Assembly (NCBI GenBank): GCA_963774265.1
Contig: CAVZDU010000004.1
Span: 1 to 35,312 of the forward strand
DNA: 35,312 nucleotides
Origin: an uncultured Chloroflexia bacterium
GTDB taxonomy: Bacteria > Chloroflexota > Anaerolineae > CG2-30-64-16
Direction: 5' to 3'
Both the position numbers and the translations under genes were made by a program. Positions within the stretch are counted from its first letter, which is position 1. The number at the start of each line of letters is the position of its first letter. Below the pieces are notes generated by a model that did no database searches, had not been told where the DNA came from, and saw nothing but the letters and a program-made list of their open reading frames with translations. Positions 1 to 35,312 of the stretch are shown here, one piece after another.

Positions 1-1052
1 CGCTCCCACGTCACTCGTGACGCCGCCACTCGTGACGCCGCCTCCCGTCGCACCACCCGCGCCGATTCAGACCGGCTTGCCGCGGCAACGTCAGCAACCT
101 GGCCAAGGTTGTCAATGCAGGCCACTTCGCGGTCTGCGTTGAGGTCTCCCCGCCCGTCGGCCCGAACGTTGAAGCTATCGAGCGCGAGATCAAGACGCTT
201 AAGGGCTACGGCGACGCCTACAATGTGACCGACAACCAGTCGGCTATGGTGCACGTCTCCAGCCTTGCGGTGAGTATCATGCTCAAGCAGGCAGGCATGG
301 AGCCGGTGATCCAGTTCACCGCACGCGACCGCAACCGGCTGGGCCTCCAGGGCGATCTGTTGGGCGCCGCGGTGTTCGGCATCAACACGGTCCTGTGTCT
401 GTCGGGTGACCATCCGATCTGGGGCGACCATCCAGCGACCAAGCCTGTGTACGACATGGACTCAATCAACATCATCCGCATGGTGCGCATGATGCGGGAC
501 AACCAGGTCTTCGAGAACGGCAAGCAGATCCCCAAGAAGGCGCCCGACTTCTACATCGGCGCAGTGGAGAATCCCTTTGCGCCGCCCTACGACTACCGGC
601 CCATGCGGCTGGCAAAAAAGATCGTCGCGGGCGCGCAGTTCTTCCAGACACGGCTCATCTTCAACGTCTCCCGCTTCCGCGAGTTCATGAAGCGCGTCGT
701 GGACCTGGGCCTGCATGAGAAGTGTTTGATCCTGGCCGGCGTCGGGCCCACCAAGTCCCTCAAGGTCGCGGAATACATGAAGAACGAAGTGGCTGGCATG
801 GACGTGCCCGACTGGGTGCTCAAGCGGATGGAGGGGCTGTCTAAGGAAGACCAGCAGAAGGCCGGCCTGGATATGTGCCTCGAGATCGCGCGGCAGGTGT
901 CGGAGATCGAGGGCGTGAAGGGCCTTCACGTGATGGCGGTCAACTGGCCGGCGGCCGTGCCGCAGATCGTGCAGGGGCTCGGATTGTATCCCCGGCCGGC
1001 GATCGAGACGGCAAGCGCTGCCGCGCCTGTCCCTGCGCCGGCGTCCACTTAG
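1..1052 (+). CDS. metF: Methylenetetrahydrofolate reductase (5' end outside the window or frameshifted near 80)
   Basis: The frame of ORF 225-1052 stays open upstream (SNLAKVVNAGHFAVCVEVSPP...DAYNVTDNQ). MTHFR motifs: NVTDNQSA, RDRNRLGLQGDLLGA, LSGDHP, KKIVAGAQFFQT, GLHVMA. No in-frame start after the TGA at 33-35. Confidence 0.88.
12..41 (+). repeat. 15-bp tandem duplication CACTCGTGACGCCGC x2
   Basis: Exact copies at 12-26 and 27-41. One frame reads as a Pro-rich linker (VTPPLVTPPPVAPPAP). Confidence 0.8.
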
Positions 1053-1068
1053 CCCTCTTAACGATCAA

Positions 1069-1110
1069 GAATGAAGGCTTCAACCGACGAACGGGTTGAA
1101 GCCTTCATTC
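1069..1110. terminator. 17-bp perfect inverted repeat between convergent metF and vapC; probable bidirectional terminator or REP-like hairpin
   Basis: GAATGAAGGCTTCAACC (1069-1085) and GGTTGAAGCCTTCATTC (1094-1110), 8-nt loop. Confidence 0.65.
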
Positions 1111-1166
1111 GCTTTAAGAGTCCAGGTGGACATCGCCTCAATGCGTTTCAATCCGGTCTTGAGGCA

Positions 1167-1553
1167 TCACCAAATGGCTTCCACCCCGTACTGCGCGATC
1201 AACGGATCTCCGGTTAAGATCGGCAGGTTTTCGACCTGGCTCTGGGCAACCAGCATGCGGTCAAAGGGGTCCCGGTGATGATCCGGAAGCGATCCCACAT
1301 GGAGCGCATGGTTTAGGGCAATCGGCAGGCCCTCTATCGCGTTCAAGGCCAGTTGGGCCGGTACAAACACCGCGACAGGCTCCGAGAGGATCAGCCGGCC
1401 AAGACGCGCTTTGACGCCGATTTCCCACGCACTCGCCGCACTGAAGAAGAGGGCGTTCTCGCCGTTACTGATGATCTCCCGTGCGCGAGGCGACAACCGG
1501 GGATCATCTGTAACCCACCACAGAAAGCTATGCGTGTCCAAGAGGACTCTCAT
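1167..1553 (-). CDS. vapC: VapC family PIN-domain toxin
   Basis: LLDTHSFLW, SAASAWEI and HRDPFDRMLVAQ motifs; 128 aa; start overlaps the antitoxin stop. Confidence 0.93.
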   Translation of the reverse strand: MRVLLDTHSFLWWVTDDPRLSPRAREIISNGENALFFSAASAWEIGVKARLGRLILSEPVAVFVPAQLALNAIEGLPIALNHALHVGSLPDHHRDPFDRMLVAQSQVENLPILTGDPLIAQYGVEAIW

Positions 1554-1786
1554 TGTTCAAACGCCGCCTGCAGGTCTTCAGGCAGAGGAGCATCGAAGTC
1601 GTCAGAAACGCGCACCGCACCTGCCGCGCTCCCGGGTGTTCGTCGCGTCGTGCTGCTGACGAGCGGCACCAGCCGGGCGACCGGTTTGCCTGCCCGAGCA
1701 ATCACGATTTCCTCACCCTTGCTGACCCTTGCAAGCAACCGCGAGAAATGAGTCTTCGCTTCGTGGACATTTACGGTCTCAATCAT
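1550..1786 (-). CDS. Phd/YefM family antitoxin
   Basis: MIETVNVHEAKTHFSRLL...GEEIVIARAGKPVARLVP...DDFDAPLPE. ATG at 1786 is preceded by AGGAGAG. Confidence 0.92.
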   Translation of the reverse strand: MIETVNVHEAKTHFSRLLARVSKGEEIVIARAGKPVARLVPLVSSTTRRTPGSAAGAVRVSDDFDAPLPEDLQAAFEQ

Positions 1787-1831
1787 GCCCCATCTCTCCT
1801 TGCAGCAGCTCATCATAACCACTGTAGGGTG

Positions 1832-1860
1832 AGTATAGACTAAGTCCTGGACTAAGTCAA
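1832..1860 (-). promoter_or_regulatory. Sigma70-type promoter of vapBC-1 with two overlapping operator repeats
   Basis: Minus strand TTGACT-17 nt-TATACT. GACTAAGTC (palindromic GACT-A-AGTC) occurs at 1838-1846 and 1850-1858. Confidence 0.8.
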
Positions 1861-1982
1861 CACTTTCGGCGCCTGGTGATAGGAGTTCGGGATATCGCCT
1901 CCGCCATGTTTCCGGCCCCGAGAATCGTTACCTTCACCTTTCTGTCCGACGGGAATGGCAGGATTTCGTAGCCCATATCATC

Positions 1983-2788
1983 TCACCTCGCGACCTGGCC
2001 GCAGAACAGAGAATACGTGAAGAAGGCATAGTAGTCTGGCCGGTTGAGGATGAAGTCCGGTGACTCTATCTGACACAGGCGCCGATATTCCGCCTGTTCG
2101 GACCTTGAAAGCTCCGGCTCGGCGCCTGCCCAGCGCATCGTGAGCAGGGCGATGAGCGCCTCTCGAATGCCCTTCTCGATAGGGGCAAACACGGTGCGAA
2201 CGAAGGTTTCGGCCCAGGCATTGACCAGACCCGCCGTCCGCAGCCAGCCCAGGGTCAGCAGGTAATGGCAATCGGGCGCCATCTCCGCACCGAAAGGCGC
2301 TAGTCCCCGCGTGTCGCGTTCAGGCGCGCCTCCAGGACAGGGTAGCCCGGCAGCAGCATTTGGGACGACCAGAACAGGATCGCGACGGTGCCGCCGGGCC
2401 TGATGACGCGCGCCAGTTCGTTCAACAACCTCGAAGGGTCCGCAACTGGAGCATATCCGGCGCAATCCGCGCTCCACAACCAGTCGAAGGTGTTGTCCGC
2501 AAATGGCATCCGGGTCATGTCGCCTTCCCGAAACGAGACGCATTCCGCCAGGCCGGATTGCTCTACCAAACGGTTGGCGTGCTCCAGCAGCCGGGGCGAC
2601 AGGTCGAGGCCCGTGACATGTCCAGAGGACCCCACTGCCTCGGCCAGTCGCATGGCCTGCAGACCGATGCCGCAACCAACGTCCAGCCCTCGACTCCCCA
2701 GCGGCAGATGCAACGCCCGGATGGCGGCATCAATGACGGGCGCTGTCAGGGGATTCATCACGAACAGCACCCGCGCCTCCTGGTCCAT
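1983..2788 (-). CDS. Class I SAM-dependent methyltransferase (UbiE-like), frameshift near 2310
   Basis: LDVGCGIG, VTGLDLS, GDMTRMPFADNTFD, ELARVIRPGG. The C-terminal half continues in the frame ending at 1983 (LAPF...YYAFFTYSLFCGQV). Confidence 0.8.
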
Positions 2789-2804
2789 CTCGGACGCGCC
2801 CTCC

Positions 2805-3576
2805 TCAATCATGTTCGCCTCGCCCAAAGTGGCCATCCAGGCGGTTGAACAGCACGACCAGCAGGACAGTTGCAGCAACGAAGAGGGGACACCATATCAC
2901 CAGACTACCCAGTAAGAACACAGTCGGGTTATCCACCAGGATGCTGGCGATTGTTACGATCACCGAGAGGCCATTGAGCAAAAAGAGCCGGCCAATCCAT
3001 CGTTCAAGCCGTCCGCCGGAGAAGATAGGGGCGGCGAACAACATGGCCAGGTTCATAAACACATAGGCGGAAACCAGTGACCAGAAGATCGCGTGCGGGT
3101 TACCGTTCGCCAGCATGGATAAACCGTCTGTTTCTCCATTGATCAGGGCGCGCTCGAACAGACAGCAGTTGCGTCGCGTAGTTTACAAATGCCATAACGG
3201 CATAGATCATCGTGTAGACCAGGGCCAAGTGACTCCAAATCCGCTTCGCCGGGGCGGCGTAGTAATGCACACAGACCATCAGGGCGGCGAACGCCGGGGC
3301 GAGCATCAGCGACGGATAGAGTGGCAGCAGCCACATGGGCTGGAAAGCTGCCGCGTACGCCTCAATTCCCTGCCAGCCGGTCGCTGCTTCCCCAGATGAC
3401 AGGTTTGAAACGACCATGAGGATGACCGTCAGGCCATATCCAAAACCGAACAGTGCGGTGGCAAGCGCCGACCAGAAGCCGAGGCGTCGCAAAGCAACCC
3501 GATCTGGCTGATCTACGTTCATTGCTGCGCGGTCGTCAATAAAATCCACCGGCATTTTTGAGGCTAGTCTCTCCAT
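2805..3576 (-). CDS. Multi-pass membrane protein of unknown function, frameshift near 3140
   Basis: Two contiguous hydrophobic ORFs (3100-3603 and 2805-3116) form one polytopic protein. AGGAG precedes the ATG at 3576. Confidence 0.65.
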
Positions 3577-3624
3577 GGATTGACTCCTTTCTGGTCGCAC
3601 CACACTTTAGTCTCTGGCTATAAT

Positions 3625-4284
3625 CTAGCGCAAGCTGAATGGCGGATAGCGGTCGGTCACCAGCAGGAATGCGTAGGCACTCACCCGCAGGCCCCAGCGA
3701 CCGACGCCGACGACAAAGTCGAACAGACCTCTCGGGTATTGGCCCGTGAAGAGAATGGCGAACCAGGCAATAATCCCTGCGAACCATGCGCCAATGGCGA
3801 GGAAAGCCAGGACGACGTAGTGCGGGATCGCCAGGAACCATTTCACCAGGGGCATCCACCGGTTGAGGTCCTTGGCCACATCGGGGTAGTCGATCTCGAG
3901 GTGGACGGCCTGCTCTTCGACGGTCGACGGGTATTGGTCGGTGAGCAGGCAGAAGTAGGCGCAGACCCTGTACCCGAAGCGGGTCAGCTCGCGAGAGAAG
4001 TCGAACCACCAGCGCGGATAGCGCTGTCGAAAGATGATCATCAAGGCAGTGGCGGCAGCGATGCCGCTCACCAGCCCGCCGGCCGTGTCCCGAGTTTTCT
4101 TCACAATCTCTCCGGCCTCATTGAGGATAATCGTGTTGGTGACCGTTTCGCCGGCCCCCGAGATGAGGGCGAGGATGACGGCGATGGGAATGATCCAGAG
4201 AAGGCGGAAGAAGGTTGTCAGCCTGTCCAGTTTCTCCGGATAGTCGATCTCCAGACGAGCAGCGTATTCAGGATAATCAGCCAT
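3625..4284 (-). CDS. DUF4389 family membrane protein (two repeats)
   Basis: Repeated EIDYP...L[DN]R, YPRWWFDF / YPRGLFDF and LLTDQYP / LVTDRYPPFSL. GGAGAG precedes the ATG at 4284. Confidence 0.85.
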   Translation of the reverse strand: MADYPEYAARLEIDYPEKLDRLTTFFRLLWIIPIAVILALISGAGETVTNTIILNEAGEIVKKTRDTAGGLVSGIAAATALMIIFRQRYPRWWFDFSRELTRFGYRVCAYFCLLTDQYPSTVEEQAVHLEIDYPDVAKDLNRWMPLVKWFLAIPHYVVLAFLAIGAWFAGIIAWFAILFTGQYPRGLFDFVVGVGRWGLRVSAYAFLLVTDRYPPFSLR

Positions 4285-4362
4285 TGGAAACTCTCCTTGC
4301 ATGTGTTTGGCACCTGTCATGGTGCGAAATCGGACGGCCACGTGCGGCAGTCTGTTCTTGCT

Positions 4363-5745
4363 TCACCACACGCCTTGCGCCCTCAATTCCTCCATCGCGG
4401 CTTTATGAATCTCGATCAGCCGGGTGATGTCCTCGTCTGTGTGGGCCGTGCACATGAACCCATGATTGGGCGAGATGTGCAACCCGTTCTTGCGGTACAG
4501 CAGCCTTAGGCCGGTGTTGGCATCGCCGTCCCTCTTCCACAGATCCCGGACGCATTTGACCGGTCCACGCGTGGTGTGCATCCAGAACATGGAGCCCACG
4601 CCTGTGGCTACCGCCGGATAATCCTTTTCCTGAGCAAACCGGTTGATCTCGGTCCGGAAGCGGTCACCCATCGCATTCATGCGTGCATACAGCTGCGGCT
4701 CACTGCTCAGGCGGCGCAGGACAGCAGTCCCGGCCGCTGTGACCAGTGGGTTCCCATTGAATGTTCCCGCCATGAGGATCGAACCTGGCTCGGTATCGTA
4801 TTCCATCAGGCGCATTGCCTCGGCGGTGCCACCCACTGCGCCAAAGGGAAGACCGCCGCCCGCGACCTTGCCGTAGGCGCTCACATCAGGGATGACCCCA
4901 TAGAACTCCTGGGCCCCGCCTGGAGCCAGCCGAAAGCCGGTGATCACTTCGTCAAAGATGAGGAAGGCCCCGATCTCGCGTGTGATCCTGCGTAACTCTG
5001 ATAGGAATTCCCTGTCAGCCGGTATGGTGCCCGCGGCGCCCTGCACGGGCTCGATAATCACGCCGGCCAGCCGGTCTGCATGGCGGCGGATCTTGTCGAA
5101 GGCTGCCGGGTGATTGAAGGGCAGGACAATGGTGTCCTTCCAGGCTCCATCGGCAAGCCCGGGGCTTTCGGGAACTGCCGCCGGGTCTTCGTCGGGTCCG
5201 CTCGGATCAAGGCCTGGATGCGGCCGGCCGAGGCTGACGGCCAGCAAGATCGTGCGTACCGTGATATCCGCCCTCGAATTTCGCAATCAACGGGCGCTCT
5301 GTCGTGGCACGGGCCAGCCGTAGCGCATACATGGTTGCCTCGGTCCCTGAGTTGCAGAAGGTCACCTTGTCTACGCCCGGCGCCATGTCGCAGAACAGCT
5401 CTCGCAAACGCATATTCGTGCTCGTGGCACTGTCCATAGTGCGTCCCAGCTGGCAGCGCCTCCCTGATCGCGGCTTCGACTTCGTCCGGCTGCGTTCCCG
5501 AGGATCATGACCGAGAAGCCGAGCATGAAGTCCAGGTACTCGTTGTCATCCGCGTCCCATAGCCTGGCGCCTTTCGCCCGCTTAACCACCATCGGAAACG
5601 GATCCGCCAGCCGGAAGAGGCTCCCGACGCCCGCCGGCATGACGGTGCGGTTCCTCTGCCAGGCAGCGAACGACTTGGGGCTCTTGGCCCGTATCTCGTC
5701 GCGGTAAACGTTGAGAATCCCCGCGATTCTTTCCTTGTCAGCCAT
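4363..5745 (-). CDS. Class III PLP aminotransferase (glutamate-1-semialdehyde aminomutase-like), multiple frameshifts
   Basis: [50 protein letters not shown] and GTFNGNP, spread across ORFs 5371-5745, 5207-5437 and 4363-5286. Confidence 0.85.
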
Positions 5746-5784
5746 GGTATAGTCTCCTCTCAGGTCTTTCGGATATCGGCCCGC

Positions 5785-7051
5785 CTACTCCCCGCCATTG
5801 CGCACCCACTCGAAGGTGAGTTTCAGCACGTTGAGCAGCGGCTCGATGGTCAGGACCTCCGGCCGATCCCACTTCTGGTGATAGAAGGCCACGATCTGTT
5901 GGGGCATCTTGAAAGGAAGCAGTGTCGTAGCCTTGAGGCCGGCCTGGCTGAAGGGCCCCGCGTCGGTCCCACCTCCGCCGGTGATGGGGGGAGAGGACAC
6001 CTTGTAGGGGACCCCTGCGCGCTCCGCCGCCGCGACCACGCTTCTCAACATCTCGGGGGAATGCTTCACCCCGCGGTGGTCGGCCGTGTTGATTCTGATT
6101 TCCGGATAGGCGACCGTCTCATAATTGAGGACCCGCGCGTCGAGGCGCTTTAGCTCGTCCAGGTGGCGCGCCAGGTATTGCCGCGAGCCGCGCATGCCGG
6201 CTTCCTCGCTGCCGAAGGAGACGAACCGGATCTCCGTGTCAGCCGGGATACAGGAAGGGTTTGCCACGAGGAACCTGCACATCGCCACCGCGAGCGCGCT
6301 GGCCGAGAGATTGTCCGCCGCGCCCGGCACGGTCCCTCCGCCCTGTCCTGCCCATATTGAAGAACATCATGAAGACGATCGCGGGCACGATCGGGTAGGC
6401 CAGCAGGACCGGGCCCAGCGTCCCGGCGCGCACCGTGCCGGCGTTGCCCGTGATCACGCCCGCCAGCTGGATGACGCTCATCGCCAGCATGGCGATGTAG
6501 GCGATGAACCCCGTCGGTATGATGATATACATTGCGTAGCCCAGGAAACGAATCCAGGTGTTTTCCAGGGCGCTGTCGTGGTGGCCGCTCAGGATGAGCA
6601 CCCGCTTCACTTCTCTGGCGCCGGGCTGGCGCAGCGCGCCGATCACATTCACGGACTGGCGCTTCGGGAAGAGCGGATCGATCAGCTCATAGCAGAGCAT
6701 GAACTCGAAGACGTGCGGCAATGGCGAGAGGATGGCGAACACCAGCGCCGCGCCGGCGGTCAGCCAGGGCGAGATTCCCGGGATGCGCCCCATGGAGAGG
6801 TTCAGCAGCGCGGCGATCAGCAGGAGGGTTGCGCTCATGGGAAACGCGCCCAGGAACGCGCCCGGCGCAAGGCTGAACTCCTCGACCGCTACGTTGGCGG
6901 CCCCGAGGTGCGACTCCAGCTCCTTCTTGATGATCTCCGCCCGTTCCCGTTCCTGGGGAGTGCCGGGCGAACCGGGACCCACGTCCGTGCAGATCGTCTT
7001 AACGATATCGTAGGCATATTGGGCATCATCGGTGGTGATTATCTCTGGCAT
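5785..7051 (-). CDS. M28 family metallopeptidase with membrane segments, frameshift near 6345
   Basis: SGHHDS, GAADNLS, GSEEAGMRGS, GTDAGPF and YHQKWD motifs, plus two hydrophobic insertions. Confidence 0.82.
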
Positions 7052-7080
7052 TGGACGGTCCGCCTTTCAGTGGCCGATCA

Positions 7081-7903
7081 TCATTCACCGTTATGCGTCT
7101 CGACCAGCCCATCGCCGCTCTCGATCAGCTCCACGAGCCGCTTGACAAAGCGGGTCGCTGGAGCCCCGTCGACAACATCGTGGTCGAACATCACCGTCAG
7201 GTTGAGGATCTCGCGCGGCTCGATTCGCCCCTCGACGACGGCCGGCTTCCAGGCAGTGCTCCCCACCACCAGGGAGAGCGAGACGGGTGTTGTGGCAATC
7301 CCCCAGCCGCTATGGCCCTTGCCAAACATCCCTACCGCGGTCACATCAACCGTGCCCGCCGCCGACACACGGATCGTCGGGTCACGGCGCGTGGCCATGC
7401 TCATCAGCGCTCTAACCAGCCTGGAGAGTGGCCACGGAAGCAGCATGGCAGAACGGAACCAGTTGGGCATGCCTCTGTTCGCCGGCGCCGGTTCGGACTG
7501 TGCCGAGCGGATCTCCTCGTGGATCTCCCGGTAGGTCTTGCGGTTGGCGGCCCGGATGATATGCCCCATCAGGGCGCGCTTTTCTCCATCCTTGTGTTCG
7601 ATCATCATCCCAACGTTGACGTCGTCAAACATGACGAGCTGCTTGCGGCCTTTCAGGTAGGCCTGCACCGCCTTGTTTTCGTCCACCGCGCGGGCCAGGC
7701 AGAAGACGAGGAAACCGGTGAAGGAAAGGGTCTCACCGGTGCGCGCTTTGTGCTCCGCGATGAACTGCCGGGCGAACCGTCACGTCCACTTCCAGCAGGC
7801 CGTACATCCAATGTGTCGGTCCGGACAGGTCGAGCGTGTTCAACCACGCGCGGCGCCCCGGTGTGAGATCGACGACATGGTACGGTCCAACGTTCTTGTT
7901 CAT
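7081..7903 (-). CDS. Stand-alone 2-oxoacid dehydrogenase E2-like (CAT-fold) acyltransferase catalytic domain, no lipoyl domain; frameshift near 7777
   Basis: MNKNVGPY...GLLEVDVTV / ARQFIAEHKARTGETLSFTGF..., ending in LNLTVMFDHDVVDGAPATRF. GGAGG precedes the ATG at 7903. Confidence 0.8.
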
Positions 7904-7950
7904 TGCAAGGTACCCTCCCTATGAATCGGAAGAACGAAGTGTGTCAAGGG

Positions 7951-9430
7951 TCAGCCTCCTTGCCCGGCACCCTGCCGCCCGACAAAGGGACGGGACGGCA
8001 AGGTCTTGCCCAGGGCCCTGAGGAGCAGCCCGGTGCGCAGGACGGCCCAGATGCCCGCGAATCCGCCGCTGATCCGGGCAATCCAGGCAAGGTCGGGCAT
8101 GAAGAGGTGCAAGAAACCGAGCAGGCCGCTGGACCGCAGGTACGCCAGGATGGCCGCTAGCGACAGGTTGGGGATCAGCGGCAGCAGGACGTGCCGCCCC
8201 CACAGTGCGTCCACCGCTGGGGCGGAGCGCCGGGTCCCGGCGCCAGCGGCGCAGCGACCGCAGGGTGGCGACGACGCCGGCGATCTGGAGCAGCGGGATC
8301 AGCGGCAGGAGCGCGCATGATCCAGGGGACAAAGCCCAGCCGGATCGGAGGGGGCTGCTCGCCGGCGAGCAGGGCCGTCACGCCCGCCCCAACCTCCTGC
8401 AGTGATGGGGGGCAATCCATAGGGGTCGGCGTTGAAGAGCAGGACCACGCCTTTCTTCTGCTCCGGCAGGAGCGCCATGAAGGCGGAGAAGTCGGGGACG
8501 TTGCCGCCGTGCGAGAAGGTCTTCGTCTGGCCCAGGTCGGACGTCGAACCATCCCATGCCGTACTGTCCCACCGAGATGCCCCATCATCCAATTCCGCCG
8601 CCCCGCGGTGCAGCTCGTCGATGCCGGCGCTCGAGAGGATCTGCGCGTCCGCCCCATACCGTCCCCCGTTGAGATGGGCGATCAGGTAGTGCGCCATGTC
8701 TTCGGCGCAGGAGATGAGCTGACCGGACGGAAGCGAACCGCCCGGGATGGGCAGATCGGGCGCAGGGATGGGGTAACCGAACCAGTGGCGGTGACCCATC
8801 GGCCAGGCCATCCTGTTTCGCCGCTGCCTTCGACGTGTAGCTGTGGCTCATTTCGAGCGGGTTGAAGATGTGGTTCTGAACGTAATCGGCGTACGATTCA
8901 CCGCTGGCGGTCTCGACGATCAGCCCCAGTATGTTGTAGTTCAGGTTGCAGTACTCGGACCGTCGAGCCGACCGGGCGGGTGATCTTGAGGGTCGACAGA
9001 GCCCGCACCTGGCGCTCGAGGGCGTCCGGGCTGTCGTCGAAATCCGCCAGGGCGAGCTCCCCGGCCATCGTGGGCAGGCCGCTGGTCTGGTTCAAGCAGG
9101 TGGCGCACGGTCATCTGGGCGGATGCCTGGGGATCCGCCACTCGGAACCAGGGCAGGTAGCGCTGGACCGGGGCATCCAGCTCGACCTTGCCGGCCTCGA
9201 CCAGCTGCATCACGGCCAGGGCGGTGAATGATTTGGTGAGCGAGCCGATGAAGAAGGGCGTCTGTGGGGTAGGCGCTTCGCCGCCGGGCCGGGCTCGGCC
9301 AAAGCCGCGCGGCGTACACGATCTTGTCGCCTTCGACGATCGCGAGAGATGCACCGGGTATCTTCAGGCGGCGCATCTGCCCTTCGATGTATGCGTCGAT
9401 TGCCTCAAAGGAGGTGCTGTCTTTCATCAT
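7951..9430 (-). CDS. Serine hydrolase (class C beta-lactamase-like) with C-terminal membrane helices, several frameshifts
   Basis: FFIGSLTKSFT (SxxK), YCNLNY (YxN), HGGNVPDF and a hydrophobic C-terminus. ATG at 9430 overlaps the upstream TGA. Confidence 0.8.
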
Positions 9431-9882
9431 AGCCATGGTATCCACACTCGCTTGCAGTATTCATCCCAGGCGGCGCCGAACGTCTTGGCCAGCGCAGTCT
9501 CTTCCTCGGGCGCATATGTCCTCGATGCAACGTAGAGGACGACTCCGACCAGAGCTCCCAGCCATGTGTCGAGCAGAGAACCGAACCAGGGCAGCACCAG
9601 CAAAGCCACACTTGTGTACAGCGGGTGCTTGACCAGGGCGTAGGGTCCGCCTGTGATCAGCTCTCCCCTGGGCACCCTGGTCAGGATCAGAACGACTGAC
9701 CACAGCCATATCGTGACCCCAGGGATCAGGAGGATGATGGACAGCACCTTCAGAGCCATGGGAGGACCGCCGACACTGAACAGAGACGGCCGCAGGATGT
9801 TCAGAACCAGACCGATGACCAGGAACGGCAGCGTCAGCAGCATGATTTTGTCTCCGCTTCCGACAAGTCCTTTCAGGTTCAT
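9427..9882 (-). CDS. PEMT / isoprenylcysteine carboxyl methyltransferase family membrane protein
   Basis: LITGGPYALVKHPLY and EETALAKTFGAAWDEYCKRV. GGAGG precedes the ATG at 9882. Confidence 0.85.
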   Translation of the reverse strand: MNLKGLVGSGDKIMLLTLPFLVIGLVLNILRPSLFSVGGPPMALKVLSIILLIPGVTIWLWSVVLILTRVPRGELITGGPYALVKHPLYTSVALLVLPWFGSLLDTWLGALVGVVLYVASRTYAPEEETALAKTFGAAWDEYCKRVWIPWL

Positions 9883-9896
9883 GTTCTTTCCTCCGT

Positions 9897-10742
9897 TCAT
9901 GCCGGCTGCGCGGCAGCCATGAAGTCCCGGATAGTCCGAATGGTCTCCGCGGTCCGCTCCATTTGCGGATTGTGCCCGGCACGCTCGATCAGCACCAGCT
10001 TCGCATTCGGCAGTCGGTCCGCGAGGATCGCCTGGTGCTCCGGCGGGAACAGAAAGTCGTAGCGTCCGGCCGCCACCAGAGTAGGGGTCCGGATCTCGCC
10101 GAGCCGGTCCATCACCGACCAGCCCTTGAGAAGCTGGCCGTAGCCGAAGATGAGGGCCTCGGGTCGATACACGGTATGAGGCCCCGTGAGCATGCCGAGA
10201 GCCATGGTCAGCGGGTTCATGCCGTAGAAGTACCCGGTCCCGAATTTGATGATGGTGCGCTGGTAGTTCTCGGGAGTGATCTCGCCGTTGAAGAAACGAC
10301 GAGCCGCCTCCACGGCGCGGGCGCTGTAGCCCCGTTTCGCGAGGAGCTCAGGCGAATTCTGATTCACCCACCATTGGTCGCCGCCGGTATTCATCAATAT
10401 CAGGTGCGAGAGGCTTTGCGGATAGCGCAGCGCATACTCCAGGGCGACGTTCCCGCCGAAGGAATGTCCCAGCACCGCCCACTTGTCGAAGCCCAGCGCC
10501 TGGCGCAGCGCGTCTGCGTCCGCGGTCAGGTTCTCCCACGTCATGGAGGTGACCTCCGCCCCATCCGAGCGGCCGTTGCACCGGTGGTCATAGAAGACCA
10601 GGGTGAATCGATCCGCCAGAGACTCTAAGGGCAGCAGGGACGTGTGATCCAGGCTGGGTCCGCCGTGCATGAGCAACAACGGATAGCCGCGGCCGATCAC
10701 CTTTACGAACAGAGAGGTGTCTCGGATCGACATAGTTGTCAT
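9897..10742 (-). CDS. Alpha/beta hydrolase (proline iminopeptidase-like)
   Basis: HGGP, YDHRCNGRS, GHSFGG nucleophile elbow, GRYD, AGHNP. Confidence 0.9.
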   Translation of the reverse strand: MTTMSIRDTSLFVKVIGRGYPLLLMHGGPSLDHTSLLPLESLADRFTLVFYDHRCNGRSDGAEVTSMTWENLTADADALRQALGFDKWAVLGHSFGGNVALEYALRYPQSLSHLILMNTGGDQWWVNQNSPELLAKRGYSARAVEAARRFFNGEITPENYQRTIIKFGTGYFYGMNPLTMALGMLTGPHTVYRPEALIFGYGQLLKGWSVMDRLGEIRTPTLVAAGRYDFLFPPEHQAILADRLPNAKLVLIERAGHNPQMERTAETIRTIRDFMAAAQPA

Positions 10743-10980
10743 TGGCTGCGCTCCTTTCCTCGTTCTGCGCTACTCGAGTGCGGGGGCTCTCTCAACAATT
10801 TACATCATAGTATACGAAGAGACGGCCCGCCGGTCGCGCAGAGCCTGCACCAACGAGCCCAGCAAGCAGGTCTTCGCGCTGCGCCGGATGCGCGCCAATC
10901 TCGAATAGCTGTTCCATCCACCTCAGCCTCGCGTCAATGGCACAGGGTTGAATCAAGCGATCCGAGCAGGGGGAGCGAGC

Positions 10981-11109
10981 ATGGCGGTGCGGCTCGGAAA
11001 ATCGGACAGGCGGCCCATCGATCCCCACGCGAGCGGGCCGGCCAGCACGATGAATCCAGACGCCTGGGGCGCGTTCGACCGGACCGTCGCGGAGGCGAAG
11101 GCGGGCGGA
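10981..11109 (+). pseudogene. Possible remnant of a phage/plasmid primase-polymerase N-terminus
   Basis: RRPIDPHASGPASTMNPDAWGAFDRTVAE resembles, from recall, the K-x-P-x-[DN]P-x-TG-x-x-AS-x-x-[DN]P-x-TW-x-x-F pattern of NrS-1-type primase-polymerases. No convincing continuation. Confidence 0.35.
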
Positions 11110-11288
11110 GCCGGGCAGGGCACAAGACCCTCGCGAATGCTTACGGACGGCTTAAGTGGTTTTCAATCACATGCCGAAAACCACCCCTGCCGCGCGGCGT
11201 GTTTCCGGGGCTCAACTCACGCGCGACCTAGGTGGCGCTATTCCCGCCTCTGTCCCGCGCCTTGGGTCGCGAAGGCCTTGTCTGGCCC

Positions 11289-11612
11289 CTACATGGCATC
11301 GTAGGCCGCTAGTGCTGCCGGCAGGACCTGCGTGACACTGTGCCCGGCGGCCGGTAATCCGACCAGGATCGCGCCGATGACCTCCTCGCGCGAGGCGCCT
11401 GCCTGCCTGGCAGCCTGCACATGGAAGGGAACGCCGCTTTCCAGGCGCAAGGCAGCCAGCACGGCCAGGTAGGCCAAGGCAGATGTCTTCTTGTCCAACG
11501 CGCTCGCGGATGCCAGGCCTTGCACCATCGCACCCCACGCCTGTGCATGCTGCGGGGCTTCGCGCATGAAGGTCTGAAACGCATTGCTGATCGGGGATGG
11601 CTGGTCACTCAT
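11289..11612 (-). CDS. Carboxymuconolactone decarboxylase (CMD) family protein, no CxxC
   Basis: ALDKKTSALAYLAVLAALR...PFHVQAARQAGASREEVIGAI. Confidence 0.85.
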   Translation of the reverse strand: MSDQPSPISNAFQTFMREAPQHAQAWGAMVQGLASASALDKKTSALAYLAVLAALRLESGVPFHVQAARQAGASREEVIGAILVGLPAAGHSVTQVLPAALAAYDAM

Positions 11613-11637
11613 CTTACGTCTCCATTCAAGACTGTGC

Positions 11638-12655
11638 TCACCTGTTCTCCATCAGCATCATGGCCGCGGAGCTGATGCGTCGGACATTGGGTAAGGCCTG
11701 GTCTTCCAGGTGGCGGGCATACGGGATGGTCGTCTGCGTGCAGACGCGGGCGTAGCGCACGCAGATGCCGGCCTCCAGCACGACGGCCGCCAATTCGCCT
11801 GAGAGGCCGAAGCCCTCGTAGTCCTCGTCCACCACCAGGAGGCGGCCGGTCCCCCTGACCGCGGTGCAGAGCGCGTCGCGATCGAGCGGCGACACGGTGC
11901 GCAGGTCGAGGACAGCGGCCGAAATCCTATCTTCCGCGAGCAGGTCAGCCGCGGCCAGCGCGCGATGGACGCCCACCCCCACGCTGACCAGAGTCACGTC
12001 TGTCCCGGCGCGGCGCAGAACGGCCTTGCCGAGGTCCGCCGGCTCCCAATGGCCCGGCACAGGGCCGCGTGCGCCTGCCTTTGGGATATCGTAGTGCACT
12101 GAGCGACGTCCGCCTGAACCCAGCAACTCCGTCCAGGTTTGCGAGAGCAGCTTGTGCTCCAGGAATATGACCGGGCCATCGTGTCCGAGGGCTGCGAGCA
12201 GCAGGCTGCCCGCATCGGCCGGCGTGGACGGGACGACCACAGTCAGGCCGGGGATGTGAGCCAGCCAGCCCCAGAGTGCCTGCTCGTGCTGCCCGCCATC
12301 CCCGTACCCCCCGCCGCAGGGCGCGCGCACCACGAGGGGCGCAGTCCATCGCCCACCCGAGAAGGCGGCGACCTTGGCAGCCTGGTTGAGCAGGGCGTCC
12401 ATGGCGACCCCGAGGAAGTCCACCATGTAAACTTCGACCACAGGTCGCAAGCCAGCCATCGCGGCCGACACCGCGGCCCCCAGGAATGCGCTCTCGCTGA
12501 TCGGCGCGGCCAGGACGCGCTGCGGACCGAAGCGCACGAGCAGATTGCGGCGCAGAAGGGGGGCATCCTCCCCGATCACGATGATGCGCGGGTCGCCGGC
12601 CATCGCCTGGGCGAGCGCGTCGTCGATCGCGGCGCGTGAACTCCATGGTCTTCAT
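11638..12655 (-). CDS. ThDP-dependent dehydrogenase E1 beta subunit (pyruvate/acetoin type), frameshift near 12635
   Basis: MKTMEFT / ..IDDALAQAMAGDPRIIVIGED, APISESAFLGAAV, GGQHEQ, DLRTVSPLD. ATG at 12655 overlaps the alpha-subunit stop. Confidence 0.85.
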
Positions 12656-13684
12656 GCCCCACCCTCCTGCCGCATCGCCGCCAAGAGCGTATTGGTCTCT
12701 TGCCGCCACGGCCGCTTCGAGTTCTCGCAGCCGCGGCGGGTCTGTGCGCAGCTGATCACGCGCGCGAGCCAGGGGATCATTGCTGCGCTGGCGCCGGGGG
12801 TCGCGCAGCGTCGTTGCGATCGACCCGGTGACAAGGCCCATTCCGTCCAGACGCTCGCGCAAAGCCTGGCGCCGCCTGGGCGGGTGAACGCCCGCACGAG
12901 TGGACCAGTGATCCGCGGCATTTCCCGGAGCGGGTCACGGGTGACCCGGAGCGGTTGATAACCCAGGAAGTGGCCTTCCAGATGTACGCACCGGGCGTGC
13001 AGGAAGGTGGGTCCCTCTCCGGCGCGGGCAAGTGCGATGGCTTGCCCGGCGGCTTCCCAGACCTGGTCCACGTCGCGGCCGTCGATCTCGACCGCACGGA
13101 CACCCAGGCCGCGGGCTCGCTCGCCGAGGTCGCCGCCGGTCATCGCGCTGGAAGGGGTGGTGATGGACCAGCCGTCGTCCTTGCAGACGAACAGGACGGG
13201 TAGCGTCCAGACCGCGGCCAGGTTCAGCGCCTCCAGCAGCATACCCTGGTTCATGGCGCCCTCACCGAAGAAGGCCACGGCGAGCGTGCCGGGGCGCAGA
13301 GTGCGGGCCGCCAGCGCGAAGACCAGCGGCAGCCGGTCCCGTCGCGCCGACGATGCCCGACGAGGCAGCCAGGTGCTCCCTGGAGAACAGGTGCATGTGC
13401 CCGCCCATGCCCCCGCATAAGCCGTCCGGGCGTCCCAGCAGCTCGGCAGGATCGACGCCGGCTCCACGCCACGCAGCAGCAGCGCGGCGGTGCCGCGATG
13501 ATCCAGCGCCAGGGCATCGCCTTCGAGCAGTTGGGGGACGATGCCCGCGATGATCGCTTCCTCCCCTGTTCCCAGGTGCATCTCGCCCGAGATCAGGCCG
13601 TCGCGCCAGAGTTGGGCGACCGCCTCCTCGAATAGCCGGCACCTCAGCATCAGACGCGTACAGCGACCACAGGTCAGGTGGCAT
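12652..13684 (-). CDS. ThDP-dependent dehydrogenase E1 alpha subunit, several frameshifts
   Basis: GEMHLGTGEEA, GLCGGMGGHMH, SSGIVG, FFGEGAMNQG, VEIDGRD, EGH. GGAGG precedes the ATG at 13684. Confidence 0.82.
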
Positions 13685-13758
13685 GGCAACCTCCAAACCG
13701 GACTCGGCTCTTCCTGAGGCATGTATGACCTCCTGTGGAGCCCGGCGACTCCGGACGG

Positions 13759-14238
13759 CTAGCGGCGGCGCATCTGTTCAACCAGGTCGCGGATATGCAG
13801 GAGCTGATGGCCGTAGATGGCAGTGATCATGGTCTCCAGGCTGATCTGCCCGAGTGCGGGATGGCTTCCGACCTGGTCGAGCTGCCCCTCGTTCAGCGAA
13901 CCGACCCAGTCCAGCGTGCGTTGGCGGGCCGCGTCCAGCGCGGCGAGGAGCGCCTGTGGCGGCTCATCGGCCAGGCGCTCTCTCTCTTCGGCGTTAAAGT
14001 CGTCGAAGTCAAAGCCTTCCGGCGCGCCCGCACCGCCCGCAGCCACATTCTGGGCGAGCTCCAGCAGCCGCTCCTCCGATGAGACGAAGTGCGCCAGCAG
14101 CTCCCGCACGGTCCAGGGTGGGTCGGGGTAGACGGGGGTCTGCCACTGGTCGGGCGACAGGCCGGCCAGCGTTTCACGCGTCTTGTTCCGGCCCTTTTCC
14201 AGTCGGCCGACTAAGACGTCAACTCTCGTTTCAGCCAT
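13759..14238 (-). CDS. DinB / maleylpyruvate isomerase N-terminal-like four-helix protein
   Basis: WTVRELLAHF, HPALG and GHQLLH His pattern. Confidence 0.8.
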   Translation of the reverse strand: MAETRVDVLVGRLEKGRNKTRETLAGLSPDQWQTPVYPDPPWTVRELLAHFVSSEERLLELAQNVAAGGAGAPEGFDFDDFNAEERERLADEPPQALLAALDAARQRTLDWVGSLNEGQLDQVGSHPALGQISLETMITAIYGHQLLHIRDLVEQMRRR

Positions 14239-14389
14239 TGTGAAGCTCCTCTAACAGCCGGATCTTCCCGGTGGACCCGTTCAGCAAGATGGTCTGGCCG
14301 GTCAAGCGGCACTCGGGCCGAGCCTCAGCAATGGCCAATTTGGTCGAGCAGACGGGCGCAACCGAGCGGGCGGTCGCTGACTTCTGCCT

Positions 14390-14723
14390 TTACGGCTTCA
14401 GGACCTCGGGCAACGCCTGTCCTGCCGCTACAAACCGAATCGACAGCGAATTGACGCACTCGCGCGTGTTCTTCTCGGTCAGCCGTTCGCCCACGAACTC
14501 ATGCCCCAGGTGACCGTCGCAGTTAGCGCACCTGATTTCCATGCGCCGGCCATCCGCAACCGGCGTCAAACTTGCTCTGTGATGAGAACAGTGGAGCGTT
14601 GCAGCGCCGGCAGATGTACGTCCCTGGCTTGTAGAAGTCATCGTACTCCCCCGTAAAGGGCCGCTCGGTCCCGTGCTGGACGATGATGCGTTTTTCTTCA
14701 GGTGTCAGGCTGTTCAAGGCCAT
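14390..14723 (-). pseudogene. msrB: Peptide methionine-R-sulfoxide reductase with internal deletion and frameshift
   Basis: [12 protein letters not shown] and KFDAGCGWP in one frame; [21 protein letters not shown] and NTRECVNS in another. The intervening SFD...P segment is missing and the length is 334 nt. Confidence 0.85.
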
Positions 14724-14763
14724 CGCGTCCTCCCTGCTTATGTTTTGCTAGCGATCATACCAT

Positions 14764-14784
14764 AGGATCGCAGTGCCGGGCACC
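14764..14784. repeat. Half copy of the GTGCCnGGCAC REP-like element
   Basis: AGGATCGCAGTGCCGGGCACC is identical to the right arm of the copy at 25941-25988. Confidence 0.7.
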
Positions 14785-14806
14785 CGATGCACGGCTGTTG
14801 TTTGCC

Positions 14807-15877
14807 TCACCGCCACGAAATAACGCGTTCGTCGTTGCCATCGTACTGGATCTTCAGACCCTTCAGCTTTGCCGCGGAGACCAACACGTGTTGGTTCGAG
14901 CCGTCGGCATTCATCACCCAGATCTCGTACTGCCCGGAGCGATCCGAGATGAAGGCGATCTGCTTGCCATCGGGCGACCAGGCCGGCGCCGCGTTGTTCC
15001 ACTGGACCACTTCCTTGTCTGCCAGTTGCTGAGCGACGATCACGCTCATCGGCGTCTCGGTCAAGCGAACTTCGCTGCTGCCGTTGGCGTTCAGGACGTG
15101 CACTTCCCAGTGGGCGTTCTGATTGAAGGTCACGGCGATCTTGCTGCCGTTGGGTGAGAGGACCGGCCCGCGGTACGAGCCCTTGGCGCTCAGCACAGTG
15201 AGCGTTTTCTGGTTCAGATCCAGGCTTTCCAGCCCTTTATCCCCGCGGAATACGACTTGCCAACCATTGGCCGTGTTCCAGGTGGGCGCAAAGGAGTGGG
15301 CCTCGCGCGGCAGATCCTCATAGGACCCGGTGGCGACGTTCACCCGCCGCAGCCCCCAGTAGGGGTTTGCCGCCTGCTTCATGCAGCGCTCGCCCTCGAT
15401 GGGCGCTTCCAAGAAGGTCGGCTTGTCGTCGACCATGCACTTGTAGGTGTCGACCAGTGTGCCGTCCTGCTGCACGCTGATGATGATCTGGCTGCCGTCC
15501 GCGGACCAGGTGGGCGACTTGGCCTGGTTGGTTCCACCGATGACCTGGCGTTCGCCCGTGCCATCCACGTTGACGACCCACACGCTGCCGTTGGCGCCGT
15601 TGCTCTGCCCTTGCCAGCGGGTGAAAGCCACTTGCTTCCCATCAGGCGACAGGGCGGGGTCCATGCCCGTGGTCAGGTAGCGCAGGCCGCTGCCGTCCGG
15701 GTTGACGGCGTAGATCGCGCCGCCGCTGCTCACTTGAAAGACGATCACGTGACTGGTCTTCGACTTGGCTGCGTCTACGGTGCCGGCGGCGCCTGCGGCG
15801 CTGGCGGCCGGAACGGCTGCCAACGTGAGCAAAACCAGCATGAGCGCTATGATAATCAGTTGTTTACGATTTCTCAT
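14807..15877 (-). CDS. Secreted TolB-like (PD40/WD40-like) beta-propeller protein
   Basis: Signal peptide MRNRKQLIIIALMLVLLTLAAVPAASA; repeated P.[WL]SPDG..IAF motifs. Confidence 0.85.
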   Translation of the reverse strand: MRNRKQLIIIALMLVLLTLAAVPAASAAGAAGTVDAAKSKTSHVIVFQVSSGGAIYAVNPDGSGLRYLTTGMDPALSPDGKQVAFTRWQGQSNGANGSVWVVNVDGTGERQVIGGTNQAKSPTWSADGSQIIISVQQDGTLVDTYKCMVDDKPTFLEAPIEGERCMKQAANPYWGLRRVNVATGSYEDLPREAHSFAPTWNTANGWQVVFRGDKGLESLDLNQKTLTVLSAKGSYRGPVLSPNGSKIAVTFNQNAHWEVHVLNANGSSEVRLTETPMSVIVAQQLADKEVVQWNNAAPAWSPDGKQIAFISDRSGQYEIWVMNADGSNQHVLVSAAKLKGLKIQYDGNDERVISWR

Positions 15878-15921
15878 TGTGTGACCTCATTCGTCCGTTA
15901 CGACTCTGCTCGCATCATTAT

Positions 15922-15966
15922 GTGCCGGGCACTCAAACGATCCGAAGGATCGCAAGTGCCCGGCAC
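15922..15966. repeat. GTGCCnGGCAC REP-like inverted-repeat element
   Basis: GTGCCGGGCAC-tcaaaCGATCCgaaGGATCGcaa-GTGCCCGGCAC. Confidence 0.75.
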
Positions 15967-15974
15967 GTGGTGCT

Positions 15975-17218
15975 TTACTCATAATGCAGGGCGTCGATCG
16001 GGTTGAGCGATGCGGCCCGATAGGCCGGGTAGATGCCGAAGAACAGCCCGGTGGCCAGCGCGAACCCGGTGGCCAGCAGGATCGAGTCGGGCTGCACCAC
16101 CGATGTGATGGTCGTGCTGCCCAGGCTGATGCCCGACATGATCTTGGCCAGGCCCCAGCCCAGGGCCACGCCGATCAGGCCACCCATCACACTCAGCAAG
16201 GTTGCCTCGCTGAGGAACTGCCACAGGATGTTCTGGCGTGTGGCCCCGATGGCCTTGCGGATGCCGATTTCCCGCGTGCGCTCGGTGACCGAAACGAGCA
16301 TGATGTTCATGACGCCGATGCCGCCTACCAGCAGGGAGATGCCGGCCACGCCGCCCAGGAAGAACGTCAGGATGTCCGTCACCTGCGTGGCGCTTTCCAG
16401 CAGGGACTCCTGGCTCTGCACCGTGAAGTCCTCTGCGCCCACGCTGACCTTGTGGCGCTGCCTCAGGATGTCTTGGATCTGTGCGGTCGCCGCGTCCATC
16501 TGGGACGCGTCGGTGACTTGCACGCTGACCTGGCTGACCGTGGTCCCGGTGGCGGTCCGGCTTCGCGACAGCCGCGCCATCGCAGTGGTGATCGGCACGA
16601 TCACCTGGTCGTCCTGGTTGCCCATGCCGGTCCCGCCCTGGGATTTCAGTACACCCACCACCTTGAAGTTGATATTATTGATGCGGACGTTCTGACCGAC
16701 CGGGTCCTGACCTTCTGTAAAGAGCTGGCTCACCACGTTGGCGCCCAGCACGACGACGGTCGCTTTGGAGGTCACCTGAGCCGCCGTAATGAATTCGCCT
16801 TGCTCGACCTCTGTGTTGCGGACGGTCGCATAATCCGCAGTCACGCCCATGACCCGGGTCATGGTGTTGTTGCCCTTGTACACGAGCTGGCCGAAAGCTT
16901 CCACGTTGGGCGCCACCGCAGCCACGGCCGACGCATTCTCGGGATCGACCAAGGCCAGCGCGTCCTGGTAGGTCAGGGTCGCGGCCGATCCCATCGCCGA
17001 GCGCACGCCGCTCGTGCTGGTGCTGCCGGGCGTGACGAAGAGCAGGTTGGTGCCCATGCTGCTGATCCGATTGGTGATGCCGGCCGAGGCCCCGCGACCG
17101 ATACCCATGAGGGCGATCACGGATGCGACGCCGATGATGACGCCCAGCATGGTCAGGGCCGAGCGCAGCTTGTTCGCCGTGAGGCTCACCAGCGCGATGC
17201 GCAGGCTCTCGAAGAGAT

Positions 17219-17222
<4 letters not shown>
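15975..17222 (-). CDS. MacB/FtsX-type ABC transporter permease
   Basis: ANKLRSALTMLGVIIGV, GGIGVMNIMLVSVTERTREIGIRKAIGA, AASLNPIDALHYE. Confidence 0.93.
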
Positions 17223-17981
<759 letters not shown>

Positions 17982-18055
17982 TGTGTCCTCCGCGCTGTTC
18001 AGCATCCCAGAGTATCTCAATCAGGCTGCTGATCCCTAACGGGGATGGTTCCCAA

Positions 18056-19681
18056 TCAACGTCCGGGCGGCGCACCGCCAGGAATACCACCACCGATGGG
18101 CACACCTCCACCCATCACTTCGCGCATCACGCCGGCGCCCTCACGCCCGGTCCGGGTCCCCGTAGAAGCGGTCGTGGATGAGGTGGTCGATACGCTCACC
18201 ACGACGTCGCCTTCCTTCAAGCCGCTAACGATCTCGGTGTGCGTGTCGTCGGTCAGCCCGACCTCGACCGGCACCTGGACCTGGCCTTCAGCCGCCTTGA
18301 TCGTGGCCACCTTCTGCCCGTTGACCGTCTTCACGTACTTGTTCGGCACGGTCAGGACGTTTTCGCGCTGCGAGAGGATGATGTTCAGGTTGGTCGTCAT
18401 GCCCGCCTTGGCCGCGTCATTGGCGTCCGTCAGGACCACGGTAACCGGGTAAGTGACCACGCCGCTGCTCTGCGTGCCGGAGGGGGCGACCTGCGAAACC
18501 GTGCCCTTCAGGGTCAGGCCCGAGACGGCATCCAGGGTGATCTCAACCTGCTGGCCGGCTTTGATCTGGTTCACGTCGGTCTCGGCCATGCTGACGATGA
18601 TCTCCATTTTGCTGAGGTCGGCGATGGTGAAGGCAGCGCTGCTGCCGGTTTCGCCCACCGTGACATTGACCGCCGTGATCACGCCGTCAAAGGGAGCGAC
18701 GATCTGCGCGCCCGCGAGCTGGAGCTTAACCTGGTCGAGGTTGATCTGTGCTGTTTCGACGCTGTTCTGGGCCTGGGCGAGCGTGGTGGCGTCCGGGCCG
18801 GCCAGCAGGGTGTCCAGCTCGTACTGGGCCGAAAGTAGCGCCGCCTTGGCGGTCGCCAGGTCGGCTTCGGTCACCTGGTTCTTGAGGTCGGCCAGGTTGG
18901 CCTGCGCGGACTTGAGCGACGCCAAAGCCGAGGCAATCTTGGAGGCCGTATCGGTCCCGGATGTGGCGGCGGCTGATTCGTAAGCAGCCTTGGCCGTGTT
19001 GTAGTCGATCGTGGCAGTCTGCAGGACGGCTGCTTCGCTGCTGGCAGCCACATCGCCGCGCCAGGAGACCCGGTCGTACGCACCTTGCGCCGCTTGCAGG
19101 GTGAGGCGGGCCTTTTCAAAGGACGCGGCGGCAGACGCAAGCGAACTGTCTCCTGCGTTGGCCGATGCAACGGCCGAGTTGTAGGCCGCCCGTGCGCTGC
19201 CGACCGATGCCTGGGCAACCGCCAAGTCGGAGGCGCTGGCGCCCTTGGCCAGATCGTCGTATTTGGCCTGCGCCGATTCGTAGGCCGCACGCGCAGTGGC
19301 GACTTCCGCCTCGGTGGCCGGGGTTTGGGCCTTGGCCAGGCTGAGCTGCGCATTCTTGAGGCTTACCTCGGCGCTGCGCAGCTGTAGCTCCAGCTCGGTC
19401 GTGTCAATCTCGGCGAGCACAGCGCCGGCCTTGACCTGATCGCCCAAATTGACGTTAATTTTCTTGACCGTGCCACTCTGGCCGAAGCTGAGATCGACAG
19501 ATTGGTGCGCCTTCAGATTGCCCACGGCGCTCACGTAACTGGAGATGGTTCCGCGGGCCACCCTCGCCGTGGCGACGCTGGTCTCCGCGTTAACCTTTGC
19601 AGGCCGGAAGTACAGGTAGGCGCCGGTCGCAATCGCGCCCACGGCTGCTATGGTCAGGCCTGCCTTGAGCCACTTTTTCAT
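18056..19681 (-). CDS. MacA/HlyD-type periplasmic adaptor with long coiled coil
   Basis: N-terminal TM helix, GDQVKAGAVLAEID, IVAPFDGVI, EIVSGLKEGD. GGAGG precedes the ATG at 19681. Confidence 0.9.
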   Translation of the reverse strand: MKKWLKAGLTIAAVGAIATGAYLYFRPAKVNAETSVATARVARGTISSYVSAVGNLKAHQSVDLSFGQSGTVKKINVNLGDQVKAGAVLAEIDTTELELQLRSAEVSLKNAQLSLAKAQTPATEAEVATARAAYESAQAKYDDLAKGASASDLAVAQASVGSARAAYNSAVASANAGDSSLASAAASFEKARLTLQAAQGAYDRVSWRGDVAASSEAAVLQTATIDYNTAKAAYESAAATSGTDTASKIASALASLKSAQANLADLKNQVTEADLATAKAALLSAQYELDTLLAGPDATTLAQAQNSVETAQINLDQVKLQLAGAQIVAPFDGVITAVNVTVGETGSSAAFTIADLSKMEIIVSMAETDVNQIKAGQQVEITLDAVSGLTLKGTVSQVAPSGTQSSGVVTYPVTVVLTDANDAAKAGMTTNLNIILSQRENVLTVPNKYVKTVNGQKVATIKAAEGQVQVPVEVGLTDDTHTEIVSGLKEGDVVVSVSTTSSTTASTGTRTGREGAGVMREVMGGGVPIGGGIPGGAPPGR

Positions 19682-19763
19682 TATCTTCCTCCGCGTGGTT
19701 GATTCCATGGCATATCGGCGATACGATCACGCGATGCAATCGCCTCATCGCCGCACGAATTGG

Positions 19764-19817
19764 ATTCTAGAGCGTGTGGCTGTGAGGAAGCTGTGTTGTG
19801 GCTGTGAGAATGCTGAG
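19764..19817 (-). promoter_or_regulatory. Exporter promoter: -10 TAGAAT preceded by four 11-bp-phased direct repeats
   Basis: Plus-strand GCTGTG at 19779, 19790 and 19801, and GCTGAG at 19812. ATTCTA at 19764-19769. Confidence 0.65.
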
Positions 19818-19872
19818 AAAATCGTTCCGTTGGGCGAGCCGGTGAGTGTGTCTTCGCGGTGCTTCCGTACTC

Positions 19873-19907
19873 TTGCCCAACCAGTTTCTTTTGCCCAACC
19901 AGTTTCT
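19873..19907 (+). repeat. 17-bp direct repeat TTGCCCAACCAGTTTCT x2 (period 18)
   Basis: Copies at 19873-19889 and 19891-19907, just before TACAAT (19912-19917) upstream of pgm. Confidence 0.8.
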
Positions 19908-19970
19908 GAGGTACAATCATTGCTAATTGACATCCCCGTATTGCTTTTGGAACTATGAGGAGGAAATCCC

Positions 19971-21620
19971 ATGGCTCACCCGTTGGCCGGCCAACCAGCA
20001 CCGGCGGACTCTCTTATTGACGTCGACCAGCTGATTGCAGCCTACTACGACCTGCACCCTGAGCCGGGCAATCCGGCCCACGCCGTGTCTTTCGGCACCT
20101 CCGGGCACCGCGGCAAGTCACTCGGTCAGAGCTTCAACGACGACCACATCGCGGCCATCTCGCAGGCCATTGCCGAGTACCGCAAGGGACAGGGCTACGA
20201 TGGCCCGCTGTACATCGGCATGGACACCCACGCGCTGTCGCGGCCTGCGCTCGACACTGCGCTCGAGGTCTTCGCGGCGAACGAAGTCCACGTGATGGCC
20301 CATCCCAAGTATGACTTCACGCCCACGCCGGTCATCTCGCACGCCATTCTGACCCACAACAACCTCGGTAAGGGCGGCGTGGCGGACGGCGTCGTCGTCA
20401 CCCCGTCGCACAACCCACCGACTGATGGCGGTTTCAAGTACAATCCGCCTTCCGGCGGCCCGGCGGACACTGGCGTGACCAAGATTATCCAGGACCGCGC
20501 GAACGAGATTCTCGCCCTCGGGCTGAAGCCGGTGCGCCGCATGAGCCTGGCCGCCGCGCGCGCCTCTGGCTACGTCCATGACCACGACTACATCCGGCCC
20601 TACGTGGAGGATTTGCGCAACGTCATTGACATCGAGGCGATCCAAGGTGCGGGATTGAGCCTGGGCGCGGACCCGATGGGAGGCGCCAGCCTGCCGTTCT
20701 GGGTCCCCATCGCAGAGACTTACAAGCTGAATATCACGGTCGTCAACCCGAAGGCAGACCCCACCTTCTCGTTCATGACCCTCGATCATGACGGCAAGAT
20801 CCGCATGGACTGCTCGTCGCCTTACGCGATGGCCACCCTGATCGGCCTGAAGGATCGCTTCGACGTAGCCTGGGGCAACGATCCCGACGCGGACCGCCAC
20901 GGCATCGTCACGCGCTCGTCCGGCCTGCTCAACCCGAACCACTACCTGGCCGTCGCGATCCAGTATTTGTTTGGGCACCGCCCGAACTGGCGCGCGGATG
21001 CTGCAGTGGGCAAGACCCTCGTCTCCAGCTCCATCATCGACCGGGTGGTCGGCAAGCTGGGGCGGCGGCTGGCGGAAGTGCCGGTGGGCTTCAAGTGGTT
21101 CGTCGAAGGCCTGGTCGACGGCTCGTACGGCTTTGGCGGGGAAGAGAGCGCGGGCGCATCGTTCCTGCGCAAGGACGGCACCGCCTGGACCACGGATAAG
21201 GACGGCATCATCATGGACCTGCTCGCGGCTGAGATCATTGCCGTGACGGGCAAGGATCCGGGCGAGCACTACAGGGCCATCGAGGCGGAGTTCGGCAGCC
21301 CGGTCTATCAGCGCAAGGACGCGGTGGCCAACACGGCCCAGAAGGCGGTGCTGAGCAACCTGTCGCCCGAGTTGGTGACCGCCACCGAGCTGGCCGGCGA
21401 GCCGATCCTGGCCAAGCTGACCCGTGCGCCGGGCAACAACGCGCCGATCGGCGGATTGAAGGTCGTGACGAAGAACGGCTGGTTCGCAGCACGGCCTTCG
21501 GGCACTGAGGATGTGTACAAAATCTATGCAGAAAGCTTCCTCGGTGAGGATCACCTGCACCAGCTCCAGGGTGAAGCCGAAGCCATGGTCAGCGCTGCCT
21601 TCCGCGCCGCCGGCGTCTAG
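19971..21620 (+). CDS. pgm: Phosphoglucomutase (alpha-D-glucose-1,6-bisphosphate-dependent)
   Basis: [36 protein letters not shown]; AGGAGG RBS. Confidence 0.96.
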
Positions 21621-21658
21621 GGCTGAGCCGGACCCTCATGGTCCATTGTGACTGACCC

Positions 21659-21709
21659 AAACCTCCGAGGTCGTGCCAGCCATTGGTTGGCCTGAGACCT
21701 CGGAGGTTT
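21659..21709. repeat. Inverted repeat AAACCTCCGAGGTC/GACCTCGGAGGTTT (REP-like or terminator)
   Basis: 14-bp arms at 21659-21672 and 21696-21709, with an inner GCCAGCC/GGTTGGC stem. Confidence 0.65.
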
Positions 21710-21730
21710 TCTTGCCTGTGTGAGTAATGA

Positions 21731-22696
21731 ATGAACAAGACCGAGATCCTCGCTATTTTCGACCGCGAGCAACGCCGCGAGGGCGTCTCGCATGAGTCGC
21801 TGCGCGAAGTCACCCCGTACGTGGTGCGGCACGTCCCGCGCCATGAGGATGTGCGCTGGGGCTGGATCGTGTATTCGAAGCTCACCGGCGCGGACGTTGA
21901 TGCCGTGATCGAGGAGCAAATCGCGTATTTCATGGCTCTTGGTTTCAACTTCGAGTGGAAGTGGTACAGCCACGACGAACCCCCCGACCTGCCGGGGCGG
22001 CTTATTGCGCATGGGTTCGAACCGGAGGACCCGGAATCTCTCATGGTGCTGGATCTGCACGCCGTGCCGCCCGCCTTATGGCAAGCCCCAAATGACGCGG
22101 TCCGGCGCATCACGGACCGGGCCGGCCTGGTGGATGTTATGGCCGTGGAAAACGCAGTGTGGGGGGATGCGTCACACGATTGGATCGTCGACGAGTTGGC
22201 GCACGAGATGGCAGACGGACCTGACCGCATCAGCGTCTACTGCGCGTACGTCGATAGGTCTCCCGTCAGTACGGCGTGGATTCGCTTTCATCCAGGAACC
22301 CAGTTTGCCAGCCTGTGGGGCGGCTCCACGGTCGCGCTTTTCCGCAAGCGGGGTCTTTACACGGCGCTGCTGGCCGTCCGGGGCCGGGAGGCGCGAGACA
22401 AAGGCTATCGCTTCCTGACCGTAGACGCCAGCGAGATGAGCCGGCCCATCCTGGAGAAGCACGGTTTTGTGAAGATCGCGACCACCACGCCGTACAAGTA
22501 TCGCCTGCGGGCGCCGTGCATCGTAGCGACGTCGCATGCAGCGTCGCTACGATGCACGGCCAACCAACGCGTTAGGCGAGGTTATCGGCCCGTTCCTTTT
22601 CGGCGCGCTCGGAAATCCGCCAATCCCCCGGCTGCGCGGGTGACCTTCGTCATTTTCACTCAGGCTCAGAACTGTTACAATAGCGGGCGGCAGTAG
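21731..22696 (+). CDS. GNAT family acetyltransferase; the last ~60 codons may be non-native read-through
   Basis: WGGSTVALFRKRGLYTALL and VDASEMSRPILEKHGF. Homology appears to end near TTTPYKYR (~22505). Confidence 0.8.
   Translation: MNKTEILAIFDREQRREGVSHESLREVTPYVVRHVPRHEDVRWGWIVYSKLTGADVDAVIEEQIAYFMALGFNFEWKWYSHDEPPDLPGRLIAHGFEPEDPESLMVLDLHAVPPALWQAPNDAVRRITDRAGLVDVMAVENAVWGDASHDWIVDELAHEMADGPDRISVYCAYVDRSPVSTAWIRFHPGTQFASLWGGSTVALFRKRGLYTALLAVRGREARDKGYRFLTVDASEMSRPILEKHGFVKIATTTPYKYRLRAPCIVATSHAASLRCTANQRVRRGYRPVPFRRARKSANPPAARVTFVIFTQAQNCYNSGRQ
22513..22560. repeat. 19-bp perfect inverted repeat containing a GTAG-type REP core
   Basis: GCCGTGCATCGTAGCGACG (22513-22531) and CGTCGCTACGATGCACGGC (22542-22560). 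Confidence 0.75.
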
Positions 22697-22728
22697 AGAC
22701 GTTCGCCGAAGGCGTGCAGCTTCTCTAC
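22693..22728. repeat. Degenerate GTAG-type REP (GTAGAGACG...TCTCTAC)
   Basis: GTAGAGA at 22693-22699 pairs with TCTCTAC at 22722-22728; related to the core at 22523-22550. Confidence 0.55.
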
Positions 22729-22756
22729 ATCTGCGCTTCACGGGTAAAGGAGCCTG

Positions 22757-23170
22757 ATGATGCAACCCCATGAGATCTATTCACTCCGCGCACGTGACGT
22801 GATGAATCGCGAGTTTGCGCTGGTCTCGCCCTTGGACACGGTGCAGGACGCGCTCGCCAAGATGATGGCGTGCAACTGCCAGGTTGCCATCGTGGACCGC
22901 GCCGATGATGACGACGCGTACGGCATCATGACCTACCAGGAAATCGTCTACCGTGTCGTGTCTAAATCATTGTCGCCCACGCGCACGCGCGTCGGCGAAA
23001 TCATGATCAAGCCGCTGATTGTCGTCAACCCGACCCTGCGGCTGCCGTTCGTTGCTCAACTATTCGCTCGTTTCGGGATTCAAAACGCGATTGTCATCGA
23101 GACGCACAAGCTGGCCGGCGTTATCTCCAGCTCGGACCTCGTTATGGCGCTCGTATCCAAGAAACCCTAA
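22757..23170 (+). CDS. Stand-alone CBS-pair protein
   Basis: ARDVMNRE, YGIMTYQEI, VGEIMIKPLIVV, AGVISSSDL; AAGGAG RBS. Confidence 0.88.
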   Translation: MMQPHEIYSLRARDVMNREFALVSPLDTVQDALAKMMACNCQVAIVDRADDDDAYGIMTYQEIVYRVVSKSLSPTRTRVGEIMIKPLIVVNPTLRLPFVAQLFARFGIQNAIVIETHKLAGVISSSDLVMALVSKKP

Positions 23171-23189
23171 TCGCTTCAAGGAGGAAGTT

Positions 23190-24401
23190 ATGGAGTTCGG
23201 GTGGACCGAAGAACAGAGAATGTGGCGCAAGGCCGTGCACGATTTTGCCCAGAAGAAGATCGCTCCGCGCGTCCGGGAAATCGATGACACCAGCAACATC
23301 CCCCAGGATATCATCAAGGCCATGGCGGACATGGGGCTGTGGGCGCCAACTGTGTCGGAGAAGTACGGCGGCAGCGGTCTGAATGTCACGATGGCCACCA
23401 TCGCCGCGGAGGAGCTGGGCCGGGCCGACATCAGCCTGGCGTTGCCGGTCATGTACCTGGTGCAGGCAAGCTGGGGTTACGTCTTCGAACGTTACGCCAG
23501 CGAAGCGCTGAAGGCTGAGTTGCTGCCCCAGGTGACGGCGGGCAAGCAGTTCCTGGGCATCGCGTCCACCGAAGCGGGCGGAGGCTCCGATATCGAAGGC
23601 GTCACCCGCTGCACGGGAACCAGGCAGGCCGACGGCAACTGGATCCTTAACGGCGAGAAGCTCTACATCAGCGGCATTAAGGAATCGGAGCGCATGGGCG
23701 GCGCATACATGACCCTCGTCCGCAGCGATCCGCAAGCCGGCCACAAGGGCTTCACCTTTTTTGCGGTCGACATCAAGGACAACCCGAAGGTCTCCACAAC
23801 CCTGATCCACAACTGGGGCCGCACCGGCATCTCGACCGGCGGCTTCACCATGGATGACATGCCGCTGTCCGATCACTACCGCATCGGCGAGGAGGGCAGG
23901 GGCTTCTACTACGCCATGGAGGGCTACACCTACGCGCGCGCCCTGATCGGCGCAACCTGCTGCGGTGCGGCCGACACTGCTCTCGGCATGGGTGTGGAGT
24001 ACATCCGCCAGCGCAAGTCGTTCGGCAAGCCGCTCGCTGCATACCAGGGCATTAACTTCCCGGCCGCGGAGCGCTACACCGACATCGAGGCCGCGCGGCT
24101 CCTCACCTACAAGGCCGCGTGGATGGCCGACCAGATGTACGAGCGGGGGAAGGGCAAGCCCAAGGACGTCGCGCTGTGGGGCGCAATGTCCAAGCTGCGC
24201 GCGCCGATCATGGCGTTTGAGACGTTCAACGAGGTGGCGAATTGGCTCGGCGCGATGGGCTACTCGAAGGAATATCCCATCGAGATGGGCATCCGGGGCG
24301 TACGATCGTACTCCATCGGCGCCGAGGGCGGTATGAACATCATGCGGATGATCATTGCCCGTGAACTGATCGGCAATGAGTACACCAACCCGAGGCAGTA
24401 G
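23190..24401 (+). CDS. Acyl-CoA dehydrogenase
   Basis: MEFGWTEEQ, STEAGGGSD, LNGEKLYIS, RKSFGKPL, GAMGYSKEY, IGAEG. AGGAGG precedes the ATG at 23190. Confidence 0.92.
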   Translation: MEFGWTEEQRMWRKAVHDFAQKKIAPRVREIDDTSNIPQDIIKAMADMGLWAPTVSEKYGGSGLNVTMATIAAEELGRADISLALPVMYLVQASWGYVFERYASEALKAELLPQVTAGKQFLGIASTEAGGGSDIEGVTRCTGTRQADGNWILNGEKLYISGIKESERMGGAYMTLVRSDPQAGHKGFTFFAVDIKDNPKVSTTLIHNWGRTGISTGGFTMDDMPLSDHYRIGEEGRGFYYAMEGYTYARALIGATCCGAADTALGMGVEYIRQRKSFGKPLAAYQGINFPAAERYTDIEAARLLTYKAAWMADQMYERGKGKPKDVALWGAMSKLRAPIMAFETFNEVANWLGAMGYSKEYPIEMGIRGVRSYSIGAEGGMNIMRMIIARELIGNEYTNPRQ

Positions 24402-24403
24402 CG

Positions 24404-25033
24404 TTGTCGCAACTGGATCGTCGTTTCGAGATCGCGTATGATCGCACCCGCGCCGCATGGGCCCCGGCCGACCCGGCGCGGGCTGCTGCGTTGGCTGGCG
24501 GTGTGCTGGCGCCTGAAGGGGTCCAGGTGACCTATTTCGGCCGGCCTCACCTCGTCCCGCACCCGGAGGGCGAGGTGATCAATGCGGCCACCGGCAAACC
24601 GGCCCATGCGTCCATCGCCATCGTGCTGTGGCACTATCTGCTTACTGCGGATGGCGTCGCGCCGGCAGACCGTTGGTTGACGTTCCGCGAGTTGCCCAAT
24701 GGCCTGTTCTATTCGGCGGCCTTCGCGGGGCACGCGGAGGGGCTGCTGGCCGAGAAGTTCGGCTCGGATGTCGAGGGCTTCCACAGCGCGTGCAGCTCGC
24801 TGGGCGGCGATCTGCTGACTGCGGCGCCCGGCGCGGGTCTGGCGCCGCCCGACGCGGCCTACCGCTTCCAGGCGTTCCCGCGGTTGGCCCTAGCGGTACA
24901 GCTTTGGGAGGGGGACGAGGAGTTCCCGGGCCGCGTGCAAGTGTTGTTCGACGCGCACGCCAGCCACTACTTACCGACAGAGGATCTGTCAGGGGTCGGC
25001 GACTGGCTGGCGCACAAGTTGATTGCAGATTGA
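24404..25033 (+). CDS. DUF3786 family protein
   Basis: IVLWHYL, WLTFRELPNG, AFPRL and WEGDEEFPGRVQVLFD...YLPTED match the recalled family pattern. Confidence 0.78.
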   Translation: MSQLDRRFEIAYDRTRAAWAPADPARAAALAGGVLAPEGVQVTYFGRPHLVPHPEGEVINAATGKPAHASIAIVLWHYLLTADGVAPADRWLTFRELPNGLFYSAAFAGHAEGLLAEKFGSDVEGFHSACSSLGGDLLTAAPGAGLAPPDAAYRFQAFPRLALAVQLWEGDEEFPGRVQVLFDAHASHYLPTEDLSGVGDWLAHKLIAD

Positions 25034-25102
25034 AGGTTGCAGATCGGCACTTTGGGCTCTGCCATTCATCGACCCTGGTGAGACCATCTGAAGGAGTTGT
25101 CT

Positions 25103-25873
25103 ATGGCTATTGGAGTGGGACAGGTTGCACCCGATTTCAATCTCAAGAGTCATGTCGGAAAGCCGGTGTGTCTGAGCGACTACCGCGGAACGAACGTCGT
25201 CCTGGTGTTCTTCCCGCTCGCCTGGACCCCGGTCTGAACGAGCCAGATCCCGTCATACCAGGCCGAGCTGGCCCGGTTCCGCGGGATGAAGGCCCAGGTC
25301 ATGGGCCTAAGCGTGGATAGCACGGATTGTCTGCGGGCGTGGGCCGACAGCCTCGGGGGGATCGATTACCCCCTGCTGAGCGATTTCTTCCCGCATGGAC
25401 AGGTGTCACAGCTCTACGGTGTGTTGAGGCCGGAGGGCTACTCGGAGCGGTCGATCTTCATCATCGACAAGGAAGGCATCGTCCGCTATGTGGACGTGCA
25501 CGACATCGACAGCCAGCCGGATAACGATGTGTTATTTGAGGAGTTGGCGAGGCTCGAGCCGGCGGCCGCGGCGCTGTGGGAGGCGCAGGAGCAGGCTCGC
25601 CAGGCTGCGATGGCGCCACAGCCGACGCCCCAATCCGGCCTGACAATGTACTGCACGCCCTGGTGTTCGGACTGCCGGCAGGCGCGCGTGTGGCTCAAGG
25701 AGCATAACATCCCCTATGTTGAGGTGGACATCTCGAAGGACCGCGCGGCGGCCAGGCGGGTGAAGGAGTGGGCGCACGGCAGCGAAACCACCCCGACCTT
25801 CGACTGCCACGGGACGATCATTGTGGACTGGGATGTGCCGAAGTTGCGCGAGGTGCTGGGCGTGAAGAAGTAA
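25103..25873 (+). CDS. AhpE-like peroxiredoxin with probable selenocysteine (TGA codon 45), fused to a C-terminal glutaredoxin/mycoredoxin-like domain; 256 aa
   Basis: AAGGAG at 25091 and ATG at 25103. MAIGVGQVAPDFNL...VLVFFPLAWTPV-TGA(25235-25237)-TSQIP is in frame with ORF 25286-25873. Also PxxxTxxU, LLSDFFPHGQVSQLYGV and MYCTPWCSDC. Confidence 0.88.
25247..25287 (+). promoter_or_regulatory. Candidate bacterial SECIS hairpin
   Basis: ATCCCG-tcata-CC-a-GGCC-gagct-GGCC-c-GG-ttccg-CGGGAT begins 10 nt after the in-frame TGA. Confidence 0.55.
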
Positions 25874-25886
25874 CGACGCTCGGACT

Positions 25887-25914
25887 GAGGATGGAAGATG
25901 GAAGATTGAAGATT
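25887..25914 (+). repeat. Heptamer tandem repeat GA[AG]GAT[GT] x4
   Basis: GAGGATG GAAGATG GAAGATT GAAGATT. A related run (GATTGCA GATTGAA GGTTGCA) lies at 25021-25041. Confidence 0.65.
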
Positions 25915-25940
25915 GGCGGACTGGCTCCGCCGGTCGACCC

Positions 25941-25988
25941 AGGTGCCCGGCACTTCAACGATTCGGAGGATCGCAGTGCCGGGCACCT
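25941..25988. repeat. GTGCCnGGCAC REP-like inverted-repeat element
   Basis: AGGTGCCCGGCAC-ttcaaCGATTCggaGGATCGca-GTGCCGGGCACCT; homologous to 15922-15966. Confidence 0.78.
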
Positions 25989-26037
25989 TTCGCAGCCCCA
26001 CCTTTCGTGGGCACCTCTGTGCTGGCTGCACGCGGGC

Positions 26038-27133
26038 TCACAGCCACTGGCGGCGGCGGAAGGTCACCACCAGCCCCGTTGCCACCGCGATGCAGACGAG
26101 CCAGAAGGCCGGGTAGGCCCAGGGCTGTTCCAGCTCCGGGAAGTAGTGGAAGTTCATGCCGTAAACGCCGGCCATGAACGTCAAGGGGATGAAGATGGTG
26201 GAGATGACGGTCAGCACCTTCATGATCTGGTTCATACGGTTCGAGACCGCTGACATATAGCTCTCATACAAACCAGTCGCGCGTTTCGCGATACATCTCG
26301 ACGATTTCGATGATCTGCATGACGTGATCGTACAGGTCGCGCAGATAGATGCGAGTGTTGTCGCTCACGCATTCATGGGTGTCGCGCTGGAGCTGGGCGA
26401 CCATATCCCGCATGGGCCACATCACCCAGCGGAGCAGCATCAAATCATGCTTGATCTTGTTGATTTTCTGGTTTGAATTGCGTTCCGGGCCTTCGAGTAG
26501 CACACCTTCGATCTCCTCCATGTGCTCCTCGTAGTATTCGAGGATGGGGAAGCAGGTGTCCACAATTGCATCCAGGAGCGAGTGGACCAGGAAACTGGCG
26601 TCGCTGTGCCGCAGACGCGAGCCCTTGGCGTGCAGGCGCTGTCGAACCAGATCCCATTCGGGGCCCGGAGTCTCGCGAAACGTGAGCACGGTGTTGTGCC
26701 CGAGGAAGATCGAGATCTGTTCGCTGATCAACCGCTCGTCGACGAGCTCGAGGATGCGGGCCACGATGAAGAGCCGTGCCCGAATTCCGGTATCTTCGCC
26801 GCCATACGGCTCAACTTTGGGCCGGTCGTGCAGGTTGAGCAGATCCTCGACTGCCAGCGGGTGCAACTCGTACTTGGTCGCCAGCGTGTGAACCACACTC
26901 ATGTCCGAGAGACCGTCGACGTCGATCCAACGCACCGCCGCCCAATCAGGACGATGGCGATTGACGAAGTCCTCGATGTCATCGACCTGCTGTTCGACGT
27001 AAAGGGAGGGACCGTAGTCCAAACAAGTGACGTGGACTGGCTCCGGCCCGCTTGGCAGTGCCTCGATCTCATCGTGCTCGATCCCCGGACCTGAGCCCCG
27101 GCCACTTCCTGCGCCTTTGAAATATGCCGGCAT
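26038..27133 (-). CDS. corA: Magnesium/cobalt transporter CorA, frameshift near 26272
   Basis: WIDVDGL, LHPLAVED, RDLYDH, SNRMNQIMKVLT, GMNF, PEL. Confidence 0.9.
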
Positions 27134-27153
27134 CGCGCTCGCCTCCTGGCATC

Positions 27154-28302
27154 TTACAAGATGGCCATCGCATCCCCGAAGCTGTAGAACCGATACCGCT
27201 CGCGGATCGCCTCCGCATACGCACGGTCGATCAATTCCTTACCCGCGAACGCGCTGACCAACATGAGTAGGGTCGACTTGGGCAGGTGGAAGTTGGTGAT
27301 CATGGCGTCCACCGCACGGAAGCGGTGCCCCGGGCGGATGAACAGGTCGGTTTCGCCGGTGAATGCGGCGACTGTCTGCCACCCGCAGACGATGCCCTCG
27401 GGGACGTCATCGCACGGCTTGAGCCCCAATGCGATCTTGGCCGCGCTCTCAAGCGTGCGCACAACTGTGGTCCCGACGGCGATCACCCGACCGCCCCCCA
27501 GTCGCGTCTCGTTGACCGCCTTCGCCGTCTCCTTGGACAGCTCGGCCCACTCACGGTGGATCTGGTGGTCTTCAATGTCCTCAACCTGCACAGGCTTGAA
27601 TGTGTCCAGCCCGATATGCAGCGTCACCGTAGCGAACCGGACGCTCCGCGAGCGGAGCGCAATCAGCAACTCTGGGGTGAAATGCAGCCCAGCGGTCGAC
27701 GAGGCCACCGACCCCTCGATCCGGCTGTAGACGGTCTGATAGCGCTCTGCGTCAGAGAGGGGTTCGTGGATATAGGGGGGCAAGGGCGTCTCGCCCACAT
27801 CCCACAACCACTCGTCGACCGGAGGATCGAACGCGATGACCCGGCCTCCGGTTTCAGTTTCGGCGAGGATCGTGGCGATGACGCCGATCGCGTCGCCGCG
27901 CGTATTTTGCAGGTCCACGCGTACGCCGGGACGCAGCCCTTTCCCCCCGACCAGGCATTCCCAGGCCGCGCTCAGCGCAGCAGTGCTTCGCGTCCCGGAG
28001 GGATGCTGCGCGATCTTCGCGTCTTCGCGTGCAGCCCCCACCTGTGCCGGGCGCAGCAGGAAGATCTCGACCGCACCGCCTGTCTCCTTGACGCCATGCA
28101 GCCGCGCGGGGATCACCCGGCTGTTGTTGCCCACCAGCAGATCGCCCGGACGCAGGTAGTCAAGGATGTCGGCGAAGACCCGGTGCGTCAGTTGGCCTGT
28201 CGCGCGGTCCAGCACCAGCAGTCGCGACGCATCGCGCGGCTCGATCGGCGTTTGCGCGATCAGCTCGGGGGGAAGGTTGTAGTCAAATTCGTTCGTCTTC
28301 AT
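27154..28302 (-). CDS. queA: S-adenosylmethionine:tRNA ribosyltransferase-isomerase
   Basis: FDYNLPPELIAQTP, PLPPYI, RYQTVYS, TAGLHFT, VGTTVVRTLES, TNFHLPKSTL, YRFYSFGDA. Confidence 0.96.
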   Translation of the reverse strand: MKTNEFDYNLPPELIAQTPIEPRDASRLLVLDRATGQLTHRVFADILDYLRPGDLLVGNNSRVIPARLHGVKETGGAVEIFLLRPAQVGAAREDAKIAQHPSGTRSTAALSAAWECLVGGKGLRPGVRVDLQNTRGDAIGVIATILAETETGGRVIAFDPPVDEWLWDVGETPLPPYIHEPLSDAERYQTVYSRIEGSVASSTAGLHFTPELLIALRSRSVRFATVTLHIGLDTFKPVQVEDIEDHQIHREWAELSKETAKAVNETRLGGGRVIAVGTTVVRTLESAAKIALGLKPCDDVPEGIVCGWQTVAAFTGETDLFIRPGHRFRAVDAMITNFHLPKSTLLMLVSAFAGKELIDRAYAEAIRERYRFYSFGDAMAIL

Positions 28303-28334
28303 GCGTCATGTTTCAGCCGCGAAGGTGCTTGTGG

Positions 28335-29375
28335 TCATACTCCGTTTTGCTCGTTGAACAGGCCGGGCTGCTCCGCGGACTCGGGATAGGGCTCGCCGAG
28401 GTGCTCGTAGGCCTTGCGTGTGGCCACGCGGCCGCGCGGGGTGCGCTCCAGGAAGCCGAGCTGGAGGAGATATGGCTCGACCACGTCCATGATCGTGTCG
28501 GATTCTTCGCTCAAGGCTGCGGCGATAGTCTCCAGCCCCACCGGCCCACCGCGGAAGTCGCGGATGATGCGGCCCAGCACGCCGCGGTCGAGCGCGTCCA
28601 GCCCCAGGTCGTCGATGTCCATCAGGGCCAGCGCCTCCCGCGCCGTGTCAGCGGTGATCGTCCCTTCCGACCGCACCTGCGCGAAGTCGCGCACACGGCG
28701 CAGCAGGCGCAGCGCGACGCGCGGGGTGCCGCGGCCGCGGCGGGCGATCTCGCGGATCCCCTCGGGCGTGATCGACACCTGCAGCAGCCGCGCCGCGCGG
28801 GCCACGATGGCTTCCATCGCAGGCAGGTCGTAGAAGTCGAAGCGGTACACCGCGCCGAAGCGGGCGCGCAGCGGCGCAGTCATCAGCGCCAGCCGCGTGG
28901 TTGCGCCGATCAGGGTGAACCGGGGCAGCTTCAGGCGGATGTTGCGCGCGCTCGGTCCCTTGCCGATCACAATGTCCAGCGCGAAGTCTTCCATCGCCGG
29001 GTAGAGCACCTCTTCGACCGCGCGGCCCAGCCGGTGCACCTCGTCGATGAAGAGGATGTCGCCCTGGCGGAGGTTGGTCAGGATCGCGGCCAGGTCTCCC
29101 GCACGCTCGATGGCCGGCCCCGCGGTCACCTTCATGCCTACGCCCATCTCGTGGCTGAGCACGTACGCCAGCGACGTCTTGCCCAGGCCGGGCGGGCCGT
29201 AGAAGAGGACGTGGTCCAGCGGCTCACCGCGCGCGCGGGCCGCCTGGAGGAGAATGCGCAGGTTTTCGCGCAGGCGATCCTGCCCCAGCATTTCGTCGAG
29301 CGTGCGTGGACGCAGCGCCGCATCCACCACGACTTCTTCCGGCCGCCCTTGCGGCGAGATGGTTCGATCTGACAT
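28335..29375 (-). CDS. ruvB: Holliday junction branch migration helicase RuvB
   Basis: [41 protein letters not shown]. Confidence 0.97.
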
Positions 29376-29409
29376 AGGTTGCTATCCAGCGATACGTTTG
29401 TTCGGGGGC

Positions 29410-29438
29410 ATTATACATGGTTACGCAGCCGGTCACAA
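29410..29438 (-). promoter_or_regulatory. Sigma70-type promoter of ruvB-queA-corA
   Basis: Minus strand TTGTGA-17 nt-TATAAT, 35 nt upstream of the ruvB ATG. Confidence 0.6.
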
Positions 29439-29607
29439 CCGGCACGGCACGCCGTCATTCATGATCAACTTCGATGTCGCCACTGGCCAAGTCGTGACAC
29501 CTTGCTGATCAGCCCGGCGCACATCGCGGATGGTGTAGGGTGTGGGACGATCGCTGGCGCGGGGAGCTCAGGAGGGCCAAGCGCGCCAAGCGCCAAGCGC
29601 GCCACGC

Positions 29608-29654
29608 TTGACATTCAACCGCAGTCGATGTAGAATGGCTATCGAGATGGCTAT
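29608..29654 (+). promoter_or_regulatory. Sigma70 promoter of vapBC-2 with operator repeats
   Basis: TTGACA (29608)-17 nt-TAGAAT (29631). ATGGCTAT occurs at 29635-29642 and 29647-29654. Confidence 0.78.
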
Positions 29655-29666
29655 TTGGAGGGTGCT

Positions 29667-29945
29667 ATGATGCCTAGATACTCCATCGCTGAAACGCGTA
29701 ACCGTTTTGCTGAGATTGTCCATGACCTCAAGCATGTCTCACGGGTTGAGGTGACGCGGCGGGGCCGGCCGGTGGCAATTCTCATCTCCATTGAAGAGTT
29801 TGAAATGCTACGCGCTGGGAACATCACCTTTACGAGCGCTTATGACGCCTTTCGGAACACGCATGACCTGGCGAAAGAAGGAATTGAGCCGGAAGTCTTC
29901 GAGAATCTGCGTGATCCATCCCTGGGTCGGGAGCTGAGCTGGTGA
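29667..29945 (+). CDS. Phd/YefM family antitoxin
   Basis: YSIAETRNRFAEIV...VEVTRRGRPVAILISIEEFE. GGAGG precedes ATG ATG at 29667/29670. Confidence 0.9.
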   Translation: MMPRYSIAETRNRFAEIVHDLKHVSRVEVTRRGRPVAILISIEEFEMLRAGNITFTSAYDAFRNTHDLAKEGIEPEVFENLRDPSLGRELSW

Positions 29946-30364
29946 CGCTCCATTACCTTCTCGATACCAACATTGTTTCCGAAACGCTGCGGCCCCTTCC
30001 CGACCCAGTGGTGCTGGATCACTTCCGGGAGCATCAGACTGAGATCGCCATCGCATCTGTGGTCTGGCACGAATTGTGGTATGGCTGCTATCGGTTGCCG
30101 CCATCGACCAAGCGCACAACGATCGAGGCTTATCTTAAGGAAGTTGTTGCCCGTACGATCCTGGTCCTGCCGTATGATCAGCGGGCGGCGCTGTGGCATG
30201 CAGAGGAAAGAGCACGGCTGGCACAGATCGGCCGTCCGCCGCCGTTTGCCGATGGCCAGATTGCTGCAGTTGCCGTTACGAATGGCTTGAGCCTGGTGAC
30301 GTTCAACTGCGACGATTATACGGCTTTTCAAGGTCTCCGGCTGGAGGATTGGCGGAAGCTCTGA
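29942..30364 (+). CDS. vapC: VapC family PIN-domain toxin
   Basis: YLLDTNIVSE, VVWHEL, FADGQIAAVA, LVTFN; GTGA overlap with the antitoxin. Confidence 0.92.
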   Translation: MTLHYLLDTNIVSETLRPLPDPVVLDHFREHQTEIAIASVVWHELWYGCYRLPPSTKRTTIEAYLKEVVARTILVLPYDQRAALWHAEERARLAQIGRPPPFADGQIAAVAVTNGLSLVTFNCDDYTAFQGLRLEDWRKL

Positions 30365-30625
30365 GTGCGGGGAAGTGACGATAGTATTCCCTGACACGAG
30401 GACAAGATGCCAGGGGCCAGTGAACAGGTTCTCTGCTCTTCGCACCTTCGATGTGACGCCCGATGCCATCGGGCTTAGGTTTCTATCCGGCGTGCCGCGC
30501 GCTACCGCAGCAAGCTTTCCATGTAGCCTGTCAGGACCATCTACCTGTCGCAGCCGTCAATGGTGGGCGATGGGGAGCTATCTCAGCCGAGGCGGCTGAG
30601 CCGGGCGCGGTGGGGCCGCTGCGCG

Positions 30626-30655
30626 TTGACACTCGCTCTCTCCTACATATACAAT
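30626..30655 (+). promoter_or_regulatory. Sigma70-type promoter of the ATP-grasp gene
   Basis: TTGACA-18 nt-TACAAT. Confidence 0.55.
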
Positions 30656-30718
30656 ATGTGCGGAATGTTCCATGCTTGTTTTGCTTAGATCTTACCTGCA
30701 CGTTATCGAGGCGCCCTG

Positions 30719-31882
30719 ATGAACTACGTCCATCTCTCTCCGCACTTTCCGCCGAACTACTATCTCTTTTCGGTCAACCTGGCGCGCCTTAGCGTCAACG
30801 TCCTCGGGCTTGCTGACGAGCCGTATGAGAATCTCCGCCCCGAACTCCGCGAAATCCTGGCTGAGTACTACTATGTCAGCGACATGCATAACTACGATGA
30901 TCTGCTGCGCGCCTGCGGTTACCTGACGCATCGGCACGGCAGGCTCCACCGACTCGACGCGCATTCCGAGTACTGGATGGAGACCGAGGCCCGGCTGCGC
31001 ACCGATTTCAACATTCCTGGTCCCCGCCTGGGCGATATCGCGGCCTACAAGCGTAAGTCGCTCATGAAGGCAGCCTACATACGTGCGGGTGTGCCGGTCG
31101 CGGCCGGTGCGCTCGTCCAAACCCTCGGAGACGCGTTGGCTGTGGTCGACCGGACCGGCTACCCCCTGTGCGCCAAACCCGATATCGGCGTCGGCGCGGC
31201 CAACACGTTCCGCATCGATAACCGCGCGGCGCTCGAACGCTTTTTCGCCACGAAGCCTCCGGTTGACTATCTTCTTGAAGAATTCGTTGTGGGCGAGATT
31301 GTCTCGTTCGACGGCATAGCCGATCGGGACGGCAAGCCGGTCTTCTACGGCTCACTCGTCTTCAGCCAGGGCATCATGGAGACCGTGAATGAGGACCGCC
31401 ACCTCTACTTCTACACTGAGCGCGAGATCGCGCCTGATCTGGAAGAGGCAGGGCGCCGCATTCTCAAGGAGTTCGACATACGCGAGCGCTTCTTCCACTT
31501 CGAGTTCTTTCGCACCCCCGACGGCCGCCTGGTCGCGTTGGAGGTCAACGTCCGGCCGCCCGGTGGGGCCGCTCTCGACGTGTATAACATTTCTTGCGAA
31601 GTCGACTTGTATTGGGGCTGGGCCAATGTCGTGGTGAACAACCGGTTCGTCGACAGCTACAGCCGCAAGTACTACTGCTGTTACGTGGGCCGGAAGTTCA
31701 ACAAGTCCTACCTGCACACACATGAGGACGTCTTGAGCGCGTTTGGGTACTGCATCGTGCACCATGAGACGGTCAGCCCCATCTTCAGCCTGGCCATGAG
31801 CGACTATGTTTACATGGTCCGTACGCCTGACCGCGACGAGATGTTCGCTGCGACGCGCTATATCCAGCAGATGCAGGGTTGA
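30719..31882 (+). CDS. ATP-grasp domain protein (putative carboxylate-amine ligase)
   Basis: KRKSLMK, AKPDIGVGA, LEEFVVG, FHFEFF, LEVNVRPPGG. Confidence 0.85.
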   Translation: MNYVHLSPHFPPNYYLFSVNLARLSVNVLGLADEPYENLRPELREILAEYYYVSDMHNYDDLLRACGYLTHRHGRLHRLDAHSEYWMETEARLRTDFNIPGPRLGDIAAYKRKSLMKAAYIRAGVPVAAGALVQTLGDALAVVDRTGYPLCAKPDIGVGAANTFRIDNRAALERFFATKPPVDYLLEEFVVGEIVSFDGIADRDGKPVFYGSLVFSQGIMETVNEDRHLYFYTEREIAPDLEEAGRRILKEFDIRERFFHFEFFRTPDGRLVALEVNVRPPGGAALDVYNISCEVDLYWGWANVVVNNRFVDSYSRKYYCCYVGRKFNKSYLHTHEDVLSAFGYCIVHHETVSPIFSLAMSDYVYMVRTPDRDEMFAATRYIQQMQG

Positions 31883-31995
31883 GCCGCGCGGCTCAGATGA
31901 ATCGTTCGGTGGGAGTGCCTGCACGGTGCGCTCACCTTCCCCGTTTGACAATCCCTCACCCCATTGGGGTGCAGTTGAGGCTTACTCGTCGCGCG

Positions 31996-32024
31996 TTGAC
32001 GCCCCTGACAATCTATGGTATAAA
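31996..32024 (+). promoter_or_regulatory. Sigma70 promoter with extended -10 upstream of the dksA-like gene
   Basis: TTGACG-17 nt-TATAAA, with TG at 32016-32017. Confidence 0.65.
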
Positions 32025-32062
32025 GGGCCAGCCTTTTTCCCGGCTGAATGAGGAGCCTTGCC

Positions 32063-32449
32063 GTGACAACAAGACCAGAAATCATTGCCCGCGAGCGCCG
32101 CAAGTTGGCGGTAGAACAGCAACGCATGGCGGGCGAGCTTGAGCGTCTCCGCGAAGCCCTGAAGGTGGAAGTGGATGTAGACGCCGAAGAGGGGGACCCC
32201 GATCTGATTGAGCGGGAGAAGAACGTCGCGCTCGTCGCCCAGTTGGAGGGACGCCTGGCGCGCGTCCAGGCCGCGTTGCGCTCGATCGACAAGGGGCGAT
32301 ATGGAACCTGTGAGCGCTGCGGCATTGAAATCCCCACAGAGCGCCTGGAAGTGCGCCCGGACGCCACGCTCTGTCTGTCGTGTCAGATCGAGGTCGAGAA
32401 GCTCATCAAGCGCGGGTTGATGCCGCGCGATCAACAAGAAATCGAGTGA
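32063..32449 (+). CDS. TraR/DksA C4-type zinc finger protein
   Basis: Coiled coil followed by ALRSIDKGRYGTCERCGIEIPTERLEVRPDATLCLSC. GAGGAG precedes the GTG at 32063. Confidence 0.9.
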   Translation: MTTRPEIIARERRKLAVEQQRMAGELERLREALKVEVDVDAEEGDPDLIEREKNVALVAQLEGRLARVQAALRSIDKGRYGTCERCGIEIPTERLEVRPDATLCLSCQIEVEKLIKRGLMPRDQQEIE

Positions 32450-32522
32450 CGCATGAGCGTTCTTTGCGTGAGGCCGGCATGTGAAGGCCGGCCCACCGAA
32501 CGACGGGTTGGGCGCCTCTTAG

Positions 32523-32547
32523 CGGGGGAGACTCAGCCCGTTTTTTG
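32523..32547 (+). terminator. Possible intrinsic terminator between the dksA-like gene and upp
   Basis: GCGGG...CCCGT stem followed by a T run. Confidence 0.35.
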
Positions 32548-32576
32548 TTGACACCCCATGCACCCAGGAGGATTGT

Positions 32577-33215
32577 GTGTCTACTTTGCCTGAGAACGTC
32601 TTCGTCTCAAACCACCCCTTGATCCAGCACAAGCTCTCCATCCTACGCGACAAGAGCATTGAGCCGAAAAAGTTCCGCGAATTGATTCGCGAGATTTCCA
32701 TCCTGATGGCCTATGAAGCCACATCTGACCTCAGCCTGCGGGCGAAGGACGTCGAAACCCCGCTGGCGACCGCCCACTGTCGGGAGCTGACCGACACCAT
32801 CGGGCTGGTCCCAGTCCTGCGTGCGGGCCTGGGCATGGTCGAGGGCATCTGGGAGATGATGCCCGGCGCTGAAGTCTGGCACATCGGCCTGTTTCGCGAT
32901 GAGCGCACCCTCCGTCCGGTGCAGTACTACAACAAGTTGCCCATCGCCCCAACCGTGCAAGTATGCCTGATCCTCGATCCGATGCTCGCGACCGGCGGCT
33001 CGTCCTCAGCCACGGTCGATATCCTCAAGAAGTGGGGCGCGCAGCGCATCAAGTACGTCGGCATCATCGGCGCGCCCGAGGGCGTCGCGCGGCTGCATGG
33101 CGATCATCCCGATGTGCCAATCCACCTGGCCGCGATCGACGAGCGGCTGAACGACATCGGTTACATCGTGCCCGGCTTGGGCGACGCGGGCGACCGCCAG
33201 TTTGGAACCGGTTGA
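32577..33215 (+). CDS. upp: Uracil phosphoribosyltransferase
   Basis: [37 protein letters not shown]. Confidence 0.96.
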
Positions 33216-33691
33216 TGGCAAACCAGCATATCCGTCCCTCCTGGGATGACTATTTTATGAGCATCACTTTCGAGGTGGCCAAGCGCAGCACTTGCGACCG
33301 GGCCCGCGTCGGCTCGATCGTCGTTAAGGATCGGCGCATTCTGACCACGGGCTACAATGGCTCGCCGGCCGGCTTACCGCATTGCGACGAGATCGGCCAT
33401 CTGATGATCGCGGGCCACTGTGTGCGTACCCTGCACGCGGAGCAAAATGCCCTGATCCAGGCCGCGCTGCACGGCGTCAGCGTCGCAGGCGGCACGATCT
33501 ACGTCACGCACCAGCCGTGCCTGACCTGCGCCAAGATGATCATCAACGCGGGTATCGAGCGCGTTGTCTATGCCGGCCATTACCCCGACGAGAACGCGGT
33601 CGCGTTCCTGACAGACGCGGGCGTGGAGTTGGAGCACTGGTCCGCCGTGCCGGTCCTGAACGACGTGAGCGATAACGAGCCGGCCAATTAG
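33215..33691 (+). CDS. dCMP deaminase (ComEB-like)
   Basis: RPSWDDYF, RSTC, TGYNG, HAEQNA, PCLTC. ATG overlaps the upp TGA. Confidence 0.92.
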   Translation: MANQHIRPSWDDYFMSITFEVAKRSTCDRARVGSIVVKDRRILTTGYNGSPAGLPHCDEIGHLMIAGHCVRTLHAEQNALIQAALHGVSVAGGTIYVTHQPCLTCAKMIINAGIERVVYAGHYPDENAVAFLTDAGVELEHWSAVPVLNDVSDNEPAN

Positions 33692-33701
33692 TGATGGAGC
33701 T

Positions 33702-35049
33702 ATGAGCAATCTCTTGCGCTTTCCGGATGGTTTCCGCTGGGGTGCGGCCACGGCCGCGCACCAGAACGAGGGCGGCAACAGCACCAATAACTGGTCCTTA
33801 TGGGAGCAACAGCCCCGTCGCATCGTCGATGGGCAGGTGTGCGGCCCGGCCACTAACTGGTGGGACCTCGAGACCGCCGCGGCCGACTTCGACCGTGCAG
33901 CCGAATTGGGGTTGAACGGCCTGCGCATCTCGGTCGAGTGGAGCCGCATCGAGCCCGAGCCCGGGCGAGTTCGATCCCCGAGCGCTGGCAAAGTACGGCG
34001 AGATGGTCCGCCTACTGCGGGAGCGCGGGCTGGAACCGATGGTCACGCTGCACCACTTCACGGACCCCGTGTGGCTCGGCGAATTGGGCGGCTGGGAGAA
34101 CCCGCTCATCAGTGACTACTTCTCGCGCTTCACGACGAAGGTAGTCGATGCGCTGGGCGACCAGGTCAACCTGTGGTGCACGATCAACGAGCCGACTGTC
34201 TACGCGTTCTACGGTTTCCGCGAGGGGCTCTTCCCGCCGGGCGGAAGAAGCTGGCGCCGCGCGGTGGCTGTGTTGCGCAACATGCTGCTGGCGCACGGCC
34301 GCGCGTATCGTACCATTCACCGGCTCCAGAACGACGCACGGGCGGGCCTGGCGCATCACTTGCGCTATTTCCTGCCCGCTGATCCTGCGAACCCGCTCGA
34401 CCGCCGCATCACAGCCTTCTATGACCAGATCGCCAACCGGTCGACGCTGGACGCGGTGACTACCGGCAAGCTGGGTCCGGTCGTGGGCCTGGGGCAGGTC
34501 GCCTCGCAGCTCATCGACACAAGCGACTATATCGGCCTCAACTACTACTCGACGACGCACGTACGGTTCGACCAAAGCCGACCTCGCATGATGTTTGCCA
34601 GGCAGACCTTCGTGCCTGAGCTGGCGTCGTGCGAGTGTACGTCTGACGGCCAGCCCTTTTGCGAGATCAACCCTGAGGGGATGTACCTCGCGCTCAAAGA
34701 GCTGCAGGAGTACGGCAAACCGGTGTACATCACCGAAAACGGCCTGCCGGACCGCGAGGATGTGCAGCGGCCTTACCTGCTGGCCACCTACCTGTCGGAG
34801 GTGTGGCGGGCCATCCAGGACGGTGTTGACGTGCGGGGTTACTATCACTGGACCCTGGTGGACAACTTCGAGTGGGCGGAGGGGTGGAACCTGCGCTTTG
34901 GGCTGATCGAGCTGGATCCTGCGACGGGCGAGCGCACACCGCGCACAAGCGCCGCGGTTTACGGTCGCATCGCGCAGGCCAACGGCGTCCCGCGCAAGGT
35001 GCTGGATCAGTTTGCGCCGGGGGAGGCGGGGAAGTATTTCGCGTCGTGA
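33702..35049 (+). CDS. Glycoside hydrolase family 1 (beta-glucosidase-like), frameshift near 33970
   Basis: FPDGFRWGAATAAHQNEG, RISVEWSRIEP, TINEP, ITENG, DNFEWAEG. Confidence 0.9.
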
Positions 35050-35206
35050 AGAGGGCGAGGAGCAGCCGCATCCTTCGCCCTGACGGAGCGTCCTGAGCGG
35101 AGTTGTCATGGCCTTCTCGGCCACCGTACTGCCTGAAAATGCCTGAGCGAGCATCCTGAGCGGAGGCCTCGAAGGGGACGCACTCGAGGGATGCGGCCCC
35201 TATGTT

Positions 35207-35235
35207 TTGTCAGCCCGCCCCAATTGTGCTAACAT
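35207..35235 (+). promoter_or_regulatory. tRNA promoter
   Basis: TTGTCA-17 nt-TAACAT with a TG extension and a GC-rich discriminator GGCCCC. Confidence 0.6.
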
Positions 35236-35246
35236 GGCCCCGTTAC

Positions 35247-35312
<66 letters not shown>

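Follow-up and report, generated by a model that had tools for sequence, protein, structure and literature searches.

A predicted selenocysteine peroxiredoxin of the AhpE type fused to a glutaredoxin-like domain in Anaerolineae

The locus and its features

The window, the whole stretch of DNA analysed here, covers 35,312 nucleotides from an uncultured Chloroflexia bacterium (class Anaerolineae in GTDB). On its forward strand, positions 25103-25873 form a single reading frame in which, when TGA is translated as U, one TGA (codon 45) and no other stop precedes the closing TAA (Table 1). We conclude, with a probability of roughly 0.9, that this frame encodes a selenoprotein, predicted to consist of an AhpE-type peroxiredoxin with selenocysteine (Sec) at residue 45, a helical linker and a glutaredoxin/NrdH-like redoxin. 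Orthologues aligned to the fusion protein across residues 1-255, and its AlphaFold2 model had a mean pLDDT of 91.9.

A preliminary description of this DNA had proposed a selenoprotein hidden upstream of an annotated ORF. The ribosome-binding site, the ATG and the TGA at codon 45 were found exactly where it had placed them, the peptide it quoted was the exact translation of the frame with TGA as U, and the standard ORF list opened the gene at ATG 25286 (Met62), as it had claimed. The AhpE segment that it cited was present in the alignment with Rv2238c, with residue 45 of the query opposite the peroxidatic Cys. Its naming of the product as an AhpE-like peroxiredoxin held for the N-terminal domain and missed the glutaredoxin-like domain fused at the C-terminus.

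Table 1. Features of the fusion gene, in positions of the window
Feature	Position	Strand	Basis or remark
Shine-Dalgarno-like AAGGAG	25091-25096	+	6 nt upstream of start codon; read from sequence
Full CDS, predicted Sec-peroxiredoxin/glutaredoxin-like fusion	25103-25873	+	256 codons, U at codon 45
Start codon ATG	25103-25105	+	read from sequence
AhpE-like peroxiredoxin domain, residues 5-130	25115-25492	+	PF00578 AhpC-TSA
Catalytic set P38, T42, U45, R116	within residues 5-130	+	peroxiredoxin domain
In-frame TGA, read as putative selenocysteine 45, peroxidatic position	25235-25237	+	alignment to AhpE Cys
SECIS-like hairpin	25247-25287	+	begins 9 nt after TGA; single-sequence fold
Lower stem	25247-25253 pairs 25281-25287	+	fold
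Middle stem	25257-25259 pairs 25275-25277	+	fold
Upper stem (4 bp)	25261-25264 pairs 25270-25273	+	fold
Apical loop GAGCU	25265-25269	+	27 nt past TGA
ORF from Met62, 195 aa, without catalytic centre	25286-25873	+	standard ORF list
Glutaredoxin-like (NrdH/mycoredoxin-like) domain, residues 181-232	25643-25798	+	PF00462
Cys184-x3-Cys188-x2-Cys191 (CxxxCxxC)	25652-25675	+	conservation and 3zit alignment
Stop codon TAA of fusion gene	25871-25873	+	frame translated with TGA as U

Genes for an acyl-CoA dehydrogenase and a DUF3786 protein lie upstream, and genes for a CorA-like protein and QueA lie downstream on the opposite strand. This neighbourhood was weakly kept across 99 loci (DUF3786 at 26, acyl-CoA dehydrogenase at 17, QueA at 17 and CorA at 1), and no operon link was drawn from it. 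A scan of positions 24300-26400 yielded no promoter-like sites, and the terminator search of the same interval returned one weak minus-strand site, no more than in shuffled sequences.

Two redox domains and their proposed chemistry

The N-terminal domain was identified as a peroxiredoxin by its PF00578 (AhpC/TSA) score of 128.1 bits (cut-off 26), its thioredoxin-type fold and its P-x3-T/S-x2-C(U) motif with a conserved Arg. The best solved match was AhpE (Rv2238c) of Mycobacterium tuberculosis (E 7e-27), with the TGA opposite its peroxidatic Cys, and Rv2238c entries made up the top seven sequence matches among solved structures. The model superimposed on the AhpE fold with a TM score of 0.93 and an rmsd of 1.3 A over 153 columns, and nine of the top ten fold matches were AhpE chains, with an identity of only about 37% in the fold comparison. 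The domain was assigned to the AhpE subfamily as closest to AhpE among characterised peroxiredoxins, an assignment based on these sequence and fold matches. The residues P38, T42 and R116 were invariant among 54 aligned sequences, and residue 45 was U or C in all 100 distinct orthologues. Of the candidate resolving cysteines of the domain, which a one-Cys enzyme of the AhpE subfamily would lack, Cys23 was found in 4 of the 100 and Cys76 in 79, with S, V or T replacing Cys76 in 19. Searched with the fusion protein, no NCBIfam model scored at or above its cut-off; the PrxU model NF040737 reached 64.7 bits against 270.

The C-terminal domain scored 47.2 bits with PF00462 (Glutaredoxin; cut-off 22.9). 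Its nearest solved chains were a 78-aa 'thioredoxin' (3zit/3zij, E 3e-9), and mycoredoxin-1 of M. tuberculosis (2lqo, E 9e-8) was also among its nearest solved relatives. All 100 distinct orthologues had Cys at positions 184, 188 and 191, and the three residues were invariant also in the 54-sequence alignment. The segment C188-S-D-C191 aligned with the CPPC of 3zit, so that an active-site CxxC accompanies the profile match and the domain is classed as a glutaredoxin-like redoxin; Cys184 faces A or T in the CPPC redoxin of the alignment and is unmatched by it. The scores with TIGR02200 (mycoredoxin; 48.7 bits, cut-off 89.5) and TIGR02196 (YruB-type glutaredoxin-like; 51.8 bits, cut-off 88.55) indicate that the domain resembles both models and is a member of neither. 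The fusion of peroxiredoxin and redoxin was retained in every orthologue found.

This architecture suggests that the fused redoxin recycles the peroxidatic residue. In the proposed cycle, the selenolate of U45, held in a pocket of P38-x3-T42-x2-U45 and R116, would reduce H2O2 or an organic hydroperoxide and be converted to a selenenic acid. A Cys of the C184-x3-C188-x2-C191 motif would attack the selenenic acid and form a selenenylsulfide, either within the chain or across a dimer, and a second Cys would resolve it, leaving a disulfide within the redoxin domain. A low-molecular-weight thiol, or an enzyme resembling thioredoxin reductase, may then reduce this disulfide again.

The protein could also be a real selenoprotein in which the redoxin does not recycle Sec45, serving as a sensor or as a relay to other targets, or in which Cys76 is the resolving residue. 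The frequency of Cys76 and the presence of an invariant Cys184 with no match in the aligned CPPC redoxin would fit such a protein, which we consider unlikely in view of the retention of the fusion in every orthologue found, the invariance of all three redoxin cysteines and the replacement of Cys76 by S, V or T in about a fifth of the sequences (19/100). A recycling redoxin also has a parallel in the one-Cys AhpE, which is reduced by the related mycoredoxin-1 according to a passage of a review (PMC6178380).

Decoding of the in-frame TGA

Codon 45 was TGA in 99 of 100 distinct orthologues (50-85% identity, from Anaerolineae genomes) and TGT in one. Among 301 genomes drawn evenly from the class, 28 copies were found, 27 of them with TGA, and loci from named Anaerolineae MAGs gave TGA in 79 and TGT in 1 of 80. 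A search of 61 relatives returned 33 full-length matches and one partial match (61-100% identity), each with one TGA, and at 30 of 30 loci in relatives the TGA was at the same codon. The sequence around it, FFPLAWTPV-U-T.QIP, was nearly invariant, and the protein was conserved on both sides. TGT was found at codon 45 of two loci (L087 and L138), and 37 of 53 full-length database matches were Cys forms, so that the UGA, conserved in the orthologues of other organisms, also stands opposite Cys in homologues. A tree of 152 rows required at least 10 changes between Sec and Cys, at least 4 of which were forced by well-supported branches. It is this comparative evidence, with TGA in 99 of the 100 orthologues, that makes the case for the TGA decisive, and not the fold of a single sequence.

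Sec insertion is usually inefficient, and products of 189-211 aa that start at or near Met62 are recorded in 64 of the best 120 public clusters, as would be expected if the TGA ended translation and the 195-aa protein from Met62 were the functional product. Such a product would be without P38, T42, residue 45 and the first strands of the fold. The conservation of codons 1-44 as protein and the position of the ribosome-binding site before 25103, not before 25286, further argue against it, and we regard a truncated functional product as very improbable.

The decoding of UGA by Sec-tRNA(Sec), SelB and an mRNA hairpin is established in bacteria. At this locus, the comparison supports a reading of the UGA by Sec-tRNA(Sec) delivered by SelB, which would be recruited by the hairpin that begins 9 nt past the UGA. 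The hairpin noticed in the preliminary description (ATCCCG..GGCC-GAGCU-GGCC..CGGGAU) was recovered in full. Folded as a single sequence, it had an MFE of -29.6 kcal/mol (z = -1.63) and was equalled by 11 of 200 shuffles, which is not significant alone. In the hairpin alignment, 90.3% of cells were paired, compared to 23-52% when the 3' partners were slid. The covariation score was reached by none of 500 shuffles, whereas 177 of 500 reached the count of three pairs in which both partners had changed. The covariation counts, which were taken within the coding sequence of related genes and over two stem registers split by the same feature that was later counted, gave six types for pair 24-54 (AU 16, UA 15, GC 9, CG 5, GU 5 and UG 4) and, for pair 21-56, CG 22 and UA 11. 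Some of the stem compensations alter amino acids, with A>V accompanied by A>D, and I>M by a change in the 3' arm. The alignment thus indicates that compensatory changes preserve the hairpin. In L087 and L138, both of the Cys forms with DNA, the lower stem was absent.

By the constraints for a bacterial SECIS (bSECIS) in the Fig. 2 legend of PMC13188914, the loop has 3-9 nt with a G at its first or second position, the upper stem has at least 4 bp, the loop lies 16-37 nt from the UGA, and the MFE does not exceed -7.5 kcal/mol. The hairpin in the window lies within all of them (loop GAGCU, 4-bp upper stem, spacing of 27 nt, MFE -28 kcal/mol). Strict bSECIS scoring on MFE folds was passed by 45 of 98 sequences of the family; 25 of the 98 had no G at either of these loop positions, and the UGA-loop spacing was 26-28 nt in 89 of them. 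At gathering scores, Rfam matched no SECIS family anywhere in the window and reported only a tRNA cut by the window end.

The genome (84% complete, 5.7% contamination) yielded a tRNA-Sec (selC; 73.2 bits, cut-off 47), to which ARAGORN assigned the anticodon tca, together with selB (293 bits, cut-off 242), selA (506 bits, cut-off 268) and selD (382 bits, cut-off 125). The selD gene itself has a TGA at its Sec position (...CAG-U-ASK...). All four components were therefore present in one genome, with the selA copy split by a frameshift in a G run near G000:C1:1424728-1424734. We take this frameshift for an indel of the assembly, since a split of this kind recurs in relatives with few contigs and most others are intact; if the lesion were real, the organism would be unable to make Sec. 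Co-occurrence with selA was set aside as evidence, since selA scored above the cut-off in 57 of the 61 relatives, with or without the gene, and is non-discriminating. The best formate dehydrogenase alpha (FdhA) homologue of the genome contained no TGA. A second FdhA-like locus was fragmented, with TGA and TAA inside. The earlier proposal of U45, which had looked to the sel genes and to Cys/TGA alternation at codon 45, is borne out by the detected Sec machinery, the relatives with both TGA and a conserved hairpin, and the alternation of Cys and Sec.

W is printed at position 45 in 14 of the 53 full-length database entries and G in 2, as if TGA were translated as Trp or Gly through another genetic code (table 4 or 25). 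TGA closes 18 of the 32 stop-to-stop frames of at least 250 codons in the window, a crude count that includes non-coding frames, and it ends the open frame of the first selA part. Each match in relatives holds exactly one TGA, at the position of the family's catalytic Cys, where Cys forms alternate and where, to our knowledge, only Cys or Sec is functional in a peroxiredoxin. Together with the presence of tRNA-Sec, selA, selB and selD, these observations leave a recoded genetic code scarcely credible.

A pseudogene or sequencing error, with a nonsense substitution or a miscall in the Cys codon of an ordinary Cys peroxiredoxin, might be suspected from the lesions elsewhere in the assembly (the selA homopolymer frameshift and the broken second FdhA-like locus) and from the sequencing runs searched, none of which contained more than 10% of the sampled words, and is refuted by the conservation of TGA at the same codon in independent assemblies, beside protein conserved on either side and a co-conserved hairpin downstream. 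Because of this conservation across orthologues, a sequencing error at the TGA itself is irrelevant. No RNA run containing the sequence was listed. The four best runs represented contigs of relatives (no piece at least 99% alike); among the differences listed for those contigs none fell at 25235-25237, an observation given no weight.

Relation to known enzymes and significance

The fusion protein shares with AhpE Rv2238c the P-x3-T-x2-C/U motif, R116 and an LLSDF.PHG segment, and the AhpE partner mycoredoxin-1 is a redoxin of a type related to the fused domain. AhpE has a peroxidatic Cys and a separate redoxin, whereas the Anaerolineae protein would have Sec and carries its redoxin in the same chain. 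The Anaerolineae redoxin also has an extra invariant Cys (CxxxCxxC), and its host belongs to the Anaerolineae, where mycothiol is not established. By its domains, the fusion appears to unite in one chain AhpE and mycoredoxin-1, which are known as separate proteins.

PrxU, of the 'Prx' selenoprotein family (TxxU), was reportedly first shown in Eubacterium acidaminophilum in 2001, and we know of no redoxin fused to it. PrxU carries its Sec where the fusion protein is predicted to, at the peroxidatic residue of a peroxiredoxin of PF00578 (PxxxTxxU); the fusion protein is placed in another subfamily because of its score with the PrxU model. Hybrids of an N-terminal peroxiredoxin and a C-terminal glutaredoxin occur in Haemophilus influenzae and other proteobacteria, and their fused domain recycles the peroxidatic residue. 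These hybrids are of the Prx5 type, with Cys and a glutathione-dependent glutaredoxin. The Anaerolineae fusion differs from them in being of the AhpE type, with a predicted Sec and an NrdH/mycoredoxin-like redoxin, and no Prx5-glutaredoxin hybrid was among the fold-search matches listed. In selenoenzymes of the glutathione peroxidase type, the selenolate reduces the peroxide and a thiol resolves the selenenic acid. The logic proposed here is the same, in an unrelated fold family and with an unrelated active-site motif, and the Anaerolineae protein, unlike those enzymes, would carry its own resolving thiol.

A literature search found no report of a Sec-peroxiredoxin from Anaerolineae or Chloroflexi, of an AhpE-type enzyme with Sec, or of a Sec peroxiredoxin fused to a glutaredoxin. 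The 'Prx' selenoprotein family is listed in Table 1 of PMC1794560 and in a table and the text of PMC13188914. Where PMC2398784 deals with fusions of peroxiredoxins, it names several other partners and no glutaredoxin. Sec-peroxiredoxins are thus known, and the putative combination of an AhpE-type Sec enzyme with a redoxin bearing an invariant CxxxCxxC was not found in the literature or the curated models checked. We give roughly even odds to the fuller reading, in which the protein would be a self-recycling selenoperoxidase with Sec45 regenerated via a selenenylsulfide relay to the Cys184, Cys188 and Cys191 triad, a one-chain system assembled independently by Anaerolineae from AhpE and mycoredoxin, partners that are separate in actinobacteria, with several Sec/Cys switches and with paired amino-acid replacements driven by the SECIS element.

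The finding adds incrementally to a known class and brings no new principle. Anaerolineae are, by record titles, a major class in digesters, sediments and soils, and the selenoprotein would be common in Anaerolineae and truncated or misread in public annotation: beside the short products in 64 of the best 120 clusters, W or G takes the place of Sec in a further 16 entries. As no NCBIfam model reaches its cut-off, automatic annotation will go on overlooking the full gene. Through such misannotation, metabolic reconstructions lose an antioxidant enzyme, and the inference of genetic codes can be misled. A single fused enzyme that occurs naturally with either Sec or Cys would offer a clean system for asking what Sec buys a peroxiredoxin, and the fusion may serve as 'Rosetta-stone' support for the partnership of AhpE and mycoredoxin beyond actinobacteria.

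Reading frame and conservation of the in-frame TGA

A gene running from an upstream ATG through a single TGA had been proposed for this DNA from the sequence alone, with selenocysteine (Sec) at residue 45. The AAGGAG, the ATG and the TGA at codon 45 were all present as proposed (table), the peptide quoted in the preliminary description was reproduced when the frame was translated with TGA as U, and the gene start in the mechanical ORF list, as had been noted, corresponded to Met62. The U45 reading is backed by TGA conservation, hairpin comparison and the Sec machinery of the genome. On the comparative data, the gene is a real selenoprotein gene, with Sec read at codon 45 (probability about 0.95).

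Features of the selenoprotein gene and its surroundings in the window
Feature	Coordinates	Strand	Basis or remark
DUF3786 gene	24404-25033	+	155.8 bits; ends 70 nt ahead of selenoprotein start codon
Shine-Dalgarno-like AAGGAG	25091-25096	+	read from sequence
Start codon ATG	25103	+	read from sequence
Sole in-frame TGA, codon 45	25235-25237	+	read from sequence
Hairpin 3' of TGA	25247-25287	+	single-sequence fold
Compensated columns 34-45 of the orthologue hairpin alignment (A2)	25262-25273		
Compensated columns 19-24 with 53-58 of A2	25247-25252, 25281-25286		
ATG (Met62), gene start in mechanical ORF list	25286	+	ORF list
Stop codon TAA, ending the 256-codon frame	25871-25873	+	translation with TGA as U; no further stop
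tRNA gene, cut by the window's 3' end	35247-35312	+	Rfam tRNA, 56.2 bits

A six-frame search of 61 relatives yielded a match in 41 genomes. Exactly one TGA was present in 33/33 full-length matches and one partial match (61-100% identity), one of these 34 also containing a TAG, and the TGA occupied the peroxidatic position in 30/30 loci returned from the relatives. When species-representative genomes were scanned, 80 loci came back, and every source MAG bore a title such as Anaerolineae, Anaerolineales or Chloroflexota; codon 45 was TGA in 79 of them and TGT in one (L087); the pooled set of 100 distinct proteins had 99 TGA and one TGT. When 301 class genomes were evenly sampled, the fusion gene was found in 28, with TGA in 27 and TGT in one (L138). 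Alternation between TGA and Cys codons, for which a homolog alignment had been suggested, was observed in L087 and L138, and the public protein set held 37 Cys forms.

Among the best 120 clusters of that set, 67 lacked the active-site motif as scored by our own pattern; 64 of these were 189-211 aa products starting at or near Met62, and three were 251 aa. Residue 45 of the 53 full-length clusters was Cys in 37, W in 14 (e.g., entries P0015, P0022, P0023 and P0024) and G in two (P0020 and P0026); the W and G entries were taken to reflect translation of TGA by tables 4 or 25. A FastTree phylogeny built with the codon masked (152 full-length rows) required no fewer than 10 Sec/Cys changes, at least four of them forced by well-supported branches; the tree is quick and unrooted, so that the direction of change is not readable. 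The gene in the window fell in a 70-row clade, all Sec.

Adjacency to the DUF3786 gene was kept in 26/99 related loci and is therefore probably a matter of shared ancestry among close relatives, not of an operon.

The SECIS-like hairpin and the Sec machinery

The TGA and the hairpin stem are separated by 9 nt. Folded alone, the window hairpin reached -29.6 kcal/mol (z = -1.63) and was equalled by 11/200 shuffles; because the lone fold was no better than shuffles, the case rests on comparison. Across 30 orthologues, 90.3% of cells were paired, versus 23-52% with the 3' partners slid by 1-3 columns, and the covariation score was reached by 0/500 shuffles; the number of pairs changed on both sides (three) was not unusual, being attained by 177/500 shuffles. 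The lower stem occurred in two registers (63 vs 35) among 98 distinct TGA-bearing sequences, whose paired fractions are inflated by sorting to the best register. Pair-type variety is independent of this sorting: alignment columns 24-54 were AU in 16, UA in 15, GC in nine, CG in five, GU in five, UG in four and unpaired in nine; columns 21-56 were CG in 22 and UA in 11; and columns 24-53 were GC in 28, UA in five and CG in one. Some compensation altered the protein: QAALARF versus QVALDRF reflected GGCC/GGCC becoming GGUC/GACC (A>V with A>D), and Ile49>Met (AUC>AUG) accompanied a matching 3'-arm change. These comparisons indicate that RNA structure shapes the protein sequence directly after the active site.

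The hairpin, proposed earlier as a SECIS, agreed with all four constraints for bacterial SECIS elements in the Fig. 2 legend of PMC13188914 (loop GAGCU, 4-bp upper stem, UGA-to-loop distance 27 nt, -28 kcal/mol). Under our strict scoring of MFE folds 45/98 sequences passed, and the UGA-to-loop spacing was 26-28 nt in 89/98. The lower stem was absent in both TGT forms with DNA: L087 folded at -7.5 kcal/mol, and L138 retained the apical part only.

The search for Sec machinery suggested in the preliminary description recovered every component from the window's own genome (5.5 Mb, 10 contigs, 84% complete): tRNA-Sec (73.2 bits; ARAGORN anticodon tca), selB (293 bits, open 647-codon frame), selA (L017, 506 bits, frame-split) and selD (L019, G000:C1:464560-465808, 382 bits). 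The selD gene has an in-frame TGA (...SACAG-TGA-ASKL..., i.e., ...CAG-U-ASK...), which we take to be at the usual Sec/Cys site, and its selenophosphate synthetase looks like a further selenoprotein. The selA frame changes in a G run near C1:1424728-1424734 (within G000:C1:1424690-1424780), with the first 388 profile positions in one frame and 387-453 in another. Most relatives have selA as a single frame of about 452 positions; splits occurred in G001 and G007, assemblies of few contigs like the window's genome, and in G011 (500 contigs), while in G018 and G023 the gene lay partly on one contig and partly on another. The split here has the appearance of an assembly indel in a homopolymer. The best FdhA homologue in the genome contained no TGA. 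A second formate-dehydrogenase-alpha-like locus (L160, G000:C3:234324-236391) had several broken frames with TGA and TAA inside, which would fit either a pseudogene or a Sec-type FdhA that suffered indels in assembly.

Domain fusion, proposed chemistry and known families

Pfam assigned residues 5-130 to AhpC-TSA (128.1 bits) and residues 181-232 to Glutaredoxin (47.2 bits); the AhpE-like peroxiredoxin assignment thus held for the first domain, the C-terminal one having been overlooked. The best solved relatives by sequence search were M. tuberculosis AhpE (Rv2238c) entries (E 7e-27). Residue 45 aligned opposite the AhpE peroxidatic Cys, as had been claimed for the TGA, and the AhpE segment cited earlier was visible in the alignment (LLSDF.PHG). 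An AlphaFold2 model from 54 aligned sequences, in which P38, T42 and R116 were invariant, had mean pLDDT 91.9 and pTM 0.83, and its N-terminal domain superposed on AhpE chains (TM 0.93, rmsd 1.3 A). For the C-terminal domain, the closest solved chain was a 78-residue 'thioredoxin' (3zit/3zij, E 3e-9); M. tuberculosis mycoredoxin-1 (2lqo, E 9e-8) was the next solved redoxin, ranked behind several Spx regulator chains. C188-x2-C191 aligned onto the CPPC of 3zit. Cys184, Cys188 and Cys191 were present in 100/100 distinct orthologues, Cys76 in 79/100 and Cys23 in 4/100. Cys184 (25652-25654), the third invariant Cys, lies four residues ahead of the redoxin CxxC; the corresponding residue in the aligned CPPC redoxins 3zit and 3zij is A or T.

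From established knowledge and the comparative evidence, the UGA would be decoded by SelB acting at the hairpin. The Sec45 selenolate, in a P38/T42/R116 pocket, would reduce peroxide; the selenenic acid would then be resolved by the Cys triad of the fused redoxin, which a donor would re-reduce. Three points favour such a relay, which has even or slightly better than even odds: neither the fusion nor its Cys residues vary, mycoredoxin-1 is a relative of the C-terminal domain, and mycoredoxin-1 reportedly reduces one-Cys AhpE (PMC6178380, citing Hugo et al. 2014). Cys76 may also play a part.

Cys-type peroxiredoxin-glutaredoxin hybrids are known in proteobacteria. No NCBIfam model reached its own cut-off for the fusion protein (PrxU, 64.7 bits vs 270; mycoredoxin, 48.7 vs 89.5; YruB, 51.8 vs 88.55), and by the curated model the gene falls outside PrxU. 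Sec-peroxiredoxins with PxxxTxxU already form a recognised family of selenoproteins (PMC1794560, Table 1; PMC13188914, table and text); 12 Prx members are given in Table 1 of PMC1794560, whose Table 2 had only three selenoproteins from Chloroflexi at that date. A targeted literature search found no Sec peroxiredoxin-glutaredoxin-like fusion and no AhpE-type Sec enzyme in the texts covered, and supplementary lists beyond that scope may include such proteins.

Standard annotation hides this selenoprotein gene, and the family is widespread and mis-annotated. Gene calls with W or G at the Sec position can cause the wrong genetic code to be assigned to these MAGs. The principle is already known; the family offers natural Sec/Cys pairs within a fused enzyme.
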